Assembly (NCBI GenBank): GCA_918797485.1
Contig: CAKKNE010000003.1
Location: forward strand, 3,410,001 to 3,474,000
Length of the DNA stretch: 64,000 nt
Direction of reading: 5' to 3'
Source of the DNA: Pelagomonas calceolata
Lineage: Eukaryota
Both the position numbers and the translations under genes were made by a program. Position 1 is the first letter of the stretch, and every line of letters starts with the position of its first letter. Under the pieces are notes generated by a model. The model saw only the letters and a list, made by a program, of their open reading frames with translations. It did not search any database and was not told where the DNA came from. Of the stretch, positions 1-64,000 are shown one piece after another.

Positions 1-1362
1 ATCGAAAGCACCATCCCAAGATATGCGTGCACGATCGAGGACCGAGCATGATCTTGCAACGAGGGATACGGTAGGCGGAAGCGGTGATAATAGAACGAGA
101 GCGGCTTTTCCGATGTGCGCTAGAAGTCTGCACGGCACTGAAGCAGATGGTACACGTAGAAGCCGAACAGTTCTACAAGTCCCTGGGAGTGTGCAATAGG
201 AAACACCACTTTCAAAGCCAACGGCACAAAGGTCTAGCGCTGGGGCAAATGTAGTGAATGTAGTCAGGTATGTGTCTGTTTGGCATGAGTAAATTTGGAT
301 TTGGTAAGCAGGAGGTTCCTGTTGCTTGATACCCAGAGCGCATGACCAAGATAGTTTGAGACATGGTGGCTGCGACACGCGATTACTGGCCATGCCACGG
401 ATTATTGGAGGATTTGGCAAAGTTGCTACTTCAAGGACATTTGACGTGTCCCAGTAAAAATGACTGGCGCCAAGCGCACGAAGGTCGATGCTACAGTGCA
501 TCCTTATACCGCACCTTGTATCTGCCGGAATTCCAAGCACTGCAACAGTATCACCAATGGGTAGAGTTTGCTCACTGGCCCGTCGTTGTAATCTTTGAAA
601 TGATGCCACTCCCTCACAACGTCCTTCTACATACTTTCGAGACTTGAGCTTTAGTGATGCAAGCACACTGCATGCATCCGTCTCATTGGGAAGGCTGAGA
701 GTCACTTCATTGCTTCCCGCTATGCACGAAAGCAGAGTTGGTGGTTCTAAACCAGTAAACCAACGCACAGGTGACGATTTGGCTGATTTGACAGTCTCAT
801 TTCCAGAGAGACCTTCGCCTGCACCAAAGGATTCTGTCTGAAGTGTGATCAGGTATTCTGTGTTCATCAAGAATTGTGGGAATGCCGCCAGGAGTGCCCG
901 TGTGCCGTTTTCACTTGTGAAATTGCACCACTTCAGAGTGGTCCTGCTTTCCGGCTCAGTTTCTACGTTGCCAGTTCGCGATATACGTTGCCAGCTCGCG
1001 ATATACCGGATGTCTGATTGCTGATCTGGTGCTGTCACATCAGTTGAGACACTTGGGAAAGCTTCGCAATCCCACAGTATGCAAACATTTCGACCCATGC
1101 CCAGAACCGATGGAGCTGGCGGTGGCGTTAATATTATAATTGATGTTTTGGCATAAGGTACTTGCCCCAACTTATCGGCCAATCGAAACATATACTGAGC
1201 GCCTCGCACGGGTAAGCATACCTCCCAGCCTTCTTTCAAGGAGTGCACATTCTCCCATTGCGCCTCGCCGGGCAGCCGCGTCTGCAGCATGGGCTCCTCC
1301 GGAGTATCTTGAGCCTGAAAAAACACGGTGCCGGCCGCTAATCGTTCCACAATCAATCGCAT
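1..1362 (-). CDS. Partial gene running off the left edge; probable fibronectin type III-like repeat protein
   Basis: Manual translation gives an open minus frame from ATG 1362 to position 1 (454 codons). It is absent from the ORF track because there is no stop in the window. Segments such as TPPPAPSVLGMGRNVCILWD..IRYIASWQ, LPNPPIIRG..LKLSWS..YQIQI and PLPPTVSL..ARISWDG resemble FN3 beta-strands. Confidence 0.5.
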   Translation of the reverse strand, partial: MRLIVERLAAGTVFFQAQDTPEEPMLQTRLPGEAQWENVHSLKEGWEVCLPVRGAQYMFRLADKLGQVPYAKTSIIILTPPPAPSVLGMGRNVCILWDCEAFPSVSTDVTAPDQQSDIRYIASWQRISRTGNVETEPESRTTLKWCNFTSENGTRALLAAFPQFLMNTEYLITLQTESFGAGEGLSGNETVKSAKSSPVRWFTGLEPPTLLSCIAGSNEVTLSLPNETDACSVLASLKLKSRKYVEGRCEGVASFQRLQRRASEQTLPIGDTVAVLGIPADTRCGIRMHCSIDLRALGASHFYWDTSNVLEVATLPNPPIIRGMASNRVSQPPCLKLSWSCALGIKQQEPPAYQIQIYSCQTDTYLTTFTTFAPALDLCAVGFESGVSYCTLPGTCRTVRLLRVPSASVPCRLLAHIGKAALVLLSPLPPTVSLVARSCSVLDRARISWDGAFD

Positions 1363-1521
1363 GATTGAACAGGCGCTGTGGATACGATACACGCGCGGTC
1401 ATATCCGTCGCAAGTTGTACTATGTCCAGCGAAGGGTCCAACTAATGCAACTTATCCCCGCCACTGGTGTGTATAAGTGCCAGTGTATATAGGAAGCCTC
1501 AGTTAAAGGGTATAGGATACC

Positions 1522-1544
1522 GGGGGGGGGGGGGGGGGGGGGGG
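1522..1544. repeat. Poly-G run (23 nt)
   Basis: Read directly. Similar runs occur at 18599-18612 (G14) and 19014-19028 (C15). Confidence 0.9.
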
Positions 1545-1606
1545 TAATTTCCGAGTCATCCTTTCAAAGTTCCGAGTCAAGTCAACTTGCCAGTGAAATT
1601 GAATCG

Positions 1607-1647
1607 CACCGTCACCGTCACCGTCACCGTCACCGTCACCGTCACCG
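1607..1647. repeat. (CACCGT)n hexamer microsatellite, 6 full copies plus a partial copy
   Basis: Read directly; lies in the divergent intergenic region between the FN3-like gene and dynein. Confidence 0.9.
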
Positions 1648-2249
1648 GCGTCCGAGTCACGGTGTCAGTGACTCTCGGCGGGCCCAATCGCACCATTGGC
1701 CGTCACCGTGACCGGCGGGCCCCGGGCCCGGCCCGGGGTCCTTGAACTTGAAGTTTTTATGAGCCTGATCATGATAGAAACATTGGAGGTAGAGACTAGT
1801 CGCCCATTCTAATCCTTCGAGCACGTCACGGTCTTATATATGCGTGATTCAAGTTCAAGTTGGATCATGATGTATGAAGTTTCAAGTTCAAGTTCAGACT
1901 GCAGTCACGGTGGCCGCTGCGGGCCCGATCCCACTGCAGGATGTGGCGGCCGCGGTGCGCTCGAAACCTCGGGTGCCCGGGGCCCGAATAGTCACGGTCT
2001 CCCGGGACTTGTAGCCTGCACTGGCAACCCCCGCAGCGGCCCATCCCTATGCTTGGTTTTGGAGGGTTAATAGCCAGTTTCTTGGGAGGAAGTGAATCCC
2101 CGAGCGCCAACTATAGCTATTGATATAAATGATTATGCCCGTGTACTCATCAGGAAGCCGCCGGCCTGGTCGGTTTTACAACTACAACTACCCCACATTT
2201 AATCTATCTTACTAACCGGCAGCATTCCCGCGGTAGCATTTGAACTGCG

Positions 2250-5200
2250 ATGACAGACAATCGTCACGCGTACTTCATCCGCTGCATATCCGCAATCTCA
2301 GGAATAGGTCCTAATCCCGTATTTGACAGCCTTGATCCACTTGCAGCTTTTTTGGATGATCCCTCATGTACTGTACTTCGAGCCTGGGTGCGCGAAAATG
2401 GAACGGTCCTTTTGTCGACGCTCTTAACAACAGAGGAAGCAGTAGCATCAACGACGGCTTATCTACAAAACGTTTTATATTGTTCAGTGAATTTTTAATA
2501 AACAAAGATCCCGAATGAGAAAGCATGCCTAGGTTGCATTCGTTAAGCGTCTAGCTGTGTCTCTAAACGCGAACAACTTGACTTCAGCCGTATTGCCGTG
2601 CGTGTCGGTGTTTGAGTAGCTAAAAAACCATTTTTAAATTTCAAAGCCTCGTTTCAGACTCTCACTTGGACGTTTTGGAGCAGCAGTCTCACTGCATGAG
2701 GTACTAAAAGAACTGTATTGCCCGATTCTCTTGTGCGCCGAGGACCCGGAATGCATTCCTCAAAGCGCAAAAGGTCTACTTTTTAGACTTGAGCACTCTT
2801 TGGGCTCCTTCACTGGCCTTCAGAATGACAACCCAGAGGCGCCGAACTGTGTGTGAATATCGTTTTTAGAAAAAACGTCAACATTCTACTAACTAGATGT
2901 CTCCCTCCCTTGAGTCCTTTGTCAACATCAAGTCGGTGATTGACGAAATTGACCTTTGGAACAATACGCGATCATCAATGGGCTTCGATGGTGATCTTAT
3001 TCATAGCGTTGCTAGTGCGCTTGAGCCATTGCGGAAGTGGTTCGACACTTTGGAAATGCCCCCGTGGTCGCAAGCAGGTGAGTTTATAGACCAGGTTATG
3101 GACAGCCTAGATCGCATCTGGAAAGCGGAGGGTCGTGGATCACAAGTGTAATGCCCCAGTCCCTAATCATGAGTTTACCATATGCACCAACAGGTACCCC
3201 GAAAGCCGCATGCGCCATCTCCTGGATATCATGAGCAGTACCGTGGGTCAAAGTGTGCAGCGTGAGCTTAGGGCCATCGGCATCTGGGAAGAAGGATTTG
3301 CAAAGGTCCGGCCAGAACTAATTTCAGGTCTTCGTCTGTGCGAGAGCTGGTGCAAGGCATGCGAAGAGTTGATATTCCTCTGGAAGGACAATACCGAAGG
3401 GCGCTCTTGGGTTGGCTTTGACTATAAAGATGAATTTGTGTTGCTATTAGGACACCGGCTACAAGAAATACTCACACTCCGTCAAACGCGCGAAGAGTTA
3501 AGTCGTCTACTTAGTGGAGATTTTGACACGGAGAATGATCAGAAGCAGATGCAAAATGCTCGCAGTGCAACTTTGGTAGGCTCGCTGGGCAAGTATTTTG
3601 CTGGGATAGACCCTCTGCTGTGCAGTCACCACACCGACTCTGCCTGGTCTTCATTTCAGAGCGACGATGCAGTCAAAGAACTTTTGAAGTTCAAGTATGA
3701 TGTACTTAGGCATAGAGCTGTGGAGAAATATGAAAAATCGCTAGCTCCATTGGATTTCCAGATTGCAGCTAATTTTAGGCAGATGATCTCGCCATTGCAT
3801 GAGACCCCACTCCCTCTCCTGCACGAACTTCGGCAATTTAAACATTTGCTTTCGAGATGCAACATTCGCAGAGCACTTGTCAGTGAACGGGAAGCCCTGC
3901 TTCACCAGCTGGTCGATATGATCGAAAATATGGGAGAAAACTTTCATGTATTAATTCATGACGCAATTTGGCTGTGCGTTTTACATGTCCAGATCTAATG
4001 TTGTTACATTAGGCGACCAGTGGGCTGGAAAAATATTCTTGCCTATTGGGCAAGCATGTCAGTGGGATTTTACGTGCCAGGCAAATTTCCTTCCACATTC
4101 AAGATCTTTCTGAGGGGAATGCGCAACTCTTTGGAGACCTTGAGCACGCCAAAGTGCTACTGAGTCTAGGTAGCGAGTTGCAATCTAGATGTCGGAAGAC
4201 AGAGCATGAGCTCTTGGGCGAATGGATTGCAGAGGTCAAGAATGAATTGACAAGTAGCGAGGCTGGCATGTGCACGAAGGGCAAGCTGATGGAAATTTCT
4301 CAGGAGGGCTTACTTATTGTCAACTACTCTTCACGTCTCGTCCAACTACTCCGAGAAGTCAGGCAGTTGACTGAACTAGGTGTGACTGTCCCAGATAGCA
4401 TTAAACAAGCCGCCAAAGATGGTGAGCAATACTATCGATTTGGAGTCGTGCTAAAAAAAGTGGCTTCTTTTTTCAATAGTATGGATACACAGATACTTAA
4501 GACTCAACGCCCAATGCTGTTGAATGCCCTCATGGCATTTGAGGAAATTGTCGAGAAACGCAACACTCATGGAGGGGTCATCGAGTGGAGGACACCAACA
4601 GAGTATGAACGCTACGTTGAGCGGCTCCAGCAAGCAGCAACTAAGCTCGCACATGAAAACCGCCAGCTTCGGCACATTCATCATGAGCTTTCTACCAGTG
4701 TGGTGCTGCTCATGGACATTGACATGCTTAAGCACCGGAGCAAATGGAAGCAGCATTGGCTAGAGATTGTGGGCAGGATAAATGTTCTTTCAGACCGATA
4801 CCCTCAGGATCGAATGCGCAAGTGGGTGATACACTGGGACCATCAGGTCTACAAAGTGCTGGAGGCTGCATATTGTACTGGCTTGGAAACCCTCAATGAA
4901 TCCCTTCAGCTCCCAGAGAGTTTAAAAGTTGAGCTTGGCTTCTTCTCTAGTTCAGAGCAGATGCCCCTTCAACTTAAGCCTAGTGTTGAGGAGATCCGCT
5001 CAATCTATTACCATGAGCTAAAGAAGTTTGTATCAGCTCCCAGTGCATTTAAAGGGCTTAATGGTAGCAACGAAGTCCCTATACGGTGCCTTGATATCGA
5101 ATTCCTGCCCCCAGATTACAAAATAAAAAAATAGGTTTACACCAAAATGGCAGGATCGAATACTCAATCACTAGTTCGCGTCTACATCAAGGCGGAGTTG

Positions 5201-8200
5201 TTGTTTGTTGAACTTTGTAATCTGCTGGAGCAATATGAGTCTTGGAGTAGTCTATGTGCCACGGCGGACCTCGATGCTGTGGTTGAGCTATGTTGCAGCT
5301 CACCAACTTTGTTCGAAACAAACTTCAGAGCGCTCCGGGACAAGCGCCGAGCAGCAGAGAGACTACCTGACTTCATAAAGGTTGATTGTATATGTGTGAG
5401 CCTGGGACCTCTGAAACTAAGTCTTGAAGACAATTTTCAACGTGCCTACGAGACCCTGCTGCTGGTCCTTAAGAGAACCATGACCAATGATATAAACGAG
5501 GTAACACATTTGATTACTGATTTCGCTCCATTGTATATTACCAATAGGTCAAAGCATACCTAACAGAGTCCACAGAAATGCTTTCCTCACGACCCCAGTC
5601 TGTTGAAGACATCACCATCGCTCAAAAGAACTGGCGAGAGATTGATGGTCGTCGAGATAACATGCAAGCAAAGAGCAAGGGGCTCTTGGACCTTGGATCA
5701 ATTCTCGGTCTGCATGCAACTGGGACTCACACTGACACTGCCAGCCTTTCTGGTAAAGCAAGCAGTCTTTCAGCTCGCTGGACCGCATTCACTGATCAAA
5801 TGGAAGCCTTCAATGAGATGATTGAGATCCAAAAGGGCACACTCAAAGCTCGACTTGAGGAAAACGTGATCGAACAAAATCAAGCCATAGATAAATTCGC
5901 GGAGCGGTGGCGGGCACTTAAACCTTCAGGTCTTGAACTTTGGGATCTTGATAATGTCCGTAAAACCTTTGATGACCTCAACGAGCCAACTTGCCGCGTC
6001 CTCAAGAGACAGATTGATTACTTTTGATAACTTTTTGTTTGGTACTAGGTGGAAAGCCCAATTGCAAGATTTCAAAGATCGAGCTGATGAGCTAGTAGAG
6101 CATTTTGTCAGCTTCAATATGCCGGTGCCGCCACGATTTGATGGGCTTTCGGTGATTGAATTAGAGATCACAATGTCATCAACTTCTTGGTCCCTGCTAA
6201 GGGATTACCTCAGTGAACTTGATTTGCTTGAAAAACAGGACTGGATCAGTTTCCGGGGCAATATGCATCTGCTACATGACTTGGCAATGAGTTGGAGCGA
6301 CAAGGTCAAAGAGAGAATTGTTGCTGGGCAGGCGGATGCTGTCATGTTGCACCTCTCATCACAATTAGAACGCATTAAGGCTGCAGCAACCACTCTAAAG
6401 TACTGTCACGGGAAAGATTTTAAGGATGAGCACTGGAGTGCCTTGCTTCAGGGTAAGCTTGGTCTCGGGAAGGAAATTAGGCTGGAGTCACTGACCGTTG
6501 GCCACTTTGTGGCTGCCTTGGACAAAGTTTTAGAACCAGCTCTTCTTGTATTTGTCAAGGAGCTTCAGGCTCAAGCACAAGGTGAAGTCCTGGTCCGTGA
6601 CGCACTCCAAGAGCTCTCCGTGTGGTCGCAGACCGCTGAATTAAGTCTTGTGGAGTACAAGGAGCAGGGCAGGAAGACTATGCTCGTCAAAGACTGGGGA
6701 AGAATGTTCTTGGATTTGGGCGACAAGCAATCTCTACTCTCTTCTCTGAAAGAGTCCCAATTCTATCGTGCTTTTGAAAGCATCGGTAAGTGGAGCAACA
6801 TAGCATATGCCATACCCCACACTATTGCTAATTCAGGCGCAAGTTACGAGACTAAAATGTCCAATCTTGACTTCGTTCTCCATGCGCTTAACACGGTACA
6901 GAGGAAATGGGTTTACCTTGAGCCTATATTTGCCCGAGGAGGCCTTCCAAATGAGAGTAAGCGTTTTCGGGGCGTGGATGAGGACTTCCGAGAGATAATG
7001 TGCCTTGTAGAAGTAGATCAAAAATTGTTTTCAACTGCGTTTCTTGAATGGGCTTTGTGGTTTCATGCGTCCATCATTCGTGCCTCTCAGGTTCAATCTG
7101 GTTGACCCACACGTGCATCATGACATCAAAAGAACCTTGCAGACAATGCTGGAACAGCTTGAATGGTGTCAAAAGGCACTGTGCAATTTCTTGGAAGAAA
7201 AAAGGGCTAAATTCCCACGATTTTACTTTATCGGGGATGATGATCTCCTGGAGATTCTGGGACAGGCCCAGAATCCGGCAGTGATTCAAGCGCATTTAAA
7301 AAAACTGTTCCAGGGTACAACTACAGTACGGTTCAATAAAACAATGACAAAAATCCAGAGCATGGTCTCGGCAGCCGGTGAGGTAGTTGACCTGGATCAT
7401 GCTGTGGCAACCTCTGACCGGGTCGAGGACTGGCTCTCGGCCTTTGCCGACGAGATGAAATCCACTCTTGCTTCGCTACTGGCTTCCTACTTACTATCAT
7501 TGACGAAGACAGGCGAAGTAAACTTTGAAATGTACCCTTCGCAAGTCATGTGCATCGGAGAATTGGTGCAGTTTACCGACAGTGTTGAGTCATCTATTGG
7601 GAACGGTTTCACTGATTTGCTTATCAAGGTCAAGTCTCAACTTGCAGCTCTTACAAATCAGGACTTATCGGCAATGCCAGTGGTGCAGATTAAAGTCAAA
7701 GCCCTTGTTATGGATCTAGTACATAACTTGGGTATTTTAGAACATCTGGATTCCGCCAGATGCTGTCACGTGCACGACTGGGCTTGGCGCAAGCAGCTGC
7801 GATATTACGTGAGAAATATGAAATATATTGCAGCAAATGTCTGTATGTCAGATGGCGCCTTTTTGTACACCTATGAATATCAAGGAAATGCAGCGAAACT
7901 TGTTCACACACCATTGACAGATAGATGCTACCTAACATTAGTACAGGGAATGCACATGGGTTTTGGCGGCAACCCGTACGGTCCAGCTGGCACCGGAAAG
8001 ACCGAATCTGTTAAGGCTCTTGGTAATGCCTTTGGTAGGCAGGTCTTGGTGTTCAATTGTTTCGATGAGTCACACCAACTTCTGACAAATAGAGGCTTTA
8101 TGTTTCTCAATGAGATTGAGGCACTTCATAGCTCGGGCTTGCTCTTTGCAACCTACGAATGGTCATCCAAGAAGCTGCTATATGCGGGTTTGACCCACCT

Positions 8201-11200
8201 CGTAAAGACAAGGGACACAAATAGGGAGATGGTTGAGTTCATATGTCCCAACGAGGCCAGTAGCTCCTCTGGCGAGGAATGGTGGGGAAATGGCATATCT
8301 CTTGTGGTTACCCCGGATCACAACATGGTAGTGCAAGATAGTTTGCTGGAGAGGGAGACTCTTCGTGCAGAGCCCTTTGCTTCAAGAATGCAGCAGCCAG
8401 AATGGTACATGAAGAAAAGTGCTGTTGAATTGTCCAGAAGTCACACTCGCCTTCAATTTCTGACTTGCGCGCGGGAGGGCATCGATGTGCCAAAGAACTC
8501 ATCATTGGCACAGTATATTGATGCAAAACTTAAGTCACTTCGCATCGACCCTAGAAAGGAAAACCGGGTGGTGGCATTCCTGGAGTTCTATGGCTTCTGG
8601 CACGATAATAGTTTCGTCATTTTCCGTGAGAACAAAAAGGCATGTGCTCTCTGTAGCTACGCATGTAAGCAGACCGAAATGGAATTCCTAAAAAAACGGT
8701 TAACGCTTCTGGGGGTAGCATTTCATATCATTGTGATTGGCAGAGGATGGCACATATATATTGATGACTTGCACTATTTGTCCTGCTTTGTCGTCAAGCT
8801 TGGGCGATGTTGCCAGCAAAACCAAATTGTTGGGCACTGTCAAGTGACCGACTCGGGCGAACTTTCCCAGGTCGAGCAAAATAAGACATTAAGAACTTTT
8901 AGCAAATACACTGATATGAAAGCCTGCGCATGCAGAACCTCTGATGGAGATGACGCGCGATGTATTGGTGTATATTTTAGCCTTTTTGTTGGTGATGTCC
9001 ACTGCAGTCAAGTGCGTCTGATATTCTCCCGATGCCAACTGCCAAGCGACCTGGAAGGCCAGATGTTGGGCCTGGTAGGACAGTCACTACAAGATCTAAT
9101 GCCTAAATACATTTCAATGCCTTTGGTATGCTACCCTTTTGCTATTCGAACTCGGGGGTGGAATAACTTCTCTAGGATGGCCTCATTTTTATCAAACGAG
9201 GATGCGGAGCCGTCACAACGGCTATTAATCAATGTGAACAATACCCAGACCTGTGCTTATAACAGAGAAAGATTTGTAGAAAAAACAACCAATAAGCCTG
9301 GCGAAATTCGCCCTGGACTGTTGTTAAGGCAGCTGCCCTGCTGGGTCTTTCACCTCACAAGATCAAAAGCAAGAGCAGTCCTGACCGGCATCTGCGTCGC
9401 CTACGGCCATCATTGTGGGACTCAAAGTAGTATCCAAGTCGTCGGAGATAGGATTCGTGATCAACTCGTGTGTCTTGCCTTGCATGCCGGGTGGTCAACG
9501 CATTTCACTTATGATGGCTGCAACAGCCGTGAGTCCCACCCACCAAGTTCAGATACCTGGTGTGTCGTTTATCTCACAGATATGTGTTGTTTGGATGCAA
9601 CAATTCACACCAGAAGTAGTGAACACTCACTTACAACAATTGATCACGCACGCAGGAACGGATTGGCAATTCCATCAAAGGTACGAACCATCAAATATAC
9701 AGGGCAAACGTGGTGTGTTAATGTTCCAAAATATCATTTTGTAGTTGTGCGTCGAGCACGAAGAGATGCCCAAGGACGAGTAGTTCTGGCCTCAGTGCCA
9801 ACGATTCAAGGAAACTGCGATGAAGGCATCGACTTTCATAGCATGGGGCGCATCTTCATAGGCTTGGTGAAATGTGGTGCCTGGGGATGCTTTGATGAAT
9901 TCAACCGGCTGAAGGAAGACCAACTCAGCGCAATTTCACAGCAGATCCAAGTAATCCAGGACGCGATTAAGGCACGCGCGCCCGTCTTGAGTCTGGTGGG
10001 CAGAGAAATAAATGTCGATTTCAATGCTGGCATATTTGTGACTTTGAATCCTGCCGGTAAGGACTATGGGGGACGATCCCAGATTCCTGATAACCTTAAG
10101 GCCCTTTTTCGTCCCGTTGCCATGGGTCGACCGGACAATGAATTGATCGCCGAAGTTTATTTACAGACAGAGGGATTCACTCAGGCACGTGGCCTTTCAA
10201 AAAAAATAGTGTCCCTATTTATGCTAAGCAAGCAATTATTGAGCCGGCAGCGCCATTATGACTGGGGCCTGAGAGCATTAAAAGCTGTTTTGAATACTGG
10301 AGGCAAACTTCTGGTACAAGCACGAGGAGAAGCGCAGGTGAGTGTCGGGATGGAAGCAGAGCTGCTCATCAAAGCAGTGCGCATAAATACACTTTCGAAG
10401 CTTACATTCAGCGACACATCTTGCTTTCTAGCATTGATTGGGGACATATTTCCTGGTGCGGAATCAAGCGATGTGGCTGGTGGGGAGTTGGAAGTAGCAA
10501 TCCGGAAGGTTATGCAGAGCAAGCCTTTTTCCTTGACTCTAGACGAAACACAGATTTGCAAGATGCTGCAGCTCAAGGAGGCCCTGGACCAGCGAATGGG
10601 TTGTGTTGTGGTTGGTCCTTCTGGATGCGGCAAGTCAACAGTCTGGCGTGTCCTCAAGGCGGCCTTGATTGAAGGTGGTCAGGCTGTTCAAGTACATGTG
10701 ATGAATCCCAAAAGTATGCCAAGACAGCAACTTCTTGGCGAGATGGACATGGACACCCGTGAGTGGACTGATGGCGTACTGACAGACGCAGCGCGCAATG
10801 TAGTCAAGGCACCAGCTGAGGTGCGTTCCTGGATTGTCTGCGACGGAGATGTTGACCCAGAATGGATCGAGTCTCTAAACTCGGTTCTCGATGACAACCA
10901 CTTGCTGACACTGCCCAGTGGCGAAAGAATTTCCTTCGGTGGCAATGTAAATTTCCTCTTCGAGACACATGACCTTCGTTTTGCGTCTCCTGCAACAATA
11001 AGTAGGATGGGAATGATATTCCTCGCCGATGAAGACACCAATAAAAAACGACTCGTTTCAAAGTGGCTGTTGAGTCAAGATAATGCCAACCGTAGTCATC
11101 TTGCAGGTTGGCTTGAAGACATCTTTTACAAAGCGCTGGACTATCTTGTACGCATGCGCTCTTTTGTTGTAGAAACAACACTTGTAGGCACGATTTTGAA

Positions 11201-14200
11201 TGGGCTGTCGTCCATCTCAGGAGTATCCACCAAGCTTTCATTTGTAGTCGGACTCATCCGGGGTCTCGGCGGCAATCTCTCAGCCTCAGATCGATCTTGT
11301 TTTGCAAAAGAAGTGTTTGCCTGGGCCAGAGAACGCCCACCTGACCACAGCGCTCCACTAGACTGTGATGTTGACATTTCAGGTGAGAAGTTATTTAGTT
11401 ACAGTTCACAATTTGGAGATGTTTCCGAGGATGCGGGTAAGGAGCCGAATTCGAAGGAGCAGACTCTGAAAAGTGTAATTGAGACGCCTTTAACCCAACG
11501 AACCATGGCTCAACTGAAGCCATGGATTGAGGCTGCTGAGCCATTTATCATAGTGGGGAATGAAGGCTGCGGCAAGGAACTTATGATTCGACACGCTTTT
11601 GCGCAGCGGCGCAAATTTGTTGTCACAATAATCAATTGCTCTGCTCAGACCAAGGTCGCGCATATAATTGCTAAGATTCAGCAGTGCTGTAGCTTGTTCT
11701 CTGCCTCAGATGGGCGTGTGTACCGTCCACGTGATTGCGAACGACTCATTCTTTATCTGAAAAATCTCAATCTACCCAAACCGGATATATACGGTACCTG
11801 TATGCTGGTTGCTTTCCTTCAACAACTTGTAACCTTCGGGGGGTTTTACGATGCAAACCTGGAGTTTCTCCGCATAGAGGGGGTCCAAATTGTTGCATCA
11901 ATAAACCCAGCAACGACAATTGGCAGACACCCGCTCAGCACGAGATTCACGGCAATAGTCCGGATATACTACCTTGACTACCCTGAGACACACGAACTTT
12001 CGACTATCTATGAGAAGTTATTAGTGATAGCATTCAGGCGAGTCATTGCTGAGGGAGGAGCAGAAGTTGCTTCAAATTTGGCAAAGTTTATGAAGCTGGA
12101 GGAACGCACTAAGCTAGCGACGACTCTTGTTGAGATATATGAAAAGATCAAGGCAACATTTCTGGTCGACGATGCAAGGCATTACCTATTTACGCCACGG
12201 GATTTGTCTGCGTGGGTAAAGAATCTCTCCCAGTACGACCTTGGCGGTGAGGACCTCCTTGATGTAATTTCGTATGAGGGATCCAGGATATTCAGAGACC
12301 GCATGGTTGACGAGGAGAGTGAAACAAAACTGGATAGTATTGTACGCACTATCCTTCGGTCTAAATTTCATTTTGTTCCCTCGCTGACCGATATACATTT
12401 TACAACAATGGGCTTGGCAGCCATTGGTGGTCACACTAAATACTCCAAGCAGCAGCGGTCTGAATCTAGTGGCACTGATAGTCTGAACACGCCATTGCTT
12501 GTGCGCACCACTCGAACGGAATTTCAGTCCTATGTGCAAAAAGGAATTGAACACTACGAGCGCGAGACTGCTGAGCTTAACATGCTTTTATTTCCCCAGA
12601 TTCTCGAGCATATATCTCGAGTAGATCGCGTCATCTCTAGTCCTGGCGGCAACCTGCTGCTCATTGGACGAAGCGGAGTTGGGCGTCGAACGGCAGTCAA
12701 GATCGTATCACATATGCATGGTTTTGGTTTCCACAACCCATCGCTGACCCGCTCCGCTGGTGAGGATGCTATAAGGCATTTCCGATCTGAGCTGAAACCA
12801 GTGTTTCATAGCGTTGCAACAGAAAGGGGTCACTCTATTCTATATTTAGAAGACCACCACTTTACCTGTGAGGCTGTTCTCGAAATTGTCAATTCTATGC
12901 TCTCATCTGGCGAAGTCCCAGGACTATTCAGCAATGAGGAGCTCGAGACCCTTTATGCTTCCATGCGCGAAGCAATGATGGACGAGGGGACAGAAGTAAA
13001 TCCTTACGACTATTTCATTCAACAAATACGCCAATCTATCCATCTTTGCGTGGCAATGGACCCGACTAGCAAAAATTTTGACATTCGCTGTGAATCTAAT
13101 CCCGCCCTTTTCACGAGATGTACAATTCTCTGGATGGGCAAATGGAGCAGATCTAGTATGCGATCCGTGCCAGCTATGATTGATGGAGTTAAATCACTCC
13201 TCTTGGCGGGCAGTTCACCTGATGCCACAGCAGTCCAAAGACTCGACTCAAAAATGAGCATGCAAGGTGGTAAAACAGCAAGCAAGGATGACGACGAGGA
13301 TGTGGCCATGGAAGAACGGCCTGGCGCAAAAAATGACAGAGATGAAAATCTTCTGGAGGCATTGATAAGAATCCACGAATCTGCGGATCTAGCATCTCCA
13401 CGTGAATTTATGGTTTTCCTTGAGAACTGGAAAGTACTTTACAGCCAAATGCAAGTCGGCATTCAGACCAAGTTGAAGCACCTGCAGGCAGGATTGAAAA
13501 AACTTGGCGAAGCATCGATGACCGTGGACTCACTCTCGAATGATGCAGAACTGGAACAGGAAAAGCTCCAAGATGCCCAAAGAGGTGCGGATGAGGCCAT
13601 GGAGATGATAACAAAAACGCTTTCTGAAGCAACAAGCCGTCGTGCTGAGGTGCATGAGCTGCAAAGGGAAGTCAAGGAGAAAGAGGAACATACTATGAAT
13701 CGTCAGGGAGAAATAAAAAATGAATTAAGCTCAATTCAACCTGTGTTAGAAACAGCCAAGGCGGCAGTTGGACAGATAAAGGCTGAGCATCTGAATGAGA
13801 TACGATCACTAAAAATGCCGCCAGAACCGATTGCAGATGTACTTGGCGCGGTACTGAAACTCTTGGGTATATCAGATGTTTCTTGGACTTCAATGAAAAA
13901 GTTTCTTGGAAATCGTGGCGTCAAAGATGAAATATTAAACTACGACGCACGTCGCATAGGAGGTGAGATGCGGAAAGATGTAGCTCGCCTGCTGAAGCAA
14001 AAGGCATCATCCTTCGATCAGGCAGCTATTACTCGTGTGAGTGTGGCAGCAGCTCCGCTAGCAGCATGGGTTAAGGCAAATATTCGTTACAGTGTAGTGC
14101 TAGAAAAAATCCGGCCGCTTGAGAGTGAGTTGTCACAAGCCGAAGATTCTCTGGCAAAGTGCAATCATCGTCTACAGAGATGTGAGGAGGAAATTTTGTC

Positions 14201-17200
14201 GATAGATAATCGAGTGACAGCTTTGAAATCCAAGTTTGGAGAACACACCCGCGAAGCTGAGAAACTCCGGGCACGATTAATGATGGCAGAGGGGACACTG
14301 GCCAAAGCGCAAAATCTCTTAGCCAAGCTTTCCGATGAACACGCACGATGGCAGGACCAGGTCAAAGAATTGAGGCTAGAGTTGGCGGCTCTTCCGCGTC
14401 AGCTGCTTTTGGCTGCAGGTTTTCTTACATATCTGCCACGTTGCCCCGAGGACGCGCGTGAGGCGGCGACAGATGCCTGGAAATTGCATGTTGAAGTTGC
14501 AAACTTTTCATTCAAGCATCTCCTATCAACAGAGTCGCAACTCCTTGCCTGGAAGCAGCTAGGGCTTCCAGATGACCCTCTTTCTCAAGAGAATGCACTT
14601 GTCATTGCGCATAATCCCCACAGCCGCGTGCCTTTTGTGATTGACCCAGCTGATGCGGCCAGAGGTTGGCTTCAGGCACACTATGGTACGGATCCAGCTA
14701 GACCATTAGAATCCATCCAATCAGCCGACACACGATTCACAAATCAGGTGGAACTGGCGGTACGTTTTGGCAAAACCCTCCTTGTCTTTGATGTTGACAC
14801 GCTGGAACCCATGCTCTACCCCATTGTACGGAAAGACATTTTTATGCAAGGTCCTCGCTCTGTTATTTGTCTTGGTGGTAAAATGCTCGACTACAACAAG
14901 AATTTTCGTCTCGTCTTAGCAACGCGCAACCCACAACCAGATCTTCCCCCTGACGCTACTGCTCTTTGTACTTTAATCAACTTCACAGTAACTCGGTCTG
15001 GCCTTAGAGGTCAGCTCCTCGGCATGTCTATCCACCACGAACAGCCCGAACTGGAGATCAAGAAATCGCAGATGCTCAAACAGGAGGAAGATTACAAGAT
15101 CAGACTCGCGGCACTCGAAAAGACTCTGCTTGAAGCTCTTGCTACTGCGGAGGGTGATCTTCTCGAAAATTCACTGTTGATTGAATCTCTATCGCAGACA
15201 AAGGAAGCGTCATGGGAAATTAAAAATGCGCTCTCCGCATCGGCACAGGCGTCGGTAGAACTGGACAAGCAACGCGAAGCATATAAAGGTCTGAGCAGTG
15301 ACTGCTGTCAGCTCTTCTTCCTAGTGCGCAGCCTAGCTGCAATCAATAGCATGTATCATTTTTCTCTTGCATCATTCCTGAGACTCTTTAGGAAAGGGCT
15401 CCTCCAGGGTAAATCCATCGACACAGACGCAACACTCGCGGAGCGCCTGCAGCAACTTACACCTCTCATTGAGCGGCTTGTTTTCTTTTATGTGAGTCGT
15501 GGCCTTTTCAAAGCTGACAGATGTATGTTTGCACTTCATGTTGTTCACGGAATGCACAAGAAACATTTTCAGGCAGGAGAATGGGAGCTGTTTGCCGGTC
15601 TCACTCCCACAAAAGAGGGAGTATGTGACGGTCGTCCACTTGATCTTCCTTGTTGGGCAGGGCACGATCGAATGGCAGCTTTCTCCAACATGAGTACGCA
15701 ACTTGGCGCGCTTGTCAGCGAGCTGGACCTTAAAAACACTACAAGGTGGAGCCACTGGGCAAAATCCCCAGAGTGTGAGAGGGAATTTCCAGCTGAAATA
15801 ATGCGCAAATGCACGCCGTTCCAGCGAGTTTTAATTACACAATGCTTCCGTCCGGATAGGCTCACAACTGTTTTGCATGCTTTTGCTTGTGAAATCCTGC
15901 AGATCTCCGCACTTGCGCCTCCATCATTGAATTTTGACCAGCTCCACAAGCAGGAAACCGAGGCCAATCTGCCAATTCTTCTCATCACAACAGCCGGTGC
16001 CGATCCGAGCAAAGAACTGGCTGATTTTTCAGCCACTGTCGTTGGCAGGAATCGATTCAAATCCTTAGCAATGGGTGGAGGTACGCATGATTTGGCAATG
16101 TCACTTTTGAGAGAGACGAGCTCTGAAGGGGATTGGCTTTGCCTGCAGAACTTGCACCTAGTTGTTGCTTGGCTTCCTTTACTGGAAAAGGCACTTGCCG
16201 TAATCAGTGCGCATGAAGACTTTCGACTGTGGCTCACAACAGAACCCCATACAGCCTTTCCGCACGTATTACTTCAAAAATCGCTCAAAGTGACTTTTGA
16301 GTCTCCTCCAGGAACCAAGAGAAATATGCAGAGGACACTGTCAATCTGGGGTCGTGACTTTTTTGATACTGGTGAATGTCGACACCGCCCTCAGCTTTTA
16401 TTTTGCCTTGCATGGTTACATGCCATCCTACAAGAGCGACGCACATACGTCCCTCAGGGTTGGAGTAAGTTCTACGAGTTCTCAGTAGGAGATCTTCGAG
16501 CTGGAGCCTTCGTTATGGATGCTGCGGCGGCAGCTGCTACCAAATCCGGTGAACTCGACCTTGATGTCGTCCATGGTCTCATAGAAGACGCGATATACGG
16601 TGGACGTATTGACAACCTGCATGATGCACGTGTCCTAAAAGCATACCTTCGCAGAATATTCACTCGAGATGTTATTGAGGGCCGGCTACCCCTTACCCCA
16701 GACTTGTTGGTTCCTATTCCCTGCACATACTCGGCCGCTGTTTCCGCGGTGTCTACTTTAAGCCCTCAGGACACCCCAGCATTATTTGGGCTTCCAAACA
16801 ACATCGAAAAATCGTTACAGCGCACAGCATCTTCACGCGTGAGTGACCAGCTTCGTCAGCTTTATGTGGTTGGTAGTGAGTCCTTGCTGTTTGACCGTGA
16901 GATTTGGCGCTCAAAGCTGGGGCCACTACTGGAACACTGGCAGCACTTGACAGCCAAGTATCCAGCACTCAATGCGAAAGCTTCTCTCGGGGCCTTGAAC
17001 ACTGTCGAACTGAAAAATCCAATTGCTGGCTTTGTTGCCACGGAGATTCTAGCTGCAGAAAGCATTCTCTTGCATGTTTCATCTCAGATGGCTACTCTGA
17101 AAAAGGTAATTTACGGCACAGCTCTCCTAACTCCATTCATCAAGACCACTGCGACATGTCTGTTAATGGGAAATATCCCAAGTACCTGGAGCAACCTGTG

Positions 17201-17770
17201 GGATGGTCCAGATAAGCCCACCACTTGGCTTGCGCTGCTCGTTCACAAGGCGTTTGGCATCAAATCCTGGTCACCAAAGGTACGCCTTAAGATTCCTTTG
17301 TGCGGATACTAATAGATTGCATCTAGGTTCGTGATGGCTCCCTGTTGAAGGACGAGCTGGACCTGAATGACCTGTTTAGACCACTAACGTTCCTGAATTC
17401 TTTGTGCCAACTGACTGCTCGCCAAGCACACTGTCCTATGGATGTTCTCAATTTGGTGTCCGCTTGGTCAAAGAGCTCCATTGTTTCATCCACTTTGGTG
17501 ATCATAAAAAGTCTCATTATGCAAGGTGCAGAAATGAACGGCACGCAGCTTAAAGAGACTTCTAGAGATGCTCCTGAGATCGTTCCGTTGCCTCCTCTTG
17601 TCATTGGGTATTCTAAAGTGGCATTGTCTGACAAAATAAATAGTCTCCAGTTGCCGGTCTACCATGATGCCACTCGCAGGCAATTTCTTTTTGAAATCCA
17701 GCTACCGATCAAGGAAGATGCCGACACGTGGATCCTTTCTGGTGTTGCGATTTTCCTCTCACAAGCTTGA
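2250..17770 (+). CDS. DYNC2H1: Cytoplasmic dynein-2 heavy chain (retrograde IFT dynein), multi-exon, intein-containing
   Basis: ORFs 2250, 2897, 3135, 4046, 5147, 5578, 5933, 7044 and 17345 join through short introns, e.g. 3647-3709, 3948-4012, 5075-5134, 5501-5547, 5985-6048, 6786-6836, 7027-7090 and 17280-17326. The 5' introns are approximate. Motifs: YPESRMRHLL, WVYLEPIF, FPRFYFIGDDDLLEILG, AAA1 GPAGTGKT and CFDEFNRL, AAA2 GPSGCGKS, AAA3 GNEGCGKE, AAA4 GRSGVGRR (dynein-2 type), and a stalk with EIRSLKMPP. Confidence 0.96.
8058..9815 (+). mobile_element. Intein (586 aa) with degenerate LAGLIDADG-type homing endonuclease region, inserted in dynein AAA1
   Basis: In-frame insertion between VLVFN and CDEGIDF. 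Block A CFDESHQLLTNRGF; block B VVTPDH (TPDH 8310-8321); block F YTGQTWCVNVP; block G TIQGN followed by extein Cys+1. Endonuclease-like blocks are FLEFYGFWHD, LPCWVFHL..ARAVLTGICVAYG and IRDQLVCLALHAGWS. Confidence 0.93.
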
Positions 17771-19619
17771 CGCCGACCATACCTAAATTCGCAGAACTCG
17801 GAGACCCACATCTGGAGGCGTACAGCTCGTCCGATGCTCGTTGCATCAAAGCAATTCGGACATGGTCGTGAACCGCTGGGGCTGAGCTCCCTTGGACATG
17901 GGAAGTGAGCGAGACTTGGTGCGTGTAAAAAGTACTTCTAGCCTGAGTGCCTCATGAATAAATAGGCGTTCGGTCAAAACGGACCCGGCTTTGGAGCGGT
18001 AGCTTACCTTGCTAGACGACCTTGCTCCAAGCAAAGGCAGAAGATTACTAGAAGTAATCACTAATCGAGGACGGGGGATGCGATGGATCGGATGCCATTT
18101 GCAAACTCAAGGGATATAAGTCTGGGCCCGGGAGCAACGGCAGTTTCAACCCGGGCCCGCCAGTTCCCTCCCTTGATATACTAAGTTGTTTGGGATTTTG
18201 TTCAAGTTACTGGTACGGGAATCATGATATTTGTCACCACGGTTACACCGGCGGAATAAGGGAAGGTAAGGAGACCGTGACTGCCACTGGCCCGGGCACT
18301 GATTTTTTAAGTTCAAGTTAATAATAAGATAATACTAACTATATCAACTAGAAACATTAACCACAACTGCAATCTCGAGCTTCAAGTTAGCTTAGCCTCA
18401 GCCTCAGCCTTAATAAAAACCTGAACTATGCCAGTGCAATGAAAAAAATACACGTCTAGCGCCGTGCGATTAACAGGGCGAAATACCTCCCTTTACCCTA
18501 TACCCTATATCCTTATTAACAGGGCGAAATTCGCAATGGAAATAAACGTCTAGTATCCTATCCTATGGACCTACGCAACCGCAGGAGCAATGCCTGGTGG
18601 GGGGGGGGGGGGATACTACCTAGGGTTCTTCCGCGGGGTGCGATTCCAATGTTCAACTGAAACGTATCCAAGGAGTCACTTTCGTGTTGGGACGCAGACG
18701 CGAAGTACCATAGTGTGGCCAACCAAATAAACTTCGCCCTACGCTTGGTGATATAGTCTCCCGATGGCCCTTAGGTACCTGTTCCAAACATGATCATCTA
18801 GCTCGATGGTGTGCCAAAAGTATCGCCCGGCGCGGCACGAAACGCCACCGTGACTGACGGTCACGGTCCACTAAGTGGACACTAAAATCGTCAGATCCTA
18901 ACCGTCCCGTCTCCCCCCCTGTCAACAGGTGGGAATAGACGCAAAGGACCTTAGTTTATGAAAATCCTGCGGTTGGACTACGTATGTAACGCAATATGGC
19001 CTGTCAAAATCTGCCCCCCCCCCCCCCCTTAGGGCTATTTCCCCTACCTAGGCTATAGTATATATTCACATACACCGGCGTCCAGTCACGGTGCAACGCG
19101 TATTAAAACACCGCACTGCCAGTGAGACTAGATAGTTTATTCTTAAGGATAACTCCCAGGCGGAATGTCTCAGCCGTCCCAGCCAAGTACGATTGCTAGT
19201 AAAACACTTCAAGTTCCCTCCGAGTTGGACTCCTCGCCAGACCTGCGGCCTCAAGTCATAAAAGAAAAGGAAGCTAATACGCCGCTACGCTACTTGCTCC
19301 TTCAAATAGGGCCGCCCATTCCGGCGGGTGGTGCCATAGAGTCTCTTTTACCTGTTCTACTCTCTTCGACGATGGTAGTGGTCTCACAAGTTCCAAAGTG
19401 GCGAGTGCAAATCCTGGCCTCCGGCTCGGCTACTCAGTTTTTTCTATATAGCCTTTGCTCGTGAGGCAGGTAGGGTCCAAAAGCAAGCATGGTCAAAAGA
19501 CGGCCGACTTTCTGTGTGATCGCCGTAGGAGCAGGTCATTGGATGGCAAATTTGTTAGGCTTTATGCTCACAGCAGCATCTCGAAGGTTGCGAGGTACAT
19601 ACGTCTGCTAGTCTGGATT

Positions 19620-21343
19620 TCAAGGCTCCATCTTTCCAGCAAGAGCATAAATCTGTTCCCAGCGCGCTTGTGTCATTGCCTCTGTTTGGATTTTCGTAGC
19701 TGCCTGGTCTTCTGCTCGTTCTCTGCAAGCATTGTATGTCTTCATGTCAAAGTCTTGATATACTTTCAGTACATTGGTGGCCTGTAGTATACTTCTGTGA
19801 CAGACCTAGTGTTTGTTTGCACTGGTACTGACAAGTCCTTCAACAGTGGCGTTCCAGTGTTTCTCTGCCTTGTCAACTAGAGCAGTGTAGATGATCGGCA
19901 GAAGAGTGGGTGCATGCTGCTTGGAGAGACAACCGTGATTGATCAGTTGATCATTGTTCCATAAGAACAGCGTTCGTTCCGTTACCTACAATCTCTTGAC
20001 TCCATAAGGCGAGACGAGGTGACGTGTTGGAGGACACTAGCCCCACTTGGAAATGCTCTGATGATAAACATTTGCGAATCTACAAGTTATGTTGTTTACT
20101 ACTAGATATGCTTGACACAGAAACCAACGAGTTCAAAGAGCGTGTCGCGGACAACCAGGAGAGGTTCGTGGCCAAGTAATTCTAAGATTTCTTCAAGCTC
20201 GTTCATCACAAGGACTTGCTTGGCTGATGAGGACCACGGCCAATACCGGATAAGCCCATTGAGTATAGGAACCGCGGTATCTGGGTCTTTTTCAACAAAT
20301 TGGATAACACAATATGAAAGCTGCTGATGGTATAGAGTCACGCATTTAGGAATGTGAAGAGGTATCAAAGCGTATTGTAGGAACTGAAGGTGTTCACGTT
20401 TCAGTGGAATTGCAAATCCATTAATGATGGACCCTAAGATCTCAAGGAGTTCACCAACACCGTTGTGTCGCTCCGTCTCATATACAAAGCGGTAGAACAC
20501 ATTAGATATTGTCTTTCGGATGAATGATCGGTGACTCATGAACTTGCCATATATTCGATGCAAAATTGTTTTGAGGTAATCTCGCTCTCTGGGGTCTTCC
20601 GAGTCAAACAATTCGATGAGACCTACCACCGTTGATAACATGTATTATAACAGATACAATGACAACGGCCAGCGCTGTAACAGAAATTTGCATCAACATA
20701 CTTTTTGGCTACTTTTGCGTTTACTTCAGAGGAGACGACGAAGCGCAAGAAAAATTCGTAAACTACTTGAAGGTGGGGCCACGATGGCTCAAGTATAGGT
20801 TCGTCTTCTTCTGGATCATAGTCTTCGGTTTGTGGTGGCAACGAGCGGCATATGTTTGCGCGAACGCAATTCATAATTGCCTAGACACAGGGGGAGTATC
20901 CACGGTTGATATCCTGCATCAGAACATGGCTACAAACTGGCATAGATGCTTCAGTAAATATTTTTTGCCCGGCAGAAGTATTTACATAGTCCACAAGTTC
21001 GAGAAGCGTTTGCCTCTTGACTTCTTTTTCTTTCTTATTGGAAGCTGCCTGCGTGCAATTGAGTCAAGAGTTGTTTAATGGAGAGTAATGCCCACATCTT
21101 CAAAGCTGAATACGTGCGAACACAATTCCAACTTCTGGTCAAAGAGAGCCTCTCGCCTGTGCAGGACTGTAATAATAATGAAATATATCAAAATAGCTCA
21201 TACTTCGCAGATGGGTAGTCGCGTAACTGAGGTAGCTCTTCGTTTCGAGGCGAGATAACTCCGTGGAGAGAGTTCGGCGTGTGCCCGCGACCAGTTTCAT
21301 CCTCTTGCTGTCTGATTTGTTTTGTGAAAATGTTTACGACCAT
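19620..21343 (-). CDS. Protein phosphatase 2A regulatory subunit B' (B56 family), multi-exon
   Basis: Spliced exons give [84 protein letters not shown] and [12 protein letters not shown] 21343 (MVVNIF) and stop 19620-19622 were inferred manually. Confidence 0.93.
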
Positions 21344-22030
21344 TTTTTTTTTTGCCTCGACAGCGTTTACATCCGCAGTAGGGGCCGGGGAGTACTGCAG
21401 TATGGGACCGGGGGTCACCGCCCACGTCCTCTGGGCTCACTAGAGAGCCAGAGGGCGAGTAAATAGAACTCAGTTTTTCCACGGGAAGAAAGCAAAGTAA
21501 AAAAAATTAAAACCGTGACTTCAAGTCACAACGGTTAAAAAAAATAACTGTGCTCTGGAGCTGCTGCCGCCGTCACGGTGGAGCAGCCGCGGCAGTCAGC
21601 CTCAAGAACGATCGGGCTAGACGAGCATGTCGGGGTAGTTTAGTCGACCCCTAGGCTACTTCAAGTTCAAGTTCCTAGCCCAAGGGTACTCCGATATCCC
21701 CTTGATAGGGGAACTCGCCTCCTACTCAGGCCCGGCGGCTCAGGCTCGGGCTACTCAGGCTAACTACACTAGTAACTTATATTCCATCCGAGTCACGGTC
21801 CGGAGTCACCGTGACCGTCACGGTGACTCGGACCGTGACTTTTATTCACGGGAGCTCCTCCCGTCGCAAGACTACTACGCTGCCGGGCCGGGGTCCGAAT
21901 TACACACCTGTTTCCCCTGCATCGCCCAGATGCCTCCGTGTCGGATATACGAGCTAGTACCTACGGTACGAGCTTGGAATCGTAGGACCTACCGTAGGTA
22001 CGGTACCGTAGGTACTGGTAGATACCGTAG

Positions 22031-24868
22031 GTCCAGCTTGTACGCGCTCGCGCGGGCCTTCCTGCCCCCGGCGGCGCCTCGCCCGCCCTGGCGCGGCCCG
22101 GCCGCGGGCGTGGGCTGCGCGCCGCGCTCGCGCTCGCGGCGTGTGCCGCCGCGCGCGCGGGCGGGGCGTGCGTCCGCGCCGCGCCGAACGAGGAGTTCCG
22201 GGCCAGCCCGGGCAACTTCGCGCACTGGCTCCTCGCGGCCGCGTACCCGCGGGCCGCGGCGCGCGGCGCGGCGGCGGCACCGCCGCGCGCCGCACGCGCG
22301 CCGCTCGCGCGCGGGGACTCAGATCGGCTCGCCGCGTGGCGGCCGCACGGCGCCGCGCTGCTCTGGCCCGCGGCCGCGGCGTCCGCGGCGCCCGCGGCGT
22401 CCGCGGCGCCCGCGGGGCCGTGCGCCGGCGCCGGCGCGCGCGTGCGCGCGCCGCACCTCGCGTTTTGCGCGGCCGCGCACTGGCGGGCGCTGCCCGCGTT
22501 CGCGCGCGGGGTGCGCGCGCGCGCGCGCGCGCCCCGCGCGGGGGTCCACGCGCGGCTCCGCGCACCGCGCGTCGTCGTGCTGCTGCGTCGCGGCGGCGCC
22601 GGCGCGCGCGCCTGGGACGTCCGCGGCCTCGGCGCGTCGTGCCGCCGCGGCGCGCTGCGCCGCGCGGCGCGCGCAGGGGGCGGCGCCGTCGACTGCGTCG
22701 CCGCCGACGCGGCGGCGCCGCTCGGCGCCGTCGCGCGTCGCCTCGGCGCGGCGACGGCGGTCGTCGGCGCGCACGGCGCGGCGCTCGCGAACCTGGCCTT
22801 CGCGCCGCGCGGCGCGGCGCTCGTCGAGCTCGACGCCGCCGCGCACGCGGCGCGCGGCCGGCAGCTCTACCAGGCGGCAGCGCGCGCGCTCGGGCTGTAC
22901 GCGGCGCGCGTCTGGCTCGGCGCCGATGGCCGCGCGCGCGCCGCCACGCGCGTCGGCGCCTGCGCGGCGGCGCGGCCCGACGGGTCGCGCGTCGCCGGCG
23001 CGGCGCGCAAGGACCTCGCCGCCGCCGGCGTCGCCGCGTACGACGCGCCGGCGGCGCTCGGCCCCGCAGCGGCGCGCGCGGTCGCGACGGCGGCGGCGGC
23101 GCGCGGCGGTGGCGCGGCGGCGCGGCGGCGCCCCCGGGCGCCGCGGGCGCGGCGGAAGCGCGCCGGCGGCGGCGGGGCCTGGGGCCCCGCCGCGTGGCCG
23201 GCGGCGGCCGCGGCGCGCGGCGCCGCCGTCGGCGAGCCGGCGGCGCGCGGCGGCGGCGGCCCCGCCGCCGCCGAGCGCGCCTGGCTCGCGCGCGCGCTGC
23301 CGGTCGCCGCGGTTCGCGGCGGCGGCGGCGGTGCGCGCGCGCTCCTCGTCGCCCACGCGCCCGCGGCCGCGGACCAGGCCGCACTGCGCGCGCTCGGCCG
23401 CGCGCTGCGCCGCGCGGGCCGGCCCGCGGCCCTCGCGCACCTGAGCGACGAGTCCGCGGCGCGCGACGGCGCCTACGAGGCCTGGCCGCTCGTGCTGCGC
23501 CAGTACGCGGCGCCCGCGCTCGCGGCTCGCTGGGGCCCGCGGCGGCTCGCGTGGCTGCCGCTCGGGCCGGTCGCGCCGCCGCCGCGCGCGGCGGCGGCGG
23601 CGGCGCGGCGCGTGGCGTGGGCCTTCGCCGGTGACGCGCGGCCCGGCCGGCGCGCGGCGCGGCGCGCGGCGCGCGGCGCGCGCCACGCGACGGCGCGGTC
23701 GACGACGGGCCGGCCGTGGCGGCGCGACGTCTGGCGCGCGGCGACGCACGCGCTCCTGCTCGCGGCCGCCGCCGACTGCCCGGCGCCGCGGGGCTTCCGG
23801 CACGCCGAGACGTTCCGGTGGTGGGACGCGGCGGCGGCGGGCTGCGCGCCGCGGCTCGGGGCGCGCGCGGGCGGCGGCTACTTCGCGTGGCTGGCGCGCG
23901 AGCTCGGGGGCGCGGCGGGCGTGCGCACGGCCGGCGCGCTCTCGCGGGGCGGGCCGCGCGCCGCGCGCGCGGTCCGCGAGGTCGCGGCGGGCGTGCGGCG
24001 CGACGCGGCCGCGCGCCTCGCGTACCTGGACGCGGCGCGCGCGCGGCCGGCGGCCGTGTTCGTGGCCGTGCCCCGCACGGGCACGCGCAGCGTGCTGGCG
24101 GCGCTGCGCGCGGCGCCGCGCGCGCGCGCGCGCGAGGGCCGGCCGCTGCCCGCCGCCTGCCGCCTCGACGAGTGGGCGCGGCGCCTGCGGGCGGGCGGCG
24201 CCGTGCGCTTCGGGGGGCGGATCTACCGGGGCCGCGCGGGGTGCTGGCGGCGGCTCGCGCGCGCCTGCGCGGCGGCGCAGGCGGCGGCGGCGCGCGCGGC
24301 CTTCGACTGCGGCGCCGGCGCCGCCGCGGCCGGCGCGCGCGTCTTCTACGACCACGTCCCGTATTTGCCGACGCTCGGCGACCGCGCCGCGCACGTGATC
24401 GTCCTGCGGCGGCCGCTCGCCTGGGCGGCCTCGCACTACTACTTCACGCGGCGCGCGGGCGCCGCGCCGGCGCTCGCGGACGCGCTCGCCGGCGGCGGGG
24501 CCGCGGCGCTCGGCGCGCGCGCGCCGCAGGCCCGGTACGCGTGCGGCGCGGCGCCGGCCTGCGCGGCGCCCTGGGGCCAGGCCGCGCCGGCGCTGCTCGC
24601 GCGCTTCGCCGCGGTCGGCGTGCACGAGGACCTGGCGGCGTCGTTCGCCGCCCTCGAGCGCGCGCTGCCGCGGGTCTTCGGCGGCGCGGGGGCGGCGTTC
24701 CGCGCGCACGTGGGCGCGCGGCGCGCGGCCGCGCAGCCGGCGGACGCGGCGCGGCCGCGCGCGGAGGTCCTGCCCGACGCGGCCGCGCTGGCGCTGCGGC
24801 GCGCGCTCGCCGAGGACGCGGCGCTGTACCGCGCCGCGCGCGCGCGGCTGCGCGGCGGGGGCGACTAG
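22031..24868 (+). CDS. Multidomain glycan-modifying protein: GT61-like + exostosin/GT47-like + sulfotransferase
   Basis: The frame of ORF 22442 stays open upstream to 22031 (NFAHWL motif) with no ATG, so the start is uncertain and may be spliced. VVGAHGAALANLAF is GT61-like, CPAPRGF..ETFRWWDAAAAGCAP is exostosin-like, and FVAVPRTGTRS plus LRRPLAWAASHYYF match sulfotransferase PAPS-binding motifs. Confidence 0.65.
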   Translation, partial: VQLVRARAGLPAPGGASPALARPGRGRGLRAALALAACAAARAGGACVRAAPNEEFRASPGNFAHWLLAAAYPRAAARGAAAAPPRAARAPLARGDSDRLAAWRPHGAALLWPAAAASAAPAASAAPAGPCAGAGARVRAPHLAFCAAAHWRALPAFARGVRARARAPRAGVHARLRAPRVVVLLRRGGAGARAWDVRGLGASCRRGALRRAARAGGGAVDCVAADAAAPLGAVARRLGAATAVVGAHGAALANLAFAPRGAALVELDAAAHAARGRQLYQAAARALGLYAARVWLGADGRARAATRVGACAAARPDGSRVAGAARKDLAAAGVAAYDAPAALGPAAARAVATAAAARGGGAAARRRPRAPRARRKRAGGGGAWGPAAWPAAAAARGAAVGEPAARGGGGPAAAERAWLARALPVAAVRGGGGGARALLVAHAPAAADQAALRALGRALRRAGRPAALAHLSDESAARDGAYEAWPLVLRQYAAPALAARWGPRRLAWLPLGPVAPPPRAAAAAARRVAWAFAGDARPGRRAARRAARGARHATARSTTGRPWRRDVWRAATHALLLAAAADCPAPRGFRHAETFRWWDAAAAGCAPRLGARAGGGYFAWLARELGGAAGVRTAGALSRGGPRAARAVREVAAGVRRDAAARLAYLDAARARPAAVFVAVPRTGTRSVLAALRAAPRARAREGRPLPAACRLDEWARRLRAGGAVRFGGRIYRGRAGCWRRLARACAAAQAAAARAAFDCGAGAAAAGARVFYDHVPYLPTLGDRAAHVIVLRRPLAWAASHYYFTRRAGAAPALADALAGGGAAALGARAPQARYACGAAPACAAPWGQAAPALLARFAAVGVHEDLAASFAALERALPRVFGGAGAAFRAHVGARRAAAQPADAARPRAEVLPDAAALALRRALAEDAALYRAARARLRGGGD

Positions 24869-25151
24869 GCGACGCGTAGCCACGTGACGACCGCTCCTAG
24901 GGAGCGAAGCCGGGGCTTCGCGGGCGACTCGGAGGGGTGGTTTTGAAGAAATCGGGCGTGACGCCCCCCGGGCCCCTTCTGATTACGGGCTGTGTCCGTC
25001 CTGGGGCGATCGTAGACATCTCTGCTACAGAGGCGTCGGCGTCGCCGATGCTTATAATAATTATATATTGTAGCCGAACATTACGATACGAAAGGACCCA
25101 GATTTCTGAAACAGAGCCTCGGGACAAAAACGGGACTTCTCACTTGAGGGT

Positions 25152-25167
25152 GGTTTTTGAAAAAACC
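25152..25167 (-). promoter_or_regulatory. Histone 3' stem-loop belonging to the H2B remnant
   Basis: Minus strand GGTTTT-TTCA-AAAACC flanked by ACCC on both sides, 53 nt downstream of the H2B remnant stop. Confidence 0.75.
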
Positions 25168-25220
25168 GGGTGTGAAATGGGTGAGCCAGAAGCGCCAGCG
25201 CCGCGGGATGCGGCGGACGT

Positions 25221-25268
25221 TTACTTCTTGTTCGTGGCGGCCTCGAACTTGGTCACGGCCTTGGTGCC
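25221..25268 (-). pseudogene. H2B: Histone H2B C-terminal remnant ([15 protein letters not shown])
   Basis: 15 codons matching the H2B alphaC end (EGTKAVTK), preceded by an in-frame TAG and followed by a histone stem-loop. The rest of H2B is absent. Confidence 0.8.
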
Positions 25269-25315
25269 CTACGCCGGGCGCAAACCCCTCGCAGTCTACA
25301 CACTTCACCCAAAAC

Positions 25316-25702
25316 ATGTCTGGCAAAGGAAAGGGCGGCCGCGGCAAGGGCAAGGCCAAGGGCTCCGGCGGCGGCACGTCGACGGCGGCCAAGGCGGGCC
25401 TCCAGTTCCCGTGCGCGCGCCTCACGCGCTACTTGCGCGGCCGCGCGCCGCGCACCTCCATGTCCTCGGGCGTCTACATGGGCGCCGTCCTCGAGTACCT
25501 CTGCGCCGAGGTCCTCGAGCTCGCCGGCAACGCCGCGCGCGACAACAAGAAGACGCGCATCATCCCGCGCCACATCCAGCTCGCCGTCCGCAACGACGAG
25601 GAGCTGAACAAGCTCCTGGGCTCCGTCGCCATCGCCGGCGGCGGCGTCCTGCCGAACATCCACGCGAACCTTCTCCCCAAGAAGTCGCAGTCGAAGAAGT
25701 AG
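25316..25702 (+). CDS. H2A: Histone H2A, divergent variant (128 aa)
   Basis: [79 protein letters not shown]. Confidence 0.95.
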
Positions 25703-25740
25703 ATCTCTTCTCAGTCGTTCGCGCACCACTCACTTTACCC

Positions 25741-25756
25741 GGTTTCTCCAGAAACC
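25741..25756 (+). promoter_or_regulatory. Histone 3' stem-loop (H2A)
   Basis: ACCC-GGTTTC-TCCA-GAAACC-ACCC, a 6-bp stem with a 4-nt loop. Confidence 0.8.
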
Positions 25757-26767
25757 ACCCTCACACGAGAAGTCCTGTTTGTTTTCTGGAGCCGCGCTGG
25801 AGCTTAAAATTAATATTTGCGCGAGTAGGCCTAGCTCTCCACTGGACCAGAGTCTCCAGGACCCTGAGCAGGAGGTCAGCGCGCGTCCACAGGCCTCCTC
25901 GTTCTCTACTACACCGTTCTTCTTTAGCTATCCGCTCGCGTAGCTCCCCCTCTCGCTCGCTCGCGCTGAACGCATGAGCGCGCGCATCACTAGTTTACAG
26001 TGCAACCTCGGACGAACCAATCTCCACGTCGACTCGTCGATAGCGCGCCGGTAAGCTCTAGAGGAGTACTCTCGGCGACGACGCGCGCCGAGAACTCGAA
26101 TCGAGTCGCGAGCGTCTCAAGCTCGCGTCTCAACAAAGACGCGCCGGAGCCGCGCGCCCGAGGCCGGGACGCCGGACGGCTAATCTAATAAGCTCCCCGG
26201 GGGACCGACGCAGTGGCCAGCTTCGAAGGCGAGCGCCGGAGTGATACCGACGCAGTGATCGCCAGAAAGCCGCGGCTCGTGGCGCAGCGTCCGTCGCGGC
26301 GTCGCGGCACTCGGAGCCAAGGCATCAAACTCGAACTCCCCATCGTCCCCAGCCCGTTGTGATCGCTCTTTCGCGATCAACTAAGACGCCTAGCCGCACC
26401 CCTAGCGATTCCCTAGCGGGCATGCTGACGGTCGCGGTACCCATGGGCGCTAGGTCATGAGTAAGGAAGGAAGGTAGCGCAGTTCAGGCGGCGATTGCAG
26501 ATATTCCCGCAACGCAGGGAGCTACGCAATTGACCTTCCCAAAGTAACTCAGAGATAGGCGGCTGCCGCCCGGAACTCGTTCACTAGTCTAAATCTACTG
26601 TACTAGTTGAAGAGGAAAGAAACGAGCGCAAGCTTAGCCTAGAACGCGCGCAACCACGACGCCGTCGACGACGCGGCGAGGAAATCTCTATGAAAGGCGA
26701 GTGGGACGCGCGAGCGAGGCGGGAAACAACAGAGCCACGTCGGACGTCTCTTCGTTGGCAAAAGGGT

Positions 26768-26783
26768 GGTTTCTGAAGAAACC
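26768..26783 (-). promoter_or_regulatory. Histone 3' stem-loop (H3)
   Basis: Minus strand ACCC-GGTTTC-TTCA-GAAACC-ACCC. Confidence 0.8.
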
Positions 26784-26836
26784 GGGTAAGTTGTGAGAGG
26801 ACGGAAGACGCCACGGACCGAGAGAGGTCGAGACGC

Positions 26837-27895
<1,059 letters not shown>

Positions 27896-27976
27896 ATCTA
27901 CCCCCGAGCCCGGGCCGCCGCGCCGCCGCTGACCAAGACCAGTGGTGGTTGCCGACGGCCCATCTCATTCACACCC

Positions 27977-27992
27977 GGTTTCTTCTGAAACC
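27977..27992 (+). promoter_or_regulatory. Histone 3' stem-loop (H4)
   Basis: ACCC-GGTTTC-TTCT-GAAACC-ACCC. Confidence 0.8.
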
Positions 27993-28276
27993 ACCCTTTT
28001 TCTACGAAGACTGCTCTACGCCTTGTGCCGCTCTCTCCCCCGTCGCACCGCCTTCCTTCCCTTCTTCTCCCTTTTTCGACACGTGGTAATGAGTCAGGTC
28101 CAGTACTAGCCGTACCCGCGCCCCACGTTGTTGTGTTTTACGGAGCACGAGCACTACCGTCGTCCGTCGTCTGTCACGGGCATCGACACGCCGCAAGCGC
28201 CGCGATCACACAACGCACCGACCTCCGCCGGGCATCGCGGCGACGGCGTAGCACGGCGCACGGCGCCATGCTAGAA

Positions 28277-28600
28277 GTAATAAATAAAATAAATAAATAA
28301 ATTAAGGAAGACCTAAAAAAGAGGAACAAGCTCCTAAGAGCCTTCTCCCTGCTCGGTCAGGATACCCAACCGGAGCTTCGAAATAGCAATAAGATAACGA
28401 TACAACGGATTTTCAATCTCCCGGGGCAACTTATCCCCCATGACCAGCCGACAACGGTACTCATCATTCAATTGCCGTGCGAGGGGGCAAACCGAGTATA
28501 GTCTCGAGAGAAATACCTTGCGTTCTTCCTCAAAGGCCTCGCACTCAAACAACGTGTGTTGGATTGTTTCCGACTCGCGAGATTCACAACAAGGACATTG
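28277..28600 (-). mobile_element. 5'-truncated non-LTR retrotransposon (LINE) 3' fragment
   Basis: AT-richer patch encoding CPCCESRESETIQHTLFEC (CCHC knuckle typical of LINE ORF2 C-termini), with a stop at 28334 and then a (TTTA)n-like tail on the minus strand at 28277-28302. Confidence 0.6.
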
Positions 28601-28962
28601 CGCGTTCGGCACGGGCACGCATCGCGCGGCGATGCTCGCGGCTCCGAATCTTCGGATCGCGGGCGGGGCAGGCACCCTCGGGCACGGCCGCGACATCCTC
28701 GAGGGCAGACCAGTCGATAGACGCACTGCGTCCGGTCTCCTCTTTGTAACGACGCCTGGAGGCACTGACGTGGCGCTTGCGCCGCCTGGAACGCGGGCGC
28801 GGAATTTCCGATTGGCTCTGGCTCATCGTGCGGGTTTCGTCAGGGCTCTGGGCAAAACCGGCCGACAATCCAGACGCGGCCCGGCGACGGGCGTATAGGC
28901 TCCCATGCGTCGCAATACGGCCTTCCAAGGCACTCTGAACAGGCCCGGGCCGACTCCGGCGT

Positions 28963-29289
28963 CCGCGTCCCACGACAACCCAAGAAGCTTCTTCCAAGAC
29001 GCGAAGTTTTTTGACCGGCCAAAACCCATCGGACGTAACGACACGACGCCGAAGGACGTCGCGAACACGGTTCACGTACGCAGTTCCTTCCGGTACGAGG
29101 CTCAGGCCCGGGCCGTGACCACCAATCAATGGGGCCTCTTTCGAGACGCGGGGTCTTTTGACCGGCCAAGACCGATCGAACGCAACGACACGACGCCGAA
29201 GGACGTCGCAAACGCTATTCGCGTACGTAGGTCCCGTGGGGCCGAGACTCTGGCGGCCGCGTCCCACGACAACCCAAGAAGCTTCTTCC
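28963..29289. repeat. Interleaved direct repeats
   Basis: cgcgtcccacgacaacccaagaagcttcttcc occurs at ~28963 and ~29257. ttttgaccggccaa...aacgacacgacgccgaaggacgtcgc occurs at ~29009 and ~29156. Confidence 0.8.
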
Positions 29290-29410
29290 GGGATAAATTC
29301 ATAATATTCTGAAACCACCCTGTTCTGCGAAGGGGCACTTTTACCCCCCCGGCGGCGGCGGCGGCCGCCGCGGGCGCGGAGGAGGGACGGGCGGGGGGCG
29401 CCGTCCGGGG

Positions 29411-30604
29411 TCAGACGGCGTAGTCGTAGGACGCCGTGCGGACCCAGTTGTAGTCGGGGAGCTCGTGCACCGGGCCGCGCGCGGCGAGCGCGTGGTCGCA
29501 GTCGTGGACGTGCGCGTAGAGGAGCTCGCGGACGTCGGCCGCCGCGACGGCGACCACGCCGGCGCCGCCGCGGGGCGCGCCGCGCGCCGCGGCGGCGCGG
29601 CCGAGCGCCGCGGCCGCGGCCGCCGGCCGCGCGCGCGCCGCGGCGCGCGCCGCGGCGAAGGCGCGCTGCGCCGCTTCGATCTCGGCGTCGGAGACGCGGT
29701 GCGCGAGGCGCGCGAGGTTCGCCGTGACGTAGTAGGCCGCGTCTTCGCACCGTACGTCGGGGCACGTCCAGTGGATCGAGAAGAGCGCGTGGCTCTTCGT
29801 GGGGGCGTAGGCGGCGTCGCAGGCGGTCGCGATGCCCTGCTCCGCGAGGTCCCGCTGCAACTTGCCGAGGGCGTGGAGCGGTTCCCTTCTCGTTTGTGGA
29901 GTTGGCGTCTGCGTTCCTAATATGAAGGGTAATAGTGTCGCCGCGTCCTCTCCCTTCTCACCTATCTTCGGGAAGGCGTAGGCCAGGCAGACGCGCGCGA
30001 GGGGCTCGCCGTCGTTCACAATTCTCATATCGCTCCCGGTGAAGACCGCTTCCTGCACGTCCTTCTCCTCGAAGGGGGGCAAGGCGGCGAAGACGTCGTC
30101 GGCACAGCCGACGCCCGCGCCGGCCCAGTTTTCCGTCGTCATGGTCGCTCCCTCTAGGGCCGCGACCTCGGCCGCGGTGCCGAGCACGGGCCGGCCGTGC
30201 GGCGTGTCGAGGTACGCGCACCCATAGACCAGCTCGCGGACGTCCGGCGCCGTCGTCGTGAGTTCGCGTACCTGTTCGTGTTTCGCCGCCTCCATCGTTG
30301 CATCGTCAATCGGTTTTGACACGGTATCTAATAATAGGGAGACGGCTTCTGCTGCTTTTGCTTTGGGACACACCGCTCCGAGCACCGTCGTGTCGCGGTC
30401 GACGTCAAAAAAGGCCGCGCCGCCGAGCGCGGCGAGGCGCGGCCGGACCTTAGCCGCGCGCGCGCGCGCGACGGCCGCGGCGCGGCCGCCCTCGCCGGCG
30501 GGGTCCGCGGCGGCGCCGACGTTGCCCACGAGGGCGACGGCGGCGCAGGGGCCGCGCAGCGGCTGGGTCGCGAAGCGCGCGCCGGCGCGCGCGAGGGCCG
30601 TCAT
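29411..30604 (-). CDS. M16 family mitochondrial processing peptidase beta / bc1 core-1-like protein, apparently non-catalytic
   Basis: AYLDTPHGRPVLGT, FTGSDMR and C-terminal GPVHELPDYNWVR. No HXXEH motif is visible. Confidence 0.75.
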   Translation of the reverse strand: MTALARAGARFATQPLRGPCAAVALVGNVGAAADPAGEGGRAAAVARARAAKVRPRLAALGGAAFFDVDRDTTVLGAVCPKAKAAEAVSLLLDTVSKPIDDATMEAAKHEQVRELTTTAPDVRELVYGCAYLDTPHGRPVLGTAAEVAALEGATMTTENWAGAGVGCADDVFAALPPFEEKDVQEAVFTGSDMRIVNDGEPLARVCLAYAFPKIGEKGEDAATLLPFILGTQTPTPQTRREPLHALGKLQRDLAEQGIATACDAAYAPTKSHALFSIHWTCPDVRCEDAAYYVTANLARLAHRVSDAEIEAAQRAFAAARAAARARPAAAAAALGRAAAARGAPRGGAGVVAVAAADVRELLYAHVHDCDHALAARGPVHELPDYNWVRTASYDYAV

Positions 30605-31302
30605 TTTAATATATGGGGCGCTTGAGCTGTGTCCTATATTTTTCTAGTACGTTGCACCGCTAGGACCCGGTTCCTTTACACGTTCCCGCCGGCCGTTCAG
30701 CTCTACCTGCTCTTGCCTTCGATTGTTGAGAGATTTCACACAACGTGCGGGTTCTATAACGCCGCTCCAGCTCGAGGTGCTCTGCTGCTCCACCGTGACA
30801 CACACACACGCAGAGATTACCATACTGGTCACGGACATTAACAAGGAATCTTGCCAGTACATGAACGGTTGCAGTCTGGATCCCGAGACCATCCGCAGTA
30901 CTCGCCTGGCCCCTCGCAGGTCCAGCCAGAACGTGAAGCGAAAACGGAGGTTCTGATAGCCGGACCGTGATGGCGCCGCAAGCCGCGAGTACCGGCAGTG
31001 CTGGTCGCTGACATTTACGATGGTACCATTCCCTGCGTCGTAAATGTTCCCCGTCACAATCAGTCTGCGTGGTGACAATTTTCTTGAGGCCTCTAGGTCG
31101 CCGACGGGTCTTCGTACGTGTTTTGATACTTCTGCCTGGTACCAATCGGTTCTGGCTCCGCGGGCCTGCAGGGCATGAGTGGTCACGCGAGGGGGTACCA
31201 TTCCTGGCACCAAACTGTGGAACGCGCACGCGTGCGCTTTGGCCTGTGCGTGATTAAGCAGTCGCGTCGCGTAGTCGCTGCTTGGATACGGGCACTGAAC
31301 CT

Positions 31303-32085
31303 ATGCCGCCCGGGTGGGACGCAGGCACATGCGCAGCGGCAGGCGCGGCCTGCGCCGCCGTGGCGCCGCCGCCGCCGGCCGCGGCGCGCGCGCTCGGCGT
31401 CGGCGCCGAGGGCCTCGCGTCGCTCTGGCACCAGCGGCGCGGCGCGGCGGCGCGGGCCCGCGCGGCGGCCGCGCGGCGGCGCGCCCCGGAGCTCGCGGCC
31501 GCGTGGCGCGGCGGCGATTCATTGGCAAGTGTCGCCGCGCGGTTCGACGTCGACGACGACGCGGCCGCGCGCGTGATTCACGACGCCGTCGAGGGCCGGA
31601 AATTAGTGAAGGTGTCGGATGTTCGTGACGCGCGGCTGCGGAACGAAGTGAAGGCGCTCGGATGTTTTGGCGAGGCGGCGCGCGGCGCGGCGGCGCGGCG
31701 CGAGATTGGACTCGAGTACGAGCGGCTTTTACGAAGGGCCCTCGAGCGCTCTGGGGTGCCCTTCGAGGACGAGGACGCGTTGAGGGCGCGGGGCTTCGCG
31801 CGGACGCCGGATGTACTGTTGACCGTGCCGCTCGGCGTTCTCGCGGATGGTGCCACTGTCTGTGTGAATTGGATTGATTCCAAAGCGATGTTTGGCGGTA
31901 GCGAGGTTTATGAAAGGGACCACCGTTCTCAACTGCGGTCGTACGTGAACCGGTTGGGTGCCGGTTGCGTGGTCTATTGGTTCGGCTACGATCGGAGTAT
32001 TTGTCGCGATTCTGACATTTTGGTGCTGGACGGCTGGCCGCCTCCCTACGAGTTGCTCTGGCCCGACGGTACTAATATATCTTAA
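31303..32085 (+). CDS. CDIN1: CDAN1-interacting nuclease 1 (C15orf41, TPD domain) homolog
   Basis: GLEYERLL..L..SGVPFEDEDALRARGFARTPDVLL.VP..VNWIDSKAMFG..QLRSYVNRLGAGCVVYWFGY. Confidence 0.85.
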   Translation: MPPGWDAGTCAAAGAACAAVAPPPPAAARALGVGAEGLASLWHQRRGAAARARAAAARRRAPELAAAWRGGDSLASVAARFDVDDDAAARVIHDAVEGRKLVKVSDVRDARLRNEVKALGCFGEAARGAAARREIGLEYERLLRRALERSGVPFEDEDALRARGFARTPDVLLTVPLGVLADGATVCVNWIDSKAMFGGSEVYERDHRSQLRSYVNRLGAGCVVYWFGYDRSICRDSDILVLDGWPPPYELLWPDGTNIS

Positions 32086-33266
32086 GTACATAGGTGGCAT
32101 TTTGGTGAAGCCTTCTTCGCGCGCTGGCACGTCCTGCACACGAGCACCTCCATGCTACAGGACGGGCACTTGGCGCCGGCCTGGTAGCGGTCCCATGGAA
32201 TTGAACATATGCCACACCTCGAAACGACGTCGTGCTTCGCAGCGCCATGGGCAAACCTCCTATCGAACACGTAATTCTTGCCGACCCAGTGCCCTCCTTC
32301 GTCCGGATACTGCTCCAGGTAGCGGTGGATGCCGCCCTCGAGCTGGCCGTGCGGCCGGATGCCTTCCCTGGCGAGGAAGGCCGACGCCCTTTCACAACGA
32401 ACCCCTCCGGTACAGTACATGAGCACCTTCTTGCCCTCTAGCTTAGCCTTGTTTCGCCTAACCCACTCCGGAAATTCCGTCGACCGGCGCATCTGGGGAT
32501 CTATATATTCTGCGCCTCCCGGGGGAGCGAAGCGCCCGATCAGCGTTTCATTGGCGTTGCGCACGTCAATAACCACGGCACTCGGGTCCTCGAGCGCCTC
32601 GTGGAACTCCGAGGGCGATAAGTGGTTCGCGCCCTTGTGTAAAGGGGCATCCTTCTCCGTAATGCCGTAGGTCACGATCTCCTCGACTTTCCAACATTTG
32701 GCACCCTTCATGAGGTGACTCTGTGGCAAGTGGTCCACAAATTTAAAATCGACAGAACCGTCAAAAGTCTCAGCATCAATTCTGGAGAGGTCTTCGCAAA
32801 AAGCTCTAGAACCTTCATACGTGGACGTCAGCGTCGCGTTGTAGCCCTCTCGCGCGACGCGGAGGCGCCCCGTCACGCCGTGCTTCTGCATCGCGGCGTG
32901 GCAGGCGGCTACCGCTTTCGTCGTCTCGCGGTCCGACGCTTTTGTCGGCCGGTAGGCGTAGAAGAGGACGAGCGTCGTCGGGCCGGCTTCTGTTGGTCGG
33001 GGCGGCGGCGGCGGCGGCGGCGCGGCCGCGGTCGGGCCCCGGTCGGCGTCGGCCGCGGGGGGCGGCGGCGGCGGCGCGGCCGCGGGCGGCGGCGCCGGCT
33101 CAGGCGCGGGCGCGGGCGCGGGCGCCGGCTCGGGCGCGGGCGCGGGCGCCGGCCGCCGCCGTTTCGCGCGCGGCTCGCCGTTCGACTTGCGCGCGGCGCG
33201 CGTCGCGCGGTAGGCGGCCGCCTCCCCGTCCGTCGGCGGTCGGCCCAGCCGGGCCGCGAGGTCCAT
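32082..33266 (-). CDS. Rhodanese-domain protein of the TrhO/YceA/TSTD2 family
   Basis: LFYAY, GRLRVAREGYNATL, IDVRNANETLIGRF, MYCTGGVRCERAS, LEGGIHRY, GKNYVFDRR and a C-terminal Cys cluster. Confidence 0.88.
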   Translation of the reverse strand: MDLAARLGRPPTDGEAAAYRATRAARKSNGEPRAKRRRPAPAPAPEPAPAPAPAPEPAPPPAAAPPPPPPAADADRGPTAAAPPPPPPPRPTEAGPTTLVLFYAYRPTKASDRETTKAVAACHAAMQKHGVTGRLRVAREGYNATLTSTYEGSRAFCEDLSRIDAETFDGSVDFKFVDHLPQSHLMKGAKCWKVEEIVTYGITEKDAPLHKGANHLSPSEFHEALEDPSAVVIDVRNANETLIGRFAPPGGAEYIDPQMRRSTEFPEWVRRNKAKLEGKKVLMYCTGGVRCERASAFLAREGIRPHGQLEGGIHRYLEQYPDEGGHWVGKNYVFDRRFAHGAAKHDVVSRCGICSIPWDRYQAGAKCPSCSMEVLVCRTCQRAKKASPKCHLCT

Positions 33267-33572
33267 GTTGCGTTGCACAGGCTGCTGCCGTGCGGCGGCG
33301 CGCAGGCGTCACGTTCTACGAATGCGCGTGGTCCCGGAGCCGTCCGCTCGCGTCACACGGCGACGGAACCCAACCAATACGTATGCGCAATGCCACTGCA
33401 TGCAGCAGCAAGAGCTCGAGTCCTTGCAGCGGTGCGCAAGCCGCACAACTGGACCCGCAGCTCTGATCGCATCCGTGACGCCGCGCCGCCGGCGCCGGGC
33501 ATCCGTAGCCCGTCCGCCGTCGTCCCCTCAGCCGGCGCCGGCCGCAGCCGTCGTCCCTGCGGAGCACACAGC

Positions 33573-36209
33573 ATGGACGCCCGCGCCTTCGCGCGGCGCA
33601 CGCGGCGCGGCGTTGTACGACGCGAGGTGCGCGAGGCCCACGGCGGCGAGGCGACGTTCCGCCGGCGGGGCGCGCCCGTGGCGAAGGAGGCGCTGCGCGA
33701 CGAACAGGCGACGTACGTCGTCCCCGACGCGAACGTCGTCCTGCACCAGCTCGACGTCCTGGAGCACCGCGACGTAAACTGCGCGCAGCTGGACCGGCTC
33801 GTGATCTGCCGCACCGTCGCCGAGGAGGTCCGCGCGCGGGACCGGCGATGTTATAGACGACTCCTGGCTTTAGTAAGAGACCCGGCTCGTCGAATTCTGA
33901 CGCTGCACCACGCGTCACCGACACCTCTGCCGCGAGAGTCGACGAACGACGCGAACGACCGGGCCATCCGGGACGCGGCGGCGCTGGTTAAAGAAGTCTG
34001 CGGCGATTGTATTTTGGCGACGGACGACGCCGACAACCGCAGGAAAGCGAAACAAGCGCATCTGCGCGCCCTCTCGACCTTGGAGCTTTGCGCACTCGTA
34101 GAACCGTCTCTCTCCGACCGCGTCTGCCGACATGACGACGACGGGGCCTCGTCGGACCAAGTCTACGCGCCGCATCTGCCGCCTCAAGAATTAAGGAAGG
34201 GCGTCGCGGCCGGTACGTTTACGCGGGGCGTCTTCCGGGCTACATCAGCATTTCGGGGCAGCGTCGGCGACGTGAGCATCGAAGGGTCCAATTGCAACCG
34301 CGCGCTCGACGGTGACGAGGTTGTTGTCGAGAGAGTGAAGGAGGCCGAAGCTTTGAATGAGGAGGAGGACGACGTCCGACTCAACGTGGGGGAAGACCTC
34401 AGAACATCGATGGGGAGAGTCGTCGGCATTCTGAAGAGGCGACCGGTCGAAGTATGTGGCTCCTTCGAGAGGTCGGGGCGGTTCCGGCCGCTGGACCGGC
34501 GCCTCCCCCGCGTCGTCGTCGAGAAGCGCGTTAAAGATACGGATACGAGAGTTGTTGTTAAGATTGACGGGTGGGACGCGTCTTCCAAGCTCCCGCGCGG
34601 TCATTTCGTGGCCGAGCTCGGGAAGCGAGGCGACCAGGCGACGGAGACGACGTGCATCCTGCGGGAGCAGGGCGTGGCCTCCGGGCCCTTCTCGGCCGGG
34701 GCGATGGGGTGTCTGCCTTCGCCGGATTTCGACGTGGAGGCGGACGCGCTCCGGTCGTCGAGGGAGGACCTCCGGGCCTCGGTGATCTGCTCGATCGACC
34801 CGCCGGGGTGTCGGGACATCGACGACGCGCTGTCTTGTACTTTTTCAGATGGTGTCTACCATGTTGGTATACATATAGCCGACGTGACGCGCTTCGTGGA
34901 AAGCGACTCCGCGTTGGACGCCGAGGCGAAATCGAGGGGCACGTCGACCTATCTCGTGGATAGGCGGCTGGACATGCTGCCCGTGCTGCTGACGGCGGAT
35001 CTGTGTTCCCTCCGGGCGAACGTGGATCGCCTCGCCTTCTCCGCGTTCGTCGACGTCGACGAGGAAGGCACGATTCTCGAGACGCGCTACGCGCGGACGG
35101 TCATCCGAAGTAGGGCCGCGTTGACCTACGAGCAGGCGCAGCGCATGATCGATTCCCAAGATGATTCCGGCGTCGGCGCTTCGGTGAGGCGGCTCTGTGC
35201 GCTCGCGAGGGTCCTGCGACGAAAACGCGTCGACGCCGGAGCGTTGGCGCTCGCGTCGCCCGAGGTCAAGTTCAAGTTGGACCGCGAGGACCAGCCCACG
35301 GACGTGTCCTCCTATCAATTGTACGAAGCGAACAAAGTCGTCGAGGAGTTCATGCTCCTGGCGAACGTCTGCGTCGCGTCTACGCTGGCCGAAAGGTTCC
35401 CGGCTTTAGCCTTATTAAGACGGCATCCCGCGCCGCCGCTCGAGAGGTTTTCCGACTTCCTGGAACATGCGTCCCGAAAAGGTTTTTCCATTGACGCGTC
35501 TACTTCCAAATCATTGGCGGACTCGTTAGATGCCGCGACCGATCCATCGGATCCGGAGTTGAACACTTTATTGAGGATCGCGGCCACGCGATGCATGGCG
35601 CCGGCCGCATACTTCTGTTGTCGCGACGAGCAGGGCGAACAACGACGGCACTACGGCCTGGCGGCTCCACTATATACGCACTTCACGTCGCCCATCAGAC
35701 GCTACGCGGACGTCGTCGTGCATCGATTACTAGCGGCAGCTATAAACGATAAACCGCTGCCTCCTGCCTACGCGGCGCGCGACGCGTCGACGCAACTGGG
35801 TAGATTGGCCACGGATTTAAATAGGTTGGCCACGAACGCGCAAAGGGCGTCGCGCCGAAGCGTCGCGCTGCACACGCTGTTGTTCTTCGCGAAGAAGCCG
35901 ATGGATCGGTGCGATGGGCGGGTGTTGGCCGTGCGCGACGGGCGTTTAGATGTCTTATTGCCGCAGTTCGGCGTCGAGGCCTCGATAAAGGTAGACGGCG
36001 TTGTCAAGGAGGGCGGCCTGGCCTGGGACGACGTCGTCGTGCGGGTCTTCGATCGCGTGGTCGTTCGGGTCGCGGTCGCGAAGCGCGATGAAGACGCCGA
36101 CGACGCCGTCGTGCTGGGCCTCGTGGAGCCCGCGCCGCCGCGGTCGTCGGGGGAGTCGGTGCCGCCTCGGTCGTCGGGGGAGCCGGTGGCGAAGAAGCGG
36201 CGGACGTAA
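33573..36209 (+). CDS. DIS3: Exosome complex exonuclease RRP44/DIS3
   Basis: PIN domain (VPDANVVLHQLDVLE, ESTNDANDRAIR) and RNB domain (SIDPPGCRDIDDAL, HIADV, HYGLAAPLYTHFTSPIRRYADVVVHRLL). The likely ATG is 33573. Confidence 0.93.
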   Translation: MDARAFARRTRRGVVRREVREAHGGEATFRRRGAPVAKEALRDEQATYVVPDANVVLHQLDVLEHRDVNCAQLDRLVICRTVAEEVRARDRRCYRRLLALVRDPARRILTLHHASPTPLPRESTNDANDRAIRDAAALVKEVCGDCILATDDADNRRKAKQAHLRALSTLELCALVEPSLSDRVCRHDDDGASSDQVYAPHLPPQELRKGVAAGTFTRGVFRATSAFRGSVGDVSIEGSNCNRALDGDEVVVERVKEAEALNEEEDDVRLNVGEDLRTSMGRVVGILKRRPVEVCGSFERSGRFRPLDRRLPRVVVEKRVKDTDTRVVVKIDGWDASSKLPRGHFVAELGKRGDQATETTCILREQGVASGPFSAGAMGCLPSPDFDVEADALRSSREDLRASVICSIDPPGCRDIDDALSCTFSDGVYHVGIHIADVTRFVESDSALDAEAKSRGTSTYLVDRRLDMLPVLLTADLCSLRANVDRLAFSAFVDVDEEGTILETRYARTVIRSRAALTYEQAQRMIDSQDDSGVGASVRRLCALARVLRRKRVDAGALALASPEVKFKLDREDQPTDVSSYQLYEANKVVEEFMLLANVCVASTLAERFPALALLRRHPAPPLERFSDFLEHASRKGFSIDASTSKSLADSLDAATDPSDPELNTLLRIAATRCMAPAAYFCCRDEQGEQRRHYGLAAPLYTHFTSPIRRYADVVVHRLLAAAINDKPLPPAYAARDASTQLGRLATDLNRLATNAQRASRRSVALHTLLFFAKKPMDRCDGRVLAVRDGRLDVLLPQFGVEASIKVDGVVKEGGLAWDDVVVRVFDRVVVRVAVAKRDEDADDAVVLGLVEPAPPRSSGESVPPRSSGEPVAKKRRT

Positions 36210-36435
36210 GAGTTGTGTTTCTACTACGGCTCGCCGTCGTCTCGCGCGCGGGTCTGCTGCCGGGACTTTTTCGTGGATCAAGCGTCCTAGGACGTACCGA
36301 TACGTCTCGGAGAGACGCGATTCGTCCCCGACGACGGGCGTTGAAGCCCCGTTGCTCCGCTGACTTGCGGGATGGTCCGGATTCCTGAGAGCGAAATTGG
36401 GGCTGCCCAAAAAGACAGGCGAGCCGCCCAGAACG

Positions 36436-37851
36436 ATGGCGGAGACGAAATACTGCAGCTCCTGCAGCAAGACGAAGCCCGCGGACGAATTCATCCACCC
36501 GCGCACTGGCAAGGATGGGGCAACCTGTGCGGAATGCATCATAAAGCGCAGCGCCGCCGCCAAGCGGACGGCCCCGGTCGACACGGCGGCGACGCTCCAG
36601 CTCCACACGTCACGCCTCGACGACCACGAGGGGCGCATCGCCTGCGTCGAGGACGCGGTGTTTGAGGACGCGCCGCTGGGCGCGCCGGCCGCACCCGACG
36701 CCGGCACGTTCACCAAGTCCCAGCTCCGACGCCAGCGGCGCAGAAACAAGAAGGCGGGCCGCGCGGCCGCGCGAGTTCTAGACTTTGTGCTGGTCGGCAA
36801 CGACGCGGCGAGCGATTCGACGACGGACCTCGACTCGCTCGCGTCGACGCACTCGTGCGTGCGCGCGCTCGTCGAGGAAAACAGGCAGCTCTCGGCGGGC
36901 CTGCGCGGCATGCGGCTCCTGCTCCGCGATCCGTCGGCGCGGCTCTTGCAACGCGTCGGCCGCGGAATGATGGGGCGCCGCCGGGCCAAGTCGAGGTTTG
37001 CGGCTGTTCGGAAGATTCAGGCCATGGTGCGCCGTCGGGCGAAGCGCAAGTTCGCGGCGGCCGTTGAGATCCAAAAGATCGTGCGCGGGCTGCCCTGTGT
37101 CGCTCTCCGGCTCAAGTGCCTCCGCGCTTCCGTCGTCATCGCCGCTGCGTTGCGCCGCTACCACGTGCTCTCGGCGACGCCACTTGGAAGACTACTCTCG
37201 AAGACGCGGCGCCTGGCAAAGGAGTTAACTGAGACGAAAGTAGCCCTCGTGGCCGAGGAGAAGAAGAAAGAGGAGTTGCTGCGCCTACGAGCTTTGGCGC
37301 TACAGAGGTTGAATAGTGAGGTCACGATCGTGAAAAGGGAGAAGGACGAGGCGCAGGCCAAGCTGACCAAGGCGAACGAGCAGCTCGCCGCAAACGAGCG
37401 CGAGCTGAAGAACGCCGTGCACGCGACGCTCTGCGACCCCGGTTACCACGCTTCCGCTGCACGGCCTGTTCGCGACAAAAACGCGGGCCCTATCACGAAA
37501 GTGTGTTCGACGATCCTGCGCGCTCTCCAGAATCCGAAGGATAGTTATGGACATAGCTTGAAGCCTGCTGTTGCCCAGATAATCACGAGGGATCTCACGG
37601 TCGAGGTCACCGGGGCCACCCTCTTCGCGACAAGCCCGCAGTATTGGAAGAACTCACCAGCAGGCAAGCAGTGGTTATCAGCGAATCGTGACAAAAAAAT
37701 CCCCGGGATTGTCCGATACCACGAAAAATCTGGTTACGATTACTGCAGGCCAGGATACAAGTTTTTCCAAACGCAGGCCAATGGGGAAGTCACTACTTTC
37801 AATGGTGAGTATCCTATACTTTCAGCGGACCAGTTTGAAATCGTCTACTAG
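36436..37851 (+). CDS. Hypothetical protein with N-terminal CxxC pair, IQ-like motifs and coiled coil
   Basis: CSSCSKTKPADEF..CAEC; LQRVGRG, IQAMVRR and IQKIVRG; heptad-rich segment. Confidence 0.6.
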   Translation: MAETKYCSSCSKTKPADEFIHPRTGKDGATCAECIIKRSAAAKRTAPVDTAATLQLHTSRLDDHEGRIACVEDAVFEDAPLGAPAAPDAGTFTKSQLRRQRRRNKKAGRAAARVLDFVLVGNDAASDSTTDLDSLASTHSCVRALVEENRQLSAGLRGMRLLLRDPSARLLQRVGRGMMGRRRAKSRFAAVRKIQAMVRRRAKRKFAAAVEIQKIVRGLPCVALRLKCLRASVVIAAALRRYHVLSATPLGRLLSKTRRLAKELTETKVALVAEEKKKEELLRLRALALQRLNSEVTIVKREKDEAQAKLTKANEQLAANERELKNAVHATLCDPGYHASAARPVRDKNAGPITKVCSTILRALQNPKDSYGHSLKPAVAQIITRDLTVEVTGATLFATSPQYWKNSPAGKQWLSANRDKKIPGIVRYHEKSGYDYCRPGYKFFQTQANGEVTTFNGEYPILSADQFEIVY

Positions 37852-38187
37852 TAGACCAGCCCAAAGACGATCTCGATCGCCGCCGCGCAAGCCACTCTCC
37901 CCCTAGTTCCCGCGCGCATAGCTAGCCCGTGTAAGTCATCGGCAGCACAATGATAGAAGGCGAATTCCTTACCCGCGCGCCGCTCCCGGACGACGTCGCC
38001 GGCTGCTCTACGAGCGCCGGCGCCACGCCGTCGTCGCGCCCGCCTCAATCGTCGTCGCCCATCTTGCAGTCGAGGGCTGCTGCGCCCGTCCACTACCCCA
38101 TCATCTTACAAATGAGCATACGAGTAACCCGGGAGAAAATTAGTACGCGCGCCGCCGCCGCGCCCCTCGATCCATAGCCTGAGGAAC

Positions 38188-39452
38188 TCAGTTGGCGACG
38201 CCCTCGATCTCCTCGAGCTTCATGCCCTCCGTGTCCTTGAGGTACGTCTCCGGCACGAGGCCCAGGTTCGACGAGCCGCCGTAGACCGTGGGCTTGCCGA
38301 AGGGGTCGTAGCCGCCGGCGCCGCCGCCGGCCGGGGCCGGCGGTGGCCGGCGCGGCGCGGCGGGCCGCGCGGCGCGCGGCCGCGGGGCCGGCCGGTCGCG
38401 GCGCGGGCGCGGCGGCGCCTTGTCGGCGGCGGCGGCGGGCGCGGCGGCGGACGCGGCGGGCGCGCGCGGCGCGCGCGGCGCGCGGGGCGCGCGCGGGGGC
38501 CGCGCCGCCGGCGCGGGCGGCGCGGGGGCCGGCGGCGGCGGCGGCGCGGGCGGCGGCGCCTGCTTGACGGAGGCGATGGACGCCCACGTCGCCTTGGCGG
38601 GCGGCGCGGGCGGCGGCGCGGGCGCCGGGGCCGGGGCCTTGGCGGGCGCCGGCCGCGCCGCCTTGGCGGGCTTGGCGGCGGCGGCCCGCGCGGGCGCGGC
38701 GGTAGGCGCGGCGGCGGGCGCGGCCGCCGGCTCGGGCGCCGGCTCGGGCGCCGGCGCGGGCGCCGGCGGCGGCGCCTTGCGCCCGGTGAGCCCGCCGCCG
38801 CCGTCGACGGGGCCCCCGCTGAAGCTGCCCGTCGACGGCGCCGGCCGGGCCGCGGGCGCGCGCGGCGGCGGCCGCGCGGCGCGCGGCGCGGCGGGCTTGC
38901 CGGCGGGCGCCGCGGGCGCGGCGGGCGCCGCGGCGCCCTTGCCCGCGGGCGCGGGCGCGCCCTTGCCCGCGGGGCGCTCGCGCCGCGGCGGCGCCACGCG
39001 CGCGCTCAGGTTCCGGCCGTCGAGCTCGCTGCCGTCGAGCGCCTTCGCCGCGGCCTCGGCGTCCTTCAGGAAGCGGAAGCCGACGCGCGCGCGGCCCGTC
39101 GACGTGCCGTCGGGCTTCGTCTGCAGGTCGACGCGGCCGAAGCCGCCGTCGAGCACCGTCTTGACGTGCTCCTTGAGGTCGTAGCGCTTCGTGTCGTAGC
39201 TCAGGTTGTGGAGCGTCACGCAGTGGCCGTCCTCGCCGCCCTTGCCCTCGGAAGGGCCCTTGCCGCGGCCGGCGCCGCGGCCGCGGCCCTCGCCGCGGCC
39301 CTCGCCCGCGCGCGCGCGTCGCTGCCCTTGCCCTTGCCCTTGCCGCGGCCGCGGCCGCGGCCGCCGCGGCCGCGGCCCTCGCCGGCGCCGCGGCCGCGGC
39401 CCTCGGCGGCCGGCGTCGTCGTCTTCGGGGGGGCGGTCTCGGTCTCGGACAT
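38188..39452 (-). CDS. RRM RNA-binding protein with RG-rich N-terminus and Pro/Ala-rich tail (apparent frameshift near 39310)
   Basis: VTLHNLSYDTKRYDLKEHV..STGRARVGF..AAAKALDGSELDGRNLSA. The N-terminus MSETETAPPK lies in a different frame. Confidence 0.7.
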
Positions 39453-40144
39453 TGTTGGTTTTTTGTGTGCGCGAGCGGGGACCTGCGAGGGCGGGTTCGG
39501 TCGCGGTCCTGCGGTTTCGCGCGCGCGCTCATTGCCGCAGCGTCTCCGTCCTCTCCGCTCGGACCTCGGCAGCGCTCCGGCGGCGTCGCGGCAGCGTCGG
39601 AGCCGTTCGGGAGGCCTCATTTTGCTAGCGAGCGGTGCTATTTTGTGTGATGGATAGCCAAGCGTTGCGCCGGCGGCGCGTTGCGCTCGAGCACGAATAC
39701 GGCCTTGCAAGCCATGCTATTTTTTGCGCTGCCTTGGCACGAGGGCGTAGCGTGAGACGACGGCGGAGGACGGCGACGATGGTATGGGAGGATGGAGTAG
39801 GGGTAGTCTGGAAGACGGCTCCAAAAGGAGGATCCGTGCAGGTTGCAGTCCGTGCGATGGTGGCAGAGGCTTGTCGCGGGCTAGCGTAGTTACCCACTAG
39901 AATCTAGTTACCCACTAGAATCAGCCCTCGTCGTCTTTGGAGATCAAAACGAACGTCGGCGCAAACAGCTCCTCTGTTGATCGGAAGGATCCCCAGTGCT
40001 GCTCGCACGGCTGCGTCGTCGACGGGCATCCGTCGACACTGGAGGACGCCCTCTCCAGCCGGGGCCACCCCACCGTCCAGCGGCGGTCGTGATCCGCAGG
40101 AGCCGACGTCCCTTCGATCGAGCAAGACCGCCCAGCATCCAAAC

Positions 40145-42706
40145 ATGGCGGCCGTCGCCCCGCTCATCGAGTACCACCGCCGCGACCTCCTCCACAGCCG
40201 CGGCGTCGTGCCCTTCGAGCGCCACCTCGTGACACAGACCCAGAAGCCGCCTCCGTTAATTGTCGCCGACCAACGAGCGCTCGCGACGCTTTTCGCGCTG
40301 CCGTGGGGCCCCGCGACGCTCGTCGTGCAGAACGTCGGGGGGGCTTTGGTCCTCGAGAGCGGCGGTGTTCTTGAGGAGGCGGCCCCGCCGGCCAAGAAGG
40401 CGCTGCCCACGACGCCCGCCGAACGGACCAAGGCGGCATTATTAGCGTGCACGGCGTTAGCCAAGGAGAGCCAGACGTCTTTAACTGAAAGACGGAGAGA
40501 AGAAGCTCAATACGCCGAGCGCTGCGCGCGCCAGCTCGCGCCGTCCAATGATGATGACGATAGTTACGATTTGAAGCCGCACGAGCCCTACGTTCGGGTC
40601 AGGAGGTGGCGGCTCGGCGACCTGCAACTGTTGTCGGGGAGCGACTGCGCCCTGCTGGGGGGCGGCTGCGCGCTCCGGTTATCTACGATAAGCTCGCTAC
40701 AGTCCTCGTCCCAAAAGCGGCTCGCGGCGTTGGACTGCTGGCTGGACGCGATCTTGACGGGCGCACCTCGAGTAGCTTTGTGCCTGTCGAACGACGAGGG
40801 CCTGGTGGTTGGTGGGAGAATTGTGGACGTCTGCGAGGTGCCGCACACGCTCGCGGGGCGCGGCGAGCAGGCGCTGTTCGACATAAGAACGATCAACGAG
40901 GACGCGATTCAACTCCTAAGGTTCCTCGCGAAGCATTGTAACAAAGAGGGCGCCACGTATGTGTTAACGACGCGGGGCCAAGGAGCTCATATCGAATTGT
41001 ACGACGTCAACCGGCTCGCGGATACGAGTAAGCGGCACTGGAAGTGGCTCCTAGCTACATTAGCTGCGAGGATCGCGCGGCGGTTGGGCGCGCACCTGCG
41101 GTCGTCCGAGGACGTCTCAGATGAGTTGAGGGAGAGACATGGTGCCCTGATCGACTCGGCGCTTGATCTATTAAGTGAGGTGCGCGACCTCGGCGGCGCG
41201 TCGCACGACGCTTTACGAAGGTCGCTGCACGAGGCCGGGGCCCTGGCTTTGTTACCCGGTTTCGTGCCTTCCAGTCTATCAAAGAGTGCGAGGCGCTTCT
41301 TCGGGTGCGCCTCGACCGCTTCGGACGCGGCGGGCTTCGAGCGCCTCGATTATGACGTGGCGACGCTAGAAAGAGCAAGGAGGCGCTTCGAAAGCGCGGA
41401 CATCCGGGACGTCGCAATCGACTGCGCCCTGGCCCTCGCGAAGCGCCACCTCGAGGCGCAGCGGCCCGCGGAGCTCATGCATGAAATTAGGAGGTGCCTG
41501 TCTTCTGAATTAACGAAGGCGCGCGAGGCGGCTTTAAGGCATGTGGCCTGCGCGTTTGCCCACGAGGCAGCTAGAGACCCGCACGGCTGGTGCGCGCGCG
41601 GTGTCGTGCCCGGAGACGCGCGCAAGCTCCTGGAAGACGTCGGCGAGCGCTTCGGGGATCCCGGCGGCGACGCGGCCCGCGCCGCGCGGAACGCGGCGCT
41701 CGACGCGCACGAGGACGGCGTCGCGCCACGATTTAAGAATGACGCCGTGTCGCTACGAGCTGCGGCTTCAGAGGCCGATCGTAGCGACGAGGCGACGCCT
41801 TCATCGTTGGCGCACGCCGTCCAGCTCGCGGCGTCGCTCGAGGCGGCGCTGTCGGCGACGCGCTTAGCCTTCGGGCCGTCATCTCCGGAAGCTCTGGTGG
41901 TTGCGGCGCGCCTCGGGGCGAGCCAGGCCGCCGTCGGCGCGCGGATCGCTTCACAAAATCACGCCACTTCTAGATCTTGGCTCCACGCGGCGCTCTGCCG
42001 CCTCCACGCGTGCGGCGACGTCGACAACGAAGCGCGGGTGCGCCTCGAGGTCGCCCTCGCCCAAAAGCGCGAGGCCGCTCATCTCCTAGACCGCCAGGAC
42101 TCGGGAAAAGCCGTCGCCGTGGCCCAAGACGCGCAGCGCGCGGGCGAGGCGGCCCTCGCGATCGCTTGTGATGCTAACTTAAAGCTCCAGGCCGCGGCCG
42201 AAATTGCGTCGTGCGCGTTGCTCGAGGCGCTCGCCACTTCAAAGGTCGGCAAGGGCGCCGAGCGGGCGTTCGACCGCGCCGTGGCCGTCGCGGCGACGCC
42301 CCGCGGCGCGGCCTGCGCGCGGCTCCAGCGGGGCCGCTTCCTGGGGTCCCTAGCATCAACGCAGAAGAGGCGAGAGATGCGCGTGCGGGACCTCGCGACG
42401 GCGGCCAGTGGCTTGCGGGCGAGCGATCCCCAGGTCGCGGCGGCGGCGGCGCGCGAGCTCGCGGCCTTCGTGGACGCGCCGGGCGATTTGCTGCTGGCGG
42501 TCCGCGCGCTCGCGCTTACTGACAACGACGGGGCGCTGCTGACGGCGACAGCTAAACGTCTGCTGGCCTGCACGCGGCACGGTGCTGATGAGAACGCGGC
42601 GGCCGCGCGGGCGGCCTGCAAGGCCTGCTACGGCGCGGCGCTCCGCGGCGACGCGGCGGGCGCGGCGGCCGCGCTCGAGCCGCTCTTTTCCCGGGGCGGC
42701 GTGTAG
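40145..42706 (+). CDS. EDRF1-like protein
   Basis: VVQNVGGALVLE, WRLGDLQLLSGSD, LDCWLDAILTGAPRVALC and LRFLAKHCNKEGATY..IELYDV match EDRF1 N-terminal motifs. The C-terminus is helical. Confidence 0.7.
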   Translation: MAAVAPLIEYHRRDLLHSRGVVPFERHLVTQTQKPPPLIVADQRALATLFALPWGPATLVVQNVGGALVLESGGVLEEAAPPAKKALPTTPAERTKAALLACTALAKESQTSLTERRREEAQYAERCARQLAPSNDDDDSYDLKPHEPYVRVRRWRLGDLQLLSGSDCALLGGGCALRLSTISSLQSSSQKRLAALDCWLDAILTGAPRVALCLSNDEGLVVGGRIVDVCEVPHTLAGRGEQALFDIRTINEDAIQLLRFLAKHCNKEGATYVLTTRGQGAHIELYDVNRLADTSKRHWKWLLATLAARIARRLGAHLRSSEDVSDELRERHGALIDSALDLLSEVRDLGGASHDALRRSLHEAGALALLPGFVPSSLSKSARRFFGCASTASDAAGFERLDYDVATLERARRRFESADIRDVAIDCALALAKRHLEAQRPAELMHEIRRCLSSELTKAREAALRHVACAFAHEAARDPHGWCARGVVPGDARKLLEDVGERFGDPGGDAARAARNAALDAHEDGVAPRFKNDAVSLRAAASEADRSDEATPSSLAHAVQLAASLEAALSATRLAFGPSSPEALVVAARLGASQAAVGARIASQNHATSRSWLHAALCRLHACGDVDNEARVRLEVALAQKREAAHLLDRQDSGKAVAVAQDAQRAGEAALAIACDANLKLQAAAEIASCALLEALATSKVGKGAERAFDRAVAVAATPRGAACARLQRGRFLGSLASTQKRREMRVRDLATAASGLRASDPQVAAAAARELAAFVDAPGDLLLAVRALALTDNDGALLTATAKRLLACTRHGADENAAAARAACKACYGAALRGDAAGAAAALEPLFSRGGV

Positions 42707-42964
42707 TGGTGGTAATCGTGTGGTTTGTGATCAAGTTAGATCGCAGGGGCAAGTTGCTGGGTGGTTCGGTATTGTTGTTTAGGCTAGCAGTAGAGATACT
42801 AGCATCACAAGAGGCGCACTCGAGAGGCGTGCAGGGCAGCGTGCTTGCTAAGGACTAAGCTCGAGGCGCGTTCCATCTTACGCCCAGCGACTGCACGGTG
42901 TAGTGTGCGCATCACTACATCCCTCGAGCGCTGACCCGCCCTGTGCAGTGATCAGTGATCACGC

Positions 42965-43612
42965 ATGACCACGAGGGAGGGCCGCCTGCGCGGCCGCGAC
43001 CTGGCCCTGGCCGTGGGCGCCGCGGCGCTCTTATTAGTTGTCGTATTGGCGGCGTCGATCCGCCACGACGCGCATTGTGAAAGGGGCGGCGAGGAGGACG
43101 CGGAAACCGCCGCGAGCCTCGCGCGCCAGGCGCTGGCCGCGCGGCTGCTGAGCGCGGAGCAGGAAGCTTTGGAGAACCAGCTCCTCGTGAAGCGCGTCGC
43201 GGGCTTGGTGGTGGAGGAACGAGCGGAGGCGGCGTCGTTTTCGGAACTGTACGGGGACGCGGACCTCCTCGCGCGGGCCGTCGACGCGGCGTTTTCGGAG
43301 GACCTCGCGGCCGCCTCGGCCCCGGGCTGGGCCGCGGCGGAGAGCTGGGCCGCGGCGCCGGAGGAGAACTGGGCCGCGCCGGAGCGGGACTGGGCCGCGG
43401 CGGAGCCCGAGGCGGAGGTCGACGACTTCGCGCGGCAACGCGACGCGGGCCGCGCCGTCGACGACGCGCGCGAGGCCGACGACGCCGCGGACCGCGCGCG
43501 CTGCGCCGCGCTGCGGGCCGCCTACGCCGTCGTGCCCGGCGTGTCCTGGGGGACCGCGCCCGCGGAGGCCCAGACCGAGTGGCGGACGCGCGGCTGCGAC
43601 GGGATGGGGTAA
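42965..43612 (+). CDS. Hypothetical single-pass membrane protein with WAA repeats and a small C-terminal Cys/Trp domain
   Basis: Hydrophobic N-terminal helix, WAAAESWAAAPEENWAAPERDWAAA repeats, and CAALRAAYAVVPGVSWGTAPAEAQTEWRTRGCD. Confidence 0.6.
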   Translation: MTTREGRLRGRDLALAVGAAALLLVVVLAASIRHDAHCERGGEEDAETAASLARQALAARLLSAEQEALENQLLVKRVAGLVVEERAEAASFSELYGDADLLARAVDAAFSEDLAAASAPGWAAAESWAAAPEENWAAPERDWAAAEPEAEVDDFARQRDAGRAVDDAREADDAADRARCAALRAAYAVVPGVSWGTAPAEAQTEWRTRGCDGMG

Positions 43613-43627
43613 GACGACAAATGTGAC

Positions 43628-44575
43628 TTATTCGGCGGCGCGGACGTAGGCCAACAAAAGCTCGTAGCACCGCAGATCCAGAAGCTTCCGCTGCGCCTCG
43701 TCGCGGTTCAGCCGGAGGCCCCGATTTCGATCGTGGCAGCGAACCAGTAACGCCGCGCGCCACAGACTCGCCTCGAGGTCCGCCTGCGTGAAATCGGGCG
43801 CCGGCCGCGCGACGGCGGCCCACAACTCCCGCGGGCCCGCCTCGTCGTTCACGCCGAGTTCCTTCTGGAGCAGGGCGTTGTCCTCACACCGCCTCCGGCA
43901 GACGACGCAGCCGGTGCGCGAGCACGGCGCGTGCGCGTGGAGGCGCTCGCTGAGGCGCTTCTCGGGCGAGCCGCGCGGCGGGTCGCGGCGGTCGCGGCGG
44001 TGGCGCGTCCAGCAGGCCTGGAGCGCGGCGTAGCTCGCGCGCCCGGCCGCGCGGCCGCCGGCGTCATCATCATCATCTGACGTGGACGCGTCGGCGGCGG
44101 CGTCGAGCGCGTCGAGGCACCGCCGGACGCGGCCGCCCGCGACGGCCCCCAGCACGCGCCGGAAGCGCGCGAGCGCCGCGGCGTCGAGGGGCGACGCCGC
44201 GCGTCTTGCGGGCGCCTCGCGATAGTCCGCGTCGACGACGCCGAAGAGCCGTTCCAGGGCGCGGTAGGCGGCCTCGGCGAGGCGGCCCGCGGCCGCGGCG
44301 ACGGCGTCCGGCGCCTCCGCGGCGGGCGGCGCGGGCGGCTTGGCCGGCGCCGCGGCCGGCGCGTTGTGGGGTCGCAGCGGGTCCGGCGGGCGCCGTTCGC
44401 GGCGCGGCGGCGGCGGCGGCGCGTCGGCGGCGAGGGCCCGCGCGACGGTGAGCACGCGCGCCCGGAGCTCCGCGAGGCGGCGCCTCAGTGCTGCCCCGTC
44501 TGATCCAGCCGGAGCCTCGGCCTCCTCGGCGATCTCGCGCAGGTCGCGGACCGCTCTTCGGCGGGCCGCCTCCAT
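43628..44575 (-). CDS. Hypothetical protein
   Basis: Open frame from ATG 44575 with plausible codon use and a Cys/His cluster HAHAPCSRTGCVVC. Confidence 0.5.
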   Translation of the reverse strand: MEAARRRAVRDLREIAEEAEAPAGSDGAALRRRLAELRARVLTVARALAADAPPPPPRRERRPPDPLRPHNAPAAAPAKPPAPPAAEAPDAVAAAAGRLAEAAYRALERLFGVVDADYREAPARRAASPLDAAALARFRRVLGAVAGGRVRRCLDALDAAADASTSDDDDDAGGRAAGRASYAALQACWTRHRRDRRDPPRGSPEKRLSERLHAHAPCSRTGCVVCRRRCEDNALLQKELGVNDEAGPRELWAAVARPAPDFTQADLEASLWRAALLVRCHDRNRGLRLNRDEAQRKLLDLRCYELLLAYVRAAE

Positions 44576-44705
44576 GGTTTTTGTGTTGCGGCAGCCCGAT
44601 GGCGTCGCACCAGCAGCCAACGATCGAGAAAAAGCGCCACGAAACCCGATTAAATTTGATTCACTCGCACAAACACCAGACGACGAATGACACGTACAAC
44701 AACAC

Positions 44706-45035
44706 TTACGCCGGCCCGCGCGCCTCACGCGCCGCGCGCCGCTTTGAACGCGCGGCCTCGAAGCGCCGCAACTCGTCCGTCACGTCCGCGTCGCTCCGCC
44801 GCATGTCCGCCCTCGCTGCCGCCTCGCGCAGCTCGCCGAGCAGCCGCAGCAGCTGGTCCGCCGCCCTCGCGATCTCCCCCGCGTGCAACTCGACCGCGTG
44901 CCCTAAATGCGTCGACTCGTCGACCGGGTCGCCGACGCGCGCCGCGCCCACAAGCCGTCGCAGGGCGCCGCGCATCTGCCGTAAGTGGGTGGCGGCCTCC
45001 TCGGCGGGGACGCGTGCGGGCTGGGTCGTGGCCAT
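44706..45035 (-). CDS. Small helical protein, possibly Mediator subunit 22
   Basis: LRRLVGAARV..HAGEIARAADQLLRLLGELR resembles the MED22 core; 109 aa. Confidence 0.5.
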   Translation of the reverse strand: MATTQPARVPAEEAATHLRQMRGALRRLVGAARVGDPVDESTHLGHAVELHAGEIARAADQLLRLLGELREAAARADMRRSDADVTDELRRFEAARSKRRAAREARGPA

Positions 45036-45354
45036 GGCGCGCGTCTGCCTCCGGGATGCCTGCTGCGCGGTAGCTCCTTCGGCGATGTATCTGCGCGCGC
45101 TAGCGGCCGTCGGCGGGCGATGTATGCTGCTCGCTATGGGTCCTATAGCAGCTCTGGCAGGCCTGTACAGCGTCTGTTTGTTTCAGCCAAGCGGGCTAGT
45201 AAGTCACGCCGCTAGCCCAGGTCGCCTTCATTTAGTCTCACATTTGCCCACATTATCGCAGTTGCTGTCCTGGGCATTGCTTTAAGCACTGCACTACTGC
45301 TGCGAGCCTGCTGCATGCACACCGGATAGAGGATAGCGCAAAATCGCTTCTCAA

Positions 45355-46854
45355 ATGGCCAGCAAGAAGAGGAAAGCGATTGACCTGACGGCGGACGACT
45401 CCGACGAGGCCGCGCCGGACCTCGCACAATTGCACCGCGAAAGGGAGGAACGCAACGGCTACCGCCTGCGGCGGCCGGGTGCGTCGTGGATCGGCGAGGC
45501 CAAGTATGACGACGACGAGGTCCGGGAGCTGCGGGAGCGCCTCACAAGGACGAACCACGGATCGCCCGGGCTCGAGGTGCTGCGCCCGGGCGAGGACGGC
45601 GGCTACGACGTCCAGCGCGCGGCGAGCCTGTTTCGGCGGGACGGCTCCGTCGTCCTGCTCGACGCGCTCGACCCGGCGCGACTGGAGGCGCTCCGCCGCG
45701 GCGTCGAGCGGGCAGCGGCGGTGGTCCCCTACGCCGTGCCCGCGGGCAACCGCGGCGCGCAGCGCTGGTCGCTCGGGGTGGCGTCGCTCACGCGGCAGCT
45801 GAGCCACGTGAAGGCCTGGGCGGACTGCGTGCACGTGCCGCGGATCGCGCCCGTCCTCGCGGAGATCATGGGCCCGGGCCACGTCTGCACGGGCATGGGC
45901 GGCGAGCTGACCGCGCCCGGCGCCGTCGAGTACCAGGAGCTGCACTCGGACCTGGGCGACGGCGACGTCGTCTACAACGGCGTGCGGATGAAGAACTGGG
46001 ACGCGCCGTCGGCGCCGGCCGTCGTCGTGAACTTCGCCGTCTCCGACCTGCACGGCCTCAACGGGCCCACGGCCCAGGTCACGGCGGCCGTCGCCGGCTT
46101 CTCGACGCAGACGCGGCGCTGCCCCGGCGACGCCGACCCGCGCCGGGACGAGTTCCGCCTCTCGACGGTCCTCGTCGGGGGCCGCCTGCCCGCCGGCTCC
46201 GTCGTCGTCCGCGACCCCCGCGCGTGGCACGCGGGCACGGTGAACGTCACGGCCGACGAGCTCCGGCCGCTGCCGAACGTGGAGTACGCGCCGGCCTGGA
46301 ACGCGGGCTGGTGCGCGCCGTCGATGCCGCCGCACGTCCACGCGGGCCTCGACGCCGAGGGCCGGCGCCTCTGCGCGCGCATCGTCGACGCGCCCGGCCG
46401 GGCCTACGGCTGGCGCGCGGAGCATCCGCGCGTCGACGGCTGGGCGCTCGGCAACCGCGACGCGCAGCGCGAGTACCGCGTCTACGCGGCCGCCCCGGCC
46501 GCTGTCGCCGTCCTCGAGCAGGACGACTACGGCGTCGTCGACGTCGGCCTGCGCGGCGCCCCGGGCGCGGCGGCGGACCTCGCCACGAAGAACGCCGACG
46601 CCGAGCCCCCGGTCTATCTCCCGGCGCCGGCGACGATCACCGCGCTCGATGTCTTCGAGCAAGGCGGCCGCGGCGTCGTCGACGTCCGGCTCGTCGGCGT
46701 CGACGCGGCCGGCGCCGCGGTGACCACGGCCCGCGCGTTCCCGGAGGGCTCCTACACCGCCCGGCGCACCGTCTCCGCGCCGGCGACGGGCTTCGCGGGC
46801 CTCGCCGTCCGCGAGCAGGACGGCTACGGCGTCGTCGACCTCAAGATCGTCTAG
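45355..46854 (+). CDS. Phytanoyl-CoA dioxygenase (PhyH)-like 2OG-Fe(II) oxygenase with a three-repeat C-terminal domain
   Basis: QELHSD, GSVVVRDPRAWHAGTVN..RP; repeats EQDDYGVVDV, EQGGRGVVDV and EQDGYGVVDL. Confidence 0.75.
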   Translation: MASKKRKAIDLTADDSDEAAPDLAQLHREREERNGYRLRRPGASWIGEAKYDDDEVRELRERLTRTNHGSPGLEVLRPGEDGGYDVQRAASLFRRDGSVVLLDALDPARLEALRRGVERAAAVVPYAVPAGNRGAQRWSLGVASLTRQLSHVKAWADCVHVPRIAPVLAEIMGPGHVCTGMGGELTAPGAVEYQELHSDLGDGDVVYNGVRMKNWDAPSAPAVVVNFAVSDLHGLNGPTAQVTAAVAGFSTQTRRCPGDADPRRDEFRLSTVLVGGRLPAGSVVVRDPRAWHAGTVNVTADELRPLPNVEYAPAWNAGWCAPSMPPHVHAGLDAEGRRLCARIVDAPGRAYGWRAEHPRVDGWALGNRDAQREYRVYAAAPAAVAVLEQDDYGVVDVGLRGAPGAAADLATKNADAEPPVYLPAPATITALDVFEQGGRGVVDVRLVGVDAAGAAVTTARAFPEGSYTARRTVSAPATGFAGLAVREQDGYGVVDLKIV

Positions 46855-46937
46855 CTATGTGATAAGTACCAAACAACAAGCGTCGTCGACCTCAAGATTA
46901 TATAAGTACCAAACAACAACCGTTAAATAATAACTAA

Positions 46938-49107
46938 TCAGAGGTAGTCCCGCCACCCGAACATCGCGCCGACCGCCGCCTTCTTCCCGAGCAGCTCCCG
47001 GTCCGCTTTCCGTGCCTCCGTGAACCGCCGCCCGTGCATCGTGATCGGCGAGCTATAGGGCCACATCCAGGACCAGTCCTCGCCTATATCTGTGTACCAA
47101 CCTTGCTCCCGGTCGTCGAACCGCACGCGAGCAAAGCCATGAGTGGTAGCTATATCATCCTCGTGGACCTCGCGGTCCCGCATACCTCTTCTCAAATCCT
47201 CGCAGTTCTCCGGTTCCATAAACGCATAATTCTTGTCGAACAACTCATAGCCAAGAGGGAACGCTGCGCCCACGAAGGACGTCTGGAAGTCGGGACCGCA
47301 GACCCGCACCCTATGATCATGCCCGAGCGCGACGAGGCGACACCGTAAACCATAGCGAGGATCACCAAAAAAATGCGACAGGTGCGACGACGTCAGGCGG
47401 GGAATGTTCCTGAGGTCCTCGAGTTCAGCTTGGCGCTCCTCCTCCCTCAACTTTTTCAGTTCCTCGTCGTTCTCGAGCCGTAGCATCTCGAGGTAGTGCC
47501 AGGCGTCGGCGGCCACGGCCGCCGCGACGGCGTCCGCCACGACGTCTCCGACGGGTTCCTCCTCCTCTTCGCTCGAGTAGTCCTCGTCCTCGTCCTCCTC
47601 TTCTACCTCTGGCGCAGAAGGACCGCCGCGGTCGTCGTACCGCAACCGGCGCTTCGCCGTCGCTTCCGTAGCTTTCCGCGGTACCCAGACGCCGCGCCAA
47701 GCCAGCTCATCTACCGTCTCATCTCGCTTACTCCTGTACTGGTAGTCGTTGACGCAGCGCCAGTCGACGCGCCGATCCGCCCTATCTCGTAGATCTCGGT
47801 CCGTAAGCGGCTCATCAAATCTCGCGCCGACCGCCACGCATTCGTCCACGCGCCTGCGCGGAGCATCAAAATCGAAAAATAAACCACCCACGCCATCGTG
47901 AGATGGACACGAGTCGTTTGAATGAAGTGAAGGCACCGCAGCACCGCGGGACGCCGCGAGCGCACTTCATGTGGTACGCGAAGTCGTCTTCTTCGCTCCG
48001 CGACGCCCACCTACTGACAGCACAAGCCATGGCCGCGCCCAACGACGCCACGTCCTGGTCGTGCGCCCCGTCCGCATCGTCCAAGGCCCAGTCCCTGGCG
48101 CGACGAGAGGGAAACTTCGGGTTTCCTCCAAAACGCTTCGGCAGGCGATTCCCATCCACCTCTGGGGGCTCGTCTTCATCTTCTGAGGAAGACGCCGCCT
48201 CCTCCTCCTCGTAGGCCTCTTTCAATAAAGCGCGCCTTCTTTGTAGCGTGACGTCGTCGTCGGAGACGTCTTCGCCGAGATAGGCGAGTTCGCAGCGGAC
48301 GTCTCTTGCCGCTCGTGATATGGTCGACGCGACGGGCGCCGCCTCCGGCACGGCTGCATGCCGTGTCCGCGCGTACAGCTCGACGAGCGCCGCTTTGTCC
48401 AAATTCCCGCGGCCCAGCGTCTCCCGTAGGTCGCCGACGCTCATGCGCCGCGCGTCGCGCGCCGCGTCCTCGTCGACACCGTGGCCGTTGCCGTGGCCGT
48501 TGCCGTGGCCATTACTCATATCCAGGTCGTCGTCGGACATGTCACAGCCGCCGCCGCCGCGCTCGTGGAGCACCGTGTTGGGCGGCGCCTTCCGCAGTCT
48601 ATTCTTCACGCGCTCGAGGGCGTCCTTGGGGCTATAAGGCACGCCCGCCCGGGCGCACATTTCCTTGAGCTTGCCCCGGTCGTCGGGCAGGTCCAGCACC
48701 GGGGGCTCCTCGTCGACTGGAGTCTCGTAGCCGCTCGCGGCGCGGCGCGCGGCGACGAGGCGCTCTACTAAGATAGGTTTCGTGCCGTCCGTCGCCTGGC
48801 CCAGGGCCTCGAGGGCCGCGCGGAGGTCCTCGACCTTCCAGCGCTTCAGCTTTTTAGGATCGATCTCCGCGTCCGCGGCGGCCGGCGCCGGCGCCGCGGT
48901 CGCGGCCGGCGCGGGCTCGGGCTCGGGCGCGGGCTCGGCCGCCGCCGCGGGCTCGGGCGCGCCGCTCGCCGCCGCGCGCCGCGCCTCGATGAGCCGCTCG
49001 ACGAGCGCCGGTTTATTCCCTTCGGTCGAGCGGCCCAGGGACTCGAGCGCGGCGCGCAGCTCCTCTACCTTAAGACGCTTGAGCTTCTTCGGGTCGAGCT
49101 CCGGCGT

Positions 49108-49152
<45 letters not shown>

Positions 49153-52100
49153 TTCGGTCTCGGCGTCGGCCGCCGGCGCGGGCGCGGGCGCCGCCGGCGC
49201 GGCGGCCGGCGCGGCGCCGTCGTCCTCCATGGCGTCGCCGCGGCGCGCGGCGACGAGCCGCTCGACGAGCGCCGGCTTGTGCCCGTCCGTCGCCTGGCCA
49301 AGCGCCTCGAGCGCGGCCCTCAGCTCCTCGACGCGCCAGCGCTTGAGCTTTTTAGGATCAATCTCGGCGTCCGCATTCGCGGCCGGCTCGGCCGGCGCCG
49401 GCGCCGGCGCGTCGGCCGGCGAGGGCTCGGCCTCCATCTCCACGGGCTCGGGCGCCGCCGACGCCGCGCGCGCCTCGATGAGCCGCTCCACCAACGTCGG
49501 CTTGGTGCCCTCCGTATCACATCCAAGACCTTCGAGGGCGGCCCTTAACTCCTCTACTTTAAGACGCTTGAGCTTCTTCGGGTCGAGGGCCGGGTCCACA
49601 TCGTCTACTCTCACCTTCTTCGCCGGCGCCGCATCGCCGTCGTCGTCCGACAGCGGGCGCTTCGCCGACGGCGCCTCCTCCGCCTCCGCCGCCTCCGCGG
49701 CCGCCGTCGCCGCCGCGAGCCCGGGCCGGACGTCCTCCGAGACCGGCGCGGCGGCGGCCGGCGGCGAGGGCGCGCGCCGCACCGGCTCCCGTCCAGCTAA
49801 TAGGGCCTCGCGCTCGAACCACGGCAAAGCGGCCAAACGCGCCGCCTCCGCCGCTGTTTTTGCGGCATCGCGATCCGCGGCCTCGACCCGCAAGACTGAT
49901 GAAGGGCGCGTCTCGTCCACTTTGACACCCTGCGGTATGTCCCGCAGTAACCGCCGCCGTGACAACGGCGCCTTCTTCTTGGGCCGCCTTCTATAAAGAG
50001 CGCGGCGGCGCCGCTTCGTCACTTCGTGGACGGCTCCGCTATCAACTATCTCTCTGACGTCTTCTGTGGTAGTAGTACTATCAACAACGAGGCCGTGCTT
50101 CGCGCACCATTCGGTACGAGAAGGTTCGTCGCCCTCCAGGAATACCGTAGCATCTAGCTCGTAATCATCATCAATCTTCTCTCCGTCGGGATCACTCGAG
50201 GCGTTCCTCAACAACACAGAATAGCTGGTTTTTGCCGTGAAGGCACTACCTCTTTCGACACATCGTTTGATGAGGTCCGCATCCGTATCGTTATCGATAC
50301 GACGGGACGGATAGATCACCGCCTCCTCGCTAACATCTTCCTCGGCATAGCCCTCCCGCAACGCATCGTCGTCATCATAATACGTCGAAGGCGCCTCGAC
50401 GTGGACGAACCCCGCAGATCTCCCGCACGACGCGACGCCCCATTCTTCCGGCGTCTTCGGCGTCGCAGGCTTAGCCTTTTCAAACTCCCGATCAAACTCG
50501 TCCCGCCAGGCCGGCCTCGCGCTCGATTCGTCGGATTCCGACGACTCATCATCTTCGTCGTCGTGCGACTCGTGGCCTTCCGGGTAGTCCTCGTCGTCGT
50601 CGTCTCTTTTCTCGCGCGAGGCCAGCCAGACGTCGTCCTCGAAAAGTTCTTTATCGGTCAGGACGACGCGCTTCTTCTTGGGGACGATGCCCAGCCGCTC
50701 CACCTCACTTTGGTCGGCATCAAAAACATAAGCGGCGCCGTCATTATAACCCTCACCACTGGCATCTAACACGACCGAGATCTTGTTGTGCGTGCAGCCG
50801 ACGTTCGTGATCCTCCAGGGTCTTTTCTCCTCTGCGCGTTTCTCTTCCAGAAAAGTTCGGTGCTCCTTAAGGAACGCTCCTGTTGTCGCATCTAACACCA
50901 CGACGCTATCCCCGTCGGAACACGCGATCCTATGTTCATCGACGGCACAACAAAGAGGCGCGCGAGGATATAAATCCTCGCCAAAAACAACGCGCCGCTC
51001 CCGGACCCATTGTTGCTCACCGTTGAAAATCACGCATGCATTCGTACAAGGCATCGCTACCAACGAACTCCCGGCGAAAGCGAGGGCCCACCTGGCATCT
51101 CTATCGTCGCCCTCCGCCGAATCTAACCTTAATAGCTTGAACTGCTTCGTACCGACGCCGTCGACCAAGTAGAGAGCCGATACCGATTCGCCATCCACGA
51201 GCCCCTCGCCCCCAATAACGGCAGCCGCCACGTCCTTGCAGGACACCGCAATAGCATGAGTCTCCGTAAAAGGAAATTTCCGCGACATTCTAGGCCAGCG
51301 GGCCCCTTTGATACCTTCCCTCACTCTCCAACAGGAAAAAACAACTCCATGCCTCTCGCAGTGGTAGGCCGCAACCACACAATCCGGCGCCTCGGCGGCT
51401 GCGACGGGTCCTCTTCTTCCGCATACGGAGGTGTCCTCCGCAATGACTCTTCCAGGCCGCATCCTGATGTGCGTCGCCTCGAAGTCCCGCGGCAGTAATT
51501 GGACCTGCTCGTCCGAATCGTCATCCGATGAATCGGAGTCGTCGTAGGTCCTCGAGCGTACGATATGTGCCGGCGCGTCCTTCGCGACGCGCGCCACCAG
51601 ACCGTCCACGAGGGATTTAATGGGGTCCGCGTAGTCCACCGTCGCGTACGTTTTTGAGTCTTCGACGTCCGTGCTTTCCAGACCTTCGAAGCGCAGGCAC
51701 CGCCTCACGACGTACGTCGCCTCCAGGAGGCCCCCGAACACCAGATCTCCGAACCACGCCCAGAGCTCCACCCGCCCGTCGTCGAAGGCCAACCCAATAT
51801 ACGCGCCGCACACGTCGATCTGCGTGATGACGGCTCGCGCGCGCGACGACTTCGGCTGGGCGAGCGTGACCCAGTTCCGCGGCGGCCCGCAGCCGAGCAT
51901 GGACGGTGTTTCGGCCTCAATAACATCTGGTTCTATTATAGCGCAGGGCGGCCCCGGCAATCCGGTAGTGTCCATGTGTTCCGGTTCGACCCACGACACG
52001 TCCCGCGTCAATAGATCGTAATAATACGTCCTATTCGACGTGTGGCACCAGGCCTTGTGCCATAGTCTAGGTTGGCCCTTGTATGGGTCGTCGTCGTCCT

Positions 52101-53076
52101 CATCACTTGAAGGTTCGACGTACCGCAGCGGCTCCGGCAACTCTCTCTCCTCGCGCTCTTCGATCTCGCGCGGTATCAATTTGGATTCCGTGCGCGGGAC
52201 GTCGTAACTCAGCGTCCGCGGGTCCAATTCTAAGGCTCTTCTGTCTAAATCTTGATCAATGGGCCAGCGCGGCCCGGGCGTCGGTCGCGGCCGCGTCGCG
52301 ACGCGCGGCGCTTGCGGCCGCGGCGCGAGTAGGCTGAGGGCGCCCGTCAACGGCACTCGGGGCTTCGGCTTCGGCTTCGGCTCGGGCTTCTTTTCTACCA
52401 CTTTAGGTAGCGGCGCCGCTACTACTTTGAGATGTTCCGGGGCGATGGCTTTTCTGCCCATGTTGTAGACGCCGATCACTAACTGCCCGCGCGCCGCGCA
52501 GCGCGCGACGGCGCCCACGCTGAACTGGTCGTCCGTCTTCTCCACTAGGCCCCGCTTGCCATGGCAATCGACATGGGGGCCGCCCACTACTCGAACTTCC
52601 GCTCCTTCCGGCGTGTCCATCGTCGCCAGCGGCGCATCTGCTTCGCCGTCCGTCTGGAGGCGGACGCGCTTCGGCGGCGCTGGCGGCGCCGGTGCCGGCG
52701 CCGCGGGCACTGGCGCGTCGGTGTCCATGGCCGCGGCGGCGGGCGCCGCGGGTGCTGGCGCCGGCGCCGCGGGTGCTGGCGCCGGCGCCGCGGGCACCGG
52801 CGCGTCCGTGTCCATGGCCGTGGGCTGCTCGGCGGCCGCGGCCGGCTCGGGCCCCGGCGCGGCCGGCGCGGCGTCCGGCGCCGCCGGCGCGTCCGTGTCC
52901 ATGGCCGTGGGCGCGGGCGCCGGCCGCGGCGCGTCCTGCGCGTCTTGCGGCGGCGCCGCCGCGCTGCTCGCCGCGGCCGCCGCGACGGGCGCCGCGCTGC
53001 TCTCTTCGGCCGCGGGCGGCGCGCTTGTCGCTGGCGCCGGCGGCAGGGCTGCTGCCGCGCCAGCGTCGTTCTGCAT
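46938..53076 (-). CDS. Large protein with WW domain, putative beta-propeller region and four SAP domains; two exons
   Basis: WW motif WHKAWCHTSNRTYYYDLLTRDVSWVEP and four LKRL/WK/RVEE/DLRAALE.LG..T.G.KP.LVERL repeats. ORFs 47866-53232 and 46938-47936 join in frame (HMK|RVDEC) via the GT-AG intron 47965-47854. Confidence 0.8.
47854..47965 (-). other. 112-nt GT-AG intron resembling pelagophyte introner-type repeated introns
   Basis: GTGCGCTCGCGG...GGGTGGTTTATTTTTCGATTTTGATGCTCCGCGCAG. Removing it restores the frame. The family resemblance is from recollection and is untested. Confidence 0.65.
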
Positions 53077-53601
53077 CGTTTTGCTGTTCTTTGGACTTGT
53101 GCTCACACGTGTAAGCGCGCCACAATTCGTATTCTCCGACGCGATTGCGCGACCTGCGATTTTGAGCCGCACGACCCGGGTTTTACAATTTTTGCACGCA
53201 GAGCTTGCTTTTTGCGTTGCTGCCGGCTGCAATATCGGCCAATCGCGGTTTCGTCAAGGCAGAGCAGCGTAGCTGCCTCGCGTCAGCGATTCAAGGATTC
53301 AAACCTCAGAGATGACCGCGAGACGCGGGAGACGCGGGACAGCTACGGATGGCGTCGGACGCATAGAAACCAGCCTTCCGACGGGTAGTCGCCCAAGGGA
53401 GAGGCCTCGCGCGGACTTTTCTGGCTTGCTAGTGTCTTTACAGACGCTAGCTAGCTCGAGCTGCGCGCGCGCGCTGCGTTACGGGGCACATCGCTGCAAT
53501 ATCGCGAGCTCCGAGCACAGCTGCGACCCCGCCGCGGCAGCCACGCTCGCTGCACGCGCTGCGGCCACGCAACCGAGCCCACTGGGCGCGCAAGGGCCAC
53601 T

Positions 53602-54984
53602 ATGGCGGACACGCCCGAGCCCCTCTCCGAGTACGAGCAGGCTAGGAATGAAAAGATCGCGCGCAATCGAGCGTTCTTGGCTGCGTTAGGTTTAGGTGAC
53701 GCCCAGTCTCCGCAACAAGCGCGACCGGTCGTGCGACGGCCCGATACGCCTGAAGTGGTAGAGAGGCCAAAGGCGTCCCAAGACGTCGTCGACGCCCTCG
53801 CGAAGCGCTACCCGTCGCGCCGGAAGGAGGCGTCTTTATTGGTTTCTGCTTTGAGAGCGCCGGGAGACGCCCCTATGATCGTGACTGGACAAGAGAGTGG
53901 TCCCGTCACGTGCGAAGCGGCGTCGCAATGCGGTCTGGCGGTGGCGCGCGTGAAGTGTTCGTCGGACGAGACGGGCTCCAAGTTACTTGAGAGATGCGCA
54001 GTTGCCGCGGACGGGAAAAGTGACAGAGTGTCCGCGGAGAGTCTGGCGCGTCGATTAGATGCTGCTGCTTTAGCTGCACCGTTGTCGCGGGGTGTTGTTA
54101 TTTTAGAAGACGGCGATCGGTTGCTCTCGAGGCGAGCGGGTGACGAGGGCGCTACTGCGCTACGCAGATTATGTGCTGCTTGTAGGCTCGCAGATACCGC
54201 ACCGCGACTGTGCATCACCGGAGACGACCGCGCCTTGTCGCAAGTGTCGCAGCGACTCCGGGATCCCGTGCGGATTCATTTACGAGACAACGCGACGACG
54301 ACGTCATTAACGCAAGCGCTATGCGACTCCGAAGAACCTTTATTTAGAGACTTTTGTAGGGCCGTCGCGACGGCCGCGAAGCGGGAGACGTCGGATATCG
54401 GACATCTCGCGAAACTCACGCGGTCGGCGCCTTTGTTCGACCTCTACAAAACGCAGCAAGGTGGCGCCGCCGGCTACGATGCCATCCGGCCAGTACTAAC
54501 AACAGCGATCCCCCGCTTGCGGGACCCCGAGCTCGACGTGGATGCGTTATGTCGCGGTGATGTTCCTACGAGTGTCGAGGAGCCGGCACCGGAAACTTTA
54601 TTACTCTTAGCGGCCTACGTGTCGTCACGAACGCGGCCCGAGGACGACCAACAGTTGTTCGGCCACGACCCCCAGAAGAAGAAGAGAAGGAAGAAGCGGG
54701 ACGTGACCAAAGTGCGGGTCGATGCCCCAAAAGCAGTCCAGTTGGATCGGCTGCTCGCGGTCTACGCGAGGTTGCGGGAGGAGCACGGGTCGTCGCTGCC
54801 CGACGTGCGCGACGACGACGTGTTGCGAACGTTATCCGATCTCGTGGATCAGAACGCTTTGGAAAGAGCTTCTGGTCTGGACGACTTGGCGAACCCTCGC
54901 TTCCTCTGTCTGCTGGACGCGGGGCAGGCCTACGACCTCGCGTCTCTCTTAGGACTGCCGCTGGGGCGGTACCTGCCGGGGTGA
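53602..54984 (+). CDS. ORC5: Origin recognition complex subunit 5-like
   Basis: YPSR N-terminal AAA+ start and C-terminal LLLAAYVSSRTRPEDDQQLF..KKKRRK..PKAVQLDRLLAVY (ORC5_C pattern). Confidence 0.75.
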   Translation: MADTPEPLSEYEQARNEKIARNRAFLAALGLGDAQSPQQARPVVRRPDTPEVVERPKASQDVVDALAKRYPSRRKEASLLVSALRAPGDAPMIVTGQESGPVTCEAASQCGLAVARVKCSSDETGSKLLERCAVAADGKSDRVSAESLARRLDAAALAAPLSRGVVILEDGDRLLSRRAGDEGATALRRLCAACRLADTAPRLCITGDDRALSQVSQRLRDPVRIHLRDNATTTSLTQALCDSEEPLFRDFCRAVATAAKRETSDIGHLAKLTRSAPLFDLYKTQQGGAAGYDAIRPVLTTAIPRLRDPELDVDALCRGDVPTSVEEPAPETLLLLAAYVSSRTRPEDDQQLFGHDPQKKKRRKKRDVTKVRVDAPKAVQLDRLLAVYARLREEHGSSLPDVRDDDVLRTLSDLVDQNALERASGLDDLANPRFLCLLDAGQAYDLASLLGLPLGRYLPG

Positions 54985-55001
54985 CTAATAGTACAAATGC
55001 C

Positions 55002-56255
55002 TTAACAACCCCCACGAGACTTCCTGCGAGCGATCTGGCGATTCCGGAGCACTTCAATTTTGTTCCAGATCATGTAAACGTCGATTTGATCGATCCCCGC
55101 GGCCACCAGCATGGGATGCGTGAGATCGCAGAGGTCCTCGACGGTCACCTCCTGGCGCCGGAGGATATCCAGCGCGTGCTGGCTCGGCCTGACCCTGACC
55201 TCCGCGAGCTCGGCGACGAGCCGCTCGTAGCTCGCCTCCGTGTAGGCCGGTCTTGGGGGCGACGGCGGCGCAACCGGTACGTCCCACTGGACCTTGCCCG
55301 TCCGCGGGCTGCCGAAGTAGTACCGCTTGCTCCCCGCGTCCCAGAAGGCCTTCCACGGGTGCGGCACGGTGGGCGGCGGCGGCGGCGGCTCGGGGGCGGC
55401 GGGGGCCGGTTCGGCGGCCTCGCAGGCGGTGTTGCGCGCCTCGTTCGCCGAGAAGTCCTCCGAGGACGGCGCCGGGCCCTGCCAGACCGCGCCGTTGAGG
55501 GCGGGAAAATCGGCAAGCGACGGCACGTGCGCCACCGAGCCGCTGTTCTTCTTCGTGCGCGGAGGCGCGGGCGGCGGCGCCGCGTCCCGCTTCTCCTCCG
55601 CGTCGCGCGGACCCGCCGCCTGGACTCGCGGGCCGCGCGCATCTTCGAGCTCGGACTCGAGAGCGTCCAACCGTTCCTCGAGCCGACGTTCTTCCTCGCG
55701 ATGCTCAATAAGCAGCATGGCGACGGCAGTCTCGAGTCGATTTGTTGCCTCCCTTCGCTCAGCCGACAGCTCGCGGACCTGCCGCACCAGCTCCCGGACC
55801 CGGGCGTCCTTCGCTTCGGGCTCCTCTGGGCTTTGATGATACGTCGTGATGACCAGCTTCTGAGTCCGGTCCGTGATGTAGACGATGCCGTTGTGTTCGA
55901 TCTTCCAGCGCACCGCGCCGTCCCTGCCATTGCGCGCGCGCGTGACTGTTCCGTATTTCTTCGCCGTCTGGAGCTCTTTCACCGAGACCGCGCGCTCTCC
56001 CATGCGCGCCCGGCCGTGGGGCGTCGGAATCACCGTGTGCGCGCTCGTGGCGCGCGACGCGAGGCTCGCCTCGTCCGCCTCAGGCTGGCGCGCGCCGCCA
56101 GAAGCGGCGATCCCGCGCAGGACGTCGTCGTTCAGGGGCGCGTCGTCGGAGGCGTCCTCGTCGAGGGGCGCGTCCTCCTGGATGGTCGCAGTCGCACCCC
56201 AGCACTGGGCAGGTGGAGGGGCACCATACTTAAGCAGGGCCAAGTTGTTGGGCAT
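55002..56255 (-). CDS. Protein with DUF4258-like domain, coiled coil, WW and SAM-like domains
   Basis: TPHGRARMGERAVSVKELQTAKKYG; WW motif VPHPWKAFWDAGSKRYYFGSPRTGKVQWDVP; SAM-like ILRRQEVTVEDLCDLTHPMLVAAGI. Confidence 0.65.
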   Translation of the reverse strand: MPNNLALLKYGAPPPAQCWGATATIQEDAPLDEDASDDAPLNDDVLRGIAASGGARQPEADEASLASRATSAHTVIPTPHGRARMGERAVSVKELQTAKKYGTVTRARNGRDGAVRWKIEHNGIVYITDRTQKLVITTYHQSPEEPEAKDARVRELVRQVRELSAERREATNRLETAVAMLLIEHREEERRLEERLDALESELEDARGPRVQAAGPRDAEEKRDAAPPPAPPRTKKNSGSVAHVPSLADFPALNGAVWQGPAPSSEDFSANEARNTACEAAEPAPAAPEPPPPPPTVPHPWKAFWDAGSKRYYFGSPRTGKVQWDVPVAPPSPPRPAYTEASYERLVAELAEVRVRPSQHALDILRRQEVTVEDLCDLTHPMLVAAGIDQIDVYMIWNKIEVLRNRQIARRKSRGGC

Positions 56256-56545
56256 GGTCAAATCTCTGGCGAGGGCTCGAGCAGTACTCGTGCGAAGGAG
56301 ATCGAGGATTCGTTATGGGACGTATTAAAGACCAGGGTCGCTCTGTTGGCTCCCCGACTCCTACTCACGACCGGATACCAAAAAATCGGCAAGTCGCAGC
56401 TAGTGGGAGAGACATACTAGGATACGGTCTTGGCCCGGCATCGGCATCGCCTTATACGAGCCCTATAACTCATAAATCCAGCAAGGTCGGACCCGCAGCG
56501 CTGGCGCGCCGCCGCCGCCTCACCCTCAGACGCCTCCGGCGCGCC

Positions 56546-57502
56546 ATGCTGGCCTGGCTCCAGGCATGCATCAATTGGCTCTGTAAACAGTGGGCCTGGC
56601 TCTTCGCAAAACGTGTCAGATTGAACAACAGCTCGGTCGACGTCGGCCCCGTGCTCGCCGAGGGCGGCTTCGCGACGGTCTATGAAGCTGTGGATGTGAG
56701 GACGAAGCGATCGATAGCAATAAAACAAATTAGGTGCCCCGACGCCGACCACGCCCAGCGCGCCGACGCGGAGATTGAAGCGCATGGCAAGTTAAGGCAT
56801 GCTACGATTGCCGAGTTATTGGACTACGGCATCGAGAGAAATGTCTACCGACTGGCCTTCCCGTTGTATGGCGTTTCCGTCCGAAAGCTTTTAGACGACG
56901 CCTTGGCCACGAGGACGTGCCTGACGCCCCAGATGGCGGCGTCCATCCTCGTCGCAGTCGGAGAGGCCCTCGCCGAGTGCCACGCTTCACAAATATGTCA
57001 CGGTGACCTGAAACCGGATAATGTCCTCCAGCACAACTCGTCGTGGGTCCTCGTGGACCTCGGGTCTTGTTCGGGGTTTGGGGCACCTCTACAGGATAGA
57101 AGGGACTGTCTAGCTTTACAAGATTTCGCGGCAGAACATTCTACGTTGACATATAGGGCTCCCGAACTCTGGCAGCCCCAAATTGGCGACGCGCGACGCG
57201 GCGCTTCCGATATCTTTGCGCTGGGGGCGTTGTGCTGGGCGCTGGCCTTCGGGTACTCGCCGTTTGAGAGCGAGTTACGCGCACGAGGACCCGTGATCGT
57301 CGAGTCGAGCCATTCCCGCGCTTTGAGTGCGCCGGCGGCGCCGCCGCGGTCGTCCATATGCCTGAGGCGCTACCCGGGCTTCTACTCTCCGTTGATCGAG
57401 GTGGCGCGGCGGCTCTTCGTCGCGGAGGCTTCTTCCAGGCCCGACGCGCGGGACGCGCTTGAACTGTTGAGGGGCCTCGCGGCGGGGGGCGAGGCGGTCT
57501 AA
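56546..57502 (+). CDS. Ser/Thr protein kinase, NAK family (STK16-like)
   Basis: LAEGGFATVY, AIKQI, HGDLKPDNVL, DLGS, LQDFAAEHSTLTYRAPEL and FGYSPFE. Confidence 0.88.
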   Translation: MLAWLQACINWLCKQWAWLFAKRVRLNNSSVDVGPVLAEGGFATVYEAVDVRTKRSIAIKQIRCPDADHAQRADAEIEAHGKLRHATIAELLDYGIERNVYRLAFPLYGVSVRKLLDDALATRTCLTPQMAASILVAVGEALAECHASQICHGDLKPDNVLQHNSSWVLVDLGSCSGFGAPLQDRRDCLALQDFAAEHSTLTYRAPELWQPQIGDARRGASDIFALGALCWALAFGYSPFESELRARGPVIVESSHSRALSAPAAPPRSSICLRRYPGFYSPLIEVARRLFVAEASSRPDARDALELLRGLAAGGEAV

Positions 57503-57536
57503 GAAGCGTCGTTGTAATATAGAACATCACACACCC

Positions 57537-59420
57537 TTACACGCGTCCCCACTCCTGGCGCCGCCGCGCGCGCCCGCCTTCGAAAGCCCCGCGCATGGAG
57601 AACCGCGGCTTCTTGCGCGGCGCCCTCCCAGCATCCACGGGAGGGTCCCGCGGCGGCAGCGCCGCAGGTCTACTATGCGACGGCAGGAACTCTTTGACCG
57701 TATCGGACTGGTCATGCAGTCTCGTATGGTACTCGCCGAACGCCCGAAAGAACCGGTCCCGCGCACTCTGCCGCAGCCACCGCAAATGCCCGTCGGCCTT
57801 GTCGCGCACGTCGGCCCACTCGACGCCACTTAACTGCGCGGCCGCCGACAGCAAGTTGATCGCATCAGAAGAATCTAGATCTTTTTCGTCCATCTTCGAA
57901 TTGTCGTAGAGCTCCTCGGCGACCGGCGCGCGCGCCCAGTCCACGGCATCGAGCGACTCGTTGTGGTCCATCCAGGCGACGTACCTGTATCGGTGACTTC
58001 GCGCCGCGAAGCCCACCAGCGCGGCTTTGGTCCCGCCCTCCATGCGGTGCCACTCGTAGCTTCTCCCGCCGCAGTTGTGCGGCGGCGCGTCGCCATATTT
58101 CTTCCCGTGGCACTTCGGCACGATGGTCAAAGCGTGGGAGTTGCCGCCCTGGCCGGTTTCCACGATCGACCGCCAGCTGCGACCTTCCAACCACTGGTAC
58201 ATGTGTCTCCCGAACGGCAAATGTGCGAGATCGATGACGGACTTGTACAGGTCCACTAACTCCACTAAAGCGTTCGTCGAGCGACCCCACATGTGTCGAT
58301 GGTGCGGATCGCGCACGATGAGAGGTACTCTAGCGTCGATCTCGTACAAACTGCCTTTGCCCCAGTGCCCGCGTTCCCCGATGCCATACCCATGATCCGA
58401 CGTGAAGATAATCACCGTGTCGTTCGCTAGATGCAAATTGTCGACTTGGTCCAGGACGCGGCCGACTTGGACGTCCAGAAACGCGACGGACGCGAGGTAG
58501 CCCCGGCGCAATTCGCGGACGACGTGTTCCGGCAATTCTTTGCCCTCTTTATAGGGTTTGGCGGGCACTCGATGACGCGTACCATCTATCGTGATGGCCG
58601 TCGGGGCGATGTTGTTGTCCCCAAAAGCATAAAAGGGCGCGCCCGTCGTCTTTCGTTGGATGTCGGGCATGGCGATTCTCCTATCTTGATACTGAGACCA
58701 CGTTTGAACGGGAATGCGCCACTTCGTGTGCGGGTGGTGGAAGCCCACTCCCAAAAAGAAGGGCCGTCTCCTCATCGACCACTGCTTCGCACCTAGGGCC
58801 AGCTTCTTGTTCGCGTCACTGGCGACGCGGTAGTCGAATAATGATTCAGCGGGATCCTGCGTCGGGTAGACGCGCCCCATCACTATGTCGCCGTCCGGCA
58901 CCTCCTCCTTTCGTGGAGAACATCTACCACCAGAATCCTCGTCGCCGCAGCCCCACTCTTGGGAGTACGTGCCCCATTTCGGGAAGTGCGCCCCGGTGCC
59001 CCGCGTGAACGGCTCGCCGATGGGCTCCCAGTGCCAGAGCTTGCCCACGCCCATGGTGATGTAGCCGTGGGACCGCATGTGCGTAAAGACGTCGAGTTCT
59101 CCTCGTTTTCCTAACGTCAAGTGAGTTACTCCCTCGAAATAGAACACCTTGCTCACGTCTGGATACATGCCCGTCAAAAAAGAATTTCTCGACGGATTAC
59201 AAGCGGGAGCTTGGCAGTAGGCCCGTCGGAAGGAGACTCCCGTTTTCGCGAGTCGATCGATTTGGGGCGTGTCTACATCAGAATGTCCGAGATGGCCGAG
59301 TTGCGGGCGCAGGTCGTCGGCGATCATAAATAATACATTTCTTTTCCCGCGGGGCTTGTTGTCGTCTCGTTGCTGCTTGAACGCATGAGTGGTTGCTAGG
59401 AGGGCTATGAGGAGGCGCAT
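57537..59420 (-). CDS. Formylglycine-dependent sulfatase, iduronate-2-sulfatase-like, secreted
   Basis: Signal peptide MRLLIALL, NVLFMIADDLRP, CNPSRNSFLTG, GKLWH, GFHHPH, SDHG and ARVPLI. Confidence 0.92.
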   Translation of the reverse strand: MRLLIALLATTHAFKQQRDDNKPRGKRNVLFMIADDLRPQLGHLGHSDVDTPQIDRLAKTGVSFRRAYCQAPACNPSRNSFLTGMYPDVSKVFYFEGVTHLTLGKRGELDVFTHMRSHGYITMGVGKLWHWEPIGEPFTRGTGAHFPKWGTYSQEWGCGDEDSGGRCSPRKEEVPDGDIVMGRVYPTQDPAESLFDYRVASDANKKLALGAKQWSMRRRPFFLGVGFHHPHTKWRIPVQTWSQYQDRRIAMPDIQRKTTGAPFYAFGDNNIAPTAITIDGTRHRVPAKPYKEGKELPEHVVRELRRGYLASVAFLDVQVGRVLDQVDNLHLANDTVIIFTSDHGYGIGERGHWGKGSLYEIDARVPLIVRDPHHRHMWGRSTNALVELVDLYKSVIDLAHLPFGRHMYQWLEGRSWRSIVETGQGGNSHALTIVPKCHGKKYGDAPPHNCGGRSYEWHRMEGGTKAALVGFAARSHRYRYVAWMDHNESLDAVDWARAPVAEELYDNSKMDEKDLDSSDAINLLSAAAQLSGVEWADVRDKADGHLRWLRQSARDRFFRAFGEYHTRLHDQSDTVKEFLPSHSRPAALPPRDPPVDAGRAPRKKPRFSMRGAFEGGRARRRQEWGRV

Positions 59421-59684
59421 GGTGCCGCGCTGCAAGGTGTGGCTCCTGGGGTTCGGGTGCTGCGCGCGTCGGGGTGCGCCGCAGCGATGGCGTGCCGCGG
59501 CTGCGCAGGGGATGGCGTGCCGCGGCTGCGCAGGGGTGGCCAGAACTAGCGCACGGATTGCGTTGCACGGTGCAAAATGGGAGACAAAAACCGGAGCTAG
59601 CGGCGTGTAAGGCACTAGCCTTAGCCCTAAGATCAGGCTTTTGGTATCGTAGGGCTGCCCCCGAGCGACTTGTCCATATAAGAG

Positions 59685-60842
59685 ATGATCCTCACGCAGT
59701 GCGCCGTCTGCGCCACCGAGCTTGGGCGAACCTTGGGCAAGAAATGCGGCCGCTGCAGCACGCGCTACTGCGGCGCCGAGTGCCAGGTGCAGCACTGGAA
59801 AGACGGCGGCCACGACACGCTCTGCAAGAAGATTAAAAAGGCTGGTGGCGCCGAACAATACAACGCAAATAAGAAGTACGCGGCGGCCGTCGCGGTCGCG
59901 GCCGAGAAATGCGCCGAGGACACGAAGGGCCAGACGTGCTACATCTGCACGCAGGCGTTGCATTGGAAGACGAAGGAGGGCCTCGTGCGCGGGTGCTCGT
60001 GCCGCGGGACGGCGGGGTTTGCGCACGTGTCGTGCTTGGCGGAGCAGGCGAAGATTTTGATGGACGAGGCCGAGTATAACAATTTGGACTCGAAGGTGAA
60101 GAGGTGGATGCGGTGGCACACGTGCGGCCTGTGCGAGCAAGACTACCACGGCGTCGTGTATTGCGCGCTCGGATGGGCGTGCTGGAAGACATACCTGGGG
60201 CGGCCGGAGACGGACCAAGCTCGGTGCCTGGCGATGAACGTGCTTGGGAACGGTTTAAGTGAAGCACGCCACGACGAGGAGGCGTTGTCCGTGTACGAGG
60301 CCGATTTGGCTACGAAGCGGCGCCTTGGCGCATCGGAAGACAGCATTCTCGTCACGCAGACATGTATTGCGAACTTGCATGCGAGGCTTGGACGAAACGA
60401 ACAGGCCTCAAACATGCTTCGAGATGTATACTCTGGACGGGTGAGGCTCAATGGCGAGGAACATGAAGAGACCGTCATAGCAGCCCTCAACTACGCATCG
60501 TCCCTTGGTGGTCTAAAGCGCTTCGAAGAAGCCAGGTCACTGCTGCGCCGAATAATTCCCGTGGCGCGGCGCGGTCTCGGAGAGAATAATGACATCACGC
60601 TCAGGGTGAAGTTTACTTACGCGCTGGCGCTCTACAACGACACCGGCGCGACGCTCGACGATCTCCGCGAGAGCGTGGCGACGCTTGAAGAGACGGAACG
60701 GACCGCGCGGCGCGTTCTGGGCGGCGCGCACCCGATTGTACAGGCGAGTGAGCGCAGCTTGGAAAACGCGCGTGCCGCGCTCCGCGCCCGCGAAGGCGAC
60801 GTCGACGCCCTCCGCGACGCCGTGGCGGCGCTGGGTAAATAA
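59685..60842 (+). CDS. MYND zinc finger + RING-CH-like + TPR-repeat protein
   Basis: CAVC..CGRCSTRYCGAECQVQHWK..H..C; CYIC..GCSCRGTAGFAHVSCL..CGLCEQDY; helical repeats. Confidence 0.85.
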   Translation: MILTQCAVCATELGRTLGKKCGRCSTRYCGAECQVQHWKDGGHDTLCKKIKKAGGAEQYNANKKYAAAVAVAAEKCAEDTKGQTCYICTQALHWKTKEGLVRGCSCRGTAGFAHVSCLAEQAKILMDEAEYNNLDSKVKRWMRWHTCGLCEQDYHGVVYCALGWACWKTYLGRPETDQARCLAMNVLGNGLSEARHDEEALSVYEADLATKRRLGASEDSILVTQTCIANLHARLGRNEQASNMLRDVYSGRVRLNGEEHEETVIAALNYASSLGGLKRFEEARSLLRRIIPVARRGLGENNDITLRVKFTYALALYNDTGATLDDLRESVATLEETERTARRVLGGAHPIVQASERSLENARAALRAREGDVDALRDAVAALGK

Positions 60843-60867
60843 AAATGATTCGTCTTAGTACCACCTA

Positions 60868-61680
60868 TCACGGCAGCACGCGCATGACGATCAGCACGTC
60901 GAGGACGATGCAGACGCATAGTAAGGTCACGAAGCAGTGGAAGGCGCCCATGTTCCTCTGACCGATGCCCGTCCCCGTCCACGGGCAGACATGATCAAAA
61001 CCCTCGACGACCAACCCGAGATCCTCGTCGTAGCACGCGCCGGGCGGCCGGAAGGTCCTGGCTTGGTCGTTCCAGCGCCAATTGGCTTCCGGTTTTTCCG
61101 GATGGCGCCTCAGAATCCCTGGATCTCGGAAGGCCACACACGACAACGCCGTGACCAGGCACAACACTGATAAAGCCCAGACTATTTTGGTGACCAGAGC
61201 TCTGTCCGGTAACACAGCAATCCCAATCGCGCCGCTGATCAGAAAGATGAGCGGGAACGTCACACAGCAAGTGAAGGGCCAAAAGGGACCAACAATACAC
61301 AAAAGTTTCGTCCTGCGAACGGCCCCGCCGGGCATGGGCGCCGGCTTGCCCTTGACGTTCTTCCAGCGCAGCACGGCCATGTAGCCCAACCTTCGGGCAC
61401 CAAGGCATTTACAAAACCTCGCGACGTTCCTTCTTCCATATTTCACGCAGGGCCCGTCCGGCCCGCAGTCGTCGGGGCAGCCCTCGTGGGGGTCGTCCCA
61501 GGTCCTCGGGACACCTGCCCCGACCGCGAACTCTCCCGCCAAGCCCTCGTCTGGCGTCGGCGTCTGGGTCCCGGGCGCGCCGGGCTCGCCGGCCTCCTCG
61601 TCCTTGGCGTCTTCTCCGGGTGCGACGACGGGCGTCATCTCGAGCATGGGGGCCTCTTCCTCGACGGCGGTGCGGCGCAT
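60868..61680 (-). CDS. DHHC-family palmitoyltransferase-like membrane protein (DHVC variant)
   Basis: TM helices, DPGI, FRPPGACY and GFDHVCPWTGTGIGQRNM. Confidence 0.8.
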   Translation of the reverse strand: MRRTAVEEEAPMLEMTPVVAPGEDAKDEEAGEPGAPGTQTPTPDEGLAGEFAVGAGVPRTWDDPHEGCPDDCGPDGPCVKYGRRNVARFCKCLGARRLGYMAVLRWKNVKGKPAPMPGGAVRRTKLLCIVGPFWPFTCCVTFPLIFLISGAIGIAVLPDRALVTKIVWALSVLCLVTALSCVAFRDPGILRRHPEKPEANWRWNDQARTFRPPGACYDEDLGLVVEGFDHVCPWTGTGIGQRNMGAFHCFVTLLCVCIVLDVLIVMRVLP

Positions 61681-61937
61681 GCGCGCGGCGCGTGCTCGGG
61701 TGGGCCAACTCTTTTTTTAAGCGCCGGGGCTCTAGCCGCTGCTGCGTCACGCGTTGTCTAGGGCGTCGCGCGCTGTCTAACGGACGCAATCGCAGCTCTG
61801 TCACGGCGGTGGCGTGGCTGATAATTTGGATTTTTGCTAGATTAACGCGCGAGCTAGCTAGACACAGTAAGACACTAGCAATCAGCTCTGGCTCCCCACT
61901 AGTCCTAGCACCGCAACAACAGGCTACGAACGCGACC

Positions 61938-62798
61938 TTACCGGACCCCGAGCGCCGCCTCGCACCGCCGCGCCCGCTCGCCGCGCGCGTCGCACCAATC
62001 GTGCTTCGCCCCCCGCCCATTGTAGGGCACCGCGTAGCCGCCCCGGAGCAATTTCCCACCAACATCCTCCCCGTCGACAGACACGTCGCAGAGGAGCCGG
62101 AAGTACTTGTCCGGCGCGCAATTGTCGAGGGTCGTGTTCCTGCCTACTACCATCGATACAAGCTTATCACGAGCATCCAAGGCCAGGCACTTCTCCAGGG
62201 GACATTGAGCACCTCGCAGTTCCGCGGCGTCGATGCCCCGGAGGCGCACGCCCATCGTCGCGAAGACGTCGGGCAGACCGGGCAGCGCCACTCGGCACGT
62301 GTCCCCGTCGTGGCACCTTTCCACGACGGCGTGGAAGCGGCGGCCGTCCCACGACTTTGAAGCCGGTCTTTGCGCTGGGAACTTCAGGCGCAGGCCCAGC
62401 GCTATCACAAGCGCCCAGCACGCTCGTCTCAAGTTCCGCGACGGGAAGGTCACGTCGAGGGCGAGCGCGTGGAGCCACACCGGGAGGGCCCAAGCTCTAC
62501 GCTTCGGCACGCGCAGCCACGCCAGTGCCCGATCGAGGCCGTAGGCCACCGGGACGTAGACAACGGAGAGCCACGCCGCAAGTTTTGCGAACCGCGCGAC
62601 GGCCGCGAGGACCAAGATTACCATGGACAGTCTGCCCAGGCGGCCCGTCCGCGCTTTGTGTGTCGCGTGCACCGCGCGCCACAGCCAGTCGACGGGCAGG
62701 AACCGCGTGAGGATGATAATCACAGATGGGGCTGAGGCAATCGCAACGTTCCGCAGGCCGCGCGCCGTGAGGCAGCCCTCGCCGCCTCCGTATGGCAT
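61938..62798 (-). CDS. Membrane-anchored staphylococcal nuclease (thermonuclease)-like protein
   Basis: CHDGDT, VRLRGIDAAEL, DKYFRLLCDV and LLRGGYAVPY, with N-terminal hydrophobic helices. Confidence 0.8.
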   Translation of the reverse strand: MPYGGGEGCLTARGLRNVAIASAPSVIIILTRFLPVDWLWRAVHATHKARTGRLGRLSMVILVLAAVARFAKLAAWLSVVYVPVAYGLDRALAWLRVPKRRAWALPVWLHALALDVTFPSRNLRRACWALVIALGLRLKFPAQRPASKSWDGRRFHAVVERCHDGDTCRVALPGLPDVFATMGVRLRGIDAAELRGAQCPLEKCLALDARDKLVSMVVGRNTTLDNCAPDKYFRLLCDVSVDGEDVGGKLLRGGYAVPYNGRGAKHDWCDARGERARRCEAALGVR

Positions 62799-63081
62799 GG
62801 CGGCTTCCGTGCGCACCGCGCGCGTGGCCGCAAGTGATTTATGCGGGCACACGGGGAGCCGTAGCCTGATGAGAGCGGGAACATGTTGTGAGCTCGGCGG
62901 ATTCGGGCCTCGGCCGAGCAGAGGACGGCGTAGCTCCGAGCCTTCCCGGGACGTCTTCCCGACCGGTCGCCCGCGAGGGTTGCGAAAGGATTTTCATATT
63001 CAAATCATGTTTGGCGCTCTCACTGTTCCAAAAAGAGCGGGCTGCCCCAGCGCATATACTCGCTGCCGAGACGCAGACCGG

Positions 63082-64000
63082 ATGTCGGGCAGCAGCAAGA
63101 AGTCACTCAAGGCCGCCCTGGCCCTCGGCGGCGGCCTCGTGACCGTGGGCCTCATGGCCGCCATGCTGACCGATGATGATGGGCCGCCGGAGGATGTGGT
63201 CGACGGCGTCCAGTCGACGATGAACGGTCTGGTGGACAAGGCCGGCGGCGCGGTTGCGGCCATGGCGGCTTCGGTGGGGGAGGCGGTCAAATCGTCGCTC
63301 GGTGGGGTGCTCAAGACCTCGGCACCGGCGCCTTCGAAGACGAAGAAGGCCAAGAAGCGCAAGACGAAGACGAAGGCGGCGGCGAAGGCGCGGAAGGCGC
63401 GCAAGCGCGAGGCCAAGGCGGCGAGGGCGACGGTGCCCGTCACGCCGCCGAAGAAGACCCCGGCCGCGCGCGAGGAGCCCGTCGTGCCCGAGGCCGCGCC
63501 GCCCGTCGTGGATGCGCCGGTGCCATACGCCGTCGGCGCGCGCGTCGAGGCGCGCTGGGCCGGGACGTGGTACGGGGCCGTCGTAGAAGAGCTGCACGCC
63601 GACGGGAGCTACGAGGTCGAGTGGACCGACACGCCCAACGTCTTCAACACGGTCGCGGCGGCCGACGTGCGCGCCGCCGAGGACGAGCCAGTGCCGCCGC
63701 CGCCGCCGGAGGCCGAGGAGGAGGCGGCGCCCGCGGCCGAGCCGCCCGCGCCCGCTCCGCCCGCCGCCGCGGACGACGAGGCCGGCGAGGAGGAGCCCGA
63801 GGAGGAGCAGGAGCCCGAGGCCGCGGACGGCGAGGCGCCCGCGGCGGAAGAGGCGCCCGAGGCCGCGGCCGCGGACGACGAGGTCCAGGGCCTCCTCGAC
63901 GGCGCCGCGCCGCGCGTCGTCGTCGACATGCTCCTGGCCAACGAGAGCTTCAAGATCGCCTTCGACCAGGAAAATCCCAAGCGCCCGGACTCGGCGTCCT
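63082..64000 (+). CDS. Partial gene running off the right edge, with N-terminal TM helix and Tudor/Agenet-like domain
   Basis: Manual translation: MSGSSKKSLKAALALGGGLVTVGLMAAML...YAVGARVEARWAGTWYGAVVEELHADGSYEVEWTD. Confidence 0.6.
   Translation, partial: MSGSSKKSLKAALALGGGLVTVGLMAAMLTDDDGPPEDVVDGVQSTMNGLVDKAGGAVAAMAASVGEAVKSSLGGVLKTSAPAPSKTKKAKKRKTKTKAAAKARKARKREAKAARATVPVTPPKKTPAAREEPVVPEAAPPVVDAPVPYAVGARVEARWAGTWYGAVVEELHADGSYEVEWTDTPNVFNTVAAADVRAAEDEPVPPPPPEAEEEAAPAAEPPAPAPPAAADDEAGEEEPEEEQEPEAADGEAPAAEEAPEAAAADDEVQGLLDGAAPRVVVDMLLANESFKIAFDQENPKRPDSAS

Follow-up and report, generated by a model that had tools for sequence, protein, structure and literature searches.

The dynein-2 heavy chain gene and its insert

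The window, a 64,000-nucleotide stretch of a Pelagomonas calceolata contig, contains a multi-exon gene lying in a region with a GC content of ~48%. By its sequence the encoded protein is the heavy chain of cytoplasmic dynein-2, the motor that normally returns cargo along the flagellum (retrograde IFT). The main exon matches DYNC2H1_AAA_dom (PF21264) in Pfam with E 3.7e-32, together with other dynein domains, and the best structural-sequence matches are DYNC2H1 chains (1e-33 and 1e-44), followed by the next dyneins at 1e-23 and 1e-31. Among the rows listed in the P. calceolata annotation there is one dynein-2 gene, and its row carries no intein term. The features of the locus are as follows.

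3135-17770, + strand: dynein-2 heavy chain gene, multi-exon, minimal span (DHC_N1 and DHC_N2 in upstream open reading frames; Dynein_C at 17327-17770)
5075-7090, + strand: five short spliceosomal introns upstream of the insert, from RNA contig joints 5074/5135, 5498/5546, 5984/6049, 6784/6836 and 7026/7091 (skips of 60, 47, 64, 51 and 64 nt)
7091-17312, + strand: main exon (linker end, AAA1-6, stalk), from Pfam dynein domains; the 5′ end is from RNA joints, and 17312 is the stop of the open reading frame, unmapped as an exon end
7980-8003, + strand: AAA1 Walker A, GPAGTGKT, in the N-extein (sequence and 4RH7_A alignment)
8058-9815, + strand: predicted intein of 586 aa (Cys1 to Gly585-Asn586), in frame in AAA1 (junction alignment, model, RNA contigs)
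8058-8462, + strand: predicted N-terminal Hint part, residues ~1-135, boundary approximate, with Cys1 at 8058, Thr85 at 8310 and His88 at 8319 (model pLDDT mostly >90; family conservation)
8463-8816, + strand: predicted first half of a LAGLIDADG-type endonuclease, boundary approximate, with Asn184 (8607) at the catalytic Asp position (model, family alignment)
8817-9314, + strand: variable linker, ~166 aa (pLDDT <50 for residues 252-419)
9315-9587, + strand: predicted second half of the LAGLIDADG-type endonuclease, boundary approximate, with Tyr449 (9402) at the catalytic Asp position (model, family alignment)
9660-9815, + strand: predicted C-terminal Hint part, with block F Cys553 (9714) and the block G end Gly-Asn, Asn586 at 9813 (family conservation)
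9816-9818, + strand: Cys+1 of the C-extein, a conserved dynein Cys, residue 857 of 4RH7_A (4RH7_A alignment)
9888-9908, + strand: AAA1 Walker B, CFDEFNR, in the C-extein (sequence and 4RH7_A alignment)

An earlier note on this DNA had proposed that AAA1 of the dynein-2 heavy chain houses a class 1 intein, and its coordinates for Walker A, an 18-residue spacer, the insert, the extein Cys (9816) and Walker B (from 9888) all hold. The 586 codons of the insert are free of stops, as claimed, whereas none of 2000 base shuffles was stop-free and the longest open run among them was 173 codons. The open reading frame at 7044 does run through the insert without a stop, but its start is not that of the protein, the TTG lying inside the spliced intron 7027-7090 with the exon running from 7091. 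In the DYNC2H1 alignment the N-extein stops at residue 856 of 4RH7_A and the C-extein takes over at residue 857, with neither gap nor overlap, and the extein is thus restored exactly. Repeats within the insert are at chance level, and when the 64-kb window was searched with a profile of 87 family inteins, no further intein turned up.

The insert is retained in RNA. In each of seven RNA runs, from seven studies, one contig (assembled contigs rather than raw reads are the evidence here) covers both junctions without a gap. The same contigs skip two to five of the upstream introns, an internal control showing that they represent spliced mRNA; a contig from the one DNA run examined spans the insert and is unspliced. 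As the insert stays while neighbouring introns are removed, both an intron and a misassembly can be dismissed. That the segment is nevertheless an intron or artefact has a negligible probability, its support being the lack of an HMM match for the insert and a single weak joint from one metatranscriptome, which links 8017 to 9924 at 80% likeness. This joint, however, misses the junctions, leaves 148 nt unaccounted for and fits an intein-free dynein of another organism. Furthermore, the insert ends cannot be read as GT..AG, and the insert sits at the same codon in independent assemblies and in diverged species.

Splicing residues and predicted fold

The splicing motifs named in the earlier note are all present, namely Cys1, a TxxH block (Thr85-x-x-His88), TWCV in block F and a terminal Asn586 before the extein Cys. 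Across 90 family rows Cys1 is found in 87, the residues at the Thr85 and His88 positions in 84 and 89, Trp552 in 88 and Cys553 in 89, while the terminal residue is Asn in 78 and Gln in 12. The penultimate residue is Gly585 in place of the usual His, which is common but not obligatory in class 1 inteins, and Gly occupies this position in 81 of the 90 rows. All four aligned full-length dynein-2 inteins (that of the window and P0154-P0156) have Cys1, Thr85, His88, Cys553, Asn586 and Cys+1, even though overall identity among them goes down to 33-37%.

Two other kinds of element were considered and rejected. A class 3 intein has no nucleophile at position 1 and carries a Trp(B12)-Cys(F4)-Thr(G5) triplet; the insert has Cys1, with Met90 at B12 and Gln584 at G5, so that block F Cys553 alone fits. 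Hedgehog or bacterial intein-like autoprocessing domains place a Hint domain at a domain boundary, lack an endonuclease and do not restore a split host motif, whereas the insert splits the AAA1 motif exactly and contains a predicted LAGLIDADG domain.

No family of Pfam or NCBIfam, those for Hint, intein and LAGLIDADG included, matched the insert up to E 1, and a sequence profile found no solved intein, its one match (E 0.61) being unrelated; the fold therefore rests on prediction. A single-sequence AlphaFold model was unusable (pLDDT 32), and the model built from a 66-sequence alignment has a mean pLDDT of 70.8 and a pTM of 0.73. The solved structures closest to this model are endonuclease-bearing inteins (TliVMA 7QSU, E 1.7e-9, Z 22.8; PI-SceI, Z 17). 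A Hint-only intein aligned with Z 15.6 and an rmsd of 2.2 over 146 residues, within a range of Z 13-15.6 and rmsd 2.2-2.8 for Hint domains; residues ~167-510 of the model gave Z 12.2 against I-DmoI, and full inteins gave Z 16-23. The insert is thus predicted to fold as a Hint domain with a two-motif LAGLIDADG domain. This apparently decayed endonuclease in the middle of the insert was absent from the earlier note; LAGLIDADG_3 is matched by 7 of 66 relatives, and Atlas neighbours carry LAGLIDADG families.

Exact restoration, mRNA retention, the predicted Hint fold and the conserved splicing residues together uphold the original proposal. The insert, kept in the dynein-2 mRNA, is very probably a class 1 intein with a Hint fold and a likely dead LAGLIDADG domain, which likely excises itself and rejoins the two halves of AAA1. 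From the sequence features we infer that dynein-2 undergoes protein splicing. By standard intein chemistry, Cys1 would undergo an N-S acyl shift aided by Thr85 and His88, and the N-extein would be passed to dynein's own Cys+1. Cyclisation of Asn586 would then release the intein, and an S-N shift would close the bond and yield native dynein-2, its Walker A and Walker B reunited.

It is quite improbable that the intein has instead decayed to a non-splicing or cleavage-only state, with dynein-2 working with a 586-residue loop out of AAA1 or as two pieces, or being an inactive motor. In favour of this are the failure of the HMMs to match the insert, the loss of the penultimate His, and the ω values of 0.54-0.60 for Hint-C and around 1 within the species given below. 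However, inteins only 33-37% identical still share the full set of six splicing residues, Asn586 and Cys+1 among them, and purifying selection on the exteins is strong, with both Walker motifs intact. A Gly-Asn end is typical of the group and is known in the RPB2 intein of Chlamydomonas reinhardtii (Cre RPB2) and the Candida ThrRS inteins, whose hosts are essential enzymes (PMC1635734). A large insert between Walker A and Walker B should also be ill tolerated.

Endonuclease state, selection and relatives

Both LAGLIDADG catalytic Asp residues are replaced, by Asn184 in block C and Tyr449 in block E. They are also missing in P0154-P0156, with different substitutes in each relative, and an acid stands at both positions in 35 of 90 family rows. 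Judged from these residues, the endonuclease is likely dead and homing lost. An empty allele was found in none of 15 cluster members spanning the site, none of eight loci and none of the near-identical contigs of eight runs, contigs being prone to drop rare variants.

Compared with the sister species (L006), dS is 0.25 for the intein and 0.23-0.26 for the exteins (Fisher p 0.82). The corresponding ω values are 0.13-0.16 for the exteins, 0.19 for Hint-N, 0.34 for the whole intein and 0.54-0.60 for Hint-C, the last over 52 codons only. The endonuclease halves, at ω 0.27-0.29 (p 1e-5), are under purifying selection, which counts against simple decay; the linker, at ω 0.61 (Fisher p 0.09), is nearly neutral. 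Between the intein and its counterpart in a same-species allele (L004) there are 11 amino-acid changes and 3 silent ones, and this ω of ~1.1, unlike that of the exteins, is a hint of relaxed selection. In view of the equal dS of intein and exteins, the element looks like an old class 1 intein of the Cre RPB2/ThrRS type that no longer homes and is passed on vertically.

We consider it very improbable that the intein is still mobile, cutting by means of substitute acids (e.g. Asp183 beside the lost position) and held fixed by homing. Purifying selection on the endonuclease halves would suit a mobile element, and silent diversity in the one allele pair is lower in the intein (3 of 411 sites) than in the exteins (23 of 862; p 0.02), which a homing sweep could cause. 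The canonical Asp residues, however, are both replaced, and differently per relative, the between-species dS equals that of the exteins, and the empty allele on which homing would act was never seen in the material listed above.

Inteins at the same site occur in five related dynein-2 proteins, grouping with Aureococcus, and the site is empty in 114 of 119 dynein-2-like matches. The four dynein-2 inteins form one clade (support 100/99) with a branching order as in the host tree. P0012 may or may not share the same insertion event, and Aureococcus may or may not have lost the intein (AU p 0.33 and 0.25). Two of three tests under LG+G4 with no mixture rejected monophyly of all AAA1-site inteins, dynein-2 and axonemal together (AU p 0.011 and 0.026; 0.079 without P0012 and P0109). 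As one of the three fell short, these trees make it likely, rather than certain, that AAA1 was invaded twice. The history may have begun with an intein of the Gly-Asn (Cre RPB2/ThrRS) group that reached this site of an early pelagophyte through ectopic homing; both endonuclease Asp residues would later have been lost, with vertical inheritance thereafter. We propose that the intein persists because, within the catalytic core of so conserved a motor, nothing short of an exact deletion can clear it.

The relatives of the insert occupy ~58 distinct sites among 86 inteins, and 31 host families are represented among 40 picked matches, RPB2-type and ThrRS-type hosts included; other dynein sites, in AAA3, AAA4 and AAA6, are also occupied. 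A word-index search at near length returned only a fragment of the same intein, and searching long proteins with a 32-sequence profile yielded five matches among 4090 candidates, none a named dynein, which is weak evidence. With the insert alone as query, viral contigs gave two pattern matches, neither confirmed as a close relative, and phage records gave no match to one family member.

This side result on sites and hosts may matter more than the dynein-2 case. The insert, which lies in an alga that can be cultured, probably belongs to a large intein family invisible to Pfam. By ectopic homing this family would have reached dozens of nuclear proteins of protists that are unrelated to one another, far more than the 15 gene families recorded outside Anaeramoeba, and it would have hit the dynein ring repeatedly (AAA1 likely twice, AAA3, AAA4 and AAA6). 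Standard annotation misses this family, and the many unrelated hosts among its members suggest that inteins in eukaryotes are greatly undercounted.

Significance and comparison with known systems

Nuclear inteins are thought rare in eukaryotes, and the present one lies in the catalytic domain of dynein-2 in an alga that is likely among the most abundant in the ocean; its 90% cluster has 841 database members. It is reasonable to infer that flagellar function would depend on splicing. The locus raises the questions of whether a 4000-residue motor is assembled by protein splicing, whether splicing responds to conditions, and why a homing-dead intein retains an endonuclease fold under selection. 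It is doubtful, though conceivable, that the intein is domesticated, i.e. fixed in a clade of pelagophytes and homing-dead with its endonuclease fold selected, and acts as a conditional gate (redox, metal or temperature) on dynein-2 and flagellar assembly. Cultures, transcriptomes and proteomes of P. calceolata exist, which makes these questions directly testable. PMC13284251 records dynein proteins in P. calceolata proteome work; a search of 11 of its 17 supplements for a splicing product gave no matches.

The suggestion that a cytoskeletal motor was without precedent as host is not supported, since PMC10710043 (2023) already reports dynein inteins in Anaeramoeba; the earlier note had allowed for such prior reports. 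In that paper, cytoskeletal motors are introduced as intein hosts, with inteins in cytoplasmic dynein 1 heavy chain, axonemal dynein heavy chain 10 (DNAH10) and a kinesin, three of them in one dynein; 45-103 inteins are given per Anaeramoeba genome, against at most 4 per genome elsewhere and 15 gene families outside Anaeramoeba. Those dynein inteins and the present one are alike in being nuclear-encoded and in lying in conserved regions of dynein heavy chains. They differ in that Anaeramoeba is a metamonad with inteins in dynein-1 and DNAH10 and the present host is dynein-2 of a stramenopile alga, although a homologous AAA1 site may be among those used in Anaeramoeba. An intein in dynein-2 or in pelagophytes was not found in the literature searched, narrower searches returned only PMC10710043 as relevant, and the word 'intein' does not occur in the main text of a large dynein survey (PMC5100056).

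Among solved structures, the inteins TliVMA (7QSU/7QSS), PhoVMA (7QST), PI-SceI (1VDE) and PI-PfuI (1DQ3) have the same architecture as that predicted for the insert (Z 16-23 over ~310-340 residues), but they are only 11-16% identical to it, and the insert is without both catalytic Asp residues. The best structural matches among viral proteins (BFVD models) are inteins of giant-virus polymerases, in Pandoravirus inopinatum DNA polymerase (E 1.6e-22) and Emiliania huxleyi virus RNA polymerase (E 9e-16), at 12-17% identity. These matches agree with the virus-mediated spread of inteins proposed in PMC10710043.

The Cre RPB2 and Candida ThrRS inteins closely resemble the insert in blocks A, B and F, compared by eye in the alignment file of PMC1635734. 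All begin with Cys, carry a TxxH block and have WC in block F; like the insert, the named inteins also contain a LAGLIDADG domain and end in Gly-Asn ahead of an extein Cys (PMC1635734). The insert is longer (586 against 431 aa) by way of its variable linker, and its host and site, dynein AAA1, differ from theirs. These block signatures point to membership of the Cre RPB2/ThrRS (Gly-Asn) group; our trees took in relatives at RPB2-type and ThrRS-type sites. The Cre RPB2 and ThrRS inteins are non-allelic and closest relatives, and ectopic movement has been suggested for them (PMC1635734). What is new here is the host, dynein-2, and the lineage; the kind of element is known.

The insert and its place in the dynein-2 gene

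The window sequence bore out the layout that the earlier note had claimed for AAA1, the main ATPase domain of the cytoplasmic dynein-2 heavy chain, with the following features on the forward strand.

7980-8003: Walker A of AAA1, followed by a spacer of 18 residues
8058-9815: insert of 1758 nt, stop-free, 586 residues, followed by Cys and the rest of AAA1
9888: Walker B of AAA1, 3' of the insert

None of 2000 base shuffles of the insert was stop-free. The flanks belong to a dynein-2 (Pfam DYNC2H1_AAA_dom, E 3.7e-32), and human dynein-2 chains are their top solved-structure matches by a margin of at least 10 orders of magnitude. On one such chain, 4RH7_A, the two flanks abut, the N-terminal one reaching as far as residue 856 and the C-terminal one starting at 857; hence excision of exactly 586 residues restores the dynein motif, as had been proposed. 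The reading frame in which the insert was first seen (ORF 7044) stands as the last long exon only, its start codon lying inside an intron according to joints in RNA contigs. A GC..AG intron (5985-6048) accompanies four GT..AG introns in the gene, all of 47-64 nt.

We compared the window with seven RNA runs from seven studies and one DNA run, all as assembled contigs and not raw reads. Four of the RNA runs are metatranscriptomes, and two introns within the compared stretch are spliced out in all of these; for the other three the RNA type was initially guessed, and their contigs skip five short upstream introns, which proves them to be RNA. A single gapless contig extends from 7091 across both insert junctions in every one of the seven, giving at contig level the continuous RNA coverage of 8058-9815 to which the earlier note had looked. 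No joint from 8057 to 9816, as expected for removal of the insert, was present among the contigs of the eight runs. One weak joint (8017 to 9924, 80% likeness, one run) was rejected as such a removal, as it mismatches the junctions and fits another organism's intein-free dynein. A GT..AG reading of the insert ends is impossible, and the full-length insert recurs at eight further loci with 82-100% identity. The insert is thus neither an intron nor a misassembly, and we consider an artefact of any kind barely credible.

Fold, splicing residues and endonuclease state

Pfam and NCBIfam searches of the insert gave no recognised family, so that the Hint, intein or LAGLIDADG match sought since the earlier note was absent at this level and came instead from a predicted model. 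A phmmer search of 1.84 billion representatives gave 338 matches at E ≤0.001; the relatives described here are among the best 150 of these. The AlphaFold model, built from an alignment with 65 of these relatives, has a mean pLDDT of 70.8 and a pTM of 0.73, residues 252-419 and 513-523 being unreliable. Its top solved match is the LAGLIDADG-endonuclease intein TliVMA (E 1.7e-9, Z 22.8), followed by PhoVMA and then PI-SceI; Hint-only inteins gave Z 13-15.6 with rmsd 2.2-2.8, and the first-ranked viral models were giant-virus polymerases.

The family alignment comprises 90 inteins, 87 pattern-cut from 153 proteins and three manually added partial dynein inteins. Cys1, Thr85, His88, Trp552-Cys553 and a terminal Asn or Gln are near-invariant, and the window's intein has every one of them, together with Cys+1, with which the C-extein begins. 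Class 3 inteins have Trp B12 and Thr G5 and no Cys1; here Cys1 is present and both of the others are absent, which rules out this class. Class 1 protein splicing is established chemistry. In this case an N-S shift at Cys1, aided by Thr85 and His88, would be followed by transfer to dynein's own Cys+1, cyclisation of Asn586 and an S-N shift. Such standard splicing out of dynein-2 is, in our judgement, highly probable. The penultimate His is missing, as it is in most family members, and a relic that no longer splices appears highly improbable. With Walker A on one side of the site and Walker B on the other, the unspliced motor is likely nonfunctional; a motor that likely needs splicing would keep the splicing residues under selection and make loss rare.

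The catalytic Asp positions of the endonuclease are known from PI-SceI-type motifs. They are Asn184 and Tyr449 in the window's intein; both Asp are also lost in three dynein-2 proteins with an intein at the same site (P0154-P0156), and both are kept in 35 of the 90 family rows. A still-mobile element seems marginally less probable even than a relic. The endonuclease halves nevertheless evolve under purifying selection against the sister species (omega 0.27-0.29, p 1e-5 versus neutrality), for which a folding role in splicing is our simplest guess. The intein in dynein-2 AAA1 is real and expressed, and likely splicing-competent and homing-dead.

History and genomic surroundings

Among 119 dynein-2-like proteins, surveyed from the best 120 of 616 matches, four (P0153-P0156) carry an insert of 567-586 aa at the same codon and 114 have an empty site (113 by pattern, one by eye), one lacking the region. 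The phmmer search added a partial same-site case, P0012. All 15 site-spanning members among 42 listed cluster members carry the insert, in a set of clusters where carriers are over-represented. Host trees of the C-extein place the carriers together with the pelagophyte Aureococcus anophagefferens (support 100/97 and 99/98), whose two records both have an empty site; loss in Aureococcus tested against a position outside the carriers gave AU p 0.25. These two records (P0168 and P0170) have about seven extra residues four codons past the empty site, perhaps a mis-predicted intron beside the homing site; introns adjoining intein sites are discussed as homing barriers in PMC10710043.

The four complete dynein-2 inteins make up a clade that branches in the order of their hosts. 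Relative to the sister species, dS is 0.25 for the intein and 0.23-0.26 for the exteins (p 0.82), and this equality indicates that they travelled together. Omega is 0.13-0.16 for the exteins, 0.19 for Hint-N, 0.61 for the linker and 0.54-0.60 for the short Hint-C. Within the species, comparison of 8058-9815 with one other allele (L004:3001-4758) gave 3 silent and 11 amino-acid changes, which is weak evidence of relaxed selection. In this single pair the intein has fewer changed silent sites than the exteins (3/411 versus 23/862, p 0.02) and more changed replacement sites (11/1347 versus 7/2738, p 0.02).

GC content steps near 22 kb from 48% (1-21900) to 68% (22001-64000; up to 89% in 1-kb windows), and the dynein-2 gene lies within the low-GC block. 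This block resembles the low-GC, centromere-bearing regions of P. calceolata (63% versus 52% GC), in which dynein genes are enriched (PMC9481584); the annotation, as far as that source gives it, has one dynein-2 gene without an intein term. The host is abundant in marine samples, its protein cluster having 841 members. Neighbours at 20102-61680 are ordinary eukaryotic genes (PP2A B56, Dis3, EDRF1, a SAP-domain protein, ORC5, a kinase, a sulfatase, a TPR-MYND protein and a DHHC enzyme), 13 of 18 scanned ORFs having a Pfam match; none of these neighbours holds a family intein.

The wider family and known inteins

The flanks of the 150 relatives (P0003-P0152) belong to very many unrelated eukaryotic hosts, with insertion nearly always before Cys. 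A rough flank-similarity rule sorts 86 family inteins into about 58 site groups. For 40 relatives picked for differing flanks, Pfam identified 34 hosts from, by our count, 31 families, among them kinases, phosphatases, HECT and OTU enzymes, MYST, G-alpha, UPF1, KIN17, tRNA synthetases, MCM, RPB2 and DNA polymerase B. The family's Hint domain is without a Pfam model. One MCM protein (P0003, residues 475-1988) carries a pair of adjoining family inteins; the second starts directly after the first's Asn, and the pair may be nested, tandem or a gene-model artefact. Other dyneins also carry family inteins.

Family inteins in other dyneins
P0023, P0065: same AAA1 site (by Pfam)
P0109: same AAA1 site (by motif)
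P0011: AAA4
P0113: AAA6
P0081: AAA3 (by motif only)

P0113 holds a second, unrelated VMA-type intein in a Walker A just after AAA1 (residues 88-491; Pfam Hom_end_hint, E 4e-16). A single origin of the dynein-2 and axonemal AAA1-site inteins gave AU p of 0.011, 0.026 and 0.079 in three tests, and the axonemal ones likely stem from a separate invasion. The records of these intein-bearing proteins mostly have one member each, and their source may be a small number of intein-rich genomes.

The earlier note knew of no cytoskeletal motor as intein host. Such hosts are in print: according to PMC10710043, cytoplasmic dynein 1 heavy chain, axonemal dynein heavy chain 10 and a kinesin carry inteins in Anaeramoeba, and the nuclei of all other eukaryotes together account for 15 host gene families. 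The newness of the exact site may depend on the Anaeramoeba insertion sites. Literature searches, with most subscription papers outside their scope, found neither a dynein-2 host nor a pelagophyte nuclear intein, and the main text of a dynein survey (PMC5100056) did not mention inteins. The case keeps its interest through the dynein-2 paralog and its lineage as new hosts, through old vertical retention, through how readily it can be tested and through the large, overlooked family that it brings to light. Among known inteins, those of Cre RPB2 and Candida ThrRS closely resemble the window's intein in blocks A, B and F (by eye, alignment file of PMC1635734); for their group, a Gly-Asn end and possible ectopic movement have been described (PMC1635734).
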